Virus record (IMG/VR): IMGVR_UViG_3300027608_000010
Length of the DNA stretch: 64,000 nucleotides
Origin: a virus
Lineage: Duplodnaviria; Caudoviricetes
Strand: one strand, 5' to 3'
Shown: positions 1 to 64,000 of the stretch, in pieces
How the letters are laid out: the number at the start of each line of letters is the position of its first letter
How positions within the stretch are numbered: position 1 is the stretch's first letter
Notes under the pieces: model-generated
What the model was told of the DNA's origin: nothing
What the model saw: only the letters and a program-made list of their open reading frames with translations
Database searches by the model: none
Made by a program: the position numbers and the translations under genes

Positions 1-1931
1 CCGGAAATATTACCAGAAACATCACCAACCACGTTACCATTGAAATATGCATTAGCACCTAATGTAACGTTGCCTTCAGCAAATACGACTCCGCCAAAGT
101 TAGCATTGTTAGCATATAGATTTCCTAATTTTAAATCGCCATATGTATTAAATGTTACGACTTCCCCACTAACAGTTACATTACTAGCTATTACAAAGTT
201 ACCACCGCTATCATCCCAGCCCATAAATGCATCTACCGGAGCTACACCATTATGATAATGAAGCAAAAGACCTCTATCTTTGTTATCATCTCCAACTAAT
301 GCTGCACCGTTTGCACCACCGCCTAGTTCAAATAATGGATCAACTACTCTCGTTACAGTAGAATTTACTGATGTTGTTGTTCCACTAATAATTAAATTGC
401 CAGTTAATGTTAAATTACCAGCACTCAATTCACCAGTATAAGATGAAAGATATGCTCCTGCATTTGTATTGCTATATGCATCTGTGATACCATATCCACT
501 AATAGTAGTTGGTTTACTTGAAACATTAGTAAATGTTACTGAATTAGCAATATTTGCATAATGACTTTGTACTGCACTTGTTACGTTACCGGTTACGTTA
601 GAACCATTAGTTGATGTTAGTAGATAGCCGTTACCAGTAAAATAGTTAGCACTAATTAAATTAGCACCAGTAATATTGCCACCAGATCCGCCACCAGATT
701 GAATAGTACCTGTTGTTAATACACCTGTTGCCGCATCAAAAGATAATGCACTATTTGATGCAAGTGCATAATTACCATTTGCGCTGCCATTAACAAATAC
801 TGGATAAAATGTACCAGTTGTTTGTGTTGTAACTGACTCAAAGTAAGCTACGTTTGCATTTGCTACTTGTCCACTTACGTTAGCACCGGCTACCGAGTTA
901 GCAATATTTGCATAATGACTTTGTACTGCGCTACTTACATTACCAGAGACATTTCCACCTGCTATATATGTAATAGAACTGCCATTACCACTAAATGTAT
1001 TAGCAGTAATTACATTGGCTGTAATATTACCAGTTGTAGTAAAGGTGACAGATGTTAAGTATGCTCCTGCATTTGTATTACTATATGCATCTGTAATGCC
1101 ATACCCACTTATTGTAGTTGGTGTACTTGTAATATTAGTAAATGATACTGAATTAGCGATGTTTGCATAGTGTGCTTGTACTGCACTGGTAACATTACCT
1201 GATACGTTTGTACCGGATACTGAGTTAGCAATGTTAGCATAATGACTTTGTACTGCACTGGTTACGTTACCTGATACGTTCGTACCGGATACTGAGTTAG
1301 CAATATTTGCATAATGACTTTGTACTGCACTAGTTACGTTACCATCGACATTAGCACCAGTGATATTAGTTAATAATGCACCGTTTGCACTGACCTTTGT
1401 TACTGTTAATGTATCAGTACCTTTATCAAATGTGAATGTAGACTTTGCACCTAATGTTGCACTGCCGTTGTCATTAAAGAAAACTTGAGTATTGCTACCC
1501 GCAATATTAGCATTACCTGTACCTGAAGTAGGAGTGTACCATGATATTACTCCACTGCCGTTTGATTGTAGTACTTGTCCAGCAGTACCACCAAACATTT
1601 TTATATTAGCTACATTACCTAAACTTACGTTAGGACCGGTAAAATCTACATTACCAGAAACAGCTAATCCAGTAAGTGTACCAAGACTTGTAATGTTAGT
1701 TTGTGCGGCTGTATAAACAGTCCCGGCAGATAATGCGTTTGCAACTTGTCCAGAAACATTCGCTCCGTTAGTTGATGTTAGAAAATAGCCATTGCCACTA
1801 AAATAATTAGCACTAGCAAGATTGCCTAAACTTGCGTTGCCAGAAACTAAATTCCCCGAAACGTTAGCATTAGCAAAAGAGAAGGTATCAGTTTGATCGA
1901 TACTAAATTGACGAATTTTTAATAATGACAT
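1..1931 (-). CDS. Fibre-like structural protein, 3' end truncated by the window edge (>643 aa)
   Basis: ATG at 1931 translates as MSLLKIRQFSIDQTDTFSFANANVSGNL... and contains Asn/Gly/Ser/Thr-rich beta-repeats, SAVQSHYANIAN repeats and a DDNKDRGLLLHY...AFMGWD module shared with neighbouring fibre genes. It has no stop before the edge, so it is absent from the ORF track. GATAAATA lies upstream. Confidence 0.8.
   Translation of the reverse strand, partial: MSLLKIRQFSIDQTDTFSFANANVSGNLVSGNASLGNLASANYFSGNGYFLTSTNGANVSGQVANALSAGTVYTAAQTNITSLGTLTGLAVSGNVDFTGPNVSLGNVANIKMFGGTAGQVLQSNGSGVISWYTPTSGTGNANIAGSNTQVFFNDNGSATLGAKSTFTFDKGTDTLTVTKVSANGALLTNITGANVDGNVTSAVQSHYANIANSVSGTNVSGNVTSAVQSHYANIANSVSGTNVSGNVTSAVQAHYANIANSVSFTNITSTPTTISGYGITDAYSNTNAGAYLTSVTFTTTGNITANVITANTFSGNGSSITYIAGGNVSGNVSSAVQSHYANIANSVAGANVSGQVANANVAYFESVTTQTTGTFYPVFVNGSANGNYALASNSALSFDAATGVLTTGTIQSGGGSGGNITGANLISANYFTGNGYLLTSTNGSNVTGNVTSAVQSHYANIANSVTFTNVSSKPTTISGYGITDAYSNTNAGAYLSSYTGELSAGNLTLTGNLIISGTTTSVNSTVTRVVDPLFELGGGANGAALVGDDNKDRGLLLHYHNGVAPVDAFMGWDDSGGNFVIASNVTVSGEVVTFNTYGDLKLGNLYANNANFGGVVFAEGNVTLGANAYFNGNVVGDVSGNIS
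1150..1342 (-). repeat. In-frame 72-bp tandem repeat (24 aa GNVTSAVQSHYANIANSVSGTNVS), about 2.7 copies
   Basis: Units 1199-1270 and 1271-1342 are near-identical; a diverged partial copy lies at 1150-1198. Confidence 0.85.
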
Positions 1932-1953
1932 GGTCACATCCTTTTATATATTG

Positions 1954-1961
1954 TATTTATC
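1954..1961 (-). promoter_or_regulatory. Putative late promoter GATAAATA
   Basis: Resembles the T4 late consensus TATAAATA; intergenic, upstream of the ATG at 1931; the motif recurs upstream of many structural genes. Confidence 0.65.
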
Positions 1962-1974
1962 TTAGTTATAGTAA

Positions 1975-2328
1975 TTATACCGTGACTTCTACCCAATTTG
2001 TAGTAGTTTCATCCCATGTATATTGCTTGTCATCTGTAGGCATTGCAACTGGTGCATCATACTGACATGTAGTTTCATTCAATACCCAGCTATTATATGG
2101 TTTTGGTGGAATGAATGCATCACGACCAGAGTCATAAGTATATCCTATACCAGCATAATTTTTTCTTAATGGTGTACCACCCAATGTGTGTACTCCACCA
2201 TGTGTGTTATAACTTGTTTGTACGAAAGAACTTGGTTCCCCGAATAAACCTGTATTAACTACGTCTTGCTCTATTACTAGAACTCGTGTTACGATATTAT
2301 TACTATCGATTTGTGCGAAATGTGACAT
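1975..2328 (-). CDS. Conserved phage hypothetical protein (MSHFAQIDSNNIV type), adjacent to Gly-rich genes
   Basis: 117-aa ORF with AAGGAGA RBS. Motifs TSYNT, RKNYAGIGYTYD, RDAFIPPKPY, W-rich C-terminus. Confidence 0.8.
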   Translation of the reverse strand: MSHFAQIDSNNIVTRVLVIEQDVVNTGLFGEPSSFVQTSYNTHGGVHTLGGTPLRKNYAGIGYTYDSGRDAFIPPKPYNSWVLNETTCQYDAPVAMPTDDKQYTWDETTTNWVEVTV

Positions 2329-2350
2329 TTTATTATCTCCTTGTTAAGTG

Positions 2351-3628
2351 TTAAAATGTTATACTGCCTGATGCAGTAAATTTATATGTTCTATATCCAC
2401 CTGATACTGTTATAGTTGGACTACCTGTTGTACTTGTGGCTGCAGCGTATGAGTCAGCATATCTTATAATAACTATCCCGCTGCCACCATCTCCAGGTTG
2501 GCGGTGTTCTGAATAATATCCACTAACACCTCCCCCGCCGCCACCTGTATTAGATGCACCTGAAGTTGCGGCATCAGAACTTGGATGTGTAGCAGATGTC
2601 TGTTGTTCGCCTTCACCACCGCCACCGTCACCGCCATATCCCTTTATACGTGCAGTAGAAACTCCATTACTATACACTGCGCCACCACCACCACCTGCAT
2701 AATAATTACCATCTGACCAAAGTATACCGCCGCCGCCGTCACCGCCTTTAGAAGCTGCGCCATTTGTTCCTACGCCACCTGCACCACCACCACCTGCTCC
2801 GCTATAACCGCCACCTTCAGCACCTGCGGCTGCACCACGACCGCCGTAATTTCCTTGCCCTGCAGTTGGCGTACCCTTGAATGCATCGGTTCTACCATAA
2901 GCAGATGCCCCTCCGCCCGAACCACCAGCACCACCCTGCGCATCTCCACCATTGGCGCTATCCCACGACCCACCACCACCGCCACCTAGTGCAGTTTGTG
3001 TTGTAAGTCCCGAACTACTCAGTATGGAATTATTTCCTTTATAATTCACACCACCGTTATTACCAGCAGCAGTAGAAGAATAATATCCACTAGTCCCGCC
3101 TGCACCTACAGTAATAGTATATAATCTACCAGAACTTATTGAAGTAGTACCAACAATTAGTCCACCTGCTCCGCCGCCGCCTGCATTATATCTTATACCC
3201 CCGGCTCCGCCGCCAGCAACTACTAAGAATTCAGCAGTAGTAACCGGAGGTGCAGTACTAGTATCATTTATGGTAACTGAACTGCTAGTAGCAACTATAT
3301 TTCCTGATGTTGATACTGTTCTTATCTGAACTGTAAATGTTTGAGCACCTTCAGTTAATGAATCAGCTAATGGTGTTATTGTAAGAGAACCCACTGTATT
3401 ATTAATAGTAAAAGATCCAGATGATGCAGAAAAATCAGCACTTGCAGTTGAACTATTATAATTAATAGTCCAATATAGTGTAGTACCATTTGGTACTTCA
3501 TTATATGTTTGTACGTAGAAGATTCCAGATTGACCCTCATTTAGGCTGGTTGGTATTGTACTGAATGTGTATATAGGTGGAGGGGGTAGTACAGTTAAAT
3601 TAGAGAATGTAATGTTATTGAATTCCAT
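2351..3628 (-). CDS. Glycine-rich putative adhesin with N-terminal Calx-beta/Ig-like domain
   Basis: 425 aa. N-domain includes ADSLTEGAQTFTV. Gly-rich body begins FLVVAGGGAGG; C-terminus GGSGIVIIRY...YKFTASGSITF. Confidence 0.75.
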   Translation of the reverse strand: MEFNNITFSNLTVLPPPPIYTFSTIPTSLNEGQSGIFYVQTYNEVPNGTTLYWTINYNSSTASADFSASSGSFTINNTVGSLTITPLADSLTEGAQTFTVQIRTVSTSGNIVATSSSVTINDTSTAPPVTTAEFLVVAGGGAGGIRYNAGGGGAGGLIVGTTSISSGRLYTITVGAGGTSGYYSSTAAGNNGGVNYKGNNSILSSSGLTTQTALGGGGGGSWDSANGGDAQGGAGGSGGGASAYGRTDAFKGTPTAGQGNYGGRGAAAGAEGGGYSGAGGGGAGGVGTNGAASKGGDGGGGILWSDGNYYAGGGGGAVYSNGVSTARIKGYGGDGGGGEGEQQTSATHPSSDAATSGASNTGGGGGGVSGYYSEHRQPGDGGSGIVIIRYADSYAAATSTTGSPTITVSGGYRTYKFTASGSITF

Positions 3629-3637
3629 GTTGTTCTC

Positions 3638-4414
3638 TTAGAATGTTATTGTGCCTGATGCAGTGAATATGTAAATCCTATATCCACCTGAAGTGGTTAC
3701 AGTTGGACTACCTGTTGTCGCTGATGCGGCTGCGTATATGGTTTGGTAGCGAATGACTACTATTCCGGATCCTCCGCTACCACCATTACCATTGTTATAC
3801 GAATTTGGGCTACCACCACTACCTGTATTAGCGGCACCACCGTTGCCGTTTATACCACCTCCGCCGGTAGTAGTACCCCAGCTACCATTGTATCCGGCGC
3901 CGCCACCAGCAAAATATCCTGTACTATTATAACCAGTAATGCCATTTAATTCAGATATTAGTCGGGCGGCGCCACCATTAATATTAGTTGCGGATCCGCC
4001 TGCTCCGCCACCACCACCAGAATTTGCTGCATAACCTGTATTTCCGGCAACGCCATCATTTGTACCTTGGTTACCGCCGAGACCATATGCACCACCGAAC
4101 CCAGGCCCAGCAGTGTGATTCATGCTAGTATTTGTTCCGGATACTGATGAGGCAGTACCTTGATTACCCAGTCTGCCTTGTTCAAACGTTCCGTTACCTA
4201 TACCGCCGGCACCTACAGTAACAGTATATGTTCCTGTACCAGTAAAACCTTCTACGGTTACCCAAATTAATCCTCCGGCGCCACCGCCACCGGTTGTATA
4301 ATTGCCACCATTTCCCGCGCCAGCGGCGCCTCCTCCAACCACTAATAATTGAAGTAGGTTTTGACTAGCTATAGTAATACCTTGTCCGATTGTTATACCT
4401 GAGCCTATTTCCAT
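3638..4414 (-). CDS. Glycine-rich putative adhesin (minimal version)
   Basis: 258 aa. LLVVGGGAAG...GGSGIVVIRY...IFTASGTITF; paralog of both flanking genes. Confidence 0.75.
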   Translation of the reverse strand: MEIGSGITIGQGITIASQNLLQLLVVGGGAAGAGNGGNYTTGGGGAGGLIWVTVEGFTGTGTYTVTVGAGGIGNGTFEQGRLGNQGTASSVSGTNTSMNHTAGPGFGGAYGLGGNQGTNDGVAGNTGYAANSGGGGGAGGSATNINGGAARLISELNGITGYNSTGYFAGGGAGYNGSWGTTTGGGGINGNGGAANTGSGGSPNSYNNGNGGSGGSGIVVIRYQTIYAAASATTGSPTVTTSGGYRIYIFTASGTITF

Positions 4415-4423
4415 GTTGTTCTC

Positions 4424-5869
4424 TTAGAATGTTATACTGCCGGATGCAGTGAATTTATAAACTCTGTATCCTGTTGGATTAGTGACTGTTGGTGAGCCTG
4501 TTGTTGAAGTTGCAGCCTCTGATGAGTCTGCATAGCGAATGATTACTACCCCAGAACCACCGTTGCCTCCTTGAGTATTATTACCAGATCCACCACCACC
4601 GCCACCTCCTGTATTAGCAGTGCCACCCGTATCGCCGGCGCCGCCTCCTCCAGAACCCCCTGCGCCGCCAGGATATGTTCCTCCACCTCCTCCCCCGTAA
4701 TATGTTGAAGTGCCGGTAATACTTGATTGTTTACCGATTCCACCAGCGTCACTGTTTTGAGCATCGCTTGCGGCCGCACCTGCTCCGCCACCTCCTTGGC
4801 CATCTCGCCGGTCACCTAGCGCAGGATCTTTTTGTCCGCCGCCCTTATTTCCGTATCCACCTGACGCAGAGGATGGTTGAAGTGCTGCACCGCCGCCTGC
4901 AGAACTAGCTACATCAGTTCCAGGATAACTGAAACCCACACCACCACCTGATCCGCCAGCCGCACCATTGGCAGCACTACTGGCGTTGGCTCCAACAGTG
5001 TCACCATTACGACTTCCACCACCACCACCACCTATAGCAGTTACCGTAGTAAATCCTGATCCACTAATTGAACTATTTGCGCCATTTCCACCTCTATTGG
5101 TTGCAGTTGTGGTTCCTACTCCGCCTGCACCTATAGTTACTGTAAATACAGTGCCTTTAGTAAAGGTAATAGAAGTTGCTTCTGCATATCCACCTGCACC
5201 ACCTCCACCCCCATAATATCCGGTTCCGCCAGAACCACCACCTGCAAGAAGTAAATAATCAGCAATAACAATATTTGTTGCTTCAATACTGAAACTTCTA
5301 CTAGCTGTTTGATTCTGACTATCAGTGGCAGTGATTGTAAAATTACTTGTTGCGGCTACTGTAGGTGTTCCTGTAATAGCACCAGTATTAGTATTCAAAC
5401 TTAAACTAGTTGGTAAACTACCACTAGTTATACTATATGTAATTGTTCCGTCTCCTGTAGCATTTATTGATTGTGAATATGCGGTTCCAACCACAGCGAC
5501 AACTAATGCTCCGCTTGCCGTTACCCAAGTTGGTAAACTACTATATGTAATCCCACCCGGTAATATACCACTACTACCATCAGTATTATAAACATAAAGA
5601 TGATATGACCCTACACTTTTTGCAGGACTTGTAAATGTTAAACTTGTTGCACTTACATATGTAGTTGCACAACTAGTAGTATCAATATACACTATTGCAC
5701 CACTATTAAATCCACTACCAGCGATAGTAACTGTTTCACTACCGGCCGGGTTTGCCGCAGTAACACTTCCAATATATGTTAGTCCAGTAATCTTTACTCC
5801 TGAAGATACGACACTATTGATAACAGAAGTTAATGCGGCTGCTTTTACCGATTTTAAATTTGTTGCCAT
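4424..5869 (-). CDS. Glycine-rich putative adhesin with IPT/TIG-like and Ig-like N-terminal domains
   Basis: 481 aa. VTIAGSGF...LTFTSP (IPT-like); YSITSGSLPTSLSLNTNTGAITGTPT (putative Ig); same Gly-rich C-domain as the paralogs. Confidence 0.75.
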   Translation of the reverse strand: MATNLKSVKAAALTSVINSVVSSGVKITGLTYIGSVTAANPAGSETVTIAGSGFNSGAIVYIDTTSCATTYVSATSLTFTSPAKSVGSYHLYVYNTDGSSGILPGGITYSSLPTWVTASGALVVAVVGTAYSQSINATGDGTITYSITSGSLPTSLSLNTNTGAITGTPTVAATSNFTITATDSQNQTASRSFSIEATNIVIADYLLLAGGGSGGTGYYGGGGGAGGYAEATSITFTKGTVFTVTIGAGGVGTTTATNRGGNGANSSISGSGFTTVTAIGGGGGGSRNGDTVGANASSAANGAAGGSGGGVGFSYPGTDVASSAGGGAALQPSSASGGYGNKGGGQKDPALGDRRDGQGGGGAGAAASDAQNSDAGGIGKQSSITGTSTYYGGGGGGTYPGGAGGSGGGGAGDTGGTANTGGGGGGGSGNNTQGGNGGSGVVIIRYADSSEAATSTTGSPTVTNPTGYRVYKFTASGSITF

Positions 5870-8055
5870 TATAACTCCAATACTTTCCAGCCATATGTGC
5901 TGTTACTGTATACTAAACCAAAACTACTTTGATCCGCATCTACTAATAAATTATCAGCTATTCCTTGAATCTTATGACCATTCCGTGCTACTGTTAAATT
6001 GTTTGTGGCAAATGAGCCAGCTAGGTCATTGATACGAATAGTGTCACCCAATGTTGCGCTAGTTGGTAATGTCATTGTTTTTGCACCACCAGATGTGTCA
6101 ACAAAGTATCCATTGTTTGCAACCATAGTTGCATTGCTACTTGCTATATTCCAAGTTAGTGCAGAACTACCGCCACCAGCTCCACCGGTACCACTAAATG
6201 TTGTTACTTCAATAAACGCTGTATTTGGAGGTGCGGCATCAAATGTTAATTGTGGACCCATTAATGAATAAGACGATTTAGGTTGCAATACACCCTGAAC
6301 AGCAACCATTGTAACATTTTCACTTGACGGTGTGGTAGATAATGTAAATGTAGTATATGTACCATTAGCAGTAAATTCATCTACGGTAGCGGTTAGTGCA
6401 GTTTGTGCCGCCCAACTTAAACTACCCGAACCATCTGTTGTTAAGAAATAACCATTAGATCCACCAGTAATATGTAGATTACTAACATTACCTAAACTTA
6501 CATTTGCACCATAGAAATCAACATTACCTGATACACTTAAACTTGTTAGTGTACCTGTACTCGTAATATTTGGTTGTGCGTTTGCTGTTACTGTGCCGGC
6601 CGAAATTGCTGAAGTTGCTGAAGTTGCGGCAACTCCGGTTAATTGACTACCATTACCTATGAAATAACTAGCACGTACATTACCATAACTATTCCAAGTA
6701 ACTACTTCACTAGTAAGGGATACATTACTACCTATTCCAAATTCTACGTTACTATCATCCCAACCGATAAATGCATCTACTGCGGATGATCCACTATAAT
6801 AATGTAGTAATAATCCGCGGTCTTTGTTGTCATCAGTTGATAGAGTGGCTCCGTTTGCGTCGCCGCCAATCTCAAATATCGGATCTACTAGCGTTGTTAC
6901 TGTTGAATTAACACGGGTAGTAGTTCCACCAACAATTAAGTTACCACTCAGTGTTAAATTACCACCGGATATATTACCAGTGTATGATGTTAAATATGCT
7001 CCTGCGTTAGTATTGCTATATGAATCAGTAATGCCATAACCACTAATAGTAGTTGGTGTACTTGAGACATTTGCCCAAGTTACTAAGTTAGCAATGTTAG
7101 CATAATGTGACTGTACCGCGCTAGTTACATTACCAGAGACATTTCCACCTGCTATATATGTAATAGAACTGCCATTACCACTAAATGTATTAGCAGTAAT
7201 AATATTGGCAGTGATATTGCCTGAGGTTGAGAAAGTAGCTGTAGTAAGATATGCACTTGCGTTTGTATTGCTATATGCTCCAGTAATACTAGATGCTGGA
7301 ATATTAGTTAATAATCTACCATCACCACTGAAATAATTTGCAGTAACTACATTACCTGCATTGACATTACCTGAAATTACTACGTTACCAGTACCATTTG
7401 GTGATAGATTTATATTTGCATTAGTATCAAGACTAGAAATAGTATTGCTAGAAATATATAAATTACCTAATGTTGCTGTAGTGGATGTAGTTGTGCTGCT
7501 AGTTCCAAATCCAATACCACCTGTATATCGTGCACCAGTTATATAAATGCTTTTACCAGTAACATTAGTGGTGATAGCTGTAGGAATATTTGTACCAATA
7601 AAGTGCAGTACACCTGATTGATAATCAAAGTACCATTGGTCATCATTTAGACCGCCAGCAGAAATTTTATTACCAGCAATTGTTACTTGAGTTGTTTTGT
7701 TTGACCCTGTAATTCCTGAATTAGCAATGTAAACGCTGATAATGTAATCAGCACCAAACTCAGGACTGATCCAATCTGTGTAATTAGTTTTCCATGTTCT
7801 ATTATCTGCGGCAGTTAAATCTTCAGTACATTCAACCGTAGTAGTACCTGAATATACTGTAACCACTGCGCTTGCTGTAGCAATACTACCAGGAATAGAA
7901 CCCGATTGCTGCCAAATCTTATCGCCGCGAATTAATAACGGACTAGAAATGCTTTCTTCAAACCCTTGTTTGTTGGTTCCGGAATCAGTTTTAGTTTTTC
8001 CGTAGGCTATCTTTTTCCATAGATAGTCAACTTTTTGTGTATCGGAAATAGCCAT
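5869..8055 (-). CDS. Fibre/virion structural protein (MAISDTQKVDYLWKK family, copy 2)
   Basis: 728 aa. The N-terminal ~200 aa is paralogous to 18336-19445. It also has a DRG-HY module, an EFTANG...FTL Ig-like module and a C-terminal TLP...GDTIRINDLAG..NNLTV beta-domain. Overlaps the upstream stop as TAATG. Confidence 0.8.
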   Translation of the reverse strand: MAISDTQKVDYLWKKIAYGKTKTDSGTNKQGFEESISSPLLIRGDKIWQQSGSIPGSIATASAVVTVYSGTTTVECTEDLTAADNRTWKTNYTDWISPEFGADYIISVYIANSGITGSNKTTQVTIAGNKISAGGLNDDQWYFDYQSGVLHFIGTNIPTAITTNVTGKSIYITGARYTGGIGFGTSSTTTSTTATLGNLYISSNTISSLDTNANINLSPNGTGNVVISGNVNAGNVVTANYFSGDGRLLTNIPASSITGAYSNTNASAYLTTATFSTSGNITANIITANTFSGNGSSITYIAGGNVSGNVTSAVQSHYANIANLVTWANVSSTPTTISGYGITDSYSNTNAGAYLTSYTGNISGGNLTLSGNLIVGGTTTRVNSTVTTLVDPIFEIGGDANGATLSTDDNKDRGLLLHYYSGSSAVDAFIGWDDSNVEFGIGSNVSLTSEVVTWNSYGNVRASYFIGNGSQLTGVAATSATSAISAGTVTANAQPNITSTGTLTSLSVSGNVDFYGANVSLGNVSNLHITGGSNGYFLTTDGSGSLSWAAQTALTATVDEFTANGTYTTFTLSTTPSSENVTMVAVQGVLQPKSSYSLMGPQLTFDAAPPNTAFIEVTTFSGTGGAGGGSSALTWNIASSNATMVANNGYFVDTSGGAKTMTLPTSATLGDTIRINDLAGSFATNNLTVARNGHKIQGIADNLLVDADQSSFGLVYSNSTYGWKVLEL

Positions 8056-11000
8056 TAACTAAAACTCCATGAACTTACATAATCACCCGATGCTAGTGCA
8101 ATACTAAACAATACTTGATTTGACCAATTACCTGTTGAACTTGTACTACCTTCTCCAAAAGTAATAGCATATGATGTACCTGATATTACCGATCCTGTAG
8201 GAACAGTTACTGTTGCGGCACATCCACTGTCATTTGCTCCGGCGACACCAGAACCAAAATATACTACTGTCGCATCTAACCACCCATTAGTAGTGTACGT
8301 TAAACTATCAGTAACACCCGGGATAGCAAATCTCAATCCAGAAATCTTTCCGGTAATAGTAACAGTAAATCCACTTCTAGCTGCTCTAGTAAATGCACCA
8401 AAGAAATATTGTGTTCCGCTACGACCAGTATTTAAGTTTGGACCTGCAGGTAAATAACCAGACAAATCAGTATTGAACCATTTTAATTGATTCCAACGAA
8501 CTATAGCACTATCTGTACCTGCAACAGTTTGTACTCCTGACCAAACCGCAGATGAGTAGAAATTAGTCTGTCCGCCCCCAGTATATGATCTTGTGGCACC
8601 TGAACCAGATAAAACAATTCGTTTTGCGACTGTATTATCTCCACCTATACTGCAAGGTATGCTTTCTTCAACAAATCCACTAGGTGTAGCAGTAAAGACT
8701 TGAACTTTCTTGCTATGTGTAGCATAAGCACTAGAACCATTTACGTTAGTTGCCAAGAATTTAACAGTTTGAACCGATGCAACGGATGATGTAGTAATAT
8801 TGGCAGTGATACTACCTAAAGTATATTGATATCCACTTGTATTACCTGTATTAGCTTTTGGTATACCACCAGACAATAAGGTAGGTGATCCATCTATTTG
8901 AGTATATGTTCTAGTCTGTGATGCTACTACACTACCACTAGTGCTTTCATCATTTGTTCCTGGTTCAATTTGAAAAGGTGTAGTTGTATTTTGATATGTC
9001 TGTCCTATCCAGTTATATATATTTGCCCCAGCTAATGTGATTGTTGGACTGCCCGTGTTGTAGTAAGGAACACCCGAAATATAACGATATGTTCCATTTG
9101 TTGCATTACTTAATGTTGCGGTTGATACATCAATAGTAGGTACACTGGTTACATCATCTTTGACAAATTCAATAATGTTAGTATTTCCTGTACTACTATG
9201 ACTCAACTTAAAAGTGTTAAGACCTGCAGTTAATGCTGAATTTGTTTTAGACACTTTAGCAGTAAACCCTTTATATAATGATGGACTATAAATTGATGCA
9301 CTGAATGCAATTGCTGTTCCGGTAGCATCTAATAAGTTATAATCACTTTCTGCTGAAAGAACTAATGAAAGATTTGTTCCTGCCTGACTACCGGTAGTTA
9401 ATGCAATATTACCATCTTCTGTATTATTTACTACCGCACGTAAATATCCACTATCAGCATTAGATGCATATGTTGGCATTACTATAGTTTCAACTGGTGT
9501 TCCAGAAGTCACACGACTAATACTTGATCCTGCTGTTATTGTGACTGCGGCACCTGCATTGTTGGCATAATTAGCCGCGAGATATGGACTTGTTCCAACA
9601 CTAGTTTGGAATGTAATTGTTTTAGCACTCAATCCATTTGGTGAAGCAATACTTGGATTATACACCTTGATTGCAGCCGTGCTATTTGGACCTGTTGCAA
9701 TATAAGCCGGTGTAGCTGTGCTATGACTTGTAATTGTTACAGTAATTGTTTTTGTGCCTGTACTTGAGTTTTGACCACTTGCATATGCATGACTTATACG
9801 GCCGCCACCGACACCACCCAATACACTATCACTGCTGATAGTATCCGGGGTAGAACTATCTCCCCAGTTAATTGAATAAGTTACTGCGGCACCTGTAGTA
9901 TTTGTAGTAGTGTTATCTAAATATATTGTTTCACCTTCACTAGCATATAAATTGCTGCCAGTTAATGCTAATCCACCTGTACTTCCTCTGTATAAACTAA
10001 ATCCAACAACCGGATTAGCAGTATAAATTGTAATATAAGCTGTGCGTGTAAAACTTGCTTCACTACCAGTGCCAGTGCCACTTAAATTATATGCACGTAC
10101 TGTTACTGTAAATGGGCTATTTGTGTTTGTTGAATAAGTATGTGATGGCGTAGAACTAGTTGAGGCTAAAGTTTGTGTACCATCACCCCAAGTAATATCA
10201 TAGCGATTTGGAGAACCAACACTTGTAATTGTTAGAGTTACAGAAGTTCCTGCGCCACCTGCTGTTGGACTAGCTGTAAAAGTTACGCTCTTAACATATG
10301 TACTATTTCTTACATTTTCTAGTGTTTCATTTAAGTCATCAATTGCATCAGTCACTTTAGTTGCAGTTGTCCATGTTGTAATAGCTCCGGGAGTCACTAA
10401 ATCTGTGTCGGTTGATGTTCCTAGTGTAATGGCGTTACCTACTGCGGTAGCGGTAATCCAAGATAAATTACCAGAACCATCTGTACTTAAAACTGTACCA
10501 CTAGTACCTCCAGTAATTTTAATATTAGCATTAGAACCTAAACTTACATTTGCTCCAGTAAATGATACATTACTTGCTGCTAGGCTACCTGAATAAGTTG
10601 TTAAATATGCTCCTGCATCAGTATTGCTATATGAGTCAGTAATGCCATAACCACTAATAGTAGTTGGTGTACTTGTAATATTAGTAAATGATACTGAATT
10701 AGCAATATTAGCATAGTGTGATTGTACTGCACTGTTTACATTACCTGATACATTAGTGCCTGATACGCTATTTGCTACATTAGCCCAATTTGATGTTATT
10801 GCATATGATACATTACCAGATACGTTTGCACCAGTTAAACTTGTTAATAGACTACCATTGCCACTAAAATAATTTGCTGTTAGTGTGTTTGTTGCAACAG
10901 TAAATGTTAAGTTTGGTGATGAAATCAAGTTGCCGGTTGATCCAACAAATTCTATTTCACCTGTTCCACCGGTTACTGAGATATTTCCACTAACAGCCCC

Positions 11001-12167
11001 AATTACATTACCATATACATTACCAATTAAATTTCCAGTAACATTCCCAACAACATCTCCGTATGTGTTTCCAATGAAGTTACCATATACATTGCCGGTT
11101 AAGTTACCTTGTATGTTGGCAGTTATATTAGCAACCGCTAATGTACTAGTATTTTTATTAAAAGTTAGATTAGCACTTGCACCTAAAGTATTGCTACCAT
11201 TATCATTAAAAAATAGTTGTTTATCGGCGCCGGCTATATTAGCATTTCCGGTAGTTACTGAGCTCCATGTAACATTACCATTACCATCAGTTGTTAGATA
11301 CTGTCCAGAACTTCCACCATAGACAGTGACATTAGCGACATTACCTAATATTGCAGGACCTATTAGTGTTATACCTGTCAATGTACCTAAACTAGTAATA
11401 TTATATTGATTTGCTGTAGTTAATAAACCAGATATATTTCCAGAAACAGTTAGATTACCTAATGTTCCCAAACTAGTAATGTTTGCTTGTGCGCTGGCAG
11501 TGACAGTTTGCGCTGTATCTGCGGTACCTACTAGGTTACCTATAACATTTTTTACACGAACGTTACCAAATGTATTGAATGTAACTACATCCCCGGTAAC
11601 ACTTACATTGCTACCAAATGCAAACTCGCTATTACTATTATCCCAACCTAAAAACGCATCAACCGGGCTTCCAGCCAAACCGCCACCGCCACTATAGTAA
11701 TGTAATAATTGACCGCGATCCTTAGAGTCATTAGTTGTTAGTGGGGTTCCATCAGTGCTGCCACCCTGTTCAATTATAGGGTCTTTGATGTTTAATGTTA
11801 ATACATTTGCGTATATAAAGTTACCATTGATAGTAACGTTTCCAGTGAATACACCATCAGTTGCGTTTAATATACCTACATTGGCATTGTTTGTGACTGT
11901 CACATTACCCAACGTCCCAACATCGGTAATGTTATATTGATTAGCTGTAGTTAGTGTTCCGGTTAGAAAATTAGCTGTAACATTTCCACTACTGAATACA
12001 TTGCCCTTTACGCCAATACCACCGGTAACTCTTAATGCACCTGTACTATTGCTTGTGGCAGGAAAACCGGTATTAACACCGTCGACGGTATTAACACCGT
12101 CGACCTTTAAAAAAGTATCGACTGTAGCATTACCATATATTCGTGTTTCGGAGCGTAATAGTGCCAT
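8055..12167 (-). CDS. Large fibre/virion structural protein with PKD-like domains (copy 2)
   Basis: 1370 aa. YDITWGDG and YSINWGDS PKD-like motifs; the C-terminal ~800 aa is paralogous to 19445-22378. Confidence 0.8.
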   Translation of the reverse strand: MALLRSETRIYGNATVDTFLKVDGVNTVDGVNTGFPATSNSTGALRVTGGIGVKGNVFSSGNVTANFLTGTLTTANQYNITDVGTLGNVTVTNNANVGILNATDGVFTGNVTINGNFIYANVLTLNIKDPIIEQGGSTDGTPLTTNDSKDRGQLLHYYSGGGGLAGSPVDAFLGWDNSNSEFAFGSNVSVTGDVVTFNTFGNVRVKNVIGNLVGTADTAQTVTASAQANITSLGTLGNLTVSGNISGLLTTANQYNITSLGTLTGITLIGPAILGNVANVTVYGGSSGQYLTTDGNGNVTWSSVTTGNANIAGADKQLFFNDNGSNTLGASANLTFNKNTSTLAVANITANIQGNLTGNVYGNFIGNTYGDVVGNVTGNLIGNVYGNVIGAVSGNISVTGGTGEIEFVGSTGNLISSPNLTFTVATNTLTANYFSGNGSLLTSLTGANVSGNVSYAITSNWANVANSVSGTNVSGNVNSAVQSHYANIANSVSFTNITSTPTTISGYGITDSYSNTDAGAYLTTYSGSLAASNVSFTGANVSLGSNANIKITGGTSGTVLSTDGSGNLSWITATAVGNAITLGTSTDTDLVTPGAITTWTTATKVTDAIDDLNETLENVRNSTYVKSVTFTASPTAGGAGTSVTLTITSVGSPNRYDITWGDGTQTLASTSSTPSHTYSTNTNSPFTVTVRAYNLSGTGTGSEASFTRTAYITIYTANPVVGFSLYRGSTGGLALTGSNLYASEGETIYLDNTTTNTTGAAVTYSINWGDSSTPDTISSDSVLGGVGGGRISHAYASGQNSSTGTKTITVTITSHSTATPAYIATGPNSTAAIKVYNPSIASPNGLSAKTITFQTSVGTSPYLAANYANNAGAAVTITAGSSISRVTSGTPVETIVMPTYASNADSGYLRAVVNNTEDGNIALTTGSQAGTNLSLVLSAESDYNLLDATGTAIAFSASIYSPSLYKGFTAKVSKTNSALTAGLNTFKLSHSSTGNTNIIEFVKDDVTSVPTIDVSTATLSNATNGTYRYISGVPYYNTGSPTITLAGANIYNWIGQTYQNTTTPFQIEPGTNDESTSGSVVASQTRTYTQIDGSPTLLSGGIPKANTGNTSGYQYTLGSITANITTSSVASVQTVKFLATNVNGSSAYATHSKKVQVFTATPSGFVEESIPCSIGGDNTVAKRIVLSGSGATRSYTGGGQTNFYSSAVWSGVQTVAGTDSAIVRWNQLKWFNTDLSGYLPAGPNLNTGRSGTQYFFGAFTRAARSGFTVTITGKISGLRFAIPGVTDSLTYTTNGWLDATVVYFGSGVAGANDSGCAATVTVPTGSVISGTSYAITFGEGSTSSTGNWSNQVLFSIALASGDYVSSWSFS

Positions 12168-12187
12168 AGTTTTTGCCTTACATATAC

Positions 12188-12421
12188 TTATGTAATTCCT
12201 GACACCTCGTCAAAAACTCCGGAAATTTTAAGTACACCCGTATTTAGCTGTTGCATAGCCTTGCCATTTTGGGTGCCTGAATATTCATCCAAAGTATAAG
12301 CAAAAACCCCCTCGGGGGTTATGCTTATGTTATTGTGACTTACTTCATCAAACCCTACGCTACTTTGTGAGTTAGCGTAGAGTGTGCCGGAATTGTTTAA
12401 TCTCGCCGCAATAGTAGCCAT
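12188..12421 (-). CDS. Small MATIAARL protein, putative fibre-associated adaptor
   Basis: 77 aa with GGAGG RBS; aligns with both ends of 16960-17853. Confidence 0.75.
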   Translation of the reverse strand: MATIAARLNNSGTLYANSQSSVGFDEVSHNNISITPEGVFAYTLDEYSGTQNGKAMQQLNTGVLKISGVFDEVSGIT

Positions 12422-12434
12422 TAATCACCTCCAA

Positions 12435-15400
12435 TTAATTGAAGATGAAATCTAGACTATTAGATGTAGAGTTAAATTGAATGTAAGCCTTGCTTGATGT
12501 ACCGCCGTTGTTATCAGCAAATCCAACTGAATGACCAGTGTAGATATTACCAATAGCAGCGATACCACCGGTTGTTTTAATTGTACCTGTTATAGAACTT
12601 GTTGCGTCAACTACTCCACTTGCTACAATTAAATTACCAGCAGTAATATTGTTACCATTAATGTTACCAGTAACATCAAGTATCCCAGTAAGATTAGCAC
12701 CTGTTCCAGTAATAACTAATATTTGTGCTGAGGCAACAACAAAGTTAATATTACCACCTGATGCCGGTATACTTACGTTACTTGTACCATTAGCAATTTT
12801 GTCTTGGTTAACTGTAGCAAAACTTAGAACGCCGCTGCCGTTAGTTTGTAAGAACTGACCAGAAGTACCACCGGTAATTGTTAAATTACCAACTGGGCCT
12901 ACATTTGATAGCCCATTGACATTTAGTCCGGTTAGTGTACCAACTGAAGTAACATTTGGTTGCGCCACTGTTGTTAATGTACCACCGACATATGTACCAG
13001 AAATATTGCCACCAGAGATGTTACCAGTAGCGTCAACTCTACCACTTGTAGTGATATTGCCACCGTCAACATTACCAACTGCTGTAATTGATGTACCTGC
13101 CCAGATTGAACCAGATACGTTTGCATTTGGCATGTATACTGATTGAACAGTTGATTCATAATATAAAGTAGCAACATCAGTTAGTTTACCAGCAACAGTA
13201 TATGGAATTGAACCGCTTACAGTCAGACCGGCAACTGTTACATTACCTGCTTTTAAGTTAGTTGTAACATTAGCATTTGTAGCAATAAGTTCAGAACCAC
13301 CTGAATCCCATGTTAGACCAGAGACACCTGATAGTTCTTTACCAGCTCCTGCAATTACAACTCGACCAACAGTCAAGTGACTATCAATGATGTTACCAGC
13401 AGTTAATGTAGTAACGACATTTGCATTTGTTACGGTTAATTCGTTTGTACCTGTACTAAATGTAAAGTCTGCATCATCAACTAATTTACCAGATGCACTA
13501 GCAAATGTAACACGACCTGAAGTTAATGTAGTAACATTAACATCGGCTGCTTGTACAGTACCAGTTAATGTAGCATTGCCAACTTCTAACGTAGAAGTAC
13601 CGGTTGTGAACTTAAATGTGCTGTCATCTGTCAATGACTCATTAGTATCTACGAATGGAACACGGGTTGAAGTTAGTGATGAAATAATAATTTCATCTGT
13701 AGTTGTTGTACCAATAACATTTGCGTTACCGGTATACATTGTATTGTTAGCAGTATAGAACTTAAAGTTTGCTGATGCATCTAAATCACTTGCACCATCT
13801 TTATGAAATTGAATTTCAAATGCAGCACCTGCCGCTGTTTGGAAGTCAATTGCTGCACCATTAGCATAGTAATAGTTGTCACTGAAGATACCATTTGCCG
13901 CACCAGGAGTGTTAGAGATACGAATATTACCGTTAGCAGTAATATCAGCAGTAACAGTTAAACTTGCTAGTGTACCAACACTAGTAATGTTAGGTTGAGC
14001 CGCTGTTGTCAATGTACCTGTTAAGTATGTAGCACTGACTAAGTTTGCTCCACTAATTTGTGAACTAGTACCACTCAAAGTGATATCGCCGTTAGCACCA
14101 AGTGTAATATTACCTGCGTCAAGATTACCTGCACTTAAATTTAAACTTGAACCAGTTGCTGCACCAATGTTTGGTGTAACAAATGCCGCACTATCTGCAA
14201 CTTTTAACTCATTAGTACCACTAACCGCTAAGGTAGAAGTATCAAATTTTACATTAATTTCATTACCAGTCTTGCTTAATGCTACATTGACAGAAACTGT
14301 ACCAGCAGAACTGAATTGAGTCCAAACAATAGCTGTTGTACCAACAGTGATAGGATTATTTGTAGAAACAACCCAACCAGTATCAGCGTACTCTGTACCT
14401 TCTTCAACGAATGTGAATGAACCACCTGTAATTTTATCTTGTACTGCGTCATCAGAACGTGCCCATGCACCTGAAGCAACAACGTAAATACCATTTTGCG
14501 AACCAGTAGTTTGTGCTTTAACAAGAACACGATCACCAACAGAAAGAAGAACTCCATCAATAGTTTGAGTATTGCTTAGAGTAATATTTACAGTGGTTGC
14601 TAAACGTACACTTGACTTAATATCAAGACCTTGTGAGTTAGCATCAACATAACCTTTTGTAGCCGCATCAGTTGATTGTGTTGGGGTATCTACACTAGTA
14701 ATACGTTTGCTAGAAGCACTGATTGTACCAGTACCATTTGGTGCTAGAATAACGTTACCGTTTGATGAACCACCTGAGACAGTGATATCACCAGTTGTTC
14801 TTGCAATGATATTATCTGTTACGATATTACCTGTTGCTGTAATATTATTAGATACTGCTATTGAGTCAGTAGTATATGTGATGTTAGCACTAGTTAATAA
14901 ATGACCATCTGCACCAGCTAGTACCATTCCACCTGATGTTAAGTTGTTTGCATATACGTTTGCGGCTGTTACTGTGCCACCGGTATTAATATTGCCGGCT
15001 GATAGCAACCCAACAGTTGAAATATTACCTGCTACTAAGTTTGCAGTAACATTAGCAGAACCAGTAACTGTTAGTAGAGTTGAGCCTGAAGTCCATAATA
15101 GCGCAGAAGTATCGTCTAATTGACCACCTGCCCCTGCTATTACTAAACGACCGGTTGTTGTTAAATTGTTTGCAAATACTTTATCGCCAACTAAGTTAGC
15201 AGAAGCATTTACATTACCGGTAACTGCTAGCGTTGCTGATGCGAATGATAGCCCAGAGTCATCAACTAATTTACCATTTGTTCCAGCTAATACAACACGA
15301 TTTGTTGTTGTTAGATTATTTGCAAATACATTTCCACCTTTTAAATCAAGATTTGCATATATGTAATTACCTTGAATAATATTATTAGCGTAAAGATTAC

Positions 15401-16892
15401 CGGCAGTAAAATTATTAGATGAAGAAGTTCCGTCTGCCGTTGAAGTAATTGACTGTGTACCTAGTCTAATACTAGAACCACTTAACCACAAATCTCTCCA
15501 TGCATATGTTGCATTACCTAAATCTTGTGTAACATTTACTGCAGGGATCAAATCACCAGTTACAAAACCACCTGATTGAATTTTAAGATTACCAACTACT
15601 GCTGTATTGTTTGCTATTACATTTTCGCCGGTAACATTACCGGTAGCATTAACAACTCCGCCGGTAACCAAGTTACCAACATTCGCAGTACTAGTGATAT
15701 TAGCATAACCACGACTGATAATTTTACTGACGTTGGCTTCATCAACAGAATAAATTTTACCCAATGAATCTAAATTACCAACGTTAGCTGTTAGCGTAAT
15801 GTTTGCCCAACCAGAAGCAACAATATTGGCTTGTGTAGAAAGATTACCTGAAGCAAGTAATGTAACAGTACCAATGTGATTGTTTGAAGTAATATTATTT
15901 GCTGTTACATTGCCCTTAGAGTTAATAGTAGTCATTGACTCTAAACTATTAACATTAGCAAGACCTAAAACAGTAGCATTAACTTGAACAGTCAAGTTAC
16001 CAATATTACCTGTTTCAATATTTCCATAACCAGTGGTATATAAATTACCTACGTTAGCTGTTTTACCAATTTCAACACTGTTAGTAACATACAACGTGTT
16101 ACTACGAACTTCACCTACAACTTGTAAACCACTATTAGCTTTAGTAAAAGTTAAACCAGAAGTAGCATTTTGTTGACCACCGTCATTGAACTGAACTTGT
16201 GTATCGGATCCTTTTGCTGTAATTTCACCAATAATATTACCATAAATATTGCCTGTTACTCTTAGATCAAGACCGACGTTTGCGTTACCTACAGTCACCA
16301 ATGAATTTAAATTAGCTAGACCAGTTGTATTAATTGTTCCGTTACCAAATGTTGAATTTGCAGTTGCATTACCAATAACAAGAGTAGTAAGTGTACCAAC
16401 TTGTGTAATGTTTGTTTGTACTGCGCTGGTAACGTTACCAGCATATACAGACATATTAGCATTGTTAACAGTACCAGTAACTTCAGTACCAGTTAAGTTA
16501 GTTAGATAATCACCATTACCTACAAAATATCCACCAACGATATTACCTTTTAGTGCGTTTGTTGCACCTGGGGTTACGTCATTGTCAGTGTATGTTGAAT
16601 TAGCCGATAGTATGATTTGACCGTCTTTATATCCAATGAATGCGTTTTTTGCACTACCGTCATGATAATGAAGTAAAATACCACGTTCATGACCATCATC
16701 TGCTATAAGAGCATTGCCTTCTGGGCCACCACCTAATTCAATTAATGAATCTTCAATTCTCGTTGTGGTTGTATCAACTGTAGTTGTTGTACCTTTAATA
16801 ATCAAATTACCGGTAATTTCCACATCCACTGCGGTCATTTTAGTGGTAATATCTAAATTACCCCAAACCTTACTGTCTTTTAACTGTGCCAT
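12435..16892 (-). CDS. Long tail/head fibre protein
   Basis: 1485 aa of Asn/Gly/Thr beta-repeats. Contains the widespread phage-fibre module DAATKGYVD...GLDIKSSVRLATT...QTIDGV...GDRVLVK...NGIYV...W.R; ends SLDFIFN. Confidence 0.8.
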   Translation of the reverse strand: MAQLKDSKVWGNLDITTKMTAVDVEITGNLIIKGTTTTVDTTTTRIEDSLIELGGGPEGNALIADDGHERGILLHYHDGSAKNAFIGYKDGQIILSANSTYTDNDVTPGATNALKGNIVGGYFVGNGDYLTNLTGTEVTGTVNNANMSVYAGNVTSAVQTNITQVGTLTTLVIGNATANSTFGNGTINTTGLANLNSLVTVGNANVGLDLRVTGNIYGNIIGEITAKGSDTQVQFNDGGQQNATSGLTFTKANSGLQVVGEVRSNTLYVTNSVEIGKTANVGNLYTTGYGNIETGNIGNLTVQVNATVLGLANVNSLESMTTINSKGNVTANNITSNNHIGTVTLLASGNLSTQANIVASGWANITLTANVGNLDSLGKIYSVDEANVSKIISRGYANITSTANVGNLVTGGVVNATGNVTGENVIANNTAVVGNLKIQSGGFVTGDLIPAVNVTQDLGNATYAWRDLWLSGSSIRLGTQSITSTADGTSSSNNFTAGNLYANNIIQGNYIYANLDLKGGNVFANNLTTTNRVVLAGTNGKLVDDSGLSFASATLAVTGNVNASANLVGDKVFANNLTTTGRLVIAGAGGQLDDTSALLWTSGSTLLTVTGSANVTANLVAGNISTVGLLSAGNINTGGTVTAANVYANNLTSGGMVLAGADGHLLTSANITYTTDSIAVSNNITATGNIVTDNIIARTTGDITVSGGSSNGNVILAPNGTGTISASSKRITSVDTPTQSTDAATKGYVDANSQGLDIKSSVRLATTVNITLSNTQTIDGVLLSVGDRVLVKAQTTGSQNGIYVVASGAWARSDDAVQDKITGGSFTFVEEGTEYADTGWVVSTNNPITVGTTAIVWTQFSSAGTVSVNVALSKTGNEINVKFDTSTLAVSGTNELKVADSAAFVTPNIGAATGSSLNLSAGNLDAGNITLGANGDITLSGTSSQISGANLVSATYLTGTLTTAAQPNITSVGTLASLTVTADITANGNIRISNTPGAANGIFSDNYYYANGAAIDFQTAAGAAFEIQFHKDGASDLDASANFKFYTANNTMYTGNANVIGTTTTDEIIISSLTSTRVPFVDTNESLTDDSTFKFTTGTSTLEVGNATLTGTVQAADVNVTTLTSGRVTFASASGKLVDDADFTFSTGTNELTVTNANVVTTLTAGNIIDSHLTVGRVVIAGAGKELSGVSGLTWDSGGSELIATNANVTTNLKAGNVTVAGLTVSGSIPYTVAGKLTDVATLYYESTVQSVYMPNANVSGSIWAGTSITAVGNVDGGNITTSGRVDATGNISGGNISGTYVGGTLTTVAQPNVTSVGTLTGLNVNGLSNVGPVGNLTITGGTSGQFLQTNGSGVLSFATVNQDKIANGTSNVSIPASGGNINFVVASAQILVITGTGANLTGILDVTGNINGNNITAGNLIVASGVVDATSSITGTIKTTGGIAAIGNIYTGHSVGFADNNGGTSSKAYIQFNSTSNSLDFIFN

Positions 16893-16936
16893 TTTCTTTT
16901 CCTTATATATTTGGTGACTTGTCTAACCTATAGTTG

Positions 16937-16944
16937 TATTTATC
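16937..16944 (-). promoter_or_regulatory. Putative late promoter GATAAATA
   Basis: Intergenic, upstream of 16892; an adjacent AGTAAATA lies at 16945-16952. Confidence 0.6.
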
Positions 16945-16959
16945 TATTTACTATAGTAA

Positions 16960-17853
16960 TTACTGTAGCTCGGCTGTATTATACTCATCAAATGCTGTTA
17001 CAACCAATAATTCCCCGGTACTTCTTTGCTTCATTTTACCATTAAGATTCTGAGTAGACGGGGTGCCGCCGTCAAATGTACCACTACTGGTTATTGTCTT
17101 TTCAGCTCCATTACCTGAATCTGCTAATTTATTTGCATTATCAACTACGCTTAACAACAATACTGTCTGATTACCAGTGATTGCCACTGTACCAACCGTA
17201 CTAGGTTGAGTTGCTGATAATGGATTAATCGCTGTAGGAAAGGTAGAGGTATAGACTGCTAAACCCTTAACTATTCTAAACTGCGTGATATATCCAGCAA
17301 AATTGTCATCTGCATTAGTTAGTACTTCGCCACCAATTGACAAAGGTCTTGATGCTATTGAATTGTAAGATGACGTTGTATCATATATTTTTTCTACTCC
17401 GTTAACAAACAATCTAGTCACTGCTGACGAATACCTTACTAGGGCAACGTGAAACCAAACATTTTGCGGGATAACACCTGAACCACTTTGTTGAGAACTT
17501 GATCCATTATATAAAGCTATAGTTGAACCAGAAATTAATACGCTATCACCCGTAGCCAAATCCCACAAATGCTGTGAAGCAGAAGATGTTGTTTTGAACC
17601 AACCTTCAATAGTGTAAGCCGCATGCCCAAACATAAAATCAACTGAGCCTTGAATATAAATCCTATCACTAGTTCCGTTTAATAACAATGAGCCACCACT
17701 AGGTGTACCAAGTGAAAGAGTGCGCTCATCAAATCTGTCAGAGTAAACAAGACCTGTTTCTTCAATTGAATTATAAGAGAGGGTAACCTCATCGAATTCT
17801 GTTCGGGCTAGTAAGGTTCCGTTTTCTAATAATCTTGCCGCTATCGTTGCCAT
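16960..17853 (-). CDS. MATIAARL protein with inserted concanavalin-A/LamG-like lectin domain
   Basis: 297 aa. LamG-like motifs YTIEGWFK, WFHVALVR, RLFVNG, FAGYITQFRIVKG sit between ends homologous to the 77-aa protein. Confidence 0.8.
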   Translation of the reverse strand: MATIAARLLENGTLLARTEFDEVTLSYNSIEETGLVYSDRFDERTLSLGTPSGGSLLLNGTSDRIYIQGSVDFMFGHAAYTIEGWFKTTSSASQHLWDLATGDSVLISGSTIALYNGSSSQQSGSGVIPQNVWFHVALVRYSSAVTRLFVNGVEKIYDTTSSYNSIASRPLSIGGEVLTNADDNFAGYITQFRIVKGLAVYTSTFPTAINPLSATQPSTVGTVAITGNQTVLLLSVVDNANKLADSGNGAEKTITSSGTFDGGTPSTQNLNGKMKQRSTGELLVVTAFDEYNTAELQ

Positions 17854-17866
17854 ATGTTATTTCCTT

Positions 17867-18316
17867 TTATCCGTTAAATTTAAAATCTATACTAGCTGAG
17901 GTGTCATTATAACTTAATGCAGCAGCCGCATTGCCAGCGGCATTAGCTAGATTAAGATTTCCACCTACAGTCAAGTCTTTTGCTACTCCCATCCCACCCA
18001 ATGTTGTAAAACTTCCCGAAGAAATAGTAGTGGAGTCTGTAGTAGTATTTATTGTTAAATTTGAATTAATGACGACAGAAGTAGCATTTGCAGTAATACT
18101 TTGCCCATTAATGTTTAATTCATTGGATAGAAATACATCTTTGTATCTTAGTGATGTATTTCCTAGATTATATATACCAGAAGTTCCTGGATTTAGATTA
18201 GATATTACATATCGTTGTACTGCAATGTTACTGACATTGGCATTTCCGCTTTCTGCATCAAGCGTAATATTACCTGTTGTTATACCGGTTTTTACATTGA
18301 AATATCGATTTGTCAT
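17867..18316 (-). CDS. Short fibre-like protein
   Basis: 149 aa. N-terminus YFNVKTGITTG; C-terminus SYNDTSASIDFKFNG resembles the end of 12435-16892. Confidence 0.75.
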   Translation of the reverse strand: MTNRYFNVKTGITTGNITLDAESGNANVSNIAVQRYVISNLNPGTSGIYNLGNTSLRYKDVFLSNELNINGQSITANATSVVINSNLTINTTTDSTTISSGSFTTLGGMGVAKDLTVGGNLNLANAAGNAAAALSYNDTSASIDFKFNG

Positions 18317-18335
18317 TGTCTAAAGTTCTCTGATA

Positions 18336-19445
18336 TTAGTCTTTGACATAGGTTCCCACGAAATTAACGAACGTGCTTGATCTTCCTGCATAATTCGCTG
18401 CCCATAAGCATACATTACCAGAATATACATTACTAGACAATGATATTATATCCTGATCAGTTGTGCTAATTGCACCATAAACAGTAACAAAACTAGTTGA
18501 TCCATCGTGTATTAGAAGAACTTCTACTGATTCGTAACCCGTATTATCCCCAGCCTTTATGACGTATTTAGCCGTTCTATATGTTGCGGGTAAAAAACTA
18601 TCGATTAAAGTTGACGTGCCTACCGCCACATTTGTAGCTGTACTTTCTATTTTGGGTGTGACTAATGCGTTAGCCGTTATTCTATCGGAAGATGAATTCT
18701 GAGTAAGTATTAAATTACCACTAATAGTAAGATTACCGGTAACTACTGAATTGACCGCATCTAATACTACATTTCCTGTACCATTTGGTTGTAATAAAAT
18801 GTTAGCATTCGTATTTAAACTAGAAACAACGTTATTTACAATACGCAAGTTACCAATATTTGCAGTTTCAAGTACAGCAGCCTCTGTTGAGACCATACCA
18901 ATTGCGCCAACATATCGACCACCTGATACAAAAATTCTATTTGTTGTATTTGGAGATGCGATTGCTGAGGGGATATTGGTACCAATAAAATTTAATACGC
19001 CTGCTTGATAGTCAAAGTACCATTCATCACTATTACCTGATCCAGCAGCAAAAATCTTAGTGCCAGTTGATTGAGGTGTGGTTGATCCTGCAGTATCAAT
19101 ATATACTTGAACTTGATATGTTGATCCGAATTCAACCGGGACCCAATCAGTTAATCCAGTTTTCCATGTTCTATTATCTGACGCAGTTGTATCTTCTGTA
19201 GTTTGAACTGTTGCAGACCAACTGCCTACACCATCTTTATATACACCCACAACAGTTGTTGTGGCAGCTGGTAGTAACGCAGGAATAGAACCTGCCAATT
19301 GCCAAATCTTATCACCACGAATAAGTAACGGACTGGCAATTGCTTCTTCGTATGCCTTCTTATTGGTGTCAGTGTCAGTTTTGGCTACGCCATATCCTAC
19401 TTTTTTCCATAAGTAGTCAACTTTTTGTGTATCAGATATAGCCAT
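18336..19445 (-). CDS. Fibre/virion structural protein (MAISDTQKVDYLWKK family, copy 1)
   Basis: Start re-called to 19445 (TAATG overlap with the upstream stop, same as at 8055), giving 369 aa. C-terminal IDSF...YRTAKYVIK...EVLLIHDG domain. Confidence 0.8.
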   Translation of the reverse strand: MAISDTQKVDYLWKKVGYGVAKTDTDTNKKAYEEAIASPLLIRGDKIWQLAGSIPALLPAATTTVVGVYKDGVGSWSATVQTTEDTTASDNRTWKTGLTDWVPVEFGSTYQVQVYIDTAGSTTPQSTGTKIFAAGSGNSDEWYFDYQAGVLNFIGTNIPSAIASPNTTNRIFVSGGRYVGAIGMVSTEAAVLETANIGNLRIVNNVVSSLNTNANILLQPNGTGNVVLDAVNSVVTGNLTISGNLILTQNSSSDRITANALVTPKIESTATNVAVGTSTLIDSFLPATYRTAKYVIKAGDNTGYESVEVLLIHDGSTSFVTVYGAISTTDQDIISLSSNVYSGNVCLWAANYAGRSSTFVNFVGTYVKD

Positions 19446-22378
19446 TATGCAAAACTCCATGAAGTTACAGTATCACCTGAATTAAGTGCTATACTGAATA
19501 AAATTTGATTTCCGAATGAATTTGTTGAACTTGCAGTACCAAATGATATAGTGTAAGTTTGTGCTGATATTGCAGTTCCATACGGAACTACTGTACCAAT
19601 TGCACATCCATTCGTACCATTACCCCCGTTAGCTGGGCGGCCACTGCTTCCGTCATTATAGCCAGGAACACCCGATCCGTTATATGGAAGATTTGCATCA
19701 AGCCAGCCATTTAGCGAACTTGCCGTATCAATTGCAGTACCGGGTAAAGCAAAATACAAACCACGAATTGTACCGCTGATTGTTACTGTAATACTACTTC
19801 TTGCTGTTCTAGTAAAAGCACCAAAGAAAAACTGTGCTCCACTACGACCAGTTGCTAGATCAGGTCCTGTTGGTAAATAACCAGTTGACAAATCTGTTGC
19901 AAAGTGTTTTAATGCATTCCAGCGAACAACTGCACTATCTGTTCCTGCTATAGTTTGAGCACCGGTCCATGGACTATTATAATAATTTGTAGAAGAACTA
20001 TATACTCTTGTTGCACCTGTACCAGCAATTACAATACGTTTTGCAACTGCACTTGTTCCGCCAACTGTACAAGCAATACTATCTTCAACAAATCCACTTG
20101 GTGTAGATGTGAACACTTGAATTTTCTTACTGAATGTTGATGCAGTACCTGTACCATTTACATTAGTTGCTTTAAATTGAATCTCTTGCACTGATACTAC
20201 ACTTGACGCAGTAAGTGCAACACTTTGTGGACCAATTGTTGCTTTATTTGAACTGTCTTTACCTGTATCAGCATTTGGATTATTACCAGTTAAGAATGTA
20301 CTTGGTGCACTCGTATTCAATTGTGCATAAGTTTTTGTTTGTGTTGCAACTACTGCACCGGTTGTTGATTCATAGTTTGTACCAGCCTGAATTGTAAAAG
20401 GTGTTGCAGTATTGTATGGCCCTAAATAAGTCTGACCAATCCAATCATAAATTTTACCAGTTGTTAATGTTAGTGTTGGACTACCTGTATTGTAGTACGG
20501 AACACCTGAAATGTAACGATATGTTCCTGCAGTACCTTCAGTTAGCGTAGCATTACTTAAATCTACTGTTGGGGCAGATATTACGTCATCTTTAACAAAT
20601 TCAACAACGTTTGTATTTCCACCTGTACTATGACGTAATTGTAAACTGTTTACACCCGGACTAACTGCACTTGCTGCCTTAGCAACACGGGCTTTTAATC
20701 CACTGAATAAGCTAGGACTATAAATTGATGATGCAAATGTTGTAGTGATACCTGCACTAGTTAATAAATTATAATCACTTTCACTATCAATCACTAATGA
20801 CATATTTGTACCAGAGTCATCACCTGCTGATAAAGTGATACTACCATTATCATTATCATTGACATATGCACTTATTACACCTGATGATGCAGGGTAAGCA
20901 AATGAAGTCATTGCTACTGTATTAATTGTACCAGAAGTTAATATAGTTCTATTAACCAATGTTCCTGCAGTATACACCACTGTTGTTGCTCTGTTGTTTG
21001 CAAATCCAGCAACAAGATATGGTGCTGTGCCTGTACTTGAACTGAATGTAATTGTTTTTGTACTTAGATTTGCAGGGGCAGCAATACCTGGATCGTAAAT
21101 CTTTATTGTTGATGTAGTAGAATTATTGACTCCAGCAGAAACGAACGGTGGGTTTGTAGAGTGCGATGTCAATGTCAATGTAATTGTTCTTGTGCCTGTT
21201 CCAGAGTTTTGAGTAGATCCATACGTATGACTCTTACGACCACCACCAACACCACCGTTAACGCTATCACTACTGATGGTATCTGTATTGCCATCACCCC
21301 AATTAATTGTGTAAGTAACTGCAGCCATACTAGTATTAGTTGTAGTATTTTCTAAATAGAAGGTTTCACCTTCACTTACATATAGAGTACTACCTGATAA
21401 TACAGTACCACCTGTTGTACCTCTATATAAGCCAAAGCCCATTACTGGATTTGCAGTATAGATAGCAATATAATCAGTGAGAGTTGTGCTAGCACTGCTA
21501 CCAGTGCCCGACCCACCGTTGTTATATGCAGTAACAGTTACATCATATGGGCTATCAGTATTAGTATTATATTGATGAGATGGAATAGGAGATAAAGTTG
21601 TTAATCCTGTTGTGTTTGAAGTACCATCACCCCAATTAATATCCCATCGATTTGGACTACCGTATGTTGCTACAGGTGTACTAGATATAGTCAAGCCTAC
21701 ATATGTTCCAACACCAGCCGCTATCACGTTTGCAGTAAATACCGGAGCTTTTACGTATGTGAGATTTCTAACATTTTCCATTACTTCATTTAAATCGTCA
21801 ATAGCGTCAGTTACTTTGGTGTTAGATGTCCAATTTGTTACTGTTCCCGGACTAACTAAATTACCAGGAGAAGCATCAACTGCTGTTGTAGGATATCCTA
21901 ATGGAATTGCATTTCCAACACTACCTGATATTGAACTTGCAGATAGAGTTCCGTTGATATTAAGATTACCTAATCTTACATTTCCAAATTCATTAAACGT
22001 TACTACATTGTTAGCAACTGATACATTGCTACCAAATGAAAATTCACTATTACTATTATCCCAGCCTATAAACGCATCAATGGCCTGACCATCATAGTAA
22101 TGTAATACATGACCTCTGTCTTTGTTGTCATCAACTGTTATTATATTACCGTCTCTGTCACCGCCAATGTCTACTAATGGATCAGTGATATATGTAGTAG
22201 TAGTTTCAATATATGAAACGGTCCCAAGAACGGTTAGGTTACCGGCAATATTTGCATCACCTGAAACTGTTAAATTGGCAGCAGATACGTTACCAATGCT
22301 GTCAATAATGTCTACGACATTATCGTCACCAACTGAGTAACCTGCAATAGAATTGAATTTTTTAAGAGTAGCTGTCAT
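19445..22378 (-). CDS. Large virion structural protein with PKD-like domains (copy 1)
   Basis: 977 aa. WDINWGDG and YTINWGDG motifs; DRG-HY module; paralog of 8055-12167. Confidence 0.8.
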   Translation of the reverse strand: MTATLKKFNSIAGYSVGDDNVVDIIDSIGNVSAANLTVSGDANIAGNLTVLGTVSYIETTTTYITDPLVDIGGDRDGNIITVDDNKDRGHVLHYYDGQAIDAFIGWDNSNSEFSFGSNVSVANNVVTFNEFGNVRLGNLNINGTLSASSISGSVGNAIPLGYPTTAVDASPGNLVSPGTVTNWTSNTKVTDAIDDLNEVMENVRNLTYVKAPVFTANVIAAGVGTYVGLTISSTPVATYGSPNRWDINWGDGTSNTTGLTTLSPIPSHQYNTNTDSPYDVTVTAYNNGGSGTGSSASTTLTDYIAIYTANPVMGFGLYRGTTGGTVLSGSTLYVSEGETFYLENTTTNTSMAAVTYTINWGDGNTDTISSDSVNGGVGGGRKSHTYGSTQNSGTGTRTITLTLTSHSTNPPFVSAGVNNSTTSTIKIYDPGIAAPANLSTKTITFSSSTGTAPYLVAGFANNRATTVVYTAGTLVNRTILTSGTINTVAMTSFAYPASSGVISAYVNDNDNGSITLSAGDDSGTNMSLVIDSESDYNLLTSAGITTTFASSIYSPSLFSGLKARVAKAASAVSPGVNSLQLRHSTGGNTNVVEFVKDDVISAPTVDLSNATLTEGTAGTYRYISGVPYYNTGSPTLTLTTGKIYDWIGQTYLGPYNTATPFTIQAGTNYESTTGAVVATQTKTYAQLNTSAPSTFLTGNNPNADTGKDSSNKATIGPQSVALTASSVVSVQEIQFKATNVNGTGTASTFSKKIQVFTSTPSGFVEDSIACTVGGTSAVAKRIVIAGTGATRVYSSSTNYYNSPWTGAQTIAGTDSAVVRWNALKHFATDLSTGYLPTGPDLATGRSGAQFFFGAFTRTARSSITVTISGTIRGLYFALPGTAIDTASSLNGWLDANLPYNGSGVPGYNDGSSGRPANGGNGTNGCAIGTVVPYGTAISAQTYTISFGTASSTNSFGNQILFSIALNSGDTVTSWSFA

Positions 22379-22389
22379 TTAAGTTCTCG

Positions 22390-25389
22390 TTAGATAGTTT
22401 TATATTGTGTAGTCCACAAGATAGGATTAGTACTTGACGGAGTTACAAGAAGTTGTACCTTACCACCGCTATAGTTTGCACTAAGTCTACCAACCCAACC
22501 TCCAATATTTACAGTACCATATACATCATATGAGATATTAGCTCCATCATGTACACATGCAACAGTAGCAATACTGTATTTGAATGCAGTTGTATCTTCA
22601 CCTTTGACAAAGAATTCAACTCCACGATATGATGCGGCATCTACTTCAGCAATAATTTGTCCAACGGTCGTTGCAGTTGTTGTGATTGTACTAGATCGGA
22701 TTGATGAGTTACCAATTTTAACTGTTGTTGGGCTAATTTGACCAACAGTAATGTCACCTAAATGTACATACCCAGAAACATTAAGATTACCGACAAGATT
22801 AGCACCCGAGTTGTGTACCGTGAATGTTGTTACTCCACTAACAGTAGATACAATGTTACCATTGTTGTACGCATAAACGTTACTAGTACCGTTGGATAAT
22901 ATACCTTTATTAATAGCAGTAAAACTTAGTGTTCCTGCACCGTCTGTGTTCAATACTAAAACTTCACCTGAACCCGGAACAGTAGGATTATCTGCTAATG
23001 GGTATTGTAGTCCGCCTGCATATAAATTACTTGCTCTAATTTTATCAATGTTTGCAAAATTCGAAACGCTAATATTAGCTAAACCTGACATATCAGTAAT
23101 ATTTGGTTGACTAGATGTTTCTATTCTACCGTATATATTTGCACTAATTAAATTACCTAAATGCAAATTAGCATATGTACCTGTTGCAACTTCATTAGTT
23201 AACGTTGCACCGGAAAGAATTTCAAATTCTCTATTAGCAGTTGACCAACCAAAGAATTGATTTGATGCGGCACTGCTATAATAATTACGTAATAATAAAC
23301 CCCTATCACCAGTAACAGTGCCTGCTAGATCATTAGCATTTCCTGAACCACCCAATGAAATTACTGGATCAGTCGAGTCAATATTTGTTACATTAATATA
23401 AGTAGTTGTTCCGTTGACTGTTAAGTTACCAGTAATATCTAAATTACCACCAACACTTGTATCCGATCCGACAGATAAACTACCGGATATATTTGCATTC
23501 TTTGGTGCAACTGTTGTTCCAACTATTAAGTTTCCACCAACGTTAGCTATGCCACCTACATTGATATTTCCACCAATACCAACGCCACCTGTTACTACAA
23601 AAGCACCAGTATTAACATCAGTTGAAGTTGTAGTATTTGATACTTTACTATTTCCCCAAACTAATAAATTTGCGGGAGTAGCGACATTTCCAATAATAAC
23701 GTTACCATAAGTCTGTACATTACCGGCAACAAGATTACCAGTAACAATTTGATCTGTTGTGGTAACTGATCCGGTACCGGTAGATGAAATTGTAGCAGTG
23801 CCTAATCTAATACTATATCCAGATAACCACAAGTCTTTCCAAGGATGAGTTTCAGAACCCAAATCATAACCTATATGATTTGCCCCATCACCGGCGATAG
23901 ATGGAATCAAATTTGACGTAACATAATTTCTTACATTCAAATTACCTATATCTAATGCACCAACAATATTTGCATTACCACCAACATATGCATCACCTGA
24001 AATATTTGCATTAGTTTTTGCAGTAGAGTTACCAATTAAGATATTACCATATATTTGTGTGTTTGCGGAAATTGATACATTACCACCAAATACAGAATCA
24101 CCTCGTACATTAGCAGTCTCTACTACATAAAGAGTTTTACTTTTAACTTCTCCTGAAGTAACCGCAATATTACCTGAGCCAACTAAATTTCCCGCAGTAT
24201 CAAATGATAGTGTACTACCGTTTGTAGCATCAAAGTAGAAGCCACCTAAATTAGCAATCAATGTCGAATGGTTTGCACCATCGTCATATTTCAACTCAAC
24301 CTTACCACCTGCGCCAGGAGCATTAATGCTGACTATATTTGTAGATGTACCAACAATATATCCACCAGTACTGAATACAACATTAGAAAGATTAGTAACA
24401 TTTCCTACACTAACATTACCACCAAATGTGACTAGATTACTGGTTTTATTGTATGTAATACCATTAGCACCGGCAATTGCATTACCGTCATTGAATAATA
24501 CTGTTGTATCTAAACCTTGATTTGCAAGTGACGTTGAGAAAATAGTACCATATATATTACCATATATATTGCTTGTTACATTTCCTGCAACATCAAGGTT
24601 GCCAATAATATTTGCACCTGCAGAAAGATTAAGATGTCCTGCTTGTAAATTTGCATTACCAGAAGCATAGGTGAATACCCATGCATTGGCTGCTTCTGTC
24701 CATAATAATGATGTACTAGATCCTGTACCACGATCAATTTGAAAACCTGATGTTCCTGAACTTACGCTTGACCCAGATTCACCTTTGTTTAGAATAACAA
24801 TATTATCTTCAATTGTTGTGTTTGTTGTTTCTAAACTTGTTAATGATCCTTGAACTGTTAGATTACCACCAATAGTAGCATCACCACTGGTGTAAAAGTT
24901 ATTAGCCTTTAGTTTATCTTCTGCAAAATCATAATAAAGATTAGCAGTATCTTGTAATCGATGAGAGTTATTAGAAAGAACTAGCCTAGTGTCTGTTAAA
25001 TTGTTTGCATAAATATTTGCACCAACAATGTTACCGGAGACACTTACGTTTGATGTTAAAAATTGTCCATTAGCAGGATAAAAAGCTAAGTTTACATTTG
25101 AACTAAAATTATTACCAACATTATATTGAATTTCATAGTTAGCACCGGCTGCTTCTTGTAAGTCCCATGCAATACCGTTTGCATATAGTAGATGGTCTGT
25201 TCTAAGATTACCAGTAAGTATTGTATTACCAACGATAAGATTACCATTACCTGCAGCTATTGTACCAATAGTAACATTTGATGTTAGTCTAGCATTACCG
25301 GTCGTTATATCACCGTTTGCTAATATGACACTCGTTGGGAGTTCACCTACTGAGAAACCACCAACTGAGTTAAATGTGCGAATAGCCAT
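22390..25389 (-). CDS. Long fibre-like structural protein
   Basis: 999 aa of Asn/Gly/Val repeats. N-terminus FNSVGGFSVG; C-terminal YRGVEFFVK...VHDG...YDVYG domain. Confidence 0.8.
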   Translation of the reverse strand: MAIRTFNSVGGFSVGELPTSVILANGDITTGNARLTSNVTIGTIAAGNGNLIVGNTILTGNLRTDHLLYANGIAWDLQEAAGANYEIQYNVGNNFSSNVNLAFYPANGQFLTSNVSVSGNIVGANIYANNLTDTRLVLSNNSHRLQDTANLYYDFAEDKLKANNFYTSGDATIGGNLTVQGSLTSLETTNTTIEDNIVILNKGESGSSVSSGTSGFQIDRGTGSSTSLLWTEAANAWVFTYASGNANLQAGHLNLSAGANIIGNLDVAGNVTSNIYGNIYGTIFSTSLANQGLDTTVLFNDGNAIAGANGITYNKTSNLVTFGGNVSVGNVTNLSNVVFSTGGYIVGTSTNIVSINAPGAGGKVELKYDDGANHSTLIANLGGFYFDATNGSTLSFDTAGNLVGSGNIAVTSGEVKSKTLYVVETANVRGDSVFGGNVSISANTQIYGNILIGNSTAKTNANISGDAYVGGNANIVGALDIGNLNVRNYVTSNLIPSIAGDGANHIGYDLGSETHPWKDLWLSGYSIRLGTATISSTGTGSVTTTDQIVTGNLVAGNVQTYGNVIIGNVATPANLLVWGNSKVSNTTTSTDVNTGAFVVTGGVGIGGNINVGGIANVGGNLIVGTTVAPKNANISGSLSVGSDTSVGGNLDITGNLTVNGTTTYINVTNIDSTDPVISLGGSGNANDLAGTVTGDRGLLLRNYYSSAASNQFFGWSTANREFEILSGATLTNEVATGTYANLHLGNLISANIYGRIETSSQPNITDMSGLANISVSNFANIDKIRASNLYAGGLQYPLADNPTVPGSGEVLVLNTDGAGTLSFTAINKGILSNGTSNVYAYNNGNIVSTVSGVTTFTVHNSGANLVGNLNVSGYVHLGDITVGQISPTTVKIGNSSIRSSTITTTATTVGQIIAEVDAASYRGVEFFVKGEDTTAFKYSIATVACVHDGANISYDVYGTVNIGGWVGRLSANYSGGKVQLLVTPSSTNPILWTTQYKTI

Positions 25390-25404
25390 GTCTTTTTATC
25401 CTTA

Positions 25405-26103
25405 TTAATCTTTAAATTTTGTAATCAAAATTTTATATTCTGTCAAATCTGCTGTCATCGGAGATGCAGTTAATACTACATTACCGGCTCCGCCACCTGC
25501 TTCAAAACTAACTCTAAAATCAGCTACTCCAGGACTTGTTATTGGTAAATCTACTGTACCAAATTCAGAATACTCTACTGTACTTCCTAAGATTGCCGCG
25601 TTTAAATCACTTACTTGTCTATAATTTAATGAAGTATTGGTTGCAATGATCGTGTAGTTAATTGCTGAAATACTACTAGCATATGATCTATGCAATACTT
25701 GATATGCCGATGCACTACTAGTAGTAGAAATTTGTGATGAAATTTCATAGAATTGGTTTGGAGGTAACCCTAATGTGAAAGTTGAGGCTGCTAGATCGCT
25801 TTCTACTGTTACTGATTTTGTAACTTTATCATATAAAACTCCTTCAGCACTAACAGCAATTTGACCGTCATTGAATAATAGTGCGCCCTGAGAACCTGAA
25901 ATTGTAATGTTACCTGAAACATTACCGGTAATATTACCATTGATGTTTGTTGCACTGATATCACCTGATACTGCTAAGTTACCTGATAAACTAACATTAC
26001 CAAATCTTGCTCTATCTGCTGTAATATACCCATTGGCAGCTACAACTTGGATAGGTGGAATTCCTACCGTGTAACCATAGGGTGCATTAAAAGGTTCTGA
26101 CAT
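25405..26103 (-). CDS. Short fibre-like structural protein
   Basis: 232 aa. N-terminus FNAPYGYTVG; C-terminal domain weakly related to that of 22390-25389. Confidence 0.75.
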   Translation of the reverse strand: MSEPFNAPYGYTVGIPPIQVVAANGYITADRARFGNVSLSGNLAVSGDISATNINGNITGNVSGNITISGSQGALLFNDGQIAVSAEGVLYDKVTKSVTVESDLAASTFTLGLPPNQFYEISSQISTTSSASAYQVLHRSYASSISAINYTIIATNTSLNYRQVSDLNAAILGSTVEYSEFGTVDLPITSPGVADFRVSFEAGGGAGNVVLTASPMTADLTEYKILITKFKD

Positions 26104-26130
26104 ATTTCTCCCAAATATTTTTATATACTT

Positions 26131-26138
26131 TATTTATC
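26131..26138 (-). promoter_or_regulatory. Putative late promoter GATAAATA heading the fibre operon
   Basis: Lies just downstream (transcriptionally) of a terminator and upstream of the ATG at 26103. Confidence 0.65.
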
Positions 26139-26171
26139 AGTTTTGGGAAATAGTATAAGTGAGCATATACC

Positions 26172-26199
26172 AAAAAAAAGAGCACCGAAGTGCTCTTTT
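26172..26199 (-). terminator. Rho-independent terminator
   Basis: Minus strand AAAAGAGCAC-UUCG-GUGCUCUUUUUUUU; C(UUCG)G tetraloop and U-tract. Confidence 0.9.
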
Positions 26200-26219
26200 A
26201 CTTTTAATCAAATTACTGA

Positions 26220-26573
26220 TTAGTTTGTGAACGTTGCTGTAGCAGTAGTTGTTCCGCCTGTAGCTGTATCTAATGTTCCTGTTGTCCAAGCCTCTGTTGG
26301 ATAGCAAGCAAAAGCGATTGTATCTGTACTTGTATTAGTTACTTCGTACATGTAAATAGTTGCTTTTGTTTGAATAGCTTGAACACATGCGTTCAACACA
26401 TCACCATCAGTTGCTACACTAGCTAATGCGATAGTGAAGAAGTCTAATTTTGGACCTTGTGGTTGAACTGTTGCTGCTGAAGTTACAGCATTAACTCCAC
26501 CAACTGTATAGTCTGGTGTGTCAAAGTTTGCTACTGGGTTATAGTCACCATGGACTCTAGTTACGAATGGCAT
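26220..26573 (-). CDS. Small protein downstream of the major capsid gene; possible capsid decoration protein
   Basis: 117 aa, MPFVTRVHGD...; AAGGA RBS; own promoter and terminator. The function is inferred from position only. Confidence 0.7.
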   Translation of the reverse strand: MPFVTRVHGDYNPVANFDTPDYTVGGVNAVTSAATVQPQGPKLDFFTIALASVATDGDVLNACVQAIQTKATIYMYEVTNTSTDTIAFACYPTEAWTTGTLDTATGGTTTATATFTN

Positions 26574-26622
26574 AATAAATTTCCTTTAAATTGTTGCACT
26601 TCATATAGAGAGTGCATACTAT

Positions 26623-26630
26623 TATTTATG
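26623..26630 (-). promoter_or_regulatory. Putative late promoter CATAAATA
   Basis: Between the gp23 terminator and 26573. Confidence 0.55.
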
Positions 26631-26640
26631 CCACTGCAAC

Positions 26641-26668
26641 AAAAAAGGGCACCTAAGTGCCCTTTTTT
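26641..26668 (-). terminator. Rho-independent terminator after the major capsid gene
   Basis: AAAAAAGGGCAC-4nt-GTGCCCTTTTTT; A6/T6 flanks, so potentially bidirectional. Confidence 0.9.
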
Positions 26669-26700
26669 GACCTTCCCATCCCTGGGTTAGTACTCCAATA

Positions 26701-27903
26701 TTATTGGAATGATAGAGTTGCAGAGTTGATATCGATTTCACCAACGTAGTCAGCCGCATTACCGAAAGATGATGCAGTGTTTGTCAATTCGATGTAACCA
26801 TAACGTGTCATGAATGATACGACTGGTTCGAATGTTGCTGGATCTAGAACAACACCAGATGACATCAATGGGATGTATGGGCAATAGAAAGCTGCCGCAT
26901 CTGTTTCGCTTGTACCTTTGTAACCAACTAGAACAGCTTGTCCGTCACCAGCATAACTGTTAACGAATACACGCATAGCACCGTTCAATGTACCAACAAA
27001 CTTAGTGTTTGTAGGAGCTTCGAATGTACCTTCTGTTGTACGTGCAAAAGCTGATGTTGTAGCTGACTGTAGAACTGTCAATGCTGCTGGAGAAACAACT
27101 GCCCAGTTACCAGCACCACGACGAGTGCGTTGAGCAATCTTGTTAGCAACACGATTGATAAGAACTGCCAATGCGGCATGTTCGTCACCAACGAATGTAG
27201 CTGTACCAGATACTGTAGCTTGGTTGTAAGTTTCTTCTGTAGTAGCCAATGTAGCTAGGCTCAATAGAATCTCTTGGTCAATTTCAGCAGTAATTTCTTG
27301 TGCTAAAGCTGCCATGATTTCTGCTTCAACGTCAATACCATGTTGAGACTGAGCATCTTGTGCTGCCTCAAATGTCCAACGTGCTTGCAATTTACGTGAC
27401 TTAGCTTCAACAGCTTGACGTAGAATCTGAACAGAAATCTGACGACCGCCTTGACCTTCCATACGTGCTGTAGGAGCACCTGTGTAATTGGTCTGTGCAC
27501 CTGTACCTGTACCTGCAGAGTATGCCTGAGCAATTTTGAATGGGCTTAGAGCTTCTTCACCTGCTTGAACATCAGTATTAGCACCGCTTGTGTCATTCAA
27601 TGATTCTGCGTAACGAACACGTAGAGTATGAATCTGACCAACTGGTCCTGTCATTGGCTGAACACCAACCAACTCGTTAGCGATAACTGTTGGCATGACA
27701 CGACGGATAACTGGTAGAATCACACGGTTTAATGTTGCGATGTTACCTGAACCTGTTGCACCAGTAGATGCGGATTCAGATAGTAATGATTTGCGAGTAT
27801 TTTCTAAAATAACTTGCATTGTTGAGCGGCGATTACCTTTAAGACCTTCAAGTAGGGCTTCTTTAGTCTCATCCCAACGACTTTCTAATAGAACTTGTGA
27901 CAT
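26701..27903 (-). CDS. gp23: Major capsid protein (T4 gp23-like)
   Basis: 400 aa. GVQPMTGPVG, RKLQARWTFEAAQD, LAQEITAEIDQEI, FYCPYIPL, FMTRYG motifs; AGGAGA RBS. Confidence 0.97.
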   Translation of the reverse strand: MSQVLLESRWDETKEALLEGLKGNRRSTMQVILENTRKSLLSESASTGATGSGNIATLNRVILPVIRRVMPTVIANELVGVQPMTGPVGQIHTLRVRYAESLNDTSGANTDVQAGEEALSPFKIAQAYSAGTGTGAQTNYTGAPTARMEGQGGRQISVQILRQAVEAKSRKLQARWTFEAAQDAQSQHGIDVEAEIMAALAQEITAEIDQEILLSLATLATTEETYNQATVSGTATFVGDEHAALAVLINRVANKIAQRTRRGAGNWAVVSPAALTVLQSATTSAFARTTEGTFEAPTNTKFVGTLNGAMRVFVNSYAGDGQAVLVGYKGTSETDAAAFYCPYIPLMSSGVVLDPATFEPVVSFMTRYGYIELTNTASSFGNAADYVGEIDINSATLSFQ

Positions 27904-27934
27904 TTTTATATTCTCCTAAATTTATGTCTTTTAT

Positions 27935-29035
27935 TTAAATCCCCGCCAAACGTCTTAGATCGATTACGTTATCACGCGGTTCGACTTCAGGTTTTTGTAT
28001 GGCAGATTTATTACCAGTAACTTCTTTAACACCTTCTGAAAGCATAGACTTTTTAGTTTCTTTTCTTTCATTGATATTATTAAGTACTGCTGGTAGATAC
28101 TTTTCGAATGCGCCTTGTAGACGAGGTGTCTGGACGCTCTCTAGTAAATCACGCATTATAGTTGCTTTTTCCTCATTTAGAGGTGATAACAATTCATCCA
28201 TAGTTTTTTGACGACTAGTAGATTCTTTGATAATACGAACTTCACGTTCTTTTGACTCAATCAACTTTTTAGCGTTAGTGAGTGTTTTAATGGATTCAGC
28301 TAATTGTTCATCTTTATACATTAGTTGGTTGTACAACTTACGTGTCTCAGCTTTTTCCTGTAGATAGGTTGTGCTGAATTCACTTGCGAAAGATTCAAAA
28401 ATCTTACGACCAAAATCGTTTTCACGTGCGGTCTTAATATCTTCTCTCAATTGGCCTAATTCACCCTTTAGATGTTTGCTTACAGATTCATTCATTCTCT
28501 TAGCACTTACTGTCACAAATTGTGATTTCAATGTTTCAAGTTGTTTACGACCTTCTGCAACTAACTTAACCTTTGCTTCAACTACTGCTTGTTTGTCTTG
28601 TGCGAATTCTTTAATTTCACGGGCAAGAGCATGAACAATAAATTGTTCTAGCTTTTGTTGACTTTCCATTTGTAGTTTACGCTCATTACGTAGTTCTTTA
28701 ATTTCTTCGGATAGTTTAGTAACCATGAAATTATTGAACTTGGCTGCATTTTCATGTAGCTTGCGTTTAGCGTTAACGCGGTCTTCGTTCATTGCTTGTC
28801 TTTCTAGTTGAAATTCTTCAATTTCATCTGTCAGACCATCTGTAATCATTTTATCTAGGGCTTCGACCATTACGTTCTTATCGTGTTCATAACGCTGTGC
28901 AAATTCTTCTCTTAATTCTGCACGTACTTGCTCTTTGGCTTCGTTCAATTTAGATTCCCATGCCTCATTGATAGAGATACTAGTTTCTTCATTAATAATT
29001 CCATTGTCAAGTAATGGCTTGATAGCATCTAACAT
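27935..29035 (-). CDS. gp22: Prohead core scaffold protein (T4 gp22-like)
   Basis: 366-aa Glu/Lys-rich coiled coil between the protease and MCP genes. Confidence 0.85.
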   Translation of the reverse strand: MLDAIKPLLDNGIINEETSISINEAWESKLNEAKEQVRAELREEFAQRYEHDKNVMVEALDKMITDGLTDEIEEFQLERQAMNEDRVNAKRKLHENAAKFNNFMVTKLSEEIKELRNERKLQMESQQKLEQFIVHALAREIKEFAQDKQAVVEAKVKLVAEGRKQLETLKSQFVTVSAKRMNESVSKHLKGELGQLREDIKTARENDFGRKIFESFASEFSTTYLQEKAETRKLYNQLMYKDEQLAESIKTLTNAKKLIESKEREVRIIKESTSRQKTMDELLSPLNEEKATIMRDLLESVQTPRLQGAFEKYLPAVLNNINERKETKKSMLSEGVKEVTGNKSAIQKPEVEPRDNVIDLRRLAGI

Positions 29036-29037
29036 GC

Positions 29038-29682
29038 TTATTCCCCTTTATTAATTTTGAGATCCTTGATAAGACGAACCACTTCATCTTTTAGGTATCT
29101 CTGTACTTTTTTGTCACTCTGGGCGTCCTGTGCCATACCTAACATTTTATGTCCATGCTTCATGTTCATCATGCCTTCATAAATTGCTTTGGGATACGCA
29201 TTTGGTGCGCTTGGTTGTGCGACAATATCGACAGTGACTATTTCAAAGTCACTAACATGGCCATTAGCATCATTAACGTTGCCGCTACCTCTGCTACTTA
29301 CGCCTAGTTTAACACCACTCTCCAACATAGTAGACACTAACTGTCCCATTGGAGTTGGTAGAATCTTTAATTTGCCAAATCCATTTGCACCATCCATCCA
29401 CATAGAACTAATCATATGTGATACACGGTCTAAATTGATTTTCAAATCGTCTGGGTGATCTACTTCACCTAATACTGAATACCCTTCAGATATTTGTTTG
29501 TTTAAAGTTTCTACAGCAGTTTCAATTTCAGAAACGGGATACACACGCTCATTGGCGTTGCGTACCCCACCCTGAATGAAAATCCCCTTCATATAAAGGG
29601 ACTTCAAACTACCTTCACCGGTACTTTCTACAACCATGCTAGCACGGTCAAAAGTTAGGTGTTCTTTAAGATACAAAGCCAT
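29038..29682 (-). CDS. gp21: Prohead protease (T4 gp21-like)
   Basis: 214 aa. NANERVYP, GEVDHP (catalytic His), GVSSRGSG (catalytic Ser), DIVAQPSAP. Confidence 0.95.
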   Translation of the reverse strand: MALYLKEHLTFDRASMVVESTGEGSLKSLYMKGIFIQGGVRNANERVYPVSEIETAVETLNKQISEGYSVLGEVDHPDDLKINLDRVSHMISSMWMDGANGFGKLKILPTPMGQLVSTMLESGVKLGVSSRGSGNVNDANGHVSDFEIVTVDIVAQPSAPNAYPKAIYEGMMNMKHGHKMLGMAQDAQSDKKVQRYLKDEVVRLIKDLKINKGE

Positions 29683-29696
29683 TATCTTAGGTATTC

Positions 29697-30512
29697 TTAT
29701 CTAACTGTTCTTCTTGTAGTCTTTTTAGACTCACCGACAACAGACGTTTTGTTTATACCGTCATCACCGTGTTTTGGTTTAGCAACTGCTTCGCCCTTTT
29801 CATTAGGACCTTTGCTTTGACCTGGAGCATTTTTATATGTTCCTGGGATCTCTTTTGGAGTTGGGTTTAACAATCCACCTTGTGTGCCACCTTTAGTGCT
29901 CTCACCTGATGAGAAGTTAACAGCTTTTGCACCGTTACCTGGAACTTTTGGTCCGCCACTTACTGTACTTCTTGTAAATGCACCGTTGTCACCATGAACT
30001 GGCTTTTTAACAGCGATTAAATTAGTAGCTTCCATCATTGCTTCTTCATCGTCAGAGCCTTCGTCATCTCCGCCGAATGGATTGCCTTCTTCAGAGCCTT
30101 CTTCATCTCCACCAAAGTCTTCTTCGCCTTCTTCAGCGCCCATTAGTTCTTCAAATTCAGCCATTAGTTCGTCTAGTTTGTCTTCTAGTTCAACTACGCG
30201 GTCTTCTAAATCACCTTCTGGCATTTCGCCATCATCTTCAGCATCAACATCAATGTCAGCAAATTCATCATCGCCTTCAACATCATCTTCTTCATTCATG
30301 CCTTGTTCTTCCATGTCGATTTCGTCTAGCATACCGCCGACTTGATTACCCATGTGACCATGCATGCCTTCTTCTAATTCATCTTCATCCATCATTGATT
30401 CATAAATTTCGCGGCTTTTTTCAACTACGATATCATGAAACAATGCTTTAGCTTGGTCTTCGTTTTCATTGATGATCAAATCAATAAGTTGTTCAAATTT
30501 TCTATTATCCAT
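29697..30512 (-). CDS. Acidic prohead core-like protein
   Basis: Start re-called to MDNRKFEQ at 30512 (TAGGAG RBS). The track's longer start runs through a terminator. D/E-rich centre and basic C-terminus; occupies the position of T4 gp67/gp68. Confidence 0.7.
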   Translation of the reverse strand: MDNRKFEQLIDLIINENEDQAKALFHDIVVEKSREIYESMMDEDELEEGMHGHMGNQVGGMLDEIDMEEQGMNEEDDVEGDDEFADIDVDAEDDGEMPEGDLEDRVVELEDKLDELMAEFEELMGAEEGEEDFGGDEEGSEEGNPFGGDDEGSDDEEAMMEATNLIAVKKPVHGDNGAFTRSTVSGGPKVPGNGAKAVNFSSGESTKGGTQGGLLNPTPKEIPGTYKNAPGQSKGPNEKGEAVAKPKHGDDGINKTSVVGESKKTTRRTVR

Positions 30513-30561
30513 TGTTGGTCTCCTATAGATTAATGGCTGTGTTATATACTTAGTGCATATC

Positions 30562-30593
30562 AAAAAAAATAGCACAATAAAGTGCTATTTTTT
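30562..30593 (-). terminator. Probable Rho-independent terminator
   Basis: AAAAAAAATAGCAC-AATAAA-GTGCTATTTTTT inverted repeat with T/A tracts on both sides. Confidence 0.75.
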
Positions 30594-30622
30594 ACGTTTT
30601 TCTTAATTTTATGTCAATATCA

Positions 30623-30850
30623 TTACATTGCCGGTGCACCTTCTGCTGGTGCTGGTTGATATTGTTTACGAATCTTCTTTAAGTTTTGAGACTTTTCATA
30701 ATTACGCACATCATTCATTTTACGTAATTTACGAATTTGCCGTAGTGTTAATTTACTTTTACGGGTTTGTTTCCACTTAGGTCTACTGCTATCTTTTTCA
30801 GCATCTTGGTACCCTTGAACGGGTGCATCAAACATTTCCATTAATCTCAT
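30623..30850 (-). CDS. Small basic protein in the head module
   Basis: 75 aa, K/R-rich (TRKSKLTLRQIRKLRKMND); GATAAATA 5 nt upstream of the ATG. Confidence 0.75.
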   Translation of the reverse strand: MRLMEMFDAPVQGYQDAEKDSSRPKWKQTRKSKLTLRQIRKLRKMNDVRNYEKSQNLKKIRKQYQPAPAEGAPAM

Positions 30851-30855
30851 GTTAA

Positions 30856-30863
30856 TATTTATC
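30856..30863 (-). promoter_or_regulatory. Putative late promoter GATAAATA
   Basis: 5 nt upstream of the ATG at 30850. Confidence 0.6.
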
Positions 30864-30866
30864 TTT

Positions 30867-32627
30867 TTACATCGGAGGAGCCGGAGCTACTGCACCTGCC
30901 ATGCCTGCTGGAGGTGCTACAGGTGGTCCGCCCGCCATTTGATCTGGAGGCATACCTTCAGCATTTGGATCTGGAATCTCATCCATAACCTCTGTATCGG
31001 CTTCTAAGTCTCCTGTACTAATACCAATACTACGTAAGTCACTACCTTTAGCATCATTATCCTCAGGAGCTTCACGTTCTTCAAACCATAGACGCTGATT
31101 TTCTTCAATTTCTTCTTCAGTCAATCCTAAGAATCGTGTCATAGCAAATCGTTTAGCAATATAAGGGAAAGCTTCCATTGTTTGAAACACTGTTACCCGT
31201 GTTGTATCTAACTCACTTTGACGATAAGCGGCAAAGTTTTGTGGGGCATTGAACTTGATATCAAACAAACTTGAATCAATATTAAATCCTCTCCAGCGCA
31301 TGAACAGTTTGAATTCATCATTTAACTTCTGACTAATATACTTCTGTAAACGTTCACAATATTGATTGAAACGAAACTCTTGAATCATAGCAGTTCCAAC
31401 TCTACCATCTGCCAATGGGGTAGGACTATCTTCTGGACCTTGAGGTAAATAAGAACTTGGAACACGTAGACCCCGTGCTAATCTATTGTTGAAATAACGC
31501 AAGTCATCAATCTGACCTAAGTTATCACCACCTGGTAATGTGGTTACATCACTGCCACGACCGTCTGCTGTGACCGGAAAAAAGTAATCTTCATTCATTG
31601 ACAATGGATTGTATGTTGCATCCATTATACTTTGCCCACCGTTTGCACTTGGGATTCTGCGTTGATGAATCTCATTTTTAATACGGTCAACAAATGCCAT
31701 AGCCATGTGACTTGGCATATTACCAACGTCAATTTTAAAAACTCTACGCTCCGGCGCACGTTGTACACGATATATAAGAATAGCATCTTCAAGCAATTCT
31801 TTTTGCTTATATACTTTAAAAATGTTTTCTAAGATACTCTGTCCAAAAGGCCAATAACGGTCTAGACCTTCAGTTAAACTCAAATGAACTACATGTTTAG
31901 CGTCAATGGCTGCTTCATTCATGCCCATTGTAAAACGACTTCCGCCTCCGCCTCCGCCGTTTGGTACACTATAATTAGAAGCACCCTGAAAGCCACCGGG
32001 GCCTTGAGGTGTCATAAAGTCCGTTGTTGTTTTTTCAGCAATACTTAGATTTTGTAAGTTAACGTTAATGTCTTTGATAACATATTGTTCTGGTGCTTTG
32101 CCTTCACTTTCGTTAACAATGACTTTAGTGACTTTGGTCATGTCAACCCAATATAACTTGAAGTTTTCCGGATCACGCACAAAAACTTGATCCCCATACT
32201 TTATAGTGTTACGGAAGATTTTGAATGTTCGTGTATCAAACTCATTGAGTTTACACCATTGTTGTAGTTGCTTTTTGATTAGTTCTACTTCATGGGGAGT
32301 TGGATCTTCTGAGAATTCTATCTCAAAAGGTGTATTGTTCTGTTCGTTTTTCTGAGTACTGAACTCAGCAATAATGTCCAAACATGCATTAATTTCAGCA
32401 TCAACGTCCATCATTTCATATTGATTGTAACGTTCAACACGATTTGGGTGACCAGTGTATACTTCTGGTAAGCGACTTCCGTAATTTTTATAACCAAAGT
32501 CTGTGTTATTATAACCACCCGACGGAGCTACTTGACTGTTCCAGGCACCGCGATTACTGTTTGCACCTGAGATAGGACTGACTGAACCAGAATGATTTGG
32601 GGCTTGGAAACGCTTTTTATATGACAT
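30867..32627 (-). CDS. gp20: Portal vertex protein (T4 gp20-like)
   Basis: 586 aa. LLEDAILIYRVQRAPERRVFKIDVGNMP, EDYFFP, LARGLRVPSSYL, EFRFNQYCERLQ. Confidence 0.96.
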   Translation of the reverse strand: MSYKKRFQAPNHSGSVSPISGANSNRGAWNSQVAPSGGYNNTDFGYKNYGSRLPEVYTGHPNRVERYNQYEMMDVDAEINACLDIIAEFSTQKNEQNNTPFEIEFSEDPTPHEVELIKKQLQQWCKLNEFDTRTFKIFRNTIKYGDQVFVRDPENFKLYWVDMTKVTKVIVNESEGKAPEQYVIKDINVNLQNLSIAEKTTTDFMTPQGPGGFQGASNYSVPNGGGGGGSRFTMGMNEAAIDAKHVVHLSLTEGLDRYWPFGQSILENIFKVYKQKELLEDAILIYRVQRAPERRVFKIDVGNMPSHMAMAFVDRIKNEIHQRRIPSANGGQSIMDATYNPLSMNEDYFFPVTADGRGSDVTTLPGGDNLGQIDDLRYFNNRLARGLRVPSSYLPQGPEDSPTPLADGRVGTAMIQEFRFNQYCERLQKYISQKLNDEFKLFMRWRGFNIDSSLFDIKFNAPQNFAAYRQSELDTTRVTVFQTMEAFPYIAKRFAMTRFLGLTEEEIEENQRLWFEEREAPEDNDAKGSDLRSIGISTGDLEADTEVMDEIPDPNAEGMPPDQMAGGPPVAPPAGMAGAVAPAPPM

Positions 32628-32634
32628 AGTGATA

Positions 32635-32642
32635 TATTTATC
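32635..32642 (-). promoter_or_regulatory. Putative late promoter GATAAATA
   Basis: 7 nt upstream of the portal ATG. Confidence 0.6.
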
Positions 32643-32643
32643 A

Positions 32644-35427
32644 TTAAGACCGTGTATAGGTTAATATTTCATCGTGTATGTTCTTAGTTTGGTTTGAAAT
32701 TGATATTAGAGTGTCAAATTTATCAGACAATAATGATATCATGTTCATTACTACATCATTACTTCCACTAGCAATTGCCGGAGTTGGTGCAGTTTTGTTC
32801 AATCCCATTTGATCCATTAACTCTTGTTTGTAGTCATCTACACTTGACTTTTTCACATCCTCAAGTAAGGCATGCATTTGTTTTTCATTCCAAACGCTTT
32901 CTTTTTTGCCATGCAACATTACCGGGAAGCCATCTTCCGGCCCACTAAATAACCCACCTTGTCTAGCTACTTCTAAGTGAAAGTGGCCACCTTTATTTTC
33001 AGGATTATCTCCTGCAGCACTATCAGAAAAATATTCATCTAGAACAGTAGTTGCGCCTAAATCTTTTAGTCTTTCTTTAATTGCAGCCGCTTCTTCCGCA
33101 TCGGAGGGAGGTTTAGCTAATGCATAATCTAATGCTAGTCCTTTGGCATGTTTTGAACCTGGTTTTTTTGTTCTATGATAATCATCATTTAATGCAGTAA
33201 ATGTTCCTCCTGGAAATGCACTAGATAGTCTGTCTGCTAAAGCTAATAACTTAGGATCAACTTCACCACTTGTTCGTTCTTTTTTTTGTGCATCCGATCC
33301 AAAATTTAATTTTTTCAGAATTGCTGCTGCCGAATCACTCTTATCAGTTTTAATTTCTGCACCGCTTCTTCTTATACCACCCTGAGCACTGGCTCTTTGT
33401 GCAGTAACTAGTTCATTGGCTGGTGCACCTGTATAATCAGTATTCCAAGAAGTAGCACGTCCTTTTGGTGCAATTGATGCTTTATCAATATCGTTTTTGT
33501 TAATAACACTTCCTATTTCACCTCGAGTTTTGCTAATTTCTTCTTGTTTTTTAAGTAATTCTGCTTCTTTCTTTTGTATTTCTGCTTGTCTTTTTATAGA
33601 TGTAGCCTCTCTTATAACATTAACATCACCATTTTTTATTTGTTCTTCTTTTTTCTTCGTAATGGCTTTGTCATTATTTAAATTTGCTAATTCATTTTCT
33701 AATTTTTGTTTCTGTTTTGCTTTTTCCTCTGCTGACAATGAATTATCACCCGCAACTTTTCTGATTTCTGCTTGTTTAGTATCAATTTTGTCTTGATTTG
33801 CTTTTAACACACCTTCAATTACTTGTTTTGCAAATTCTTTATCAGCAGAAGATACTTCAGTACCATTTTTCAGTCTATCAATGTCAGCTTCTAATTTAGA
33901 TTTTTCTGTTTTTAAAATTGTTAAATCATTTATGCGGTCAGAATTATCTTTGAATCCTTCAGATAAATTTGTTTTCCCTAATCCAATATATGGACCAAAT
34001 TGGTCAATCATTTTAGCTAGCATTTTACTAAATTGATATAATACAGTATTCAGTCCACCAAACACTTTAAGAACACCTTCTCCTGCGCTAAAAAGTGCTC
34101 TATCCTTTGCGATAGCCATACGTCTAGATTCTTGTTCCATTTCTAATAATTCTGCTTGTCTTTTATCATATTCTCGTTTTTTATCTTCAACAGTTTGCGC
34201 GGCGTTTGCGGCTTTGATGCCTGTTAGACCCAAAACTCTCATCTTATAATCATTGTCACCGACAACGCCATCCATACCAGTACCAAGTGCATTAATTGAA
34301 TTTTTATGAATTTCTAAGTTTTCCTCTGCACCTTTTTGTATTTCACCGAATGATTCATTTAGAGTTTTTGTACCCTTAATAAAACCAGAAAATGATGGGC
34401 CTATTGTATTTCTAGTCATTTGTACTACTTGAGCACTTGCCTCACCTACTACTTTACCACCGTTAATAATAAACTCAGTAGCTCCAACACCAAATGTTTT
34501 ACCATACTTAATTATACCAGCAGCCATGAACTCATTAGCCTTTTCGGCTTCATTGGTGTTATTAATAAGATCCTGTTTTTTAAGATCACTTACATATTTT
34601 GCCCATCGATATTCATACATTTGCTGCTCTATCACTTTAGCAGCCTCATCTCTACTAACTCCGGTAAGTTCTTGTAACTCTTTCAATGTGGTCATGTATT
34701 TCATTGACCCTTCTTGAATCTGAGCAGTAGTCATGTTTTGAGAATTACCTAATTTAGCTTGGATATTCATGTATCCAGCAACTCCCATTCGTAACCCTTG
34801 CAAGTCAAGTCCTAATTTTTGAGCTTGGGCTTCATATTGCTCTCCGGGTTGAATCATCCCTTGAATAACATTAACATATTTTTTCAGACCACTAGTAACG
34901 CCACCACCAAAGAGAACTAATGAAGGAGATACTGAATCTAACACTTTCTTGAATTGGTCAGCTGATTCTGAAGTAAGACCTACTTTATTTAAGTTTGCTA
35001 TTACTGTATCTAAACTACCACTAAGGTCACCTGCGTCAGCAAAATCCCGATACGCTTTAGTCAATGCGTCATTTTGCTTTAGACTGGCGGCGGCAACATC
35101 CCCAAAGATTTTTATCAAGCCTCCGGCAGCTATACCAAGAACACCAAAATTCTTTCCAACTTCCCAAGCTGCATTACCAGCAGCACTTACTGCACCTGCG
35201 TACTTTGATGTACCCTCAGTAGCAGAAAACATTGCCTTTGTATAATCAATGGCCGAACCTCTAATTTGCTGTGCGGCATTATTGAATGAAGATTGAATTT
35301 CATTAGCAGCCTGGCGTTGAGCATCGGCGTAATCACCTACCCCTCGCTGGCCGTGTTGGAATGAGTTGGATAGCTGTGCAAATGATTGCATCAACTGTTG
35401 AACTTCTTGCTGATTTAAATCTGCCAT
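32644..35427 (-). CDS. Tape-measure-like protein with C-terminal LAS/peptidase M15-like domain
   Basis: 927 aa, mostly helical and Ala/Gly/Lys-rich. SKHAKGLALD (H-x6-D) and HFH motifs; GGLFSGPEDGFPVMLHG tail typical of TMP ends; adjacent to the gp26/gp51-like pair. Confidence 0.7.
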   Translation of the reverse strand: MADLNQQEVQQLMQSFAQLSNSFQHGQRGVGDYADAQRQAANEIQSSFNNAAQQIRGSAIDYTKAMFSATEGTSKYAGAVSAAGNAAWEVGKNFGVLGIAAGGLIKIFGDVAAASLKQNDALTKAYRDFADAGDLSGSLDTVIANLNKVGLTSESADQFKKVLDSVSPSLVLFGGGVTSGLKKYVNVIQGMIQPGEQYEAQAQKLGLDLQGLRMGVAGYMNIQAKLGNSQNMTTAQIQEGSMKYMTTLKELQELTGVSRDEAAKVIEQQMYEYRWAKYVSDLKKQDLINNTNEAEKANEFMAAGIIKYGKTFGVGATEFIINGGKVVGEASAQVVQMTRNTIGPSFSGFIKGTKTLNESFGEIQKGAEENLEIHKNSINALGTGMDGVVGDNDYKMRVLGLTGIKAANAAQTVEDKKREYDKRQAELLEMEQESRRMAIAKDRALFSAGEGVLKVFGGLNTVLYQFSKMLAKMIDQFGPYIGLGKTNLSEGFKDNSDRINDLTILKTEKSKLEADIDRLKNGTEVSSADKEFAKQVIEGVLKANQDKIDTKQAEIRKVAGDNSLSAEEKAKQKQKLENELANLNNDKAITKKKEEQIKNGDVNVIREATSIKRQAEIQKKEAELLKKQEEISKTRGEIGSVINKNDIDKASIAPKGRATSWNTDYTGAPANELVTAQRASAQGGIRRSGAEIKTDKSDSAAAILKKLNFGSDAQKKERTSGEVDPKLLALADRLSSAFPGGTFTALNDDYHRTKKPGSKHAKGLALDYALAKPPSDAEEAAAIKERLKDLGATTVLDEYFSDSAAGDNPENKGGHFHLEVARQGGLFSGPEDGFPVMLHGKKESVWNEKQMHALLEDVKKSSVDDYKQELMDQMGLNKTAPTPAIASGSNDVVMNMISLLSDKFDTLISISNQTKNIHDEILTYTRS

Positions 35428-35438
35428 ATATTTTAAGT

Positions 35439-35446
35439 TATAAATA
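35439..35446 (+). promoter_or_regulatory. T4-type late promoter TATAAATA
   Basis: Exact T4 late consensus in the divergent intergenic region upstream of 35504. Confidence 0.65.
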
Positions 35447-35503
35447 CTTTCGGTACTAATTGTATTTAGTATTCAGAATTTTACCATTTATTTAGGAATC
35501 CAT

Positions 35504-36331
35504 ATGACTACAGACAATCCATTAAGACAGTTTTTTCGCCGTCCTGCACTATATTTAAGACTACCTAGCGGGGGAAAAGGATACACAAGTGATGCTATTG
35601 ATTTTCCGGATAATAGCGAATTACCTATCTATCCCATGACTGCAATAGATGAAATAACGAGTAGGACACCGGATGCATTGTACAACGGGGTAGCAATAAC
35701 TGAAATCATTAAGAGTTGTATCCCTGCAATTAAAGATCCATGGCAAGTATTAAATATTGACTTAGATCCTATATTGATCGCTATTCGTGTTGCTACTAAC
35801 GGACAACTTATGGAAATCGATTCAACTTGTCCAGAATGTAATGAGGATAGTAAATTTGACGTTGATCTAGTAGCAATGCTTTCTACCTTCACTTCCGGAG
35901 ACTACGATACCCCTGTAAAAATTGATAATTTGATTATAAAATTCAAACCATTATCTTATAAAGATGTAAACAAGATAAGTGAAAGACAATTTGAAGTACA
36001 AAAACAATTTATGCAGATTGAAGCAATTACTGATACCGTAGTGAAAGACGCCAAGACAAACGAAATAATAAAAATATTGAATCGGTTGACTGGAGAAATC
36101 ATAATAGATGCTATTGAATATATTAAAACACCTGAAGACACTGTGTTTGATAAGGACTTTATTAGAGAGTTCTTAGATAACTGTGATAAGAATACTTATA
36201 ACACGGTAAGAGATAAAAATATTAGCTTACGTAAAGAGAATGAGGTTAAACCATTAGATGTTACTTGTTCACATTGTAGCCATAAACATAAACAAACATT
36301 CAATATCAATATAACTAATTTTTTCGATTAA
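35504..36331 (+). CDS. gp26: Baseplate hub assembly / tail-assembly chaperone (T4 gp26-like)
   Basis: 275 aa. NPLRQFFRRPALYLRLPSGG, YPMTAIDEI, two CxxC pairs (CPEC, CSHC). Confidence 0.8.
   Translation: MTTDNPLRQFFRRPALYLRLPSGGKGYTSDAIDFPDNSELPIYPMTAIDEITSRTPDALYNGVAITEIIKSCIPAIKDPWQVLNIDLDPILIAIRVATNGQLMEIDSTCPECNEDSKFDVDLVAMLSTFTSGDYDTPVKIDNLIIKFKPLSYKDVNKISERQFEVQKQFMQIEAITDTVVKDAKTNEIIKILNRLTGEIIIDAIEYIKTPEDTVFDKDFIREFLDNCDKNTYNTVRDKNISLRKENEVKPLDVTCSHCSHKHKQTFNINITNFFD
36319..36325 (+). promoter_or_regulatory. Candidate -1 programmed frameshift heptamer T TTT TTC
   Basis: In-frame X XXY YYZ one codon before the stop; the -1 frame is open from 36319 into the next ORF. Confidence 0.6.
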
Positions 36332-36366
36332 GGCTTCTTCGTCTTAGTTCCGAAGCGATTAAGCAG

Positions 36367-36555
36367 ATGATAGATGACATGGAACGTCAGTGCTTAGATA
36401 TTAAAAAATCAGCATTGAAAATGTCTTGGTATATGAGAGGTGGGGCAACTTATGAAGATATACTTAATATGAGTGGACCTGAAAGAAATGCGATATCTAG
36501 TATTATTGAAAGTAATTTAGAAACTACAAAGAAAAGCAAATTACCATTCTTTTAA
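36367..36555 (+). CDS. gp51: gp51-like hub assembly protein; possibly expressed as a frameshift extension of gp26
   Basis: 62 aa from ATG, MSWYMRGGATYEDILNMS..ER motif; the frame is open upstream to 36319; no clear RBS. Confidence 0.65.
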   Translation: MIDDMERQCLDIKKSALKMSWYMRGGATYEDILNMSGPERNAISSIIESNLETTKKSKLPFF

Positions 36556-36559
36556 TCGG

Positions 36560-37033
36560 AAAGGTTCATTTATCATCTTGTTTTTTCTTTGGGGAGAAGA
36601 ACTTACGTTCTTCTAAGAACTCGTTATCACTCGTTCTTATTTTTACGGTTATATATTTTCTATAACTGTTTTTATCTAATAACTCATTGGATATATCATG
36701 CCGATTAGAAGCCATGGTAGTGCTATTTAAGCACTACCAATGGAATTATGCCATGACCGTCATCCTTGCCATTTTTACCCGAACAATCAACGTCTTTATG
36801 TTATTGTTCGCCACCGGTTGCCCTGTAGGGTTTGTTGGTCTGTAGTTGAATTACGCACTCTAGTGTTTCATTCTGCAACGCATGTTCTATAGCATCAAAA
36901 TGGAGTAGCTATAGACTCATTGAAGGTTCGCTTTGACGAGAGCCTTCTCGGTGTTCCATGTTATTGCTAACATGCATACTCCAGAATCTGACGGCACAGC
37001 ACAATCTGTACAATCTCAAGGAGGCCCGACAAC
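36560..37033 (-). ncRNA. Candidate structured non-coding RNA of unknown class
   Basis: About 480 nt with no credible ORF; many perfect hairpins, two with GNRA loops on the minus strand; a possible pseudoknot. Confidence 0.45.
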
Positions 37034-37606
37034 TCAGGCTACTAATTGTTCTTTATTATCTGATATTTTTAAATTTAAATTTGACGTGGTGTCTGGTGTT
37101 GTGCCTGAATATATTTTTACTAATTCTGCATTGTTTTTGAAAAAGCTAGAATGCTCTAAGATGATCCAATCACCGTGTGTTGGGCTACTATATAAAAGAC
37201 AAGTATCTGCCTTCCATGTTAGCTTCCCTTGTACAGCGACATATTGACCTTTACGATTAAACTTCATAAACAAAATATTTAAATCGTCAGTGTCTTCTAC
37301 ATCTAGTAACTGTGCTAGCCACGAATCAAGTTGTTTGCATTCACCTGTGAGTAACAGATGCCACGGGAAGTCCGCATAGAACTTACACTCTGCATTCATT
37401 TTGCTGAAACTCTGTCCTGGAACAATATCGCCCTTAAAAGAACGAATCTGTCCCTCATGTAAGAATTGAGTTCTGGCTTGATTCTTGCCACCCACATATG
37501 CACCAGACCCAGGAGCACGGATGAAACTTTCTCCGTATAACTCTGAGAGAAATTTTGCAACTTCTCTTTCGTATCCTGAACCTTTGTTTTTCTGTGGACT
37601 TGACAT
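37034..37606 (-). CDS. Holliday junction resolvase-like PD-(D/E)XK nuclease
   Basis: 190 aa. KNKGSGYEREVAKFL, GDI, ECK, LFMKFNRKG; clustered with gp46/gp47. Confidence 0.8.
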   Translation of the reverse strand: MSSPQKNKGSGYEREVAKFLSELYGESFIRAPGSGAYVGGKNQARTQFLHEGQIRSFKGDIVPGQSFSKMNAECKFYADFPWHLLLTGECKQLDSWLAQLLDVEDTDDLNILFMKFNRKGQYVAVQGKLTWKADTCLLYSSPTHGDWIILEHSSFFKNNAELVKIYSGTTPDTTSNLNLKISDNKEQLVA

Positions 37607-37638
37607 GTATTTACTTATCTATAATTTCTTGTTCTAAA

Positions 37639-39711
37639 TTATTCTATATCAACTGCGGTGTTGTATGTAGTAAAACCATTTTCTTTTACAACTTTCAATA
37701 CACTAGGTACTCGTCCTGCTAATTCTTCTCTATGACTAACAAGCCAAATAGATTTTTGTCGCTTACGTGACATGTCCTTAAGAATAGCAATAGCGTTTTC
37801 AACACCCATTGTGTCTAGCCCACTGTCAATCAATTCATCAATGAACAATGTATTGATTGGTGAATATAAGTTCTCCCATACATCACGGAAAGCAAAACTC
37901 AATCCTAGTATCAATCGGTTACGCTCACCACGACTTAGATTATCAAAGTCAAGTTCACGACCCAACTCTGTAATCTCTACGGTTAAGTCATTCTGAAAGA
38001 TAACTTGATGAGGTAAACCAATCTTGTCTAAGTAATGCGTCAACCTACTATTCAAGTATGACAGATTTTGGTCAATGATTTTCTTACGAACAAAACTATC
38101 CTTACTAGTTAGAATATCTAATAAGAACTTCTGATGTTCCATAGTCTTTGTTAGTTTGTTGATTGCTTCAAAGTCAATTGATTGCAATGCATTAGATTCC
38201 ATCTCAATAACTTGTTCAGCATATGGGTCAGTATCAACTGCCTTTGTCTCAATTTGTTGCAACAGCCCGGCTACTTTACTGCGATGCTCAATCGCTTGCG
38301 ACTCAGTATCATAATGTGTGATTGGCATAGGACCTACCTCAACTACTGTAAGTTCTGACAGTTGTTCAGCATATGGATCAACTTCTTTTTCTTTTTCAAG
38401 TATCTTTGTGCGAATGTTTTCTGCATCACTGCCATGACGAATTGCTTCTGCTTCTGTCTTGTAATGTGTCTTGGGCTTGTCACCCAACTCAATAACTTTA
38501 TCAGTTTGTTCTTTTAATTGTCTTTCTAACGTGTTAGCATGAACGGTTGATTCAATCAACATCTGTTCTTTATCAGCTAAGACAGTAGAATGTTGTTCAT
38601 CGTGGAAATCTTGTCCACAAGCATAGCAAGTATGGTCGTGTAACGTAGCAACCTCTGTGGTTAGTTTAGCTACTAACTTTCTTTCTTTGTCTAAGTCTTT
38701 TGTTAACCTAGCAACTTCTTTATCTCGGTCAGTAAGTTCTTTTGATTTTGTATTGTATACAGTTAATGCTCTATGTGCCAGAATTTCTTCTACAATATCA
38801 ATATGACTCATCTTGATACCACTTGTTTCTAGGTCAAGAATGTCTTTGTCTTGCTTTTGTTTCCAAGCAACTTGTCTAGCCAACAATGCATTGTATGCAT
38901 CTTGTTGTTTCTTTTTGACATTGTAAATGGCTAAGTCTTTGTGTGCAAGCAATTCAACTTCAATGTCAATCTTAGCTAACTCATCATATTGTGCTGCTAG
39001 GTATGCTAAGTCACTTTCGTGTTTCTTTTGCCAAAGACCTTGCCTACGTTTAAAACTTTCGATTTGTTCTTTGACACGTTTATTAGCTTCTTCAATTGCT
39101 TTGACTTTAAATTCTTCACCTTGAATACTATCTTTGGTATCTTTTAATAGTATTTTGATAGTCTCAGCTTTTTCGGATAGTAATGTAATACCCAACAACT
39201 GTTCAATGATTTCACGTTGTTCGTTTGCTTTTAGTGCCAAGAACGGCTCACTGTATGTATTCAATGCTACAATATGGCGGAACATGCTACTAGACATACA
39301 TAGTATTTTCTCAATAGCTATTTGTGTTTCTTTGTTTTCGCCCTGTGCATCATCGTTAATTTTTTGTAAATCACTGTTCACATAGAATCGCAGTAAGTTT
39401 GGCTTGCGACCACGTTCAATCTTGTATTCAATACCGTTTACACTAAACTCAAGTGTAACTAACATGCCCTTAGCGTTGGTGCGATTAACTAAATTATCTT
39501 TTCTGATACTGTTAATGGGTACACCAAACAATGCATAACTTAGACCTTGAATAAGACTAGTTTTACCTGTTCCATTACGAGCACCGTCGCCACCCAAGTC
39601 TAAGTTCTCACCTAGAATAAGTGTTAAGTCTTGGCGGTTAAAGTCAACTGCTTGTGTGACTTGTCCGATTGATAGAAAGTTCCGTAATGTAATGTTCTTT
39701 AGTAAAATCAT
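37639..39711 (-). CDS. gp46: Recombination endonuclease ATPase subunit (T4 gp46/SbcC/Rad50-like)
   Basis: 690 aa. Walker A NGTGKT, CYAC zinc hook, LSRGE signature, Walker B FIDELID. Confidence 0.95.
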   Translation of the reverse strand: MILLKNITLRNFLSIGQVTQAVDFNRQDLTLILGENLDLGGDGARNGTGKTSLIQGLSYALFGVPINSIRKDNLVNRTNAKGMLVTLEFSVNGIEYKIERGRKPNLLRFYVNSDLQKINDDAQGENKETQIAIEKILCMSSSMFRHIVALNTYSEPFLALKANEQREIIEQLLGITLLSEKAETIKILLKDTKDSIQGEEFKVKAIEEANKRVKEQIESFKRRQGLWQKKHESDLAYLAAQYDELAKIDIEVELLAHKDLAIYNVKKKQQDAYNALLARQVAWKQKQDKDILDLETSGIKMSHIDIVEEILAHRALTVYNTKSKELTDRDKEVARLTKDLDKERKLVAKLTTEVATLHDHTCYACGQDFHDEQHSTVLADKEQMLIESTVHANTLERQLKEQTDKVIELGDKPKTHYKTEAEAIRHGSDAENIRTKILEKEKEVDPYAEQLSELTVVEVGPMPITHYDTESQAIEHRSKVAGLLQQIETKAVDTDPYAEQVIEMESNALQSIDFEAINKLTKTMEHQKFLLDILTSKDSFVRKKIIDQNLSYLNSRLTHYLDKIGLPHQVIFQNDLTVEITELGRELDFDNLSRGERNRLILGLSFAFRDVWENLYSPINTLFIDELIDSGLDTMGVENAIAILKDMSRKRQKSIWLVSHREELAGRVPSVLKVVKENGFTTYNTAVDIE

Positions 39712-40721
39712 AGGTTATTGTAAATCTCTAACAAAATTCGTTTGTCAAATGTATTTGATTCGATGCTGTTAATCTGGTCGATGACAATTTGGTCTACACT
39801 TTCAAACTTCAAGCCACCATTGGCCTGTTGTTCTACTTGGTCAACCTTCATAGGTATCAATGCCATTTCACGTAGTTTGTGTTCTGGAATAAGTGTCTCC
39901 CGAATAAAGTTTGCTTCTTCATAACTGATATCAATGTCAAGATGTACTCTAACATGACTGTCAGGTAATAGCAACCCCTTAGGATTTTCTAGTATGTCAC
40001 TAAGTTTGTAAACTCTATACATGGGTTGCCCCGGCCAACTACGAAACTGAGGATCTTGTCCCCATTCCAATATCATCATACCACGTGCGTCATCACCTGC
40101 GTCTGCGTAGTTATGTGGGAAAGCATTTCCAGTATACCAAACGTTTTTCTTTGCTTGTCGTTTATGAAAGTGACCACTGAATACGGTATCAAACCCTGTC
40201 ATGTGTTCAGCACTTATCTCACCATGATCTGGCATCTCTACCATAGCATTCATAAAGAAGTTTGGCAGTTCAAAATGACCAAACATATATTTGCCACTTA
40301 GTTTTTTAATCTTTTTGTAATCATCTTGTACAAGCCAGGGTGCAATAACAACATCATCTCTAACAAACCAATCATTGACAATAGTGACGTTGGGTAAATG
40401 TTTAGCCCATGCAACGCTGTGAATATCTCGCTTGTCTCTGTAATACAAGTCATGATTACCGGGTATAAAGTATACTTGGTCAAATGCTTGGTTGAGTTTT
40501 TCTAATGCTTGCAATCCAAACTGTAGTGTATGAATGTTAATGCTTGCACGATGATGGTTATAATCGCCTAAGAAGAAACAAGTCTCACAGTTTTCTTTCT
40601 TTGCCTCAGCAATGAACCAATCTACAAAATTGGCACAGTCTTGATTGTGTTGTAAGCTGTTACTCTTAAGTCCGAAGTGAATGTCGGTAAAGGTTGCGGC
40701 TTTCTTAAAAAGGTTAGTCAT
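39708..40721 (-). CDS. gp47: Recombination endonuclease nuclease subunit (T4 gp47/SbcD/Mre11-like)
   Basis: 337 aa. Metallophosphoesterase motifs DIH, GD, GNHD, GHFH. Confidence 0.95.
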   Translation of the reverse strand: MTNLFKKAATFTDIHFGLKSNSLQHNQDCANFVDWFIAEAKKENCETCFFLGDYNHHRASINIHTLQFGLQALEKLNQAFDQVYFIPGNHDLYYRDKRDIHSVAWAKHLPNVTIVNDWFVRDDVVIAPWLVQDDYKKIKKLSGKYMFGHFELPNFFMNAMVEMPDHGEISAEHMTGFDTVFSGHFHKRQAKKNVWYTGNAFPHNYADAGDDARGMMILEWGQDPQFRSWPGQPMYRVYKLSDILENPKGLLLPDSHVRVHLDIDISYEEANFIRETLIPEHKLREMALIPMKVDQVEQQANGGLKFESVDQIVIDQINSIESNTFDKRILLEIYNNL

Positions 40722-40727
40722 CTGTTG

Positions 40728-40756
40728 ATTATATAGAAGTTAGTGCCGCAAAGCAA
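40728..40756 (-). promoter_or_regulatory. Sigma70-type promoter TTGCTT-N17-TATAAT
   Basis: 17-nt spacer; the -10 box ends 6 nt before the gp47 ATG. Confidence 0.7.
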
Positions 40757-40770
40757 CACCGTCGGTTAAA

Positions 40771-41670
40771 TTATTCTTCGTACATTGTGGAACTAGAACT
40801 TTGTCTAGACCACGATGGATTGAGACCATTGATTTCTAAAATGTCATCCCGTATGTTTTGATTACGCTTTTCGGTGTTCAGTACACGACAAAAGCTATTA
40901 GTTATAGCGGCTGTGTAGTAAGCGAATGGGTTTGCACTTTTGGCTTCATTAAATCTTAATCCAACATATGTAAGTTGAAGAATGGCTGAGTTACGCATTT
41001 CATCATTGTATGTATAACCACGCCAATTGAATTTCATAGCATATTTTTCACACATCATAATGTACATGCGGGCAAGTTTGTTTGTGATGTTACCTTGATC
41101 TTTACCAAACTCACCGTTTACTAGATCACCTTTCCAATGACTCTTACCTATACATTGAAATGTATTTGTCTTGTCAATGCGGAAGTGTTGGAAGGGAGGG
41201 AAGTTAACTTTGACATGAACCATATCATCAATTTCTGCTTTAGTAACTATATCTTCTAGTTCGGCAAATAATTCATCGGTTTCATCTTCAAAATCTAAAA
41301 TGTCTTTGGCTGATTTCTTCTTATCTGATTTTCTGGGTTGCTTGGGTGCAACCGGAACATGATCCCAAGTCATCACACGATATACTAAATCAGTGATTGG
41401 AATGCTTGTTGGGTCAGTAGTACCTTTCCCTAGTTCTTGTTCTAAATCTATTCGTATTGCCCTAGTTTCACGGGCCAGTTGAACATTCTCTGGTTTCAAT
41501 GCATATTCTAAACTTTTTTCAATAGACTCTAAGGGCATATCAACGATGAAATCGTATCTATGATCCTCAGGGGTTAAGAATGTACAATATGAGTTTTTAC
41601 TTGAATGAATCTCTTTTAAAATATCCTTGTTATTCAGATAATTTACAGGTTTTTTGACAGCTATAGACAT
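40771..41670 (-). CDS. gp55: Late-transcription sigma factor (T4 gp55-like)
   Basis: 299 aa. NYLNNKDILKEI, NWRGYTYNDEM, RFNEAKSANPFAYYT...NSF.R. Confidence 0.9.
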   Translation of the reverse strand: MSIAVKKPVNYLNNKDILKEIHSSKNSYCTFLTPEDHRYDFIVDMPLESIEKSLEYALKPENVQLARETRAIRIDLEQELGKGTTDPTSIPITDLVYRVMTWDHVPVAPKQPRKSDKKKSAKDILDFEDETDELFAELEDIVTKAEIDDMVHVKVNFPPFQHFRIDKTNTFQCIGKSHWKGDLVNGEFGKDQGNITNKLARMYIMMCEKYAMKFNWRGYTYNDEMRNSAILQLTYVGLRFNEAKSANPFAYYTAAITNSFCRVLNTEKRNQNIRDDILEINGLNPSWSRQSSSSTMYEE

Positions 41671-41695
41671 AATTCTCCGTTGTTATGATGTACTA

Positions 41696-41724
41696 ATTGT
41701 AACACATTAGTTGCAGAAATGCAA
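41696..41724 (-). promoter_or_regulatory. Sigma70-type promoter TTGCAT-N17-TACAAT with extended -10 TG
   Basis: Upstream of gp55; GGAGA RBS follows. Confidence 0.65.
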
Positions 41725-41767
41725 CAGTTTGATAGTGGAAAAGGTAAAAATACCACTTTTTAATAGC

Positions 41768-41775
41768 GATAAATA
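41768..41775 (+). promoter_or_regulatory. Putative late promoter GATAAATA heading the baseplate operon
   Basis: Upstream of 41796 with AAGG RBS. Confidence 0.65.
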
Positions 41776-41795
41776 TATTTAGTAAAGGTACATAT

Positions 41796-42008
41796 ATGAA
41801 AGCAAACGAAGCAGCCGATGCATGGTTGAAAGTACAACATGACGCCGACACCTTGCGGTCTATTCAGTTCGCCAAACAGCAGGCGGCAAAAGGTGCTCTC
41901 AACGGGTTAGATACTCCTAGACTTAAAGATCCTCTTTTTGATTTTGTTGCCGGTGTGGGAATATACATACCTAAAATTACTACATTGAAACAAGTGTTAG
42001 GATTATAA
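41796..42008 (+). CDS. Chimeric 70-aa ORF whose last 29 aa are identical to the gp53-like C-terminus
   Basis: RLKDPLFDFVAGVGIYIPKITTLKQVLGL is shared with 43428-43727. Confidence 0.65.
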   Translation: MKANEAADAWLKVQHDADTLRSIQFAKQQAAKGALNGLDTPRLKDPLFDFVAGVGIYIPKITTLKQVLGL

Positions 42009-42012
42009 GATG
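41918..42012 (+). repeat. 95-bp direct repeat, copy 1 (81 bp exact, 2 synonymous mismatches)
   Basis: Matches 43637-43731 at an offset of 1719 bp; both copies end TTATAAGATG (stop plus next start). Confidence 0.95.
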
Positions 42013-43428
42013 TCCACACTTTATCAACTCGGTTTTGAAGGAGAGGAGCTTAGACGACAGTTAGAAAAAGTCAACGGAGACCGCAACGATGCCGTAAACT
42101 ATCTCAGTAAACTTGAGGATGAGAATCCGCAAAGGCCGGAACGTATAGCCTTAATACAGAAAGAACTGGAAAGAACTAATGCCCTAGAAGAAGTACTACT
42201 GGCAAAAATTACTGACTGGACTCAAAGATGGAGAGAAGCACAAATCAAAAGAGCCGCATCCGACGAGGCTAAAGAACAAGCTGACCAAGCTAAAAAGACA
42301 GCTACTCTTACACCTGAAGAAACTGCCGCACTACCGGAAAAGCAAGTTTCAAATGTACAACCAACAGGATCAAACTCGGCTCAGGAAACTCTGCCCATTA
42401 TTGGGCAGAATGGCGCAGCTACATTCATAAAAGGACAACCCGAAACCGATGCTGCGACAAATAATATTCCAAATCCCACGACAGCACCGACGGCGGTTGG
42501 TCCGGAAGACCCTGCGGCATTTAAAAATGCAACTAATAACAGTGTCCTCGCTGCTATTAAACCAGCAGACGATGATTTAAACAATAGAATTTTTGCAAGA
42601 AGTCCGGGCGATGAAATGAGCAATGCGGCAGCTGAGGCAGCAAAACCACCACTTGATTGGCGAGTTAAACTTGAACTAGCTAGCAAATCAGATTGGGCTA
42701 CAACTTGGTTTGAAAGTGACGATGCAAAAATTCTAAAACCTTTATCAGAAACTAAAGGGGTTGTATTTCCCTACACACCAACTATTCAAATGGGGTATAA
42801 GGCTCAATATGATTCTACTGACATTACCCATAGCAATTATAAATTGAGTTTTTATAAAAATAGTTATGTAGATGATATTTCAATTTCTGCGGTGTTTACC
42901 GCCCAAGATACAGTAGAAGCTAATTATTTGTTAGCAACAATGCATTTTTTCAAAACAGTTACTAAGATGTTTTACGGGAAAGATACATATCCTATTGCAG
43001 GTACTCCCCCACCATTGTTATTTTTAACTGGATATGGTAAATATCAATTTGATCATCTTCCATTAGTGCTTACTAGTTTTACTTTTACTCTTCCCGATGA
43101 TGTTGATTATATCAGAACAAATACTGATAAGACTTGGTCCGGAACAACAATTGGTATACAAGAATCCAATACTCCGGCGTCGCCAAAACCCAAATCCCCA
43201 GTAAGAGATTGGTTAAATAAAACATTAAGATTGACTAATAACAATTTAGTACCCGGCGGCGAAAAAGTAAAACCGGTTTTTACTAGTATGAATCTTAATA
43301 ACAATGACTCTACTTATGTACCTACTAAAATTTCATTCTCATTGACATTAAAACCTATTGTTACTCGCGGTAATATTAGCAAAAACTATTCAACGCAAGG
43401 ATATGCACAAAAAGGAGGGTATTGGTAA
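42010..43428 (+). CDS. Baseplate/tail-tube initiator-like protein (gp48/gp54-like) with N-terminal coiled-coil extension
   Basis: 472 aa. DWRVKL, GVVFPYTPTI, FTAQD..EANYLLA..HFFKTVTKMFYG, PPPLLFLTGYG motifs; located before gp53. Confidence 0.6.
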   Translation: MSTLYQLGFEGEELRRQLEKVNGDRNDAVNYLSKLEDENPQRPERIALIQKELERTNALEEVLLAKITDWTQRWREAQIKRAASDEAKEQADQAKKTATLTPEETAALPEKQVSNVQPTGSNSAQETLPIIGQNGAATFIKGQPETDAATNNIPNPTTAPTAVGPEDPAAFKNATNNSVLAAIKPADDDLNNRIFARSPGDEMSNAAAEAAKPPLDWRVKLELASKSDWATTWFESDDAKILKPLSETKGVVFPYTPTIQMGYKAQYDSTDITHSNYKLSFYKNSYVDDISISAVFTAQDTVEANYLLATMHFFKTVTKMFYGKDTYPIAGTPPPLLFLTGYGKYQFDHLPLVLTSFTFTLPDDVDYIRTNTDKTWSGTTIGIQESNTPASPKPKSPVRDWLNKTLRLTNNNLVPGGEKVKPVFTSMNLNNNDSTYVPTKISFSLTLKPIVTRGNISKNYSTQGYAQKGGYW

Positions 43429-43727
43429 TGAGTTTTCCTAAAACAAGTCCATATTATCTTTCCTCAGTTTTCAATAATCAATTTTTAGATGTCATGGTAA
43501 ATAGACCTATCCCAATGATTGAGACAGATGAATATTGGGAAATAACACAAACATATAGTTTAAGACCTGACCTACTAGCGTATGACTTATACAATGAAAG
43601 TACGTTATGGTGGGTCTTTGCACAACGCAATCCTAATAGACTTAAAGATCCTCTTTTTGATTTTGTTGCCGGTGTGGGAATATACATACCTAAAATTACT
43701 ACATTGAAACAAGTGTTGGGGTTATAA
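43428..43727 (+). CDS. gp53: Baseplate wedge protein, LysM-like (T4 gp53-like)
   Basis: ATG at 43428 (TAATG overlap, AAGGAGG RBS). RPDLLAYDLYNESTLWWVFAQRN motif. Confidence 0.85.
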   Translation: MSFPKTSPYYLSSVFNNQFLDVMVNRPIPMIETDEYWEITQTYSLRPDLLAYDLYNESTLWWVFAQRNPNRLKDPLFDFVAGVGIYIPKITTLKQVLGL

Positions 43728-43731
43728 GATG
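43637..43731 (+). repeat. 95-bp direct repeat, copy 2
   Basis: See copy 1 at 41918-42012. Confidence 0.95.
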
Positions 43732-46662
43732 GCAGGCACTAAAGCTGAAATTGACGCTCTCAAAAGAGAACGAGAAGCCAATAACAAAATAGCCGACGCG
43801 GCTTGGCAAGAGTATCTTCAAAAAGTTAATAAAGAATTTGCGGTTGAGCTTACTAAAAATTCTGCTGATAACAATGCAATAAACGCATCAAAATCTACTC
43901 TTAGCGAAGCTGAATATATTCAAAAAAAGATAGAGATTCAAAAAACTAATATAGATATATCTGAAAGAGCTATTACTGACATTACTAATATATACAACAA
44001 AATAGCTGTAACTTCGGGGTCACCTAGAGGTGATTATGTATCAGACTATCAGACTAAAATGAGGCAACAGCTAACAGGTCTGCAAGTATTAATTGCTGAT
44101 GCCAAATACGATATAACAGCTTTTGAAACAAAACTAAATGCCTTAACCGGAAAACAATCTGCGACCGAAGAAGAAGCCGCAAAGGCAAAAGCTGCGGAAG
44201 AAGCTACAAAAACCCCAATAGTTGGCAACACAACAGACCCTGCAAAAGCATCATCTGAGGTAGCCGATGATGAACAAGGAGAAAAAAAAGAAAAAAAAGA
44301 TGCTGTCTATGGGCTACGGACAAGTGAAATTAACTCTGCCCCAGCCCAATCCGAACCTATAAAAGTAAATGTTACTGGTTTTATTCCCATTAGTGATATA
44401 GCATCTGATAAAACTCCCGGAGCAAGAGATTTTAATCCACTATCACTATACAGTAGCTATACCTATAATCTAACATTGAGTTTAGTAACTCCTACTATCT
44501 ATAATAGATTTATTAATGGAGAAATTAATGCAGTTGACGAAGCACCTATCATTGTTAGAAGTGGCGGAACAAGTCAAAAAAGAGCAGATGGGTTTGAGTT
44601 AGATTTTTATATTGACGATTTAGAACTTGAAACTTTAACTAATTCTAAAGAAACTCTAATTTCAACTAATACAATGAAGTTTAAATTTAAAGTTTATGAA
44701 CCATATGGTTTTAGTTTTCCACATAAATTATCAGAACTACGTAACAATTCAGCAAGCCGCACCCCGGATTCTATTCGAGGTAACTATTTTTTAACAATAC
44801 GTTTTTATGGATACACTGACCCCGCTCTGGACGAGGACAGAACACCACATCCAATTGCTCAAAAATCACCACACGAAAGAACTTTTTGCATATACATTAC
44901 TACTGTTGGTTATAAATTAGAACAGGGTTTAGTAGTATATGATATTACCGCAGTTCCTGCAGGAGAACTAGTTGCATTGGGTAACTATGGTGTTATCACT
45001 TCAAATAAAAGTTTTCAAGGAAAAACAGTAGGTGAACTTCTCTTAGGAGAAAACCCTGATCCATCTGTTAAGAGTGTAGTTGATGTTTTGAATAATGACG
45101 AAAAACGCCGCCTTGATAATAAGGAAATTGAAGTTGCAAACGTTTATAAAATAGAAATATGGGACGATGATATATTAAATGCGCCAATGGTAAACAAGAA
45201 GGATCTTTCAGCACAGAAAACACCATTAACAACTATTGTTACTCCAAACCAAGTAAATGCAAGAACTGAATATCGAATGAATTATGCTGAAAAAGGTCTT
45301 GTTAATTATGATATAAGAATAGTTAGCAATTCCGCCGGTGAACCAATAATTAATATAATTGATACTATTATTTCTCAGAGTGATTTTGTTAGAAGTAAAT
45401 TAAGTTCTGTTACAAAGGAAGACCCAATAAACACTGAACCTGTTGATAACGGATCAAGTGATTTAATACGTTGGTATAATATTACTCCAAAAATTAAATT
45501 TTTAGCAACTGGTTCAGGACCTGAAGGTAAAGATATTAAACGTAATAACTTTGCGTATGAAATTACATACATCATTCAATTATATAAAGTACCTTTTCTT
45601 AGAACAATTTATTCAAATGCTTTAGAAAAATATTACGGGCCTTATAAACGGTATCAATATTGGTATACCGGCCAAAACACAGAAGTATTATCATTTGATG
45701 TGAGTTATAATTTTACCTACCAATTAGAAAACTCTAATTCTTCTTCTGCAAAAACACAAACATCAAGTAACATAGGTGAAATTCCGATAGCAACTGTTGG
45801 CGCCGCTGGTGCTAGAAACGCTGGTAAAGAAATTGGGACAAATGAAGAAGTTAATAGTATCCGTTCTTGGTTATACAGTCCGGGTGAATTAGTGAAATAT
45901 AATTTGTCAATTTTGGGTGATCCTGATTACTTAATGCCGGCCTTTAATGGAACAATAGTGAAACAATTGAATAGATGGTATGGAGACGATTATGCAATTA
46001 ATCCAGGTGTGGGCCAAGTTTTTATTGAGATTGATTTTAAGCAAGCTGAGGACTATGATGAAAAAACAGGACTGCTTAAAACTGATGATAGAATATTATT
46101 CATGGATTATCCTAAAAGTATGAACCCAAAACCAAAAGGTTTTGTGTTCATGGTAAATAAAGTTATTAGTTCTTTTAGTAGGGGTAAATTTGTACAACGA
46201 CTTACCGGAGGACTACCTAATTTTTCAGCAGCAACTGAAAAAAACCTAAATTCAACTTCAGTTTCAGATCCAGGTAGAAGTACAGGATATGATTCTTTAG
46301 GTACTAATAATAGAGTTGCACAATTTGGTGTTAGTGAACAAATCAATTCGCCACCGGTCGATGGTAACATGCCAGGGGTGTTAGGTACTAATAGAGTTGC
46401 ACAATTCGGTGTTGATAATCAAATCAGTTCGCCACCGATGGTAAATCAAACAGCGCAAGCCAGTGACAATGATGATAATAGCGGTAGTACTGCTAGTAAC
46501 AACAATAATACAAATTCACAATCAGATGAAGGCGGCAGAGAACCTGTGTATACAGAATCCGTAGCTTTTAATAAAGGAAAAGTGCCAATCAGCGGCAGAA
46601 AACCTGTGTATACAGAATCCGTAGCTTTTGGTCAACGAAATGTAATATCAAATAATGTATAA
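43729..46662 (+). CDS. Baseplate hub-like protein (gp27-like) with variable N- and C-terminal extensions
   Basis: 977 aa. NPLSLYSSYTYNLTL, FYIDDLELET, KRYQYWYTGQNTEV, LSILGDPDYL; located between gp53 and gp5. Confidence 0.6.
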   Translation: MAGTKAEIDALKREREANNKIADAAWQEYLQKVNKEFAVELTKNSADNNAINASKSTLSEAEYIQKKIEIQKTNIDISERAITDITNIYNKIAVTSGSPRGDYVSDYQTKMRQQLTGLQVLIADAKYDITAFETKLNALTGKQSATEEEAAKAKAAEEATKTPIVGNTTDPAKASSEVADDEQGEKKEKKDAVYGLRTSEINSAPAQSEPIKVNVTGFIPISDIASDKTPGARDFNPLSLYSSYTYNLTLSLVTPTIYNRFINGEINAVDEAPIIVRSGGTSQKRADGFELDFYIDDLELETLTNSKETLISTNTMKFKFKVYEPYGFSFPHKLSELRNNSASRTPDSIRGNYFLTIRFYGYTDPALDEDRTPHPIAQKSPHERTFCIYITTVGYKLEQGLVVYDITAVPAGELVALGNYGVITSNKSFQGKTVGELLLGENPDPSVKSVVDVLNNDEKRRLDNKEIEVANVYKIEIWDDDILNAPMVNKKDLSAQKTPLTTIVTPNQVNARTEYRMNYAEKGLVNYDIRIVSNSAGEPIINIIDTIISQSDFVRSKLSSVTKEDPINTEPVDNGSSDLIRWYNITPKIKFLATGSGPEGKDIKRNNFAYEITYIIQLYKVPFLRTIYSNALEKYYGPYKRYQYWYTGQNTEVLSFDVSYNFTYQLENSNSSSAKTQTSSNIGEIPIATVGAAGARNAGKEIGTNEEVNSIRSWLYSPGELVKYNLSILGDPDYLMPAFNGTIVKQLNRWYGDDYAINPGVGQVFIEIDFKQAEDYDEKTGLLKTDDRILFMDYPKSMNPKPKGFVFMVNKVISSFSRGKFVQRLTGGLPNFSAATEKNLNSTSVSDPGRSTGYDSLGTNNRVAQFGVSEQINSPPVDGNMPGVLGTNRVAQFGVDNQISSPPMVNQTAQASDNDDNSGSTASNNNNTNSQSDEGGREPVYTESVAFNKGKVPISGRKPVYTESVAFGQRNVISNNV
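46297..46628 (+). repeat. Short in-frame repeats at the hub C-terminus (LGTN(N)RVAQFGV...SPP x2; PVYTESVAF x2)
   Basis: Periods of about 84 bp (46297/46381) and 60 bp (46541/46601, 28 bp exact). Confidence 0.85.
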
Positions 46663-46691
46663 GATATCAGTAAAATATAGGAAAACAATGT

Positions 46692-49600
46692 ATGTCATGG
46701 AATAGATTTTTTAACGGACCTAGTAAAAATTATAAAGATGATAGAGGCCGAACCAACTTAATTCCTAGCGCCGTCGTCGGTACAGTTAAACATAATATAG
46801 ACCCTAAAAAATCAGGACAAATCAAAGTATACCTTCATAGGTTAGATGCAGGAGATCAAAACAATCCTGATAATTGGACTACGGTAGATTATCTAAGCCC
46901 CTTCTTTGGTACTACACCTAATACAGGTAGTCCTGATAATGAATTCGGTACTTTTAAAGACAATCCACAAAGTTATGGTTTTTGGTTTACTCCTCCTGAT
47001 TTGGGAATTCAAGTAGTTTGTTTGTTTGAAAATGGTGTATCAGATTTTGGATGGTATATAGGTAGTATTCCTAGAACTGGAGTAATGCATATGGTGCCTG
47101 CTATAGGATCATCAGATTCCATTGTGTCAAATGAAGCAGAGGCAAAAAATTACGGTGGTGCTACATTATTGCCTGTAGGTGAGATTAACGATATAAGACC
47201 CAGCAATAGATATGGTACTCAACTAACTTCACACCCAAGACCTGTGCATAGTTATATGGCTGCAAGTTTAAATAATCAAGGATTGATACGTGACCCTGAT
47301 CGAGGAACAATTAGTAGCAGTAGTAGTCGTGAAAGTCCTAGTAAAGTATTTGGTATAAGCACTCCTGGTAGAGCAATATATCAAGGGGGATATTCTGATT
47401 CAACCATACTAGATGCAGTAAAAGATGCTACAATCCCAGAAGATAATTATAAAGTAGTAGGTCGAAGAGCCGGACATACACTTGTAATGGATGATGGAGA
47501 TCTACAAGGCAAAGATCAATTAATGAGATTTCGAACTGCTGCCGGTCACATGATTATGATGAATGATACTATTGGTACTTTATTCATTGTACATGCAAGT
47601 GGTAAAAGTTATATTGAGATGGGCAAAGAAGGCACCATTGATATGTATTCTACTAACAGTGTTAATATACGAACTCAAGGTGATTTGAATCTACATGCTG
47701 ATAATAATATAAACATCAATGCTAAAAACGATTTGAATATTTCTGCTACTAACATTAAGATAGAAAGTTTTCAAGATACTTCTCAATTCACAGGCGGTAC
47801 ATTGCAACAACATACTAAAGGAGATCATACTTTAAAAGTTGACAGTAAAATGTCATTTGAAAGTTCCGGCGATAGTATGATAAAAAGTGGAGGAACTAAT
47901 TACATTAAAGGTGGACCAAATGTAAAATTAAACACAGGTGAAAGTTCACTCTCTCCTCAAGAAGTTAAACCTATTCCGCAAGTTGCACACACTGACACAT
48001 TGTTTGATAAAGAAAAAGGATATCTTGCGGCCCCGGCCAAGTTGCCTAGTATTGTTAGTCGTGCTCCGGCACACAGCCCTTGGGCCGGAGCAAATCAAGG
48101 TGTAAATGTAAAAATTGATTTGACTGCTGACGCTAATTTACCAGAAGCCGCTTCACCAGCCGTCACTGCAACTAACGTTGCCGCAAACGAAAATTCTACT
48201 TCTCCGGTTGCAAGTTCAGCAGTACAATCAACTGTTCCTGATAATGTCACTGAAGAAAACAAAGCATTAGTTTCTCAGATAGCGGTTAATTCACAGACCG
48301 CTGATCAAAAAGTTGGGCTATCGGTAAATCAAGTAGCGGCTATAAAAGAAGCAGATGGAGCAAAAGTTCCCGCTGTTGGACCTTTGGGATTGAATCCACA
48401 TCAACTTGAGGCTGCTGGTTATATTAAACCCGGCACAGCAGATGCTGTGGTCGCCGCAACCACTAGTGGTAAGACTATCGAACAAGCGATGCCTCCAAAT
48501 ATCTTTACTGGTAAAGACGGTATAAATTCAATGAAAGACTTAGTTAATAATACTCCTGCTCAAGTTACAGTTGCAAATAATTTGTTAACTAAGTCAAAAA
48601 CTGCATTAACAACAGCAGGAGTAATCACTGGCAAAGAAGATCCATCACAAGTTAGTGGATTAGTATTAGCAGGCGCAACCCATGGCACACAGGCAACAGC
48701 AGATTTTGTTAAATCTACGGCAGCCGGAACAAATACAAGTCTTCCAAGTAAAATAGGTGCAGCAATAGTTGCCGGCGGAGTAGCAATAGCTTCCAAAATA
48801 GCTTCTAAATTAGGAATTAAAATTCCACCTAACATAAGTGAAAAATTGTCTGGTTCTATAAAAGACATAGTAGGTTCTGGTAACAAAGCGGCTGAAATTC
48901 AAGAAAAAGCTACAGGACCATTAAGTGGAGCAAAAATTCTTGATAATTTAAAAGGTGCGGTATCTTCCGCGTTTGATAAAATTAAGAAAGGCTTCAAGTC
49001 ATTAACTGCGGGCAAACCACAAAATCTAACAACAATCAATGCAAAAAATGATGAAGAAAAAGCAGCCGTAGATGCAGGTGAAACTGCAGCCTTGGATGCA
49101 GGAGCACAGGCTCCCCAGAGCACAGCAGTAAAAGCACCAACATTAAAAGAATCATTATCAAAAGTGGGTTCTAAAATTAAAGCATTCTTTACTCCTAATC
49201 CTAGTGGAACTGCTAATTTAACAGCAGGTAGTGCAACAGCATCAAATCTAGTAGAAGTAAATCATGAAGGGCAATCAATGATTGTTGATAATAATATGCC
49301 TACTAAAGAAAATCCTTATGCTGGATTGTCAGATGAGCAAAGGAAGTCTTTTGGCAACGCTGACCCCACTGATCCGTATATACGTGCTAGATTGGGAGTA
49401 CCACCATTAGTAAGCACAACTGCAACAGCTAGTTCCGGTACAAGTGGTGCATCATTACCCGGAACCGCTGGAATCTCGGGCGTACTAGGATCTATCAAAT
49501 CAAGTATTTCAGCAGGTGCAGATAAAGTGAAGGGTGCTATTGCTTCTCTTAAGACTAAACTTACCGGAGCAAATAAACTTACTGATGTAGCAAACAAAGA

Positions 49601-50168
49601 TTTAGGTCCTGCAGAATCTGCAAAACTTAGCGCATCTTTAAATTCAATGAAAACAGGCGGATCAAGTATTGTTTTACCTACAGTGGCTGTGGGTACAACA
49701 AACACAGCAGTTCAATCTGCCCAATTTGGCGCATTGTTGGGTGATTTGAAAATGCCACCAGGTAATTTAGGTGATGGTATCCCGACAGGGTCATTCTCGG
49801 TTCCAACTGCGGCCCAATCTGCAAACTATGACAAGTTGAAAAAAGAATTAACTGAACTTGATACTAATAAAAAATGGGATTTACAAACAAAATATTTCAA
49901 TTCTAAGAAAAAGAACGGTGAAGAAGCCGCAGAAACAACCACAGCTAAAGAAGAATGGCAAACATGTCTGAAACGAATTGAACAAATCAGAGGTGAAATG
50001 TACACTAATCAAACTGGTAATCCTCCACCAACTCAAGTACCCCCAGCCAATGCACCAATAGATATCAATAAAAACTTGACAGTAGCAGCAGGAATGCAAG
50101 AAGGCGGTCCCGGTCGTCAAGCAATAGAATCAATAGGGGCGTCTTTTAAAGGATCTCTTAACCAATAA
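46692..50168 (+). CDS. gp5: Baseplate spike (T4 gp5/VgrG-like) with long C-terminal extension
   Basis: 1158 aa. OB-fold (SYGFWFTPPDLGIQVVCLF), GHTLVMDDG, beta-helix repeats, then about 740 extra residues. Confidence 0.8.
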   Translation: MSWNRFFNGPSKNYKDDRGRTNLIPSAVVGTVKHNIDPKKSGQIKVYLHRLDAGDQNNPDNWTTVDYLSPFFGTTPNTGSPDNEFGTFKDNPQSYGFWFTPPDLGIQVVCLFENGVSDFGWYIGSIPRTGVMHMVPAIGSSDSIVSNEAEAKNYGGATLLPVGEINDIRPSNRYGTQLTSHPRPVHSYMAASLNNQGLIRDPDRGTISSSSSRESPSKVFGISTPGRAIYQGGYSDSTILDAVKDATIPEDNYKVVGRRAGHTLVMDDGDLQGKDQLMRFRTAAGHMIMMNDTIGTLFIVHASGKSYIEMGKEGTIDMYSTNSVNIRTQGDLNLHADNNININAKNDLNISATNIKIESFQDTSQFTGGTLQQHTKGDHTLKVDSKMSFESSGDSMIKSGGTNYIKGGPNVKLNTGESSLSPQEVKPIPQVAHTDTLFDKEKGYLAAPAKLPSIVSRAPAHSPWAGANQGVNVKIDLTADANLPEAASPAVTATNVAANENSTSPVASSAVQSTVPDNVTEENKALVSQIAVNSQTADQKVGLSVNQVAAIKEADGAKVPAVGPLGLNPHQLEAAGYIKPGTADAVVAATTSGKTIEQAMPPNIFTGKDGINSMKDLVNNTPAQVTVANNLLTKSKTALTTAGVITGKEDPSQVSGLVLAGATHGTQATADFVKSTAAGTNTSLPSKIGAAIVAGGVAIASKIASKLGIKIPPNISEKLSGSIKDIVGSGNKAAEIQEKATGPLSGAKILDNLKGAVSSAFDKIKKGFKSLTAGKPQNLTTINAKNDEEKAAVDAGETAALDAGAQAPQSTAVKAPTLKESLSKVGSKIKAFFTPNPSGTANLTAGSATASNLVEVNHEGQSMIVDNNMPTKENPYAGLSDEQRKSFGNADPTDPYIRARLGVPPLVSTTATASSGTSGASLPGTAGISGVLGSIKSSISAGADKVKGAIASLKTKLTGANKLTDVANKDLGPAESAKLSASLNSMKTGGSSIVLPTVAVGTTNTAVQSAQFGALLGDLKMPPGNLGDGIPTGSFSVPTAAQSANYDKLKKELTELDTNKKWDLQTKYFNSKKKNGEEAAETTTAKEEWQTCLKRIEQIRGEMYTNQTGNPPPTQVPPANAPIDINKNLTVAAGMQEGGPGRQAIESIGASFKGSLNQ

Positions 50169-50183
50169 AGTATAGGAAAAAAT

Positions 50184-50636
50184 ATGGCAACCTACATAGG
50201 ATTTAACACACAACATGTCAACGAAGTGAGACAAACAATAGACTCAACCAACACCGGCGTTGCTGGCAGCATTCCACTAAACTCGCCAATGAAGTCTAAG
50301 AATAAATTTAGAACGCTGGATGAGGAATTAGTAATTCAAGATTTTATTAATGCACTAAACATACAACAGGGGTCTAAGCCCGGTAATCCAGGATACGGTA
50401 CTTCTTTGTGGAGTTTTGTATTTGAACCAAACACAACTGAAACAAGAGTTGTCTTAGAAGAAGAAATTATGAGAGTTGCTTCCTTTGACCCTAGAATAGC
50501 AGTAAGTATTACTGGGGTAGTATCTAGGGAGAATGGAATATCAATGACTATTGATATGTATGTGCTACCCTTCAATAATCCTATTTCACTATCAATATTA
50601 TTCGACCAGAACAGTTCAATGGCAATTGGATCTTAA
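50184..50636 (+). CDS. gp25: Baseplate wedge subunit (T4 gp25-like)
   Basis: 150 aa. LVIQDFINALNIQQG, NPGYGTSLWSFVFEP, FDPRI. Confidence 0.9.
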   Translation: MATYIGFNTQHVNEVRQTIDSTNTGVAGSIPLNSPMKSKNKFRTLDEELVIQDFINALNIQQGSKPGNPGYGTSLWSFVFEPNTTETRVVLEEEIMRVASFDPRIAVSITGVVSRENGISMTIDMYVLPFNNPISLSILFDQNSSMAIGS

Positions 50637-50655
50637 AAACAGCCATTTTTTATAT

Positions 50656-50663
50656 GATAAATA
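50656..50663 (+). promoter_or_regulatory. Putative late promoter GATAAATA
   Basis: Intergenic, upstream of gp6. Confidence 0.65.
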
Positions 50664-50683
50664 TATAAAAGAGATTATATAAT

Positions 50684-53600
50684 ATGGCCACAAGTTCACG
50701 ACAAACTTCTATTTTTGGTGTAAATGACTGGAAATCCATCTATAAAACATATAGACAAGCAGATTTACAGAGTTATGATTACGAAACCCTTCGTAAAACC
50801 TTTGTGGATTATTTACAAACATATTATCCAGAAACATTCAATGATTATGTTGAATCTAGTGAATATGTAGCATTACTAGATGTTATTGCTTATATGGGAC
50901 AGGCTCTTGCTTTCCGTGATGATTTGAATGCCCGTGAAAATTTTATAGACACCGCAGAACGCCGCGACAGTGTTATTAAACTAGCAAACTTAGTTGGATA
51001 TAACCCAAAACGTAATATTGCCGCCCAAGGATACTTGAAGATTTCATCCATACAAACTACCGAGCAGGTTAGGGATGTCAATGGATTGCAATTAAGTAAC
51101 CTAACAGTATTATGGAATGATCCTGCAAATCCAAACTGGCAAGAACAATTTAATAGTATTATTAATGCCGCCCTAATAACTTCTCAGCGTGTTGGTAGAC
51201 CTGGAAATAGTAAAGACATTTTAGGGGTACGCACCGATGAGTATACGGTTCAACGATCAACAGGCATATTACCTGTTGCTTCTTTTAGCGCAGTAGTACA
51301 GGGCACTAACATGAATTTTGAGTGTGTCAGTGTAACAAGTTTAAACGCAGATAATGTATATGAGATGAGTCCCAACTTAAATTCAAATTTTAATATTCTT
51401 TATAGAAACGACAAACTAGGTTATGGGAGTATTAATACTGGGTTCTTTATGTACTTCAAGCAAGGTTCATTGCAGCCTTATAACTTTAATGTGTCAGAAC
51501 AAATTGGCAATCAGTTGATCGATATTAATATTCAAGGGATTAATAACAGTGATACTTGGTTGTATAGACTTGATCCTATAACTGGTTTAGAAAAAAACTG
51601 GACACAAGTAGAAAATATATATGATAGTACTAGAAATACACAAACCTCTAATAATAAACAGATTTTTAGTGTAGTTTCTAGATTCAACGATCAAGTAAGT
51701 TATACGTTTGGCGACGGTGTATTTGGTAAAATACCTAACGGTAACTTTAGAGCATATGTTAGAACTAGTAATGCATTGACATATACAATTAATTCAGATG
51801 AGTTTCAAGGTACTTCTATTATTATGACATATGTCAGTAGAACCGGAAGAATCGAAACATTATCAATATCATTAGAATTGATGACACCAATCTCAAACGC
51901 ACAGGGAAGAGAATCTCTAACTAATATTAAACAACGTGCTCCACAACGATACTACAGCCAAAATCGTATGGTTAACGGAGAAGATTATAATAACTTTCCC
52001 TTCACACTTTTTAATAGTATTATCAAAAGTAAAGCGTTGAACCGCAGTAGTGTTGGCGTTAGTAGAAATTTTGATTTACTAGACCCAACAGGAAAATATT
52101 CAAGTACTAACGTCTTTGCTGATGACGGTGGATTGTATATAGAAGAAACTGATGGAAATCTAATTTTTAATGCTTATACTACAAATGATATTTTAGTTTT
52201 TCTAACTGATACGTTAAGCAATGCATTGAACAATCACCGAGTTTTTCAATACTATACTCAACAATTCGTAAGATATAAAATTGATGCTAGTTCCGGGGAC
52301 AACGATATCATGTGGCATCAAAGTTCCTTTAACGATTTAGAATCAACTGGTTATTTTTATAACAATTCCGGTCCTGTTTCAATTGGGGTATTTACTACTG
52401 GTAACGTAAAATATCTTACTGAAGGCGCTCTATTAAAATTTAAAGCTCCAAGTGGATATTATTTCAATAAAAATAATAAGTTAGTAGAAGGTTTGCCAGG
52501 CGTTGCTGATAGCATTTATCTTTGGACAAGTATTTCTGCTGTTATCGGTGAAGGGACTAATAACGGCGAGGGTAATCTGATTACTGGCTACGGTCCTGTA
52601 ACGTTGAATAATCCACTACAAACCGGATTGATTTTACGGGAAGTATTACCGTCATTTACAAACTCATTACCAACTACATTGATACAAGAAATTTCTACTC
52701 AAGTCCTATTAGGTCAAAATTTTAGTTTGGTTTTTAGAAATGACTTATTAGTGAATCAAGACCGATGGTACCTAAGTACAGTTACAGATAGCAAATATTT
52801 TGTTAAATTTGAAAGTTTAGGATCTGGTAGATATAAAGTAACATATAAATCTATTGCTTATTACTTTGCAAGTTCTTCAAGTGTGCGTTTTGCTTTTAAT
52901 AAAAATAGAATTATATATGATCCTGCAACAGGAAAATTATTACAAGACTATATCAATGTTCTAAAAGTAAACAGTTATCCTGATAGTAACTATCCTTTCC
53001 CTACTGATACTAAATTAAGTATAGTGGGACAACTAACTGAAATAGATGGGTATGTGGATGATTATAGTGTTGAAGTATCAAGCACGGATCCAAATACAGC
53101 CGGAGCAATCAAGAATCCTGATTTTTTCTACCTATTAACAGGATATGCCACTGGCTCAACTAATCTTTTTAAATATGTATTTTTTGAATTGATTACTGAT
53201 TCTAACTTATTAACTAGATATCAAATGGTAGAAACTAACACCATTAACTATGCTTACACTAGCAGACAAGAAATTGCTTTGGTGAGATACGAGTTTCCAC
53301 CAAATAGTGTATTTTTTGCAGGTAAAGAAAAAACTTTTTATAAAACAATACAGAATACTAGTAACAAGAATGTAATTGAAGTTGTCCAAGTTGACAATTA
53401 TATTGCAAAAATAGGTCGCCAAGGTTTAGCTTTCCAATACAAACACAACTCAAGTAATACTACACGTATTGATCCAGCAACCACTAATATCATTGATTTG
53501 TTCTTAGTAACACAGAGTTACTATACACAGTATCAAAATTGGATTAAGGATTCAAGTGGTAGATTATCAGAACCAGAGAAACCAACGCTTGATGAATTGA

Positions 53601-54040
53601 ATCTAATTTATTCAACAGTAAATGATTATAAAATGTTGACTGATAGTCTGATATTAAACTGTGTAACATTTAAACCATTGTTTGGTATAAAGGCAGAATC
53701 AAAACTACAAGCAACTATTAAGGTTATTAAATCTGGCACAACAACTGCCAGCGATAGTGAAGTTCGGTCAGCAGTATTAACCTCAATGAATTCATATTTT
53801 TCAATTGACAATTGGACATTTGGTGATACATTTTATTTTAGCGAATTAAGTGCATTCACTCACAGCACCATTGGCGATTTAGTAAGTTCAATAGTATTAG
53901 TACCAAATGATCCTTCATTAAAATTTGGGGATTTGTATGAGATACATAGCTCCCCTTATGAGATTTTTGTTAACGCGGCGCAAGCTAGTGATATCACGGT
54001 GATCACTTCACTATCACCGGCAGAATTACAAATAGGTTAA
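50684..54040 (+). CDS. gp6: Baseplate wedge protein (T4 gp6-like)
   Basis: 1118 aa. LQSYDYETLR, ESSEYVALLDVIAY, RENFIDTAERRDSV..LA..VGYNP, FGDGVFGKIP, NRMVNGEDY. Confidence 0.9.
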   Translation: MATSSRQTSIFGVNDWKSIYKTYRQADLQSYDYETLRKTFVDYLQTYYPETFNDYVESSEYVALLDVIAYMGQALAFRDDLNARENFIDTAERRDSVIKLANLVGYNPKRNIAAQGYLKISSIQTTEQVRDVNGLQLSNLTVLWNDPANPNWQEQFNSIINAALITSQRVGRPGNSKDILGVRTDEYTVQRSTGILPVASFSAVVQGTNMNFECVSVTSLNADNVYEMSPNLNSNFNILYRNDKLGYGSINTGFFMYFKQGSLQPYNFNVSEQIGNQLIDINIQGINNSDTWLYRLDPITGLEKNWTQVENIYDSTRNTQTSNNKQIFSVVSRFNDQVSYTFGDGVFGKIPNGNFRAYVRTSNALTYTINSDEFQGTSIIMTYVSRTGRIETLSISLELMTPISNAQGRESLTNIKQRAPQRYYSQNRMVNGEDYNNFPFTLFNSIIKSKALNRSSVGVSRNFDLLDPTGKYSSTNVFADDGGLYIEETDGNLIFNAYTTNDILVFLTDTLSNALNNHRVFQYYTQQFVRYKIDASSGDNDIMWHQSSFNDLESTGYFYNNSGPVSIGVFTTGNVKYLTEGALLKFKAPSGYYFNKNNKLVEGLPGVADSIYLWTSISAVIGEGTNNGEGNLITGYGPVTLNNPLQTGLILREVLPSFTNSLPTTLIQEISTQVLLGQNFSLVFRNDLLVNQDRWYLSTVTDSKYFVKFESLGSGRYKVTYKSIAYYFASSSSVRFAFNKNRIIYDPATGKLLQDYINVLKVNSYPDSNYPFPTDTKLSIVGQLTEIDGYVDDYSVEVSSTDPNTAGAIKNPDFFYLLTGYATGSTNLFKYVFFELITDSNLLTRYQMVETNTINYAYTSRQEIALVRYEFPPNSVFFAGKEKTFYKTIQNTSNKNVIEVVQVDNYIAKIGRQGLAFQYKHNSSNTTRIDPATTNIIDLFLVTQSYYTQYQNWIKDSSGRLSEPEKPTLDELNLIYSTVNDYKMLTDSLILNCVTFKPLFGIKAESKLQATIKVIKSGTTTASDSEVRSAVLTSMNSYFSIDNWTFGDTFYFSELSAFTHSTIGDLVSSIVLVPNDPSLKFGDLYEIHSSPYEIFVNAAQASDITVITSLSPAELQIG

Positions 54041-54055
54041 TATAGGCAACCAGAT

Positions 54056-57000
54056 ATGGCTACACAAGTTAGAACAATTGATTTTTTACCTGAGATATTC
54101 AAGACAAAATCTAATGAACAGTTTTTGGCTGCAACATTAGATCAGATTACTCAGCAACCTGACTTTGTAAAAGTTCAGGGATTTGTAGGTAGTAAATTTG
54201 GTTATGGAGTAACAGCTAGTGATGGCTATGTAAATGAGCCTACTAAAGAAAGAACTGATTATCAATTAGAACCTGCTGTTGTTTTTAAAAAGAAAGATAC
54301 TGATGTTGCAATTGATGCAATACCTTATTCAGGATTGATTGATAGCTTACGAACTGAAGGTGCATTGGGTCTTGACCATAACAAACTTTTTAATAACGAA
54401 TTCTATTCTTGGGACAGTTTCACTGAACTAGACAAGATAATTAACTATAGTCAATATTACTGGTTACCACAGGGACCGGACGATATCATTGTAGCTACTA
54501 ACACGCTTTTCAATAATTTAGATTTCACAGTTACTAATATTGGTGCTGCTTATTCATTGAATTCATTGCTACAGACTTTTACTGAAAATAATCCTACTAT
54601 AACTTTGGTTAGAGGTGGAACATATACCTTTACGGTTAGTCAAGATTCTGAATTTTGGATCCAAACGGAACCGGGCACTAGCGGAGTAAGAGCCGACAGT
54701 CCTAACATTAGTACAAGAGAAGTTGTTGGAGTTGACTTCAATGGTTCTACTCAAGGCACAATTACTTTCACAGTACCATTATCATCTTCACAGAATGATA
54801 ATTACTATCCTGGTAATTTATCAGTTGATTTAGTTTCTGATAAAAAGTTTGATGAAGTGCATGGTAAGTCACTAAGCGAACTTAGTCAAATTGATGGAGA
54901 AGTAAACTTCAATGGTAAGACATTGCTTTTCTACAAATCTACTTCAGCAGATATTGGCTATCGCGGTACATTCTTTGATGAGTATGACTTTGATAGTGAT
55001 TCACCTGGTAACGTTGAAAAAATAAGTATTGAAGTTACACAAACAGAAGCAATTGGTAATCTAATTCATACCACCTCAACTAGTGATTTAGCAGTTGGTT
55101 CCGATATTACTTTTTCTGGCATATCGTTTGGTGGGATAATAGTTGGTCAAGTGTACTATGTTAAAACTGTTAATAGTTCAACTACGTTTACTATTGCACC
55201 AACGTTTGACGGAACAGTTGTAGCACTAACAAACGGGTCAACTGATTCAAATGCTCCACTATTGGCAGAGGTTAATGTGGGCGGTCTTGAAGAAGGCAAA
55301 ACAACTACAGTAAATGATAATTTTTATAAAATTACATTAGTTGGTGATATCAACAATCCAACAATATATCTAGAAGAACATAGTGCAATACCCAACGACC
55401 AACGTATTCAAGTCACCAATGGAAAAGAATATGTTAATCGTGTTCTTGTAAGAAATACATACGGTGAAATATTATTAGTTCCTATAATTACTGCAAACTT
55501 AGATACTCTATATTATCAAGACGGTAAAACAGAAACTCAATTTGGTAAAATCAACCTAGTTGATGGTCTATATCTATCAAAAATTGATGTACTTACAGAT
55601 ATATTAAACAAACCAAACTACAAAAGCCCAAATGATGTAAAATTTACTAATGGCATAAAAGTTAAATTCTTTGGTAATGTATTTCCAGAAGAATATTTAC
55701 AGGACGCATACTATGTTGAGGGGGTTGGATCATCCATTCAATTAATACCTGTTTCAGAACAACTTGTACCTGAACCATTCACTGAAGGTGAAGCAGTTCC
55801 ATTAGACTCTGATGGGTTCGATGTTAGTCCATATAGTGATAGTGCATTAGTACCTGCATTGCCAGACTACATTACAATTGGTCGAGGTAGCAAAAATAAA
55901 AATGGCTGGAGTCGTAGTAATAGATGGTTTCATGTAAATGCTTTAAATTTAACACTAGAAAAAAATTCAAATAGTCCGTTAGTGTTGTCTGCTTTTAATA
56001 ACTCAGATGTTAGAGCCAAACGCCCAATAATAGAATTTTACCCTGACTTAAAATTATTCAATTCAGGTGCAATAGGCAAACCTCCTGTTGATTTTATTGA
56101 TTTGAATACTACTAATGCTTTTACTCAAGTATCCGGTAAGTTAGCAACCACATATCATCCTGACGGGGCATCCTCGTTTGCATTTGATGGCGCACGAATT
56201 ATCTTTGCAAATGATGATGATCCTAAAATTAAAGGACAAATATTTATAGTGTCGTTAGCTGATAACAACAGTGATTACAGGTTTAAGGTAACTTTAAGCA
56301 AAGCAGTCAATGGAGAAGTGCGGTTTAATGATCAAACAGTTATAACAAAGGGTGAGTATTCTAAGGGACTTACTTATTATTTTGATGGATCAAATTGGCA
56401 TGAAGCACAATCTAAGAAAACAATAAACCAACCACCGTTGTTTGATTTATTTGATTCTAATGGTATTAGTTACGGGAACGATGAATATTACCCAGGAACT
56501 GACTTTAGTGGTACAAAACTATTTAGTTATGCTGAGGGTGCCGGTCAACCCGACCCTATCTTAAAATTCCCAATTAAATATAGTTCAATAACAAATATCG
56601 GTGATATCGTATTTGAATCAAGGTTAAACTCTGACACATTCAATTATGTAGCTGATAGTACTTCAATTACCTCTAACATTAACAATGGATATGTCCATTC
56701 ATATGATTCTAATATTGATTTTACTAGATTGATTGGATGGCAGACAGCAGTTGAATATAGTATTCAATATCAAATTTTCAATTTAGTTTACACTGGTTCT
56801 TCTTTAATATGTGATATTGCAGCCAAAGACCCTGAATCTACTAAGTGGCCAGTCATTACGGTATATGAAGATAATCAAAGAATAACTGATTACGAATATA
56901 CTACCTCTGCTACAACAACTAAAATAACATTGCTAACTCCACCACCGATAGGGACACCAGTTGAGATTTTAATTCACAGTGATCAAGTATCCAAGATTGG

Positions 57001-60000
57001 GTATTATCAGATCCCAAGTAACTTTGATCATAATCCCTTTAATGAAGAAATCTCTACTATTAATTTAGGTGATCTGCGCGGTCATTATAAAAGTATTTGC
57101 AACAATCTAAAAACCATTGAGGGTCCTGCGTTTGGGCCTAATAATTTTAGAGATTTAGGAAACACAGTACCATATGGTACTCGAATTATTCAAAATAGCT
57201 CATCGTTAATAACACCTGCAATTTTAACAAAAGCATCAAAGTTTAATTTCTTGGATGCATTGTTGTTTAATAGTAACCAGTACACTAAATTTAAAACATC
57301 ATTGTTAGATATGGTTAACAATAATGACTACCTATCAATTCAACCGGCTTCAATTATATTAGACGATGCATTAGAGCAAATTACTAATAACAGAGATGAG
57401 ACAATGAGTTTCTTTTGGAGTGACATGATCCCATGTAAGGGAGTTCATTCTCAAAAGACATACACGTTCAATAGTTCTGTAGATGCATCAATATTTCCGC
57501 TATCACGTTTTTATGACTTTACAAATGCAAACTATTTTGGTATTTTAGTATACCTGTCTAGAATCATAGATGGTACAAAAAGAACCATTCAATTAATGAA
57601 AGATGTTGATTATGTCGTAAAAAACACTGAAAAGTTATTACGCATTAATACAGATTTGTTACCAAATGACGTTATTATTGTCAGAGAATATTCACAGACA
57701 TATGGTAATTATGTCCCGAACACCCCAACTAAATTAGGTTTCTATCCTTCATATATCCCTGAAGTTATATTAGATGACTCGTATAGTAAACCTACGTATT
57801 TTATCAAAGGACATGATGGCTCACTTACTAAGTTGTTTGGCGAATACAACAATGGTTTCTTAGAAGACAACAGAGATAGAGCATTATTAGAATTTGAAAA
57901 ACGAGTTTACAATAACTTAAAGGTTAATGCAAAGATTCCCGTAGAATACGATGAAATAATACCAGGACAATTCAGAAAATCTGATTATACATTTGACGAA
58001 ATAAATGCAATCTATGCTACTCAATTTTTGAATTGGGCAGGTAACAACAACATTGACTACACCGCCCAGACATATTTTGAAACTAATGAGTTTACATGGA
58101 ATTATAAAGGGACTAAAAATAAGTTAGATAACTCCTACGTTAATCAAGGTTACTGGAGAGGTATATATCTATGGTATTATGATACTACAACACCGCATAC
58201 TACTCCTTGGGAAATGCTAGGTTTAGTTAATAAACCTAGCTGGTGGAATAATAGATACGGTGAGGCCCCTTATACAAGTGATAATACATTGTTATGGACC
58301 GATATTAGTAATGGTTTAATTTGGAATAACGGTGACAGTTATGTTAACGAAAGAAGAATTAGATCAAGGTTATTAGAAGTATTACCAGTAGACTCGGCTG
58401 GCAGATTGATCTCTCCTTTTGTTAGTATAGTTAACTCTTACAATAGTCTGTCATTTGAAAATACATGGAACGTAGCTGATACAGGTCCTGCGGAATATAG
58501 TTACAAAAAAAGTAGTACATGGCCGTTTGATTTACTACGCATATTTGCATTAACTAAACCGGCCGAGTTTTTTAGCCTTGGTATTAACTTAGATGCATTT
58601 AGATATAACACTGAATTTAATCAATACTTAATTTTTAACAGAAAACGCCAAACTACAAGTGACATTCCTGTTTACGGTGACGGAACTGCTACCCATAGTT
58701 TGTTCAATTGGATTGTCGATTATGCAAATCAATATGGTATTGACGGACATACTCAATTAGTTGAGTATATTACAAACATTGATGTTAGACTTGCTTATAG
58801 AATGGCAGGATTTAGTGACAAGTCATTGTTAAAATTCTTTGCCGAAAAAGGTAGTCCAAATAGTAAAAACAACAGTTTATTAATACCGGATGAGAGTTTC
58901 AATATTTTATTGACACATAATCAACCAACAAAAAATATCATTTACAGCAGTGTTATTATTCAAAGAACTAGAAAAGGATATAGAGTTTATGGTAATGACA
59001 AAGAAAGATCATATTTTGTAGCTAATGATCCTAGATTCGATGGTAGATATGAAAATATTAGCATGGGTAGCCAGACAGTTAGTCTTTCTACTCACTTCTT
59101 TAATTCAACTACAATATATCCTTATGGATATGAATTTACCTCTGTGCTAACATTAGCTAATTTTCTAAACGGATATGGTAAATATCTTGCGTCTGTTGGT
59201 TTTACTTTTGAAAATATAGAAAATGGAATTGAAATCAATTGGAGACAAATGATTGTTGAAGTTCTATATTGGGTAGATTCTGGATGGGAAGAGGGTAGTG
59301 TGATTAACCTGAATCCAAATGCTTCTTCTCTGACAATTTCAAATTCAATTGGTGTGGTTCAATCATTAACCGACACAAACAATAATTTGATATTCAATCA
59401 GAATCAAATTCCAATCTCATTAAAAGACTTAGCAATAACTAGATTAGGTACAACGTTTACAGTAAAAGTATTGAATTCTGGTGATGCTATTGGTTTCTTT
59501 AAAGCTAATATAAGTTCATATGAACACATAGTTATATTTGATAACATTACTGTCTTTAATGATATTTTGTTTAATTTGAAAACAGGATTAAGACAACAAC
59601 GTTTGTTTATGCGCGGTAGCAAAACTGCTCAATGGGATGGCACGTTGAATGCACCTGGATTCATCATTAACCAAGACAATATTCTTGATTGGGAAGCAAA
59701 CGTAAGATATAGTAAAGGGTCAATTGTTAAGTATAAAAATTCTTATTGGATTTATTTACCTGCAATGAGCAAACCGCAATCTGTTTTTAAACCAGAAGAA
59801 TGGAATCCAGTCGATTACAATTTGATGCAAAAAGGATTACTACCAAATGCAAGTACTAGAGCAAAAGAATCAACATTATACTATGATAGTAATACAACGA
59901 ATCTGAAAAAAGATGCAGATCTATTGAGTTTCTCATTGATTGGATATAGACCTAGAAATTATTTCAGTGAAATAAACTTAGATGATACCACTCAAGTTAA

Positions 60001-63000
60001 TTTATACAAGAGTATGATCGTTAATAAAGGGACAAAGAATTCTTTAGACATTTTATTGGGTGCAACTCTTCAGGAAACTGATTTAAACTACACTTTCCAT
60101 GACAACTGGGCTATTAAGCAATCAGAGTATGGTGGAAAAATGAACAAAAATTTCATTGAAGTTACTTTGGATGAAAAACTGCTTGTAGGTAATCCTTCAA
60201 TAGTTTCAATCACACAAGGAATAACTGAAGATGGAGCGCACCAAGAGATTCAATTCTATGACATAAAAAATTATAGCACACCTCCTAAGGACGTAAATTT
60301 CTTACCATCTATTTCTGCGACAGAAGAAAATCTATTGCCTTCAGCAGGTTATGTTAATATTGATGATATACAAACTTATGCATTCTATCCTGGAATGTTA
60401 AATAGTGCCAACATTGGTGATTTGTATAAAAATGATTATGTTTGGGTAGCTGATGTTGCCGGGGACTGGAAAGTGTATACTCCTATAAGACTCGGAATCA
60501 ATTTAATAACAGTTCGCAATAGTTTAAACTCTCAGGCTGTGTTTGTATTTGACAATCCACATACATTGACAGAGAATGAGTTATTTGGTGTGATTAATTT
60601 TAATCCAAATATCAATGGCTATTACACAGTCATTGGTGTTTTGTCTTTGAACTCAATTAGTGTTATTAAAAATATAGACCCATCGACAACAACATTGACC
60701 GGTATAGGAATAACATTCAAATTAAGCAATCAGCGTGTTGAAAGAGCTAAAGACATTTTAGGACTACCACTGCTAAACGCAGAATATGTAAAAAATAAAG
60801 TTTGGGTTGATAAAGATGTCAATGGTGAATGGAATGTTTTACAAAAAACTAATTCTTATACTTACAAAACAGCATCTACTCCGGCCCTATCAGTTGAGTT
60901 TGGTGCAACCGTAGCTGCAATTGACTCGGGCTACTTAGTAGCCGATCCTTCTGCTGGTAAAGTATTTTATTATGTTGACTCAGCATTGTCGGCTACTGAT
61001 TGGAAATTATCAGCGACCCTATCTCAAGGTTCTGGATTTGGTAGTGCTATTGCATCAAATGATAAAATATTAGTAATCTCACAGCCAGATCCATTTGGAG
61101 ACCTAAGTAAAATTTATATTTACAGAATGGTTGCTAACTCTAAGATTAACTGTTTAGTTGAAGAACAAATAATAAGTTTTACTAACACAATGTTTGGTAC
61201 TGGAATTACTGTGGGTTCTGTGGGTACAGCATTGGCATTGTCCGGCGATGGTAACTATTTATATATTAGTGCAACTGATTTAATACTTGATGGTTCCCCA
61301 ACAGTTGGATTATTCTTCTCTTTCCAATTGGATCAGGGATTGATTTATTATGATGTTGGTTATACCCTAAGTTCTGCTATTACCCCTGGATCAACTCAAT
61401 TTGATATTTACGGTGATATTGGAACTGCACCACAAGGTCGTAGAATTACATTCACTGCTTTTGGTGTAGGAGATGATGTCTACACAATCGTAACTGCAAA
61501 ATACAATTCAAGCACATTAATTACTACAGTGTATATATACGAAACAATTCCTTATACGGTTAGTACCGGTAGTACAATGTATCTAGGAGTTTTAAATTAT
61601 AGTTTAGTCGGAGCAGTATCTAGTGAAGGTTACGGCGGATATCAAGATAAATTTGGATATTCACTTGCAACAAACCACGATGGTACTCGATTATTTGTGG
61701 GATCACCATTGGCTGACTGGAGTTATGGTGCTGGCTTAGTTGATACAGGATTTGTATTCTCATTCAATCGTTTAGTAGAAAAATGGGAAGTTGTTGGAGA
61801 CAGTCCATTAAACAGTGCGGCTCTTTTCTTCCTGTCTTGGACACCAAATTATGGATCAGCAGTTTACATTAATGAAGTAAGAGTTAATCCTTCATATTAC
61901 GTATTAATCTCCAACCTATTAGTAACTTTCTTGGAATTAAAATCAGGTGACATCATTACCGTTAGTAGCGGTAATGTATTGCTTATGCAACGATTGCAAG
62001 GTGCTGGAACCATTGACGAATTTGATAGTTTTGAAAAATTTGGATTTGCATTAGATTGTAACACTTCTGCTACTGACTTGATTGTGGGAAGTCCTAATAA
62101 CTTAGACAGTTTAGGCCACGAAGGTGCAGTGTTCAGATTTACTAATGAAGGAAAACGTACCGGTGTTATTACTGGTATAATACAATGTCATTTACTATGT
62201 CCGGTTGATATTTTCATTAATGGATTCAGAGTTAGTTTACCTGATCCTGATCCATATCAAGGGATTGCAGGAGATGCATTCTATGTTGCAAATAGGATAA
62301 ATTTGTCAGTAGTAAATAACGTGTTTGCATATGCTTCCGAAGATAATAGGTTACATATTCGCTTACGTGACTTTAATTTGGGTCCAGTTAATAATAAGTT
62401 GAACATCACTGTTTTTGGTTCTAATTATTATCACAAAGATACTTTCACTGGCGACGGTGTTACTGCGGCATTTACATTAGAAAATGCTCCAGCAAATATA
62501 TCAGCGTTGACCGTAACGATTGATGGTCTTAATATACCATATGCTGTTTTAAATAATGATAATAGTATTACTATATATTTTACTTTGACTGGCAGCGTAG
62601 TTACATTTGTTCAGGCACCATGGAATGCAGGTGAAATTATAATCACATGGACAGAAGCACTAGCTGCACCATCAACTATTCTAACTCAACTGGGTATTTC
62701 AGAATACATTACGACTGAGGTAATTACAGACCCTAGACCAAGTTCAAGAACTAGTTTTGGTTATAGTGTTAAGTTTAATGAATTGAATAGCTTCATTGTT
62801 GGTGCCCCGACCACCGACAGATATTTTAGCACCTCATTTGATTTTACAGATGATACAAATAATCATAATGATTGTGTGTTTGATAATAACTTTACTCAGT
62901 GGGAAGATATCTATAAAAATGCAGGTACTGCGTATATCTATGAATACATAGATTCACAAGGTGAGACTTTGTTGACATTGGGTAATTATACATATGCTCA

Positions 63001-64000
63001 ATCATTACCTGACTTATCTACTTCTTATGGTAAGCAACCATATTATGGCAAATCAGTTTCATTAAGAAACAATCATGCTGTTATTGGTGCACCAAGTCAT
63101 AGGTATCTTACAGGTAACAATGTTGGTCGTGCAGTCGCATATCAAAATTTAACTGGGGACAAGCATTGGTCTGTTCTACGTAAATCAACTAGTATTACAG
63201 ATGTTTCTAAAATTCAAAAAGTTCAACTATATGATAATGAAACCAATCAAACACTAGATTCGCTTGATTATTTTGACCCATTGCAAGGTAAATTATTAGG
63301 AACTATTGCTGACAACTTAGATTTTATCACTACTATAGACCCTGCAGGATACAATAATGAAATGTTCACCGGCACTATAGTTTGGACTGCTAACAAAGTA
63401 GGAACATTGTGGTTTGATATTTCTAGCACCAAATTCATGAATTATCATCAAGAAGATATTGAATATAATAGTAAATATTGGGGAGCAGTGTTTCCTGGAA
63501 GCATCGTTACGGTATACAGTTGGATTGAAAGTAATGTTATACCTATTAACTACCCGGGCCCGGGCACACCGTACGATTATTCAAGTTATAGCATGTCATA
63601 TGAGAATGATGCCGGTGGTAACTTAAATGTGCATTATTATTATTGGGTTAGAAATACTAACAAATTATTCAGTGCCCATGGAAAGACATTGACAGATACT
63701 GTTATTGAAAGTTACATCAAAGATCCTCATGGTTCTGGTATAGACTATTTTGTAGCACTTAAGCCAAATGTATTTGGTTTATATAATGTGCGAGAGTACA
63801 TCAATGAGAAAACCACAAACTTACATATAGGATATAGTTCAACTGATGTTGATATACCTATTCATTCTGAGTTCCAATTAATAAGGTCTAACTACACTAA
63901 TGATTTCTTACCTGGGTTGCCTGATGGTAGAAATTATTTGGCTCCTGAAGGCCTATATAGAAAATTTATAGAAAGTTTTGCTGGTCAAGATGATTTTGGA
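54056..64000 (+). CDS. Giant baseplate-associated protein (>3,315 aa), truncated by the window edge; FG-GAP-like propeller repeats in the distal part
   Basis: ATG at 54056 (TATAGG RBS) translates as MATQVRTIDFLPEIFKT. Spot checks at 57.0, 59.6, 60.9, 61.6 and 64.0 kb are all in the same open frame. The ORF track lists no terminated ORF in this frame, consistent with no internal stop. Confidence 0.85.
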   Translation, partial: MATQVRTIDFLPEIFKTKSNEQFLAATLDQITQQPDFVKVQGFVGSKFGYGVTASDGYVNEPTKERTDYQLEPAVVFKKKDTDVAIDAIPYSGLIDSLRTEGALGLDHNKLFNNEFYSWDSFTELDKIINYSQYYWLPQGPDDIIVATNTLFNNLDFTVTNIGAAYSLNSLLQTFTENNPTITLVRGGTYTFTVSQDSEFWIQTEPGTSGVRADSPNISTREVVGVDFNGSTQGTITFTVPLSSSQNDNYYPGNLSVDLVSDKKFDEVHGKSLSELSQIDGEVNFNGKTLLFYKSTSADIGYRGTFFDEYDFDSDSPGNVEKISIEVTQTEAIGNLIHTTSTSDLAVGSDITFSGISFGGIIVGQVYYVKTVNSSTTFTIAPTFDGTVVALTNGSTDSNAPLLAEVNVGGLEEGKTTTVNDNFYKITLVGDINNPTIYLEEHSAIPNDQRIQVTNGKEYVNRVLVRNTYGEILLVPIITANLDTLYYQDGKTETQFGKINLVDGLYLSKIDVLTDILNKPNYKSPNDVKFTNGIKVKFFGNVFPEEYLQDAYYVEGVGSSIQLIPVSEQLVPEPFTEGEAVPLDSDGFDVSPYSDSALVPALPDYITIGRGSKNKNGWSRSNRWFHVNALNLTLEKNSNSPLVLSAFNNSDVRAKRPIIEFYPDLKLFNSGAIGKPPVDFIDLNTTNAFTQVSGKLATTYHPDGASSFAFDGARIIFANDDDPKIKGQIFIVSLADNNSDYRFKVTLSKAVNGEVRFNDQTVITKGEYSKGLTYYFDGSNWHEAQSKKTINQPPLFDLFDSNGISYGNDEYYPGTDFSGTKLFSYAEGAGQPDPILKFPIKYSSITNIGDIVFESRLNSDTFNYVADSTSITSNINNGYVHSYDSNIDFTRLIGWQTAVEYSIQYQIFNLVYTGSSLICDIAAKDPESTKWPVITVYEDNQRITDYEYTTSATTTKITLLTPPPIGTPVEILIHSDQVSKIGYYQIPSNFDHNPFNEEISTINLGDLRGHYKSICNNLKTIEGPAFGPNNFRDLGNTVPYGTRIIQNSSSLITPAILTKASKFNFLDALLFNSNQYTKFKTSLLDMVNNNDYLSIQPASIILDDALEQITNNRDETMSFFWSDMIPCKGVHSQKTYTFNSSVDASIFPLSRFYDFTNANYFGILVYLSRIIDGTKRTIQLMKDVDYVVKNTEKLLRINTDLLPNDVIIVREYSQTYGNYVPNTPTKLGFYPSYIPEVILDDSYSKPTYFIKGHDGSLTKLFGEYNNGFLEDNRDRALLEFEKRVYNNLKVNAKIPVEYDEIIPGQFRKSDYTFDEINAIYATQFLNWAGNNNIDYTAQTYFETNEFTWNYKGTKNKLDNSYVNQGYWRGIYLWYYDTTTPHTTPWEMLGLVNKPSWWNNRYGEAPYTSDNTLLWTDISNGLIWNNGDSYVNERRIRSRLLEVLPVDSAGRLISPFVSIVNSYNSLSFENTWNVADTGPAEYSYKKSSTWPFDLLRIFALTKPAEFFSLGINLDAFRYNTEFNQYLIFNRKRQTTSDIPVYGDGTATHSLFNWIVDYANQYGIDGHTQLVEYITNIDVRLAYRMAGFSDKSLLKFFAEKGSPNSKNNSLLIPDESFNILLTHNQPTKNIIYSSVIIQRTRKGYRVYGNDKERSYFVANDPRFDGRYENISMGSQTVSLSTHFFNSTTIYPYGYEFTSVLTLANFLNGYGKYLASVGFTFENIENGIEINWRQMIVEVLYWVDSGWEEGSVINLNPNASSLTISNSIGVVQSLTDTNNNLIFNQNQIPISLKDLAITRLGTTFTVKVLNSGDAIGFFKANISSYEHIVIFDNITVFNDILFNLKTGLRQQRLFMRGSKTAQWDGTLNAPGFIINQDNILDWEANVRYSKGSIVKYKNSYWIYLPAMSKPQSVFKPEEWNPVDYNLMQKGLLPNASTRAKESTLYYDSNTTNLKKDADLLSFSLIGYRPRNYFSEINLDDTTQVNLYKSMIVNKGTKNSLDILLGATLQETDLNYTFHDNWAIKQSEYGGKMNKNFIEVTLDEKLLVGNPSIVSITQGITEDGAHQEIQFYDIKNYSTPPKDVNFLPSISATEENLLPSAGYVNIDDIQTYAFYPGMLNSANIGDLYKNDYVWVADVAGDWKVYTPIRLGINLITVRNSLNSQAVFVFDNPHTLTENELFGVINFNPNINGYYTVIGVLSLNSISVIKNIDPSTTTLTGIGITFKLSNQRVERAKDILGLPLLNAEYVKNKVWVDKDVNGEWNVLQKTNSYTYKTASTPALSVEFGATVAAIDSGYLVADPSAGKVFYYVDSALSATDWKLSATLSQGSGFGSAIASNDKILVISQPDPFGDLSKIYIYRMVANSKINCLVEEQIISFTNTMFGTGITVGSVGTALALSGDGNYLYISATDLILDGSPTVGLFFSFQLDQGLIYYDVGYTLSSAITPGSTQFDIYGDIGTAPQGRRITFTAFGVGDDVYTIVTAKYNSSTLITTVYIYETIPYTVSTGSTMYLGVLNYSLVGAVSSEGYGGYQDKFGYSLATNHDGTRLFVGSPLADWSYGAGLVDTGFVFSFNRLVEKWEVVGDSPLNSAALFFLSWTPNYGSAVYINEVRVNPSYYVLISNLLVTFLELKSGDIITVSSGNVLLMQRLQGAGTIDEFDSFEKFGFALDCNTSATDLIVGSPNNLDSLGHEGAVFRFTNEGKRTGVITGIIQCHLLCPVDIFINGFRVSLPDPDPYQGIAGDAFYVANRINLSVVNNVFAYASEDNRLHIRLRDFNLGPVNNKLNITVFGSNYYHKDTFTGDGVTAAFTLENAPANISALTVTIDGLNIPYAVLNNDNSITIYFTLTGSVVTFVQAPWNAGEIIITWTEALAAPSTILTQLGISEYITTEVITDPRPSSRTSFGYSVKFNELNSFIVGAPTTDRYFSTSFDFTDDTNNHNDCVFDNNFTQWEDIYKNAGTAYIYEYIDSQGETLLTLGNYTYAQSLPDLSTSYGKQPYYGKSVSLRNNHAVIGAPSHRYLTGNNVGRAVAYQNLTGDKHWSVLRKSTSITDVSKIQKVQLYDNETNQTLDSLDYFDPLQGKLLGTIADNLDFITTIDPAGYNNEMFTGTIVWTANKVGTLWFDISSTKFMNYHQEDIEYNSKYWGAVFPGSIVTVYSWIESNVIPINYPGPGTPYDYSSYSMSYENDAGGNLNVHYYYWVRNTNKLFSAHGKTLTDTVIESYIKDPHGSGIDYFVALKPNVFGLYNVREYINEKTTNLHIGYSSTDVDIPIHSEFQLIRSNYTNDFLPGLPDGRNYLAPEGLYRKFIESFAGQDDFG

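Follow-up and report, generated by a model that had tools for sequence, protein, structure and literature searches.

In the 64-kb stretch of DNA analysed here (the window, taken at its full length), which derives from an uncultured freshwater giant phage, we examined a gp26-like baseplate-hub assembly gene whose open reading frame ends in AAT TTT TTC GAT TAA and at whose 3' end a second reading frame lies open (Table 1). As the original prediction stated, a T_TTT_TTC heptamer lies in frame one codon before the stop of this gene, in the X_XXY_YYZ register, and the −1 frame, shut by a TAA immediately upstream, is open from the heptamer to the stop at 36553–36555; because of that TAA, the −1 frame cannot be fed by any upstream start. 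Contained in the −1 extension is a 62-aa ORF (36367–36555), the one originally called gp51-like, and its ATG was rightly described as having no clear ribosome-binding site, in that no Shine-Dalgarno-like sequence is visible by eye 5' of 36367. The predicted products have the sizes first proposed for them, 275 aa for a short form with the C-terminus ...NFFD and 350 aa (272 + 78) for a long form, with a predicted trans-frame junction in the tryptic peptide ...QTFNINITNFFR. As a check on chance, we counted the in-frame XXXYYYZ heptamers in ORFs of at least 100 aa, of which the window holds 75; a −1 frame open for at least 60 codons, or for at least 40 codons beyond the 0-frame stop, occurs at this heptamer alone. 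Upstream, an octamer matches the T4-type late promoter consensus and is a candidate promoter; a scan for promoters and terminators gave nothing above shuffled expectation. A blastn search of the locus against the phage collection returned no match.

Table 1. Features at the gp26-like locus, in window coordinates
Feature	Position	Strand	Remarks
927-aa gene, putative tape measure	32644..35427	-	divergent from the gp26-like gene, between it and the portal gene
TATAAATA, match to T4-type late promoter consensus (candidate)	35439..35446	+	~58 nt 5' of the gp26-like ATG
Shine-Dalgarno-like AGGA of the gp26-like gene	35493..35496	+	read from the sequence
gp26-like baseplate-hub assembly gene	35504..36331	+	275 aa, 0-frame short product
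-1-frame stop TAA	36316..36318	+	abuts the heptamer on its 5' side
Slippery heptamer T_TTT_TTC	36319..36325	+	0-frame codons TTT TTC are the invariant Phe-Phe
-1-frame extension (FFRLRLLRLSSEAIKQMIDDM...)	36319..36555	+	78 codons + stop; translation
Candidate RNA stems	36326..36356	+	9-bp minimum-energy stem 36326-36349; alternative GCTTC 36333-37/GAAGC 36352-56
0-frame stop TAA of the short form	36329..36331	+	translation

Comparison with relatives bears out the proposed site, in that the heptamer at the gp26–gp51 junction is kept in every homolog examined, with no stop between it and the downstream ORF. Besides that of the window, the 60 jumbo-type loci compiled here come from 10 isolated jumbo phages and from 49 IMG/VR contigs, with protein identities of 26–60%; all 60 have the heptamer in frame, as TTTTTTC in 58 and as TTTTTTT in 2. 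It is also kept in eight of eight other T4-like lineages outside the close relatives of T4, namely, S-WAM1, P-SSM2, OLIVR5, AF3 (TTTTTTG), LPCS28, VH7D, AS-sw and pf16 (TTTTTTT). The register of the heptamer and the invariant Phe-Phe are thus common to 68 of 68 frameshift-type homolog loci, and the −1 frame runs for 72–81 codons in the jumbo-type loci and for 58–81 across all relatives. The 0-frame tail past Phe-Phe is variable, at 1–13 aa in the 60 jumbo-type loci. In the codon 5' of Phe-Phe the wobble base is always T, yet the encoded residue may be N, S, H, R, A, Y, D or T, and TTT is the first Phe codon in all loci; given the codon usage of each gene, the joint probability of wobble T and TTT is ∼1e-17 over 26 lineages, a figure that treats the lineages as independent and so overestimates the significance. 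Judged by this pattern of codon choice, the constraint is acting on nucleotides, beyond what Phe-Phe demands.

The peptide encoded in the −1 frame is conserved from its first residue onward (alignments A2 and A5), as expected if the coding region begins at the heptamer and not at the gp51 ATG: F1, F2 and R3 are invariant and residues 1–16 are conserved (A2). An independent start is not conserved in the same way. The first −1-frame Met occurs anywhere from position 3 to 38, or not at all, and it often falls within a conserved WYMRGG motif; the Met column of the window's ATG at 36367 is not conserved in relatives, the −1 frame of PA5oct lacks Met altogether, and that of AS-sw is devoid of it up to codon 44, which is beyond most of the conserved region. 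The model of the extension (78 codons) is helical, with a pLDDT of 87. Compared with BFVD and PDB, it gave no fold match above what is expected of a helical hairpin, a result with no bearing on fold novelty, and the extension profile drew only coiled-coil noise from PDB sequences. Relatives of the extension number 505 in a library of 1.84 billion proteins, in-frame fusions among them, and the cyanophage-type extension matches 582 phage records, most of them at approximately full length from the Phe-Phe of the heptamer.

The body of the gene product belongs to a known family. The gp26-like protein matches PF12322 (T4_baseplate; E 1.8e-13, 51.2 bits against a cut-off of 24.5) over profile positions 37–218 of 219, as well as phrog_150, ‘baseplate hub’ (E 1.1e-15). 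Its residues C109, C112, C255, C258, F273 and F274, that is, the CxxC pairs and Phe-Phe, are invariant in alignment A1, which includes T4 gp26. The AlphaFold model of the body has a pLDDT of 88 and found only generic helical matches against the PDB and in a wide VIA fold search. PF12322 matches both T4 gp26 and T4 gp51: the body of gp51 is a paralog of gp26, and its C-terminal tail, which is in frame and follows the same Phe, can be aligned with the −1 extensions. T4 gene 26 itself has lost the slippery codons: Phe-Phe is coded by the nonslippery G TTC TTT, and no −1 ORF follows. The label ‘gp51-like’ thus applies to part of the protein, since the extension matches the C-terminal tail of T4 gp51 (residues ∼202–249) and not the whole of it. 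For the cyanophage type, comparison of sequences links the extension to the gp51 tail directly, by alignment and by phrog_634, which is matched by T4 gp51 and by the extensions of S-WAM1, OLIVR5 and LPCS28. For the window type, the same equivalence is of moderate strength: hhalign of A5 against A4 gave a probability of 59% (E 9e-5) over a Y..D..M.P.ER motif, and the extension types and the gp51 tail occupy one and the same position past the invariant Phe. The window's own extension has a weak match to phrog_18291 (E 0.005) and none to phrog_634 in an HMM search, and single-sequence hhalign of the extension against whole T4 gp51 was uninformative (2.4%).

A further set of relatives carries body and tail in one continuous frame. 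At least 25 of the best 150 library matches to the extension profile have the extension at the C-terminus of proteins of 319–351 aa, the N-terminal part of which is PF12322 and the junction of which reads xF-R.(K/R)(I/L), without a T run. On contig L070, two paralogs, one short (294 aa) and the other long (351 aa), lie in tandem, an arrangement also seen on L071. In the phylogenetic tree, these in-frame long forms make up one clade, sister to the subclade of the window, whereas T4 gp26 and gp51 group together and are nested among frameshift lineages. If the frameshift site is real, this topology shows at least two independent switches between recoding and gene duplication.

The weak stem (GCTTC/GAAGC) originally noted downstream of the heptamer exists, but the local fold in the window is not significant (40 nt, −9 kcal/mol, z −1.27; the minimum-energy stem begins at +1 after the heptamer, compared to the 5–9 nt expected of a stimulatory structure), and as a structure of the window alone it is unconvincing. 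Across 35 distinct loci, the 55 nt 3' of the heptamer have a mean dG of −11.6, compared to −5.2 to −8.3 in control windows, and a mean z of −1.23, compared to 0 to −0.28 in the controls (Mann-Whitney p 1.5e-6 with the relatedness of the loci ignored). In this place, the hairpins of many relatives are far stronger (e.g., L012 and L039), and several relatives (L046–L054) have no clear hairpin. The 3' arm of the hairpin falls at different codons in different clades.

Based on these comparisons, the PF12322 baseplate-hub assembly gene at 35504–36331 very probably gives products of 275 and 350 aa through programmed −1 ribosomal frameshifting; with a share of the ribosomes slipping back by one base at TTTTTTC, one gene would yield two proteins. 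Most ribosomes would read AAT TTT TTC GAT and then terminate, giving the short form. A minority would slip by −1 on T_TTT_TTC, with the tRNA-Phe in both the P and the A site re-pairing on UUU UUU, and would then read the −1 frame to 36555, producing a long form with the same body and a 76-residue helical tail after Phe-Phe. We infer both that the slippage is ribosomal rather than transcriptional and how efficient it is. A review of T4 lists gp26 and gp51 as hub assembly chaperones, gp51 being required yet absent from the particle (PMC3004832). The short form would correspond to T4 gp26 and the long form to T4 gp51, which is needed only in catalytic amounts; with these equivalences, the frameshift would therefore fix a low long-to-short ratio from a single gene. 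If the pair works as lambda G/GT or P2 E/E+E' do, the part shared by both forms would hold the tape measure or the hub, and the long form's extra tail would bring in a further component of the phage tail. Full-text searches of the literature outside subscription journals turned up no published report of this frameshift.

The same 350-aa fusion would also arise if RNA polymerase added one U within the T6 run of some transcripts. The product (FF-R...) would be identical and the site is a homopolymer run, with seven T in two lineages, but several lines of evidence make such slippage unlikely. For bacteria, runs of about 8–9 are usually required for productive transcriptional slippage. The run is just six T in 58 of the 60 jumbo-type loci and never lengthened, though most of the genes prefer TTT for Phe, an argument that is only partial because the C that ends the heptamer also begins the invariant Arg codon of the −1 frame. 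Metatranscriptome contigs, one of which spans 35503–36570, bridge the heptamer with T6 and no indel; as assembled contigs they give the majority sequence only and are compatible with a minority of +1U transcripts. The enrichment of hairpins 3–7 nt downstream, in turn, fits a stimulator of ribosomal slippage.

Less probable still is a reading in which the 62-aa ORF is a separate gene, started at its own ATG or by reinitiation, with no fusion made and the heptamer kept for the sake of Phe-Phe. Many records do annotate the downstream ORF separately as ‘gp51, baseplate hub assembly catalyst’, and in P-SSM2, S-WAM1, VH7D and AF3 an ATG lies 3–6 codons past the heptamer, so that separate initiation is conceivable in these lineages. 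Against this stand the window's ATG, with neither a Shine-Dalgarno-like sequence nor a conserved column, the lack or late position of Met in PA5oct and AS-sw, and the fact that where the first Met lies inside WYMRGG, as it often does, the preceding 16–38 residues are conserved nonetheless. Moreover, wobble T and TTT are conserved beyond the needs of Phe-Phe, which T4 keeps without them, and both the in-frame fusions and T4 gp51 place the tail on a PF12322 body. That chance, gene decay or a homopolymer indel in the assembly split a single ORF is hardly credible: errors are common in homopolymer runs, and one related clade does have a single fused ORF, but the same split recurs in the same register in 68 independent loci, finished isolate genomes included, and in contigs of both DNA and RNA from many lake samples, and the junction of the fused clade is a different one, devoid of the T run. 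The homolog loci and RNA contigs effectively refute this last reading.

A protein-language-model search placed the 927-aa protein encoded next to the gp26-like gene nearest to tape measure clusters (0.93), and in RaK2, 121Q, PA5oct, CBB and GAP32 the equivalent position is taken by a virion structural protein of 720–800 aa. For the 927-aa protein, Pfam and PHROG gave no match, and BLASTP showed no similarity to either RaK2_00088 or T4 gp29; its assignment as the tape measure protein is a lead only. The gene order in pf16 and LPCS28 is annotated tail tube, gp26-like gene, extension and large gene, and the large genes adjoining gp26 in other lineages, these two included, match no tape measure family. 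Using the partial tube protein of Cronobacter phage LPCS28, a distant T4-like relative, as a tblastn query, we found no tail tube gene in the window, and a match to this protein is likewise absent from the nearest record, a 22-kb fragment.

A conserved frameshift in the genes for tail assembly chaperones is characteristic of long-tailed phages, to which T4-type phages have, to our knowledge, been the notable exception. If the site described here is real, T4-like phages gain a counterpart of that system, based on a protein family unrelated to those chaperones, and the catalytic need for T4 gp51 finds a simple account, since gp51 would be needed only catalytically because it would be the rare long form. 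Recoding and gene duplication would then be interchangeable routes to a short/long protein pair, and the annotation of a core gene pair would be corrected in several hundred sequenced phages, abundant marine cyanophages included. A more far-reaching reading, for which we see about equal chances of being right and wrong, joins three proposals: that the frameshift at the PF12322 Phe-Phe is ancestral in the T4-like superfamily; that gp26/gp51 are the long-missing T4-type tail assembly chaperone pair; and that gp51 is the long form fixed as a gene after duplication, a switch made at least two times independently. The superfamily meant here comprises RaK2/121Q/PA5oct-type jumbo phages, marine cyanophages, Schizo-T4 vibriophages and Pootjesviridae. 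Were this reading true, the trans-frame tail would be misannotated as a separate small ‘gp51’ gene in hundreds of deposited genomes.

By analogy with lambda G/GT or P2, the gp26/gp51-like pair may have a tail assembly chaperone role. Xu, Hendrix and Duda reportedly described in 2004 a conserved −1 frameshift in the tail assembly chaperone genes of long-tailed phages, lambda gpG/gpGT included. As in lambda, the heptamer sits in frame close to the 3' end of a gene for tail assembly, the predicted −1 slip there would give much of a short form and little of a form extended at its C-terminus, and the gene adjoins a putative tape measure gene. Yet the body encoded in the window, with its CxxC pairs, has roughly twice the size, the putative tape measure gene is divergent and not downstream, and searches by sequence (Pfam, PHROG) and by fold (PDB, BFVD) found no similarity to gpG-type chaperones, the fold matches being generic helical ones. 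Phage P2, in which Christie et al. are said to have reported in 2002 an E/E+E' frameshift at TTTTTTG, shares with this system a contractile tail and a U-rich heptamer, and Rhizobium phage AF3 has exactly T_TTT_TTG at the homologous site. The P2 proteins belong to an unrelated family, however, and their genes lie between those of the tube and the tape measure.

A close comparison is with T4 itself, which has the same protein family and the same pairing of a short with a long form. The original prediction was correct that T4 encodes gp26 and gp51 as separate genes; these are two divergently transcribed paralogs without a frameshift, whereas the window would derive both forms from one gene by recoding. 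In T4, moreover, gene 26 is followed directly by gene 25, and a product of an internal start, 26', is annotated. Also comparable are the small ‘gp51, baseplate hub assembly catalyst’ ORFs (phrog_634) of cyanophages and other T4-like phages, which likewise follow gp26 directly in the −1 frame with the heptamer upstream; they differ in being annotated as independent genes and in their length of 58–67 codons, compared to the longer and diverged 78 codons of the window.

−1 ribosomal frameshifting on T_TTT_TTC is the best-supported mechanism for a predicted 350-aa product of the gp26-like gene. In agreement with the original prediction, the gene's 275-aa ORF ends in AAT TTT TTC GAT TAA, the heptamer lies in X_XXY_YYZ register, no SD-like sequence precedes the ATG of the downstream 62-aa ORF, and the predicted products measure 275 and 350 aa; past a TAA just upstream of the heptamer, the −1 frame is open for 78 codons. 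As a check on chance occurrence, we counted the in-frame slippery heptamers within window ORFs of at least 100 aa (n = 75), and this one alone had a −1 frame open for at least 60 codons or well beyond the 0-frame stop.

The 275-aa protein matches PF12322 (T4_baseplate) above the curated Pfam cut-off and phrog_150 (“baseplate hub”) in PHROG. The source of the window is an uncultured phage of fresh water (a lake), and its closest isolated relatives (26 to 32% identity) are the jumbo myophages PA5oct, Atu_ph07, RaK2, 121Q, 7t3, CBB, GAP32, and XacN1. The window has gene order in common with them: major head protein, portal, a large virion protein whose transcription points away from the gp26-like gene, and then recombination genes. 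Upstream of the gene lies a motif resembling a T4-type late promoter; RNA contigs from three of four runs have a gap at 35462-35515, which would fit separate divergent transcripts. The PF12322-matching body was modeled as a confident mixed alpha/beta fold (pLDDT 88), the protein having two CxxC pairs, and the −1-frame extension as a helical hairpin-like unit (pLDDT 87); searches of PDB and BFVD gave no convincing fold match for either.

Features of the window and of compared loci (L-numbers)
Feature	Position	Strand	Remark
927-aa ORF	32644-35427	-	neighbor of gp26-like gene
TATAAATA, late-promoter-like motif	35439-35446	+	upstream of gp26-like ATG, within 76-nt divergent intergenic region
RNA-contig gap	35462-35515
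AGGA	35493	+	upstream of gp26-like ATG
RNA contig	35503-36570		spans both reading frames
gp26-like ORF	35504-36331	+	275 aa
Second-strain segment	36281-36392		runs X15 and X18
TAA	36316-36318		−1 frame
Heptamer	36319-36325		T_TTT_TTC
Second-strain A>G	36354
ATG of 62-aa ORF	36367
Stop of extension	36553-36555		−1 frame
Start of strain divergence	36556		runs X16 and X18
Stretch without long ORF	36560-37033		~480 nt long, after extension
Cyanophages S-WAM1, P-SSM2			same arrangement
Agrobacterium phage OLIVR5			same arrangement
Rhizobium phage AF3	L068:901-907		T_TTT_TTG, 0-frame Phe-Leu
Cronobacter phage LPCS28			same arrangement
Vibrio phage VH7D			same arrangement
Aeromonas phage AS-sw			same arrangement
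Pseudomonas phage pf16	L069:901-907		T_TTT_TTT
Tandem short/long genes	L070:411-2389
Tandem short/long genes	L071:3-1116

The junction was examined in 60 jumbo-type loci, comprising the window, 10 jumbo phage isolates, and 49 contigs from IMG/VR (32 to 60% identity). A heptamer falls at the same invariant Phe-Phe in every one (TTTTTTC in 58, TTTTTTT in 2), with the −1 frame open from there for 72 to 81 codons and the 0 frame stopping 1 to 13 codons later after unrelated residues. The codon preceding Phe-Phe always ends in T, yet it encodes eight different amino acids, and TTT invariably serves as the first Phe codon; given each gene's own codon usage, the joint probability of both is ∼1e-17 over 26 lineages, treated, generously, as independent. 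Nor do the amino acids require the heptamer, because T4 gene 26 retains Phe-Phe as the nonslippery G TTC TTT and is thus a natural control. Conservation of the −1 peptide begins with its first residues, upstream of the gp51-like Met (consensus FFR.RLL....EI...IK......WYMRGG....ER....N.ETTKK..PFF). Its first Met lies anywhere in positions 3 to 38, often within WYMRGG, or is absent, so the residues before it can be translated only through entry into the frame at the heptamer.

Insertion of a single U at the T run during transcription would yield the identical long protein. We consider this improbable, since a run of only six bases argues against transcriptional slippage, as do the downstream hairpins. 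Many relatives carry a strong hairpin that starts 3 to 7 nt past the heptamer (−19.7 kcal/mol, z −4.95 in locus L039; −16.4 kcal/mol, z −2.5 in L012), and across 35 distinct loci the 55 nt past the heptamer show more structure than do four control windows taken from the same genes (Mann-Whitney p 1.5e-6, uncorrected for relatedness). The stem partners depend on the clade (GCUUCU/AGAAGC versus GGAUCU/AGAUCC), and the codons that hold the 3′ arm vary as well, a pattern that fits selection for structure rather than sequence. A few clades have no such hairpin, and the window's own structure is weak in our folding, as had been proposed. In four lake metatranscriptome runs, contigs read through the heptamer without an indel, contigs being unable to reveal minority transcripts.

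A second strain differs by ∼10% over 112 nt around the junction, with the T run unchanged; its A>G change is silent in the −1 frame, and in the GCUUC/GAAGC stem it replaces one A-U pair by G-U. A co-occurring strain is represented by RNA contigs that diverge immediately past the extension stop and carry a classic hairpin and T-run terminator, AAAAAGGACTCTAGGAGTCCTTTTT, that is absent from the window's own sequence.

Beyond the jumbo-type loci, we found the same arrangement in eight other T4-like lineages (see table), where the −1 ORF bears the database name “gp51, baseplate hub assembly catalyst”; the AF3 heptamer is of the P2 E/E′ type. The cyanophage-type extension is matched by 582 phage records, mostly near full length from Phe-Phe onward. 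Neither T4 nor Aeromonas phage avDM7 has this arrangement; in both, gene 25 directly follows gene 26. PF12322 covers residues 1 to 206 of T4 gp26 and 1 to 201 of the 249 of gp51, and these proteins are therefore paralogs; moreover, the gp51 tail past residue 201 shares phrog_634 with the cyanophage-type extensions and aligns with them from the junction Phe onward. The window's extension is of a longer, diverged type that is likely homologous to the gp51/cyanophage type, because position and slip site are identical; profile-profile comparison gave a probability of 59% (E 9e-5) across a Y..D..M.P.ER motif. T4 gp51 therefore corresponds, in frame, to the predicted long form, and T4 gp26 corresponds to the short form.

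Natural fusions also exist. Searching 1.84 billion representative proteins with an extension HMM yielded 505 matches, mostly small called ORFs; among the best 150, at least 25 measure 319 to 351 aa and combine a PF12322 body with a C-terminal extension, the junction having a single Phe and no T run. In L070 such a gene (351 aa) lies directly 3′ of a 294-aa PF12322 paralog that ends in NFFTDNK and retains AAT TTT TTC with the −1 frame closed; L071 has the same tandem, and in both cases a frameshift gene seems to have become two genes. We built a tree of 46 PF12322 bodies by maximum likelihood, using midpoint rooting solely for display; T4 gp51 and avDM7 gp26 sit on long branches. One supported clade, made up of T4 gp26, T4 gp51, and avDM7 gp26, is nested among frameshift lineages, and the eleven in-frame long forms make up another, which is sister to the subclade containing the window. 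Read most simply, the frameshift is old, and a duplicated two-gene arrangement took over from it at least twice.

Database records annotate the two ORFs as separate genes, and our full-text literature search, including the PA5oct, RaK2-like, CBB, XacN1, and Atu_ph07 genome papers, found no report of the frameshift. Recoding sites in phage tail assembly genes are of a known kind; this protein family is not known to have been linked to recoding before.

T4 gp26 and gp51 serve as chaperones of hub assembly, gp51 being needed yet absent from the particle (PMC3004832). By analogy, the short and long forms would act in hub assembly. The CBB (L007) gp26-like protein, CBB_250, is annotated “structural protein,” and the PA5oct homolog lacks the ESI-MS/MS note that its neighbors have; phages or data sets may vary in whether the short form is retained in the virion.

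The neighboring 927-aa protein had been called tape measure-like, and its position and a language-model search offer a lead in that direction (nearest clusters tape measure, 0.93, and also VanY-type peptidase), without a Pfam or PHROG family match; a GGHFHLE stretch is found around residue 810, and a tape measure carrying a cell-wall peptidase at its C terminus is one possibility. Phages pf16 and LPCS28 have the order tail tube, gp26-like gene, extension, and large gene, which resembles the canonical order of tube, chaperone, and tape measure, their large genes having no match to a tape measure family. The predicted combination of a rare long form with an abundant short form recalls lambda G/GT and P2 E/E+E′.

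What the first reader, a model, noticed from the sequence alone, without database searches (positions are those of the whole stretch)
36560..37033. Hairpin-dense ~480-nt non-coding region: possible undescribed phage ncRNA with GNRA loops and a pseudoknot
In a genome with very short intergenic gaps, about 480 nt between the convergent gp51-like and resolvase genes has no credible ORF. Much of it looks GC-richer than its flanks. Helices visible by eye: 36957-36974 CAUGUUA-GCAA-UAACAUG and 36596-36613 GAAGAAC-GUAA-GUUCUUC (both GNRA loops when read on the minus strand); 36715-36739, a 10-bp perfect stem TGGTAGTGCT/AGCACTACCA; 36781-36809 GAACAAT...ATTGTTC; 36922-36947 GAAGG...CCTTC; and 36886-36893/36908-36915, an 8-bp stem whose loop (TGGAGTA 36901-36907) is complementary to TACTCCA 36977-36983, a potential pseudoknot. 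GCATGTT/AACATGC offers an alternative pairing, so it might switch conformation. I see no tRNA, tmRNA, RNase P, group I P/Q/R/S or hammerhead core by eye. It would be co-transcribed downstream of the resolvase. Possible roles (inference only) are a ribozyme, a regulatory or sponge RNA, or a structured origin or recombination site next to the gp46/47/resolvase cluster.
Basis: partly seen in the sequence, partly recalled or inferred. Interest (0 to 1): 0.75.

Follow-up and report, generated by a model that had tools for sequence, protein, structure and literature searches.

The report
New large pseudoknotted jumbo-phage RNA
The gene-free gap behind the phage's resolvase-like nuclease gene encodes a roughly 345-440-base RNA that folds into an intricate, doubly knotted shape; it is conserved in hundreds of uncultured lake-water giant phages, matches no catalogued RNA family, and its job is still unknown.

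Summary
Window 36597-37039 (minus strand) is a conserved, non-coding, structured RNA gene. All 200 related IMG/VR contigs I fetched carry one copy, always between the PDDEXK resolvase-like gene and the convergent gp51/gp26-like genes. It is as conserved at DNA level as the nuclease gene, but shows no codon periodicity and no shared ORF.

G-U pairs place the RNA on the minus strand.

The proposed pseudoknot partner is not the supported one. The P6 loop pairs with a downstream purine-rich strand (PK1, 6 bp, fully compensatory). A second pseudoknot (PK2) and a lone pair staple that strand onto a four-way-junction domain.

Rfam 15, ARAGORN, 50,697 GenBank phages and 185,579 prokaryote genomes give no match. 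RNA-library contigs from several lake studies cover it and join it to the nuclease ORF.

Function is unknown. My best guess is a trans-acting RNA-protein scaffold or decoy; ribozyme and cis 3'-UTR roles are not excluded.

Earlier follow-ups of this scan found the same family in other genomes. Their Polynucleobacter-1 (RF01718) link is not seen here.

The parts
36597..37039 (-). Candidate full RNA (443 nt), from the P1 hairpin to the T2 hairpin
   Evidence: Extent of conservation and covarying helices in 127 unique relatives. Folding z-score -4.96. The ends have not been mapped experimentally.
36697..37039 (-). Conserved core (343 nt)
   Evidence: nhmmer hit 37042-36697 with E = 1e-101. The same core is found once in each of 200 loci. 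Variability by frame position is 0.67/0.69/0.67, i.e. no codon periodicity.
37024..37039 (-). P1 hairpin (6 bp, GUUG loop); overlaps the nuclease stop codon at 37034-37036
   Evidence: 5 of 6 pairs show two or more Watson-Crick types; 93% of cells paired against 40-47% with the partner slid. At least 74 independent Watson-Crick switches.
37015..37024 (-). Invariant CCUCCUUGAG box; its CUCC (37020-37023) is the 5' strand of P2
   Evidence: Invariant columns. C72U with G109A in L124/L163, and the shifted CUCUC/GAGAG register in L165/L199, are compensatory.
36977..36985 (-). Invariant UCUGGAGUA box; its GGAG (36979-36982) is the 3' strand of P2
   Evidence: 99.6% of P2 cells are paired.
36990..37015 (-). 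P2a/P2b hairpin enclosed by P2
   Evidence: The 78-101 pair is U-A or A-U. GUAC/GUGC is replaced by GCUU/AAGC in some relatives.
36957..36974 (-). P3 hairpin with a GNRA tetraloop (GCAA here); the stem sequence is free to vary
   Evidence: The loop is GCAA, GUAA, GCGA or GUGA across relatives. All 7 pairs covary; 65 switches counted over 5 of them. Five relatives carry a 45-60-nt insert here.
36949..36953 (-). P4 5' strand (CACCG); long-range helix closing the four-way junction
   Evidence: The closing pair is U-A, C-G or A-U (66, 43 and 12 sequences); 99% paired.
36812..36816 (-). P4 3' strand (CGGUG); the invariant GC hinge follows at 36810-36811
   Evidence: RNA-library contigs of three studies stop at 36812, 36817 and 36829; this is only a weak hint.
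36922..36947 (-). P5 hairpin (GAAGG/CCUUC plus an inner UCG/CGA)
   Evidence: 100% of cells paired; 6 of 8 pairs show two or more Watson-Crick types.
36883..36919 (-). P6 hairpin with a 14-nt loop
   Evidence: All 10 pairs covary, with at least 93 independent switches.
36898..36903 (-). PK1 5' strand, inside the P6 loop (CCAUUU here)
   Evidence: Pairs with 36769-36774. Variants seen: CCAUUU/AAAUGG, UUAUCU/AGAUAA, UUGAUU/AAUCAA, CUGUCU/AGACAG. 96.5% paired; at least 38 switches.
36769..36774 (-). PK1 3' strand (AAAUGG here), in the purine-rich staple
   Evidence: Same evidence as the PK1 5' strand.
36817..36879 (-). P7 (36874-36879 with 36817-36822), enclosing the P8 hairpin (36847-36873) and a conserved ACUACAG...UUACAG internal loop
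   Evidence: The P8 stem GAAU/AUUC appears as GAAG/CUUC or GAGG/CCUC in relatives.
36836..36839 (-). PK2 5' strand (ACCA here; UCCC in most relatives)
   Evidence: Pairs with 36777-36780. The 256-318 pair is U-A, C-G or A-U. 95.7% paired; at least 17 switches.
36744..36780 (-). Conserved purine-rich 'staple' strand: PK2 3' strand (36777-36780), PK1 3' strand, then GGAUGACGG and CAUGGC
   Evidence: Near-invariant columns. G314 covaries with C117 at the base of P3 (C-G 93, G-C 8). Column 340 (in the staple; U in this window, G in most relatives) and column 397 (downstream of P10) switch together, G.G in most relatives and U.U in others including this window.
36781..36809 (-). P9 hairpin
   Evidence: All 9 pairs covary; at least 107 switches; 144 G-U cells against 20 A-C cells.
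36712..36743 (-). P10: a 12-bp hairpin with one bulged U; stem sequence nearly invariant, loop free to vary
   Evidence: The only variants are A-U to G.U, and one U-A to G-C double change (L008). These changes are compatible with RNA on this strand only.
36617..36636 (-). T1 hairpin with tandem G.A pairs and a C(GNA)G tip. Read on the plus strand it is followed by a U-run, so it is the likely terminator of the gp26/gp51-like operon
   Evidence: All 5 pairs covary. The U-run is seen in the consensus.
36596..36613 (-). T2 hairpin; likely end of the minus-strand transcript
   Evidence: 99.7% paired; 5 of 6 pairs show two or more Watson-Crick types. The U-tail is weak, and the simple terminator scan did not call it.
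37034..37606 (-). Upstream gene: PDDEXK_15 / RusA-like Holliday-junction-resolvase-type nuclease (190 aa)
   Evidence: PF24608, E = 2e-23; phrog_244, E = 9e-18. It lies on the same strand directly upstream of the RNA wherever the locus reaches far enough upstream to include it.
36367..36555 (+). Convergent downstream gene: 62-aa gp51-position protein, which follows the gp26-like baseplate-hub gene at 35504-36331
   Evidence: PF12322, E = 2e-13, for the 275-aa protein. Synteny.

Best explanation
This is the gene for a new family of large, highly structured non-coding RNA of uncultured freshwater jumbo T4-like phages.

Shown:
- The stretch is conserved as RNA on the minus strand and is not coding.
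- It folds into a 5' domain, made of P1, the P2 clamp between two invariant boxes, a GNRA hairpin P3, and a four-way junction P4/P5/P6/P7 with P8.
- It also folds into a 3' domain, made of P9, a purine-rich strand and the invariant hairpin P10.
- The purine-rich strand folds back onto the 5' domain through two pseudoknots (PK1 to the P6 loop, PK2 to the P7 internal loop) and a lone C117-G314 pair. The result is one closed, knotted particle.
- RNA-library contigs cover it and join it to the nuclease ORF.

Inferred:
- It is transcribed by read-through from the nuclease gene and/or from an A/T-rich late-promoter-like box just upstream of P1.
- Transcription ends at T2.
- The folded RNA itself is the product.

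The mechanism I think most likely (about 40-45%) is a trans-acting ribonucleoprotein scaffold or decoy. A phage or host protein would read the sequence-invariant helices P2 and P10 and the invariant unpaired purines, while the covarying helices only build the frame. I put about 0.9 on the claim that it is a real, new structured RNA. The overall figure is lower because the mode of action is a guess.
For: Conservation:
- 68-96% nucleotide identity over 285-489 nt in 80 syntenic loci. Over the same loci the neighbouring proteins keep 38-79% (p275, p62) and 69-94% (nuclease) amino-acid identity.
- A context-free DNA pattern found more than 120 further contigs, and nhmmer finds exactly one copy in each of 200 loci.
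- There is one copy per genome in five 303-525-kb records that CheckV rates 86-100% complete.

Not coding:
- No shared ORF.
- No 3-base periodicity: 0.67/0.69/0.67, against 0.52/0.35/1.18 in the nuclease gene at equal mean variability.

Structure:
- RNAalifold predicts 84 pairs, 51 of them with compensatory double changes.
- On a model-built alignment of the four-way-junction domain, 98.4% of cells are paired against 85.2% in shuffles; 21 of 30 pairs change on both sides; the covariation score is 0.403 against 0.141 (0 of 500 shuffles reach it); slid partners give 29-39% pairing.
- The Fitch minimum is 571 independent Watson-Crick switches on the tree, including 38 in PK1 and 17 in PK2.
- Mutual information found PK1, PK2, 117-314 and a G.G/U.U pair without any input from a folding program.

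Strand: 568 G-U cells against 58 A-C cells in the correctly registered helices.

No known family: Rfam 15 found nothing at gathering score over the window, nothing credible at E up to 10 over the region (two chance-level matches only), and nothing at E up to 1 in 8 divergent relatives. No tRNA or tmRNA.

Transcript evidence: contigs from lake RNA libraries of three studies run from the nuclease ORF into the 5' domain, and one contig in a fourth study spans 36241-37178.

Promoter-like box: an ATAAAAAT-type motif lies within 32 nt upstream of P1 in 77 of 127 unique relatives.

Basis for preferring a scaffold or decoy role: the large bacterial and phage RNAs whose roles were later solved (6S, tmRNA, SRP RNA, RNase P RNA, OLE, and HEARO as the IscB guide) almost all work with proteins (established knowledge). 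In addition, P2 and P10 are conserved in sequence and not only in pairing.
Against: - No partner protein, binding site or phenotype is known. The scaffold or decoy role rests on prior expectation and on the conservation pattern only.
- The many invariant unpaired nucleotides and the two pseudoknots would suit a ribozyme or a ligand pocket just as well.
- The RNA-library data are assembled contigs. They are not strand-resolved and not proof of transcription, since DNA can be present in such libraries, and they give no true ends (caveats printed).
- The promoter-like box is absent in this window, where the nuclease ORF runs through that place. ATAAAAAT is only weakly enriched in the window (20 matches against 11.9 expected) and is not consistently placed before genes.
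- The fixed position right behind one gene also fits a cis role for that gene's mRNA.
Confidence: 0.55

Rival explanations
1. Cis-acting 3'-UTR module of the nuclease (gp47-gp46-resolvase) transcript. It would set, protect or regulate the mRNA 3' end at the border with the convergent late baseplate operon. It might also feed back on the toxic junction-cutting nuclease, for example with the RNA four-way junction acting as a Holliday-junction mimic.
For: - The RNA lies directly downstream of the nuclease gene, and here overlaps its stop codon, wherever the locus reaches far enough upstream to include that gene.
- When a 203-aa gene is inserted in some relatives, it goes between the RNA and p62, not between the nuclease gene and the RNA.
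- RNA-library contigs of three studies bridge the ORF and the 5' domain.
- P4/P5/P6/P7 form a four-way junction with invariant linkers of 0-3 nt.
- Earlier notes of this scan, which I did not check, report relatives of this RNA behind an unrelated GIY-YIG nuclease gene. That would fit a link to the locus or its function rather than to one protein fold.
Against: - A simple hairpin is enough to protect a 3' end. That role does not explain about 345 nt with two pseudoknots and an equally conserved 3' domain.
- Most relatives have a promoter-like box between the ORF and P1, which suggests independent transcription.
- Homologous nucleases of cultured jumbo phages (SCTP-2, PA5oct, Phosso; 39-43% identity) have no such downstream element.
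- All genes in these relatives are syntenic, so adjacency is weak evidence.
Confidence: 0.2
2. A new large self-cleaving or self-processing ribozyme. The two pseudoknots would assemble an active site, and the chain would be cut at the invariant hinge after P4 (between 36812 and 36811). This would make the 3' end of the nuclease transcript.
For: - The features are typical of catalytic RNAs: size, two pseudoknots, a GNRA loop, many invariant unpaired nucleotides, and an invariant GC dinucleotide exactly at the domain hinge.
- Weak hint only: RNA-library contigs of three studies end at 36812, 36817 and 36829, which is the 3' edge of P4/P7, while DNA runs hold the whole stretch.
Against: - The ends seen are contig ends, two of them with adapter-type loose ends. 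The tool itself rates such stops as at most a weak hint.
- In a fourth study one contig crosses the site.
- The 3' domain is also held in several RNA libraries.
- No known self-cleaving motif matches.
- All known self-cleavers are under about 200 nt. Other large orphan RNAs (GOLLD, ROOL, OLE, HEARO) did not turn out to be self-cleavers (established knowledge).
Confidence: 0.12
3. RNA partner of the upstream PD-(D/E)XK nuclease, as a guide, activator or inhibitor bound in a stable complex. This would be analogous to HEARO/IscB or the TnpB omega RNAs, which are encoded next to or overlapping their nuclease genes.
For: - The gene and the RNA abut and overlap, and they appear together on contigs.
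- Precedent: HEARO was first noticed as a large RNA next to a nuclease ORF (established knowledge).
Against: - Homologous nucleases of cultured phages lack the RNA.
- No hypervariable guide-like segment sits next to the conserved scaffold. The variable AU-rich linker lies between the core and the terminators, and I did not look for targets of it.
- There are no transposon ends.
- The protein is a small resolvase-type enzyme with a complete Pfam core.
Confidence: 0.08
4. A DNA-level element (replication origin, recombination or packaging site), a bidirectional terminator region only, or a degraded or small protein-coding gene.
For: - It sits next to the recombination genes.
- P10 is a perfect inverted repeat with an invariant sequence.
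- T1 and T2 do look like terminators for the two converging units.
Against: - G-U pairs outnumber A-C pairs about 10 to 1.
- The variants of P10 are A-U to G.U.
- There is long-range Watson-Crick covariation, including two pseudoknots.
- There is no ORF and no codon periodicity.
- Terminators account only for 36596-36636.
Confidence: 0.03

Closest known systems
GOLLD (RF01998) and ROOL (RF03087) large ornate RNAs
   Same: - Large, multi-helix, pseudoknotted RNAs with many conserved unpaired nucleotides.
- Often encoded by phages or prophages; GOLLD was first seen in lake metagenomes.
- No known function.
- Recent cryo-EM shows RNA-only multimers (bioRxiv 10.1101/2024.12.08.627333; I saw only its abstract).
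   Different: - No covariance-model match.
- This RNA is smaller: a core of about 345 nt, against roughly 580 and 800 nt (figures from memory).
- It holds a fixed position behind the resolvase-type gene of T4-like jumbo phages rather than sitting near tRNA genes.
- Multimerisation was not tested.
Polynucleobacter-1 RNA motif (RF01718; Weinberg et al. 2010, PMC2864571)
   Same: - It comes from fresh water and estuaries and has no known function (table).
- Earlier follow-ups of this scan report that, in some other genomes, related 'twin-box' phage RNAs begin with this motif (I did not check this).
   Different: RF01718 is not detected here:
- no match at E up to 10 in 36300-37300;
- no match at E up to 1 in 8 divergent relatives;
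- no match at E up to 1 in five whole genomes of 303-525 kb that carry this RNA.
HEARO/IscB and TnpB omega RNAs (nuclease-associated RNAs)
   Same: A structured RNA encoded directly beside, and partly overlapping, a small nuclease gene, and found on the same contigs as that gene.
   Different: - The nuclease fold differs (PD-(D/E)XK resolvase type).
- There is no mobile-element context and no recognisable guide segment.
- Homologues of the nuclease exist without the RNA.
Candidate structured RNAs of IMG/VR (Fremin et al. 2023, PMC10690425)
   Same: The same data source (IMG/VR intergenic regions) and a covariation-based approach. Individual hairpins of this RNA may be among its 8,495 unnamed candidates.
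   Different: Those candidates average 67 nt. The text does not describe a pseudoknotted RNA of about 345 nt behind a resolvase gene.

Membership tests
Any Rfam 15 family (4227 models) | Covariance-model score at or above the family's gathering threshold | tested here: not met
   0 matches over the whole window at gathering score. At E up to 10 over 36300-37300 there were only two chance-level matches, snR73 and ST7-OT3_3. 0 matches at E up to 1 in 8 divergent relatives.
Polynucleobacter-1 (RF01718) | Match to the 141-position model (gathering score 37 bits) | tested here: not met
   No match, and none at E up to 1 in five whole jumbo-phage genomes that carry this RNA.
tRNA / tmRNA | Cloverleaf, or tRNA-like domain plus tag reading frame | tested here: not met
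   ARAGORN found 0 genes in the window.
Group I / group II intron | Insertion in a host gene with flanking exons; match to the conserved catalytic core | tested here: not met
   The element lies between two convergent genes, with 32 nt between gp46 and the nuclease gene. There is no Rfam intron match.
Structured non-coding RNA (generic criteria) | Compensatory base-pair covariation above controls | tested here: met
   98.4% paired against 85.2% in shuffles; covariation score 0.403 against 0.141 (0 of 500 shuffles reach it); slid controls 29-39%. At least 571 independent Watson-Crick switches.
Structured non-coding RNA (generic criteria) | Absence of coding signal | tested here: met
   No conserved ORF. 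No 3-base periodicity, unlike the neighbouring gene.
Structured non-coding RNA (generic criteria) | A discrete transcript of the predicted strand with defined ends | tested here: inconclusive
   RNA-library contigs cover it and bridge it to the ORF, but they are contigs only: no strand, no true ends, and DNA carry-over is not excluded.
Nuclease guide RNA (omega-RNA-like) | Obligate co-occurrence with the nuclease family, and a variable guide segment next to the scaffold | tested here: not met
   Homologues at 39-43% identity in SCTP-2, PA5oct and Phosso have no downstream RNA. No guide-like segment was seen in the alignment.
Intrinsic terminator (for T1/T2 only) | G+C-rich hairpin followed by a U-run | tested here: inconclusive
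   Both hairpins covary. T1 is followed by a U-run on the plus strand, whereas T2 has only UUUAAA (UCCCC in this window) on the minus strand. The simple scan did not call either.
Self-cleaving ribozyme | Site-specific self-scission | not testable with these tools
   The only pointer is a weak hint from contig ends at 36812-36829.

The most novel reading that the evidence does not exclude
The RNA is a new class of large ribozyme. The two pseudoknots would assemble a catalytic core that cuts the chain at the invariant hinge just after P4 (36812/36811), so creating the 3' end of the resolvase transcript. An equally unconventional alternative is that its four-way junction acts as a Holliday-junction mimic that binds and restrains the toxic junction-cutting nuclease encoded just upstream.
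Probability: 0.12. Interest if true: 0.9.

Novelty: categorically new. Interest (0 to 1): 0.72.

Why it matters
Large RNAs with intricate, strongly conserved folds are rare. Nearly every one whose role was solved (RNase P RNA, tmRNA, 6S, and HEARO as the IscB guide) revealed new biology or a new tool.

This one has several useful properties:
- It has hundreds of natural variants.
- Two pseudoknots are proven by covariation, together with signs of tertiary contacts: a G.G/U.U pair and a three-column covariation.
- It occurs once per genome, at a fixed place, in giant lake phages.

It is therefore a well-defined target for structure determination, self-cleavage assays and partner hunting. It also shows that jumbo phages carry orphan RNA genes that standard annotation reports as empty gaps.

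If it proves to be catalytic or to control a junction-resolving nuclease, that would be a new mechanism. If not, it is still a new entry for the RNA family catalogues.

Tried and rejected
Searches that found nothing:
- blastn of 36400-37200 against 50,697 GenBank phage records: no match.
- The nearest held virus record, G001, is a 22-kb fragment without the locus. The window's own assembly is not held.
- A strict DNA pattern over 185,579 prokaryote genomes: 0 hits, so no host or prophage clue.
- nhmmer and the covariance model R1 on the resolvase loci of SCTP-2, PA5oct and Phosso: nothing.
- RF01718, suggested by earlier notes: nothing.

RNA-library results that I do not use as evidence:
- The lower or missing contig cover of 36483-36811 in runs X15, X17 and X18, and the depth contrast between contigs (about 107, 21 and 42 against about 5, 3 and 6). 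The tool states that contig depth cannot rank parts of a stretch and that an uncovered part proves nothing, so I keep this only as a weak hint.
- The second run search shows that the 3' domain is held in five RNA libraries at 55-75% of its words.
- A 22-nt loose end in X18 at 36817 matches nothing in the window or in the 203 loci. I treat it as a chimera.

Leads I checked and dropped:
- 'Twin boxes' from earlier notes. The only co-varying identical boxes here are the tips of T1 and T2, GA(A/G)CGAAG(U/C). They are identical in 46% of sequences and within one mismatch in 67%, which shared ancestry may explain. I do not build on it.
- The CCUCCUU box resembles the 3' end of 16S rRNA (from memory). 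However, it is paired to GGAG within the RNA, and Shine-Dalgarno use by this phage's genes is unremarkable. I dropped this as a mechanism.

Tools and papers not available:
- mafft-qinsi lacks a component it needs (MXSCARNA) in the Python box.
- The supplement of PMC10690425 is not held.
- One 2026 preprint could not be opened.

Not attempted: I did not try to fetch the marine, GIY-YIG-linked relatives that earlier notes mention. Pattern scans are capped at 120 rows, and the close family fills them.
Full report
**Setting.** The finding lies between two converging genes. On the plus strand, a gp26-like baseplate-hub gene (35504-36331; PF12322) is followed by a 62-aa gene (36367-36555). On the minus strand, a gp46/SbcC-like gene (37639-39711) is followed by a 190-aa PDDEXK_15 / RusA-like resolvase-type nuclease gene (37034-37606). 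The 478 nt in between hold no ORF of 60 aa or more that lies wholly inside the region. GC is modestly raised, at 0.43-0.45 against 0.27-0.34 in the immediate flanks.

**Known families.** Rfam 15 gives no match at gathering score anywhere in the window. At E up to 10 over the region it gives only two chance-level matches. ARAGORN finds no tRNA or tmRNA. blastn against 50,697 GenBank phage records finds nothing.

**Conservation.**
- Using the nuclease protein as bait, I fetched 80 IMG/VR loci.
- In all of them the gap is homologous to the window at 68-96% nucleotide identity over 285-489 nt.
- Over the same loci the neighbouring proteins keep 38-68% (gp26-like), 51-79% (62-aa protein) and 69-94% (nuclease) amino-acid identity.
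- No reading frame is open at the same place across relatives.
- An nhmmer profile of the core then found exactly one copy in each of the 200 loci held (E from 1e-110 to 1e-39).
- Wherever the locus is long enough, the order is the same: nuclease gene, then the element on the same strand, then the two convergent genes.
- Seven loci have an insert of about 570 nt, and in L078 it holds a 203-aa gene. The insert sits between the element and the 62-aa gene, so the element stays with the nuclease gene.
- Five records of 303-525 kb, rated 86-100% complete by CheckV, carry one copy each.
- A strict pattern found nothing in 185,579 prokaryote genomes.

**Not coding.** Column variability in the core shows no 3-base periodicity (means by frame position 0.67/0.69/0.67, with autocorrelation decaying smoothly). 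The nuclease gene, at the same overall variability, shows the codon pattern (0.52/0.35/1.18, lag-3 autocorrelation 0.36).

**Secondary structure.**
- RNAalifold on 57 unique sequences predicted 84 pairs, 51 of them with compensatory double changes.
- I then aligned 127 unique sequences and ranked all column pairs by corrected mutual information.
- The helices are given here in window coordinates on the minus strand:
  - P1, 37024-37039.
  - P2, CUCC 37020-37023 with GGAG 36979-36982. It encloses P2a/P2b.
  - P3, 36957-36974, with a GNRA loop in nearly all relatives.
  - P4, 36949-36953 with 36812-36816. It closes a four-way junction of P5, P6 and P7.
  - P5, 36922-36947.
  - P6, 36883-36919.
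  - P7, 36874-36879 with 36817-22. It contains P8.
  - P9, 36781-36809.
  - P10, 36712-36743, nearly invariant.
- After an AU-rich variable linker come two hairpins, T1 (36617-36636) and T2 (36596-36613).
- Per-helix pairing is 84-100%, against 6-72% when the 3' partner is slid by one or two columns (PK2, with its G-run strand, is the one exception). P8 and P10 were mis-registered in that run.
- On a tree of the sequences, the minimum number of independent switches from one Watson-Crick pair to another is 571. This includes 93 in P6 and 107 in P9.
- As a formal test I built a covariance model of the four-way-junction domain, re-aligned 96 sequences to it and counted pairs:
  - 98.4% of cells are paired, against 85.2% in shuffles.
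  - 21 of 30 pairs change on both sides.
  - The covariation score is 0.403 against 0.141, and 0 of 500 shuffles reach it.
  - Slid partners give 29-39% pairing.
- The window RNA folds at -128.6 kcal/mol, z = -4.96.

**Strand.** G-U cells outnumber A-C cells 568 to 58 in the correctly registered helices. The few variants of P10 are A-U to G.U. The RNA is therefore read on the minus strand, in the same sense as the nuclease gene.

**Pseudoknots and tertiary signals.** Mutual information found long-range pairs that no folding program was asked for.
- PK1 joins six loop nucleotides of P6 (36898-36903) to 36769-36774. Fully compensated variants include CCAUUU/AAAUGG (this window), UUAUCU/AGAUAA, UUGAUU/AAUCAA and CUGUCU/AGACAG. 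Pairing is 96.5%, with at least 38 independent switches.
- PK2 joins 36836-36839, in the P7 internal loop, to 36777-36780 (95.7% paired, at least 17 switches).
- C117, at the base of P3, covaries with G314, just before PK2 (C-G 93, G-C 8).
- Consensus columns 340 and 397 switch together between G.G and U.U.
- The closing position of P4 covaries with two partners at once (140 and 266, both with 283).
- Taken together, the purine-rich strand downstream of P9 is stapled across the 5' domain at three places.

- All six hairpins are confirmed.
- The proposed pseudoknot (P6 loop with UGGAGUA) is not the supported one:
  - GGAG pairs with the invariant CUCC. This P2 helix has two independent compensatory events: C-G to U-A in L124/L163, and a shifted CUCUC/GAGAG register in L165/L199.
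  - It is broken (C.A) in L124/L163, and changes at its U113 are never compensated.
  - An alternative conformer therefore cannot be excluded, but it has no positive support.
- The GCAUGUU/AACAUGC switch is not conserved. Only 43 of 127 sequences keep 6 of its 7 pairs, and C117 covaries with G314 instead.

**Transcription.**
- In 77 of 127 unique relatives, an ATAAAAAT-type box lies within 32 nt upstream of P1. It resembles the T4 late-promoter box (TATAAATA, from memory).
- In this window the nuclease ORF runs through that place, and the box is absent.
- ATAAAAAT is only weakly enriched in the window (20 matches against 11.9 expected).
- Lake metatranscriptome libraries hold the stretch.
- When four of these runs were laid on the sequence, contigs of three studies ran from the nuclease ORF into the 5' domain (36812-37178, 36829-37465 and 36817-37143). 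One contig of a fourth study spanned 36241-37178.
- These are assembled contigs. They show cover and linkage, not strand, ends or level, and DNA carry-over is not excluded.
- Three contigs stop at the 3' edge of P4/P7.

**Is it tied to the nuclease?** The closest cultured homologues of the nuclease are in Salicola phage SCTP-2, Pseudomonas phage PA5oct and Sinorhizobium phage Phosso (39-43% identity). In each, the gene is followed directly by another gene. Neither the nhmmer profile nor the covariance model finds the RNA there. The nuclease family therefore works without this RNA, which argues against an obligate guide or partner role.

**Earlier notes of this scan.** Look-ups show that follow-ups on other genomes reached the same core verdict: a new pseudoknotted RNA of about 350 nt in jumbo phages. 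They added three claims.
- *Some relatives begin with the Rfam motif Polynucleobacter-1.* I tested this here. RF01718 is absent from this window, from 8 divergent relatives and from five whole genomes that carry the RNA.
- *Marine relatives follow a GIY-YIG nuclease gene.* I could not test this.
- *Two 'twin boxes' change together.* The only such boxes here are the tips of T1 and T2, identical in 46% of sequences, which may reflect shared ancestry.

**Interpretation.** The evidence that this is a real, conserved, doubly pseudoknotted RNA gene of a family absent from Rfam is strong (about 0.9). Its mode of action is not shown. I rank the options as follows.
1. A trans-acting RNA-protein scaffold or decoy, read through the sequence-invariant P2, P10 and unpaired purines (about 0.4-0.45). 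This is favoured by what is known of other large RNAs and by the promoter-like box.
2. A cis-acting 3'-UTR module of the nuclease transcript, possibly a junction mimic (about 0.2).
3. A large self-processing ribozyme that cuts at the P4 hinge (about 0.12).
4. A bound partner of the nuclease (about 0.08).
5. A DNA-level site or a coding remnant (about 0.03).

The closest known things in character are the orphan ornate RNAs GOLLD and ROOL. The RNA is not a member of either family.

Noticed in passing
window 36311-36555: The gp26-like ORF and the 62-aa gp51-position ORF lie 35 nt apart on the same strand. Another first-reader note (e1-5402619) proposes a -1 frameshift that would fuse them. The two-ORF arrangement is conserved in all relatives.
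   Followed up: no
window 36566-36574 (minus strand): A conserved GAUAAAUGA box, TAUAAAUGA in several relatives, lies just after the stop codon of the 62-aa gene. It is T4-late-promoter-like and points antisense into that gene (columns 704-714). Its purpose is unknown.
   Followed up: no
window 36597-36636; alignment: T1 carries tandem G.A pairs flanking an inner R-C-GAA-G-Y mini-hairpin. T2 ends in the same tip. The two 7-nt tips are identical in 46% of relatives. These are possibly the 'twin boxes' of earlier notes.
   Followed up: partly
L078:5044-5655, and similar inserts in L080, L147, L187, L121, L122 and L171: Some relatives carry an extra stretch of about 570 nt between the RNA and the 62-aa gene. 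In L078 it holds a 203-aa gene of unknown function on the same strand as the 62-aa gene.
   Followed up: partly
L030, L038, L039, L042, L064 (columns 136-190): In five relatives the short GNRA hairpin P3 is replaced by a structured insert 45-60 nt longer. P3 is therefore a variable, expandable arm.
   Followed up: no
L203:1986-3001 (Sinorhizobium phage Phosso) and L202:1478-2142 (Pseudomonas phage PA5oct): Unannotated gaps of about 1 kb and 0.66 kb lie near the resolvase genes of these cultured jumbo phages. The RNA models built here do not match them. They were not examined further.
   Followed up: no
window 36827/36994 (table 5): One RNA-library contig (X16, depth 58) joins 36827 to 36994 and so skips 166 nt, from P3 through most of P7. 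It could be a misassembly, a deletion variant of a relative, or a reverse-transcriptase jump across the base of the folded domain.
   Followed up: no
consensus columns 149/399, 159/394, 168/390, 341/385: Several invariant 6-mers occur twice in the RNA: GGCAAU, AAAGCG, CUUCAA and CAUGGC. In each case one copy lies in the P5 region or the staple strand, and the other lies in or just after P10. Their meaning is unknown.
   Followed up: no

Follow-up and report, generated by a model that had tools for sequence, protein, structure and literature searches.

Termination-reinitiation coupling, in which the stop and start codons overlap or adjoin, is known in phage late operons, and tailed phages are known both for gene-fragment scars left by unequal recombination and for the mosaic exchange of modules. 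The baseplate locus described here, from a 64-kb stretch of DNA (the window) of an uncultured freshwater giant phage, resembles both of these systems in part. As in coupled late operons, it possesses a UAA-G-AUG junction with a Shine-Dalgarno (SD)-like AGGA 7 nt upstream, but the upstream open reading frame is a fusion of two gene ends and not a working gene. As in known recombination scars, the intact unit is preceded at a distance of one unit length by a 5′ gene fragment joined to a 3′ gene fragment, the borders of identity are sharp and fall at gene junctions, and sister phages carry unrelated N-terminal modules on identical cores. Unlike those scars, however, the leader has kept, in two distant lineages, an open frame that ends 1 nt before the next start, and the copied part in the window is still 98% identical to its source.

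The proteins encoded by the locus also have described counterparts. The core of the tube-initiator-like protein folds like Pvc7/Afp7/Cis7, A-1(L) gp18 and T4 gp48/gp54, with a TM-score of only ~0.4, and to this core the window protein adds a 215-aa extension, a region that spans 0-1084 aa in relatives and is exchanged as a module. The 99-aa gp53-like gene shares the phrog_7145 family and a LysM-like fold with T4 gp53, A-1(L) gp16 and P1 gp26, although T4 gp53 is far larger. In the manner of LysM-type baseplate proteins, the gp53-like gene sits between the tube initiator and the hub-side genes. The features of the locus are as follows.

40771-41670, minus strand: late sigma factor (gp55-like), phrog_12791 (E 1.8e-69), divergent from the baseplate operon
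41710-41725, plus strand: palindrome GTTGCAGAAATGCAAC between the sigma factor gene and the divergent operon, conserved in most of 9 aligned loci
41768-41798, plus strand: late-promoter-like GATAAATAT, SD-like AAGG (41785-41788) and ATG (41796), conserved in the locus alignment
41796-42008, plus strand: 70-aa chimeric leader ORF (P0001), codons 1-41 a tube-initiator 5′ remnant, codons 42-70 a copy of the gp53 C-terminus
41918-42012, plus strand: repeat copy 1, the last 29 gp53 codons, TAA, G and ATG, with SD-like AGGA at 41999-42002
42010-43428, plus strand: tube-initiator-like protein (P0002, 472 aa), phrog_12050 (E 2.5e-45, residues 232-377)
43428-43727, plus strand: gp53-like LysM-type baseplate protein (P0003, 99 aa), phrog_7145 (E 1e-20, residues 6-97)
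43637-43731, plus strand: repeat copy 2 (native), gp53 codons 71-99, TAA, G and the ATG of the next gene, with SD-like GGGG at 43718-43721
43729-46662, plus strand: 977-aa virion/baseplate protein (P0004), phrog_11190 (E 2.3e-8, residues 235-684)
46692-50168, plus strand: baseplate hub/tail lysozyme-like protein (context), phrog_13211 (E 1.4e-38)

The late sigma factor gene occupies a matching position in Paride and Hallingskeid. Along the operon the junctions read TAAGATG, TAATG and TAAGATG in order, the gp53-like gene start overlapping the tube-initiator stop at TAATG. A scan for sigma-70 promoters and terminators gave chance level only, and PDB sequence searches with the three locus proteins found no significant match. 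The tube-fold core of P0002 (42655-43425, residues 216-472), modelled with a pLDDT of 73, matches initiator chains of Pvc7/Afp7/Cis7 and A-1(L) (Foldseek E 5e-5 to 7e-4), the top matches being 9qgl_7A, 6j0n_b, 7b5h_AK, 8kea_P/R, 7aeb_M and 6rao_G (probability 1.00, TM 0.35-0.47), and the model displays the tube-protein β-barrel fold with an initiator-type added domain. The model of the gp53-like protein (pLDDT 76) has as its best match the P1 baseplate chain 9vzk_d (E 5e-3, TM 0.54), which is of modest significance, and also matches A-1(L) chains 8kea_J/K/M and then LysM domains, indicating a LysM-type fold; its score against Pfam PF11246 was 18.8 bits, under the cut-off of 21.

A repeat search of the 64-kb window identified a direct repeat of 102 nt (41911-42012 and 43630-43731, 95% identity, spacing 1719). 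Between 41918-42012 and 43637-43731, 93 of the 95 bases are identical by our own count, and the exact stretch of 81 nt (41918-41998 and 43637-43717) is the longest exact repeat in the window. Across the 95 nt the copies differ only at positions 41999 (A/G) and 42002 (A/G). Both changes are synonymous (TTA/TTG Leu and GGA/GGG Gly), and both sit in the 4-nt SD-like element located 7 nt ahead of the start codons, which is AGGA in copy 1 and GGGG in copy 2. Each copy contains the last 29 codons of gp53 and terminates in TAA-G-ATG. The initial annotation had described such a 95-bp repeat, with 81 exact positions and two synonymous changes, each copy of which provides a gp53 C-terminus and a stop-G-ATG junction, and this description is confirmed. 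It had also taken the synonymous-only divergence as a hint of selection on the mini-protein or on its translational coupling; that both differences are synonymous is correct, but two random substitutions would both be synonymous with a probability of 0.06-0.12, and by themselves the differences are weak evidence. The 64-kb window contains neither a third repeat copy nor a second copy of the 5′ part of the 70-codon ORF, and RNA structure around the two junctions did not differ from that of shuffled sequences. The repeat spacing of 1719 nt is exactly that of one tube initiator plus gp53 unit (42010-43728), and a deletion of 1719 nt mediated by the repeat would take out essential genes. It is unlikely that the repeat alone would alter the thinking of specialists.

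The origin of the 70-codon ORF is revealed by the position of its start. Alignment of the relatives places its ATG (41796) where they start the tube-initiator gene, with promoter, SD and ATG all conserved; that the leader begins at this conserved tube-initiator start site is new here. In ~150 loci the gap between the sigma factor gene and the ATG is ~95-150 nt, whereas in the window the tube-initiator ATG lies 340 nt from the sigma factor gene. Residues 42-70 are the gp53 C-terminus, and residues 1-41, which are unrelated to gp53, resemble the N-termini of tube initiators in end-anchored Smith-Waterman comparison (P0126, score 57; P0043, score 48), where the null maximum obtained with shuffled queries was 37.9 +/- 4.0 and the score of 57 was reached by 0 of 200-300 shuffles. 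The same comparison with the N-termini of the gene after gp53 gave no signal. A BLASTP comparison of P0001 with P0043 missed the relation, which only the end-anchored Smith-Waterman comparison revealed. Homologues of residues 1-41 were found neither by tblastn against 162 loci nor by a word search of proteins of 38-2000 aa. Relatives obtained from the IMG/VR and metagenome contig scans have at most 58% core identity, and an exact search for the chimeric junction in DNA other than the very near records gave no match. Because the ORF occupies the ancestral start site and resembles tube-initiator N-termini, we conclude that it combines a tube-initiator 5′ end with a gp53 3′ end: at the level of sequence, the 70-codon ORF is a fusion of a tube-initiator promoter, ribosome binding site, ATG and 41 codons with the gp53 3′ end and its junction, and its remnant N-terminus belongs to the M-x-x-N-x-A-x-D/E-x-W type of tube initiators. 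The chimeric nature of the ORF, and the proposal that MKANEAADAW... was an original tube-initiator N-terminus, had both been put forward in the initial annotation and are borne out. The result is a first-gene 5′ end fused to a last-gene 3′ end one unit length upstream, as would be left by a collapsed tandem.

A second, distant locus has a related arrangement. L163 possesses the conserved promoter and ATG followed by a 20-codon upstream ORF (uORF) that ends in TAA-C-ATG, one base before the tube-initiator ATG, with a junction that reads GGGG..TAA-C-ATG. The C-terminal end of this uORF scores 8.4 on a gp53 C-end profile, a value exceeded only by 12 true gp53 genes sampled, the next best among ~1059 ORF ends being -1.6. 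Its DNA matches the end of the L163 gp53 gene at 24 of 45 nt (~53%; null 12.1 +/- 2.9), a similarity to which constraints on the initiation region could contribute. These short, diverged sequences suggest that the L163 leader is a decayed version of the same leader as that in the window. Provided that there was a single origin, the window copies with 98% identity can be compared with the ~53% over 45 nt between the L163 leader and its own gp53 end. Long gaps between the sigma factor gene and the next gene also occur in L013, L059 and L142, and these are not leader ORFs since the plus-strand ORFs in them look like noise. We found nothing relevant in the literature on leader ORFs derived from gene remnants.

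We consider it somewhat probable that the leader is a collapsed extra tube initiator plus gp53 unit that has been retained as a translated leader for translational coupling. Unequal exchange at start codons would have placed two such units in tandem, the parents probably being two phages that differed in their N-terminal modules, and an in-frame internal deletion would then have left only 213 nt of the upstream unit. Since the N-terminal module of the remnant differs from that of the complete gene, this origin requires two different parents or else a subsequent module swap. Judging by the decayed 20-codon leader of L163, the event would be old, and therefore the 98% identity in the window would need gene conversion from the working gp53 gene; alternatively, the window leader may represent a recent, separate event. 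Ribosomes would initiate at the strong ancestral site, terminate at UAA and reinitiate at the tube-initiator AUG 1 nt further on. The stop and start codons lie within a few nucleotides of each other (TAA-G-ATG, 42006-42012) and the SD-like AGGA (41999-42002) lies inside the upstream ORF. The leader junction is of the same SD-stop-start type that couples gp53 to the next gene across the family. At that gp53 junction, 151 of 156 distinct loci have a stop-to-ATG spacing between -4 and +4 nt, and the SD-like GG is encoded by a conserved Gly codon. Both gene conversion and translational coupling at the window locus are what we infer from these comparisons. In the most likely view, the leader is a scar of recombination whose present role is only to hand on ribosomes, the peptide itself being probably dispensable. 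Such a fusion remnant is tidy yet fairly ordinary phage evolution. It nevertheless provides a clear, datable case of essential phage tail genes rebuilt by unequal recombination at gene junctions, and indicates that, when a new module lands behind an old start, the fused gene ends left over there can persist as a translated leader.

An explanation that we regard as unlikely, but that accounts for part of the evidence, is that a single recent ectopic event, such as template switching or illegitimate repair, pasted ~95 nt of the gp53 3′ end into the locus and left a young neutral scar, no tandem unit ever having existed. The gp53 end would have been inserted behind an older tube-initiator start and ahead of the type-A gene (the complete tube-initiator gene with its present N-terminal module), and the L163 leader would have a separate origin. 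The 98% identity of the copies and their sharp borders would be natural consequences of such an event, as would the confinement of the 70-codon ORF to one sequence cluster. Against a collapsed tandem, and in favour of a paste, two complete tandem units were detected in none of the relatives, there being one gp53 C-end per locus and 0 tandem intermediates in 143 loci, a sample outside which the near relatives lie. However, a recent paste requires precision at both junctions, since one preserves the frame and the other falls exactly at the ATG, and the old start with its 41 codons upstream of a complete gene would need a separate explanation. It also has to contend with L163, where the same three-part layout has a diverged gp53-like end, and with a spacing that is exactly one gene unit.

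The 70-aa product could instead be a working mini-gp53 whose C-terminal piece docks on the hub or tube initiator, making it an assembly factor, a regulator or a minor baseplate part, and this we think improbable. Docked there it would tether or compete, and selection would preserve it. The LysM protein gp16 of cyanophage A-1(L) inserts its C-terminal tail into the hub or pairs it with the tube initiator (PMC10966104), and the copied gp53 piece could therefore be a docking element. The ORF is first in the late operon and is preceded by a strong ancestral initiation site, and an identical 70-aa protein is encoded by 21 contigs from JGI/IMG, ENA and MetaClust, the longest of 296,737 nt, with 0 variants among them. 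In the adjacent extension, by comparison, 3 of the first 41 residues vary among 9 full-length variants. The invariance of the 70-aa protein relative to this extension fits with some constraint on the peptide, although the rate seen in the core would predict only ~0.8 variable sites. Both copy differences are synonymous, but the pattern is weak, as noted above, and conversion from gp53 would produce the same pattern. Most of the LysM fold is predicted to be absent: the ORF carries only gp53 residues 71-99, which in the gp53 model form a short helix, the last strand and the C-terminal helix, and so does not contain a complete LysM domain. Because only these last 29 residues are carried, the 70-aa ORF falls outside the gp53 family. 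Residues 1-41 have no small-protein homologue elsewhere. The L163 counterpart has 20 codons and a different peptide, indicating that the peptide is not conserved over time, and since this much shorter ORF has kept the stop-N-ATG arrangement, coupling is favoured over the peptide. A more specific version, in which the chimera uses the docking piece to set a short coiled-coil head or to regulate the number of docked gp53 tails, we hold to be slightly less probable still. If a mini-gp53 were confirmed, it would represent a new baseplate assembly factor that was born from a scar and kept by selection.

The initial annotation had proposed the copying of a cassette, made up of the gp53 3′ end and the adjoining N-terminal extension, to a position ahead of a bare tube-initiator core. 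This model has been largely refuted by sequence comparisons and we regard it as very improbable, although both extended genes do have their start codon at the end of a repeat copy and the extensions are modular and exchanged between phages. The extension of the window tube initiator (42010-42654) consists of a coiled-coil module, a low-complexity linker and a conserved pre-core segment. This extension, which we term type A, aligns from residue 1 with that of the tube initiator P0061 (L163:4001-5509), and its pre-core segment is present also in P0040. Derivation of the extension from the position downstream of gp53 was rejected: in a search of 1.84 billion representatives the extension occurred on tube-initiator proteins only, and it does not resemble the N-termini encoded by the gene after gp53 (P 0.28). 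Extensions of ~40-1084 aa are present, moreover, on the tube initiators of nearly all uncultured relatives, without the repeat. From these homologies the complete tube-initiator gene carries its own native N-terminal module, of type A. Two extra IMG/VR scans for further type-A loci returned the L163 group alone. That the repeat is an error of assembly, a chimeric join at a repeated k-mer in the metagenome of an uncultured phage, is scarcely credible because the identical 70-aa junction product occurs on 21 contigs from three sources, which disposes of the misassembly concern raised in the initial annotation; the 95-nt repeat is moreover shorter than usual read lengths and L163 independently shows a related layout.

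The long coiled-coil extensions of the tube initiator and of the next baseplate protein vary hugely and swap between otherwise identical phages, and this finding may outweigh the repeat in importance. P0004 has an extension of ~230 aa, likewise coiled-coil and low-complexity, before a conserved core that its relatives match from residue ~220-236 onward. The extensions of P0002 and P0004 have no mutual similarity (BLASTP E 2.2), and both stop where the proteins of cultured relatives start, in agreement with the earlier view that the two downstream genes begin with unrelated extensions before conserved cores. Swapping of N-terminal modules between close relatives, also anticipated there, is evident in P0042, in which the core is fully identical and the coiled-coil N-terminal module is unrelated. 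We found no description of such tube-initiator N-terminal extensions, and their swapping and length variation suggest that this part of the injection machine evolves fast and has gone unstudied. Relatives of the P0103 kind start directly at the conserved ATG. In the near population the N-terminal part of the P0004 extension is 98-100% conserved.

The locus opens the baseplate operon of a jumbo myovirus that is uncultured and comes from freshwater; upstream, the opposite strand encodes SbcC, SbcD and a late sigma factor of the gp55-like type. Pseudomonas phage Paride (PA5oct group) and Erwinia phage Hallingskeid have the same order as the window: sigma factor, virion protein, small wedge protein, virion protein, hub/lysozyme. 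The operon junctions read, in series, TAAGATG, TAATG and TAAGATG, and the genes are as follows.

41796-42008, plus strand, small ORF of 70 aa (P0001)
42010-43428, plus strand, tube initiator of 472 aa (P0002)
43428-43727, plus strand, gp53-like protein of 99 aa (P0003)
43729-46662, plus strand, virion/baseplate protein of 977 aa (P0004)
46692-50168, plus strand, gene after P0004

The initial annotation described a 95-bp direct repeat at the ends of the small ORF and the gp53 gene, and a repeat search of the window confirmed it: 41911-42012 matches 43630-43731 over 102 nt at 95% identity, with a spacing of 1719 nt. The exact part spans 81 nt (41918-41998 and 43637-43717), and no other exact repeat in the 64-kb window is longer. 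Within the 95 nt the copies differ at 41999 and 42002, where the first copy has A and the second has G, and both copies end in TAA-G-ATG. The window contains no third copy, nor does the 5′ part of the small ORF recur in it. On the minus strand of 1-26000, direct repeats form many diverged families (60-80% identity, at most 296 nt), and exact repeats measure 76, 44 and 40 nt; they lie in genes that look like fibre-like paralogues. At 46541-46629 and in the C-terminal 150 aa of P0004 the peptides NRVAQFGV..Q/EI.SPP and EPVYTESVAF each occur twice, the former pair underlain by a 29-nt exact DNA repeat at 46541/46601.

The gene names given initially are borne out as far as fold goes. P0003 hits the profile phrog_7145, "baseplate wedge subunit", at E 1e-20, scores slightly under the Pfam gp53 cut-off, and is modelled (pLDDT 76) as a LysM-type fold whose best matches are small baseplate chains from phage P1 and from cyanophage A-1(L). 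For P0002 the modelled core, residues 216-472 (pLDDT 73), finds its structural matches among tube initiators: Pvc7/Afp7/Cis7 and the initiator chains of A-1(L), at E 5e-5 to 7e-4.

The final 29 codons of the small ORF are the gp53 end, and its beginning is the 5′ end of a tube-initiator gene, joined in frame. Before the ATG at 41796 lies a conserved stretch, the palindrome GTTGCAGAAATGCAAC followed by AAAGGTAAAAAT, GCGATAAATAT and AGTAAAGG, which in aligned relatives leads straight into the tube-initiator start codon; the gap from sigma gene to start is ~95-150 nt in ~150 loci, and in the window the tube-initiator ATG lies 340 nt away. Residues 1-41 of the small ORF (MKANEAADAWLK...) resemble relatives' tube-initiator N-termini, MANNALDEWRK (P0126), MTKEEALAAWNQ (P0043) and MSNQKTADEWKQ (P0084), with top local scores of 57 and 48; the shuffled-query null maximum was 37.9 +/- 4.0, and none of 200-300 shuffled queries matched 57. 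Local alignment gave no signal against N-termini of the gene after gp53. The earlier proposals that the ORF is chimeric and that an original tube-initiator N-terminus was split are thus both borne out, and the origin of its beginning is new information. The palindrome itself (41710-41725) is perfect, lies where the late-sigma gene and the baseplate operon diverge, upstream of a late-promoter-like GATAAATAT, is kept in most of nine aligned loci (L163, L203, L250, L003 and others), and is a candidate operator or RNA hairpin.

Behind the small ORF stands a complete tube-initiator gene that is native. Its extension (MSTLYQLGFEGEEL...) can be aligned from residue 1 onwards to P0061 (L163:4001-5509), the protein that serves a 360-kb IMG/VR phage as tube initiator, at 48% identity over the first 80 residues, and it has its pre-core segment in common with P0040. 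In a search of 1.84 billion representative proteins the extension occurred only on tube-initiator proteins, and N-termini of the gene behind gp53 do not resemble it. The initial annotation had taken it for part of a cassette, the gp53 3′ end plus extension, copied in front of the tube-initiator core; an origin from behind gp53 is rejected, and the first reading is supported in part, for the chimera and the split N-terminus.

N-terminal extensions are a family-wide feature and not a product of the repeat. In Paride and Hallingskeid both structural proteins start where the conserved cores of the window proteins start, whereas tube-initiator homologues at 80 IMG/VR loci carry ~80 to 1084 aa, and those of a marine subgroup ~40-120 aa; a second gp53 C-end was found in 0 of 143 loci. 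The two extensions of the window are not related. Among 11 near variants (96-100% identical) the tube-initiator core is almost invariant and the extension changes by substitutions and indels. One relative (P0042) has a core and pre-core segment fully identical to those of the window and an unrelated N-terminal coiled coil, another (P0041) the window's N-module and a different linker. The contigs encoding P0042, P0012 and P0035 are equal in length; if they are a single contig, its gp53 is just 82% identical and the next gene's start 98-100%. These mosaics show fine-scale module exchange with borders near gene junctions.

More broadly, uncultured jumbo phages, most of them from freshwater, have N-terminal coiled-coil and low-complexity extensions on the tube initiator and on the baseplate protein that follows it (42010-42654 and 43729-44430; loci L003-L257). 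Those on the tube initiator measure 40 to 1084 aa, and cultured PA5oct and Rak2-like relatives have no such extensions. They are unrelated in sequence from phage to phage and traded as modules among phages with identical cores. The gp53 gene is itself a variable island in near relatives: P0009 is 87% identical overall, with all differences within residues 1-60 and residues 61-99 identical, and P0012-P0014 differ throughout (81-82%) between flanking genes ~98-100% identical, patterns that suggest crossovers inside gp53 or at its end. At L154:2300-2335 (also L070) the extension and core of the tube-initiator homologue lie in different frames that join at an A6 run (TACAAAAAAGGAAGG) and would fuse in frame on removal of one A; the cause is an assembly error in the homopolymer or, alternatively, a frameshift or split gene.

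A second, decayed example of the leader can be recognized in the distant phage L163. The conserved promoter and ATG are followed there by a 20-codon ORF (MANNQTEIRQKSTLTEDSGI) with a MANN-type beginning, ending in TAA-C-ATG at the start of an N-terminal module like that of P0002. Its end scores 8.4 on the gp53 C-end profile (family consensus PKxxTLKxALG[LIF]), outscored only by the 12 real gp53 genes of the sample, the next best of ~1059 ORF ends scoring -1.6, and over the final 45 nt its DNA agrees with the gp53 end of L163 at 24/45 positions (null 12.1 +/- 2.9). Both lineages with this N-module thus have one layout in three parts: the old start, a gp53-like end and stop-N-ATG.

The small ORF is most likely a recombination scar, and a well-resolved one. 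Unequal exchange at start codons would have placed two [tube initiator + gp53] units in tandem; the copies lie 1719 nt apart, the length of exactly one unit (42010-43728), and on its right side the repeat is bounded by the ATG that both copies share. The units would have carried different N-modules, plausibly through exchange between co-infecting phages or a later module swap, given the observed mosaicism, and an in-frame deletion would then have removed the interior of the upstream unit. If the L163 leader has the same origin the event is old, and the 98% identity of the copies would be kept by gene conversion from the working gp53 gene, which would also account for the synonymous-only differences; the alternative is a recent, separate event. 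Recombination between the copies would remove the tube initiator and most of gp53 and should be lethal; repeat-mediated amplification is possible.

The scar has probably been reused as a translated leader coupled to the tube initiator. The gp53 end is a proven initiation cassette. In 151/156 distinct loci the start of the following gene falls -4 to +4 nt from its stop, and a conserved Gly codon supplies the SD-like GG at this junction. The window and L163 each keep the frame open between the strong ancestral start and a stop that precedes the tube-initiator ATG by 1 nt, although the peptides differ. That the ORF encodes a working mini-gp53 is improbable, although in A-1(L) the LysM protein uses its C-terminal tail to dock in the hub or on the tube initiator (PMC10966104); the repeated 29 residues cover just three elements of the P0003 model, a short helix, the last strand and the C-terminal helix. 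Identity of the 70-aa protein on 21 contigs is weak evidence of constraint, because ~0.8 variable sites would be expected at the core's rate, and the two synonymous differences are not significant alone (P 0.06-0.12); selection on the peptide is unproven. Misassembly is very unlikely, as those 21 contigs come from three sources and L163 has a related layout. Both differences between the copies sit in the SD-like tetramer (AGGA against GGGG) at positions that vary across the family, and so they at most hint at tuning or at the edge of a conversion tract.
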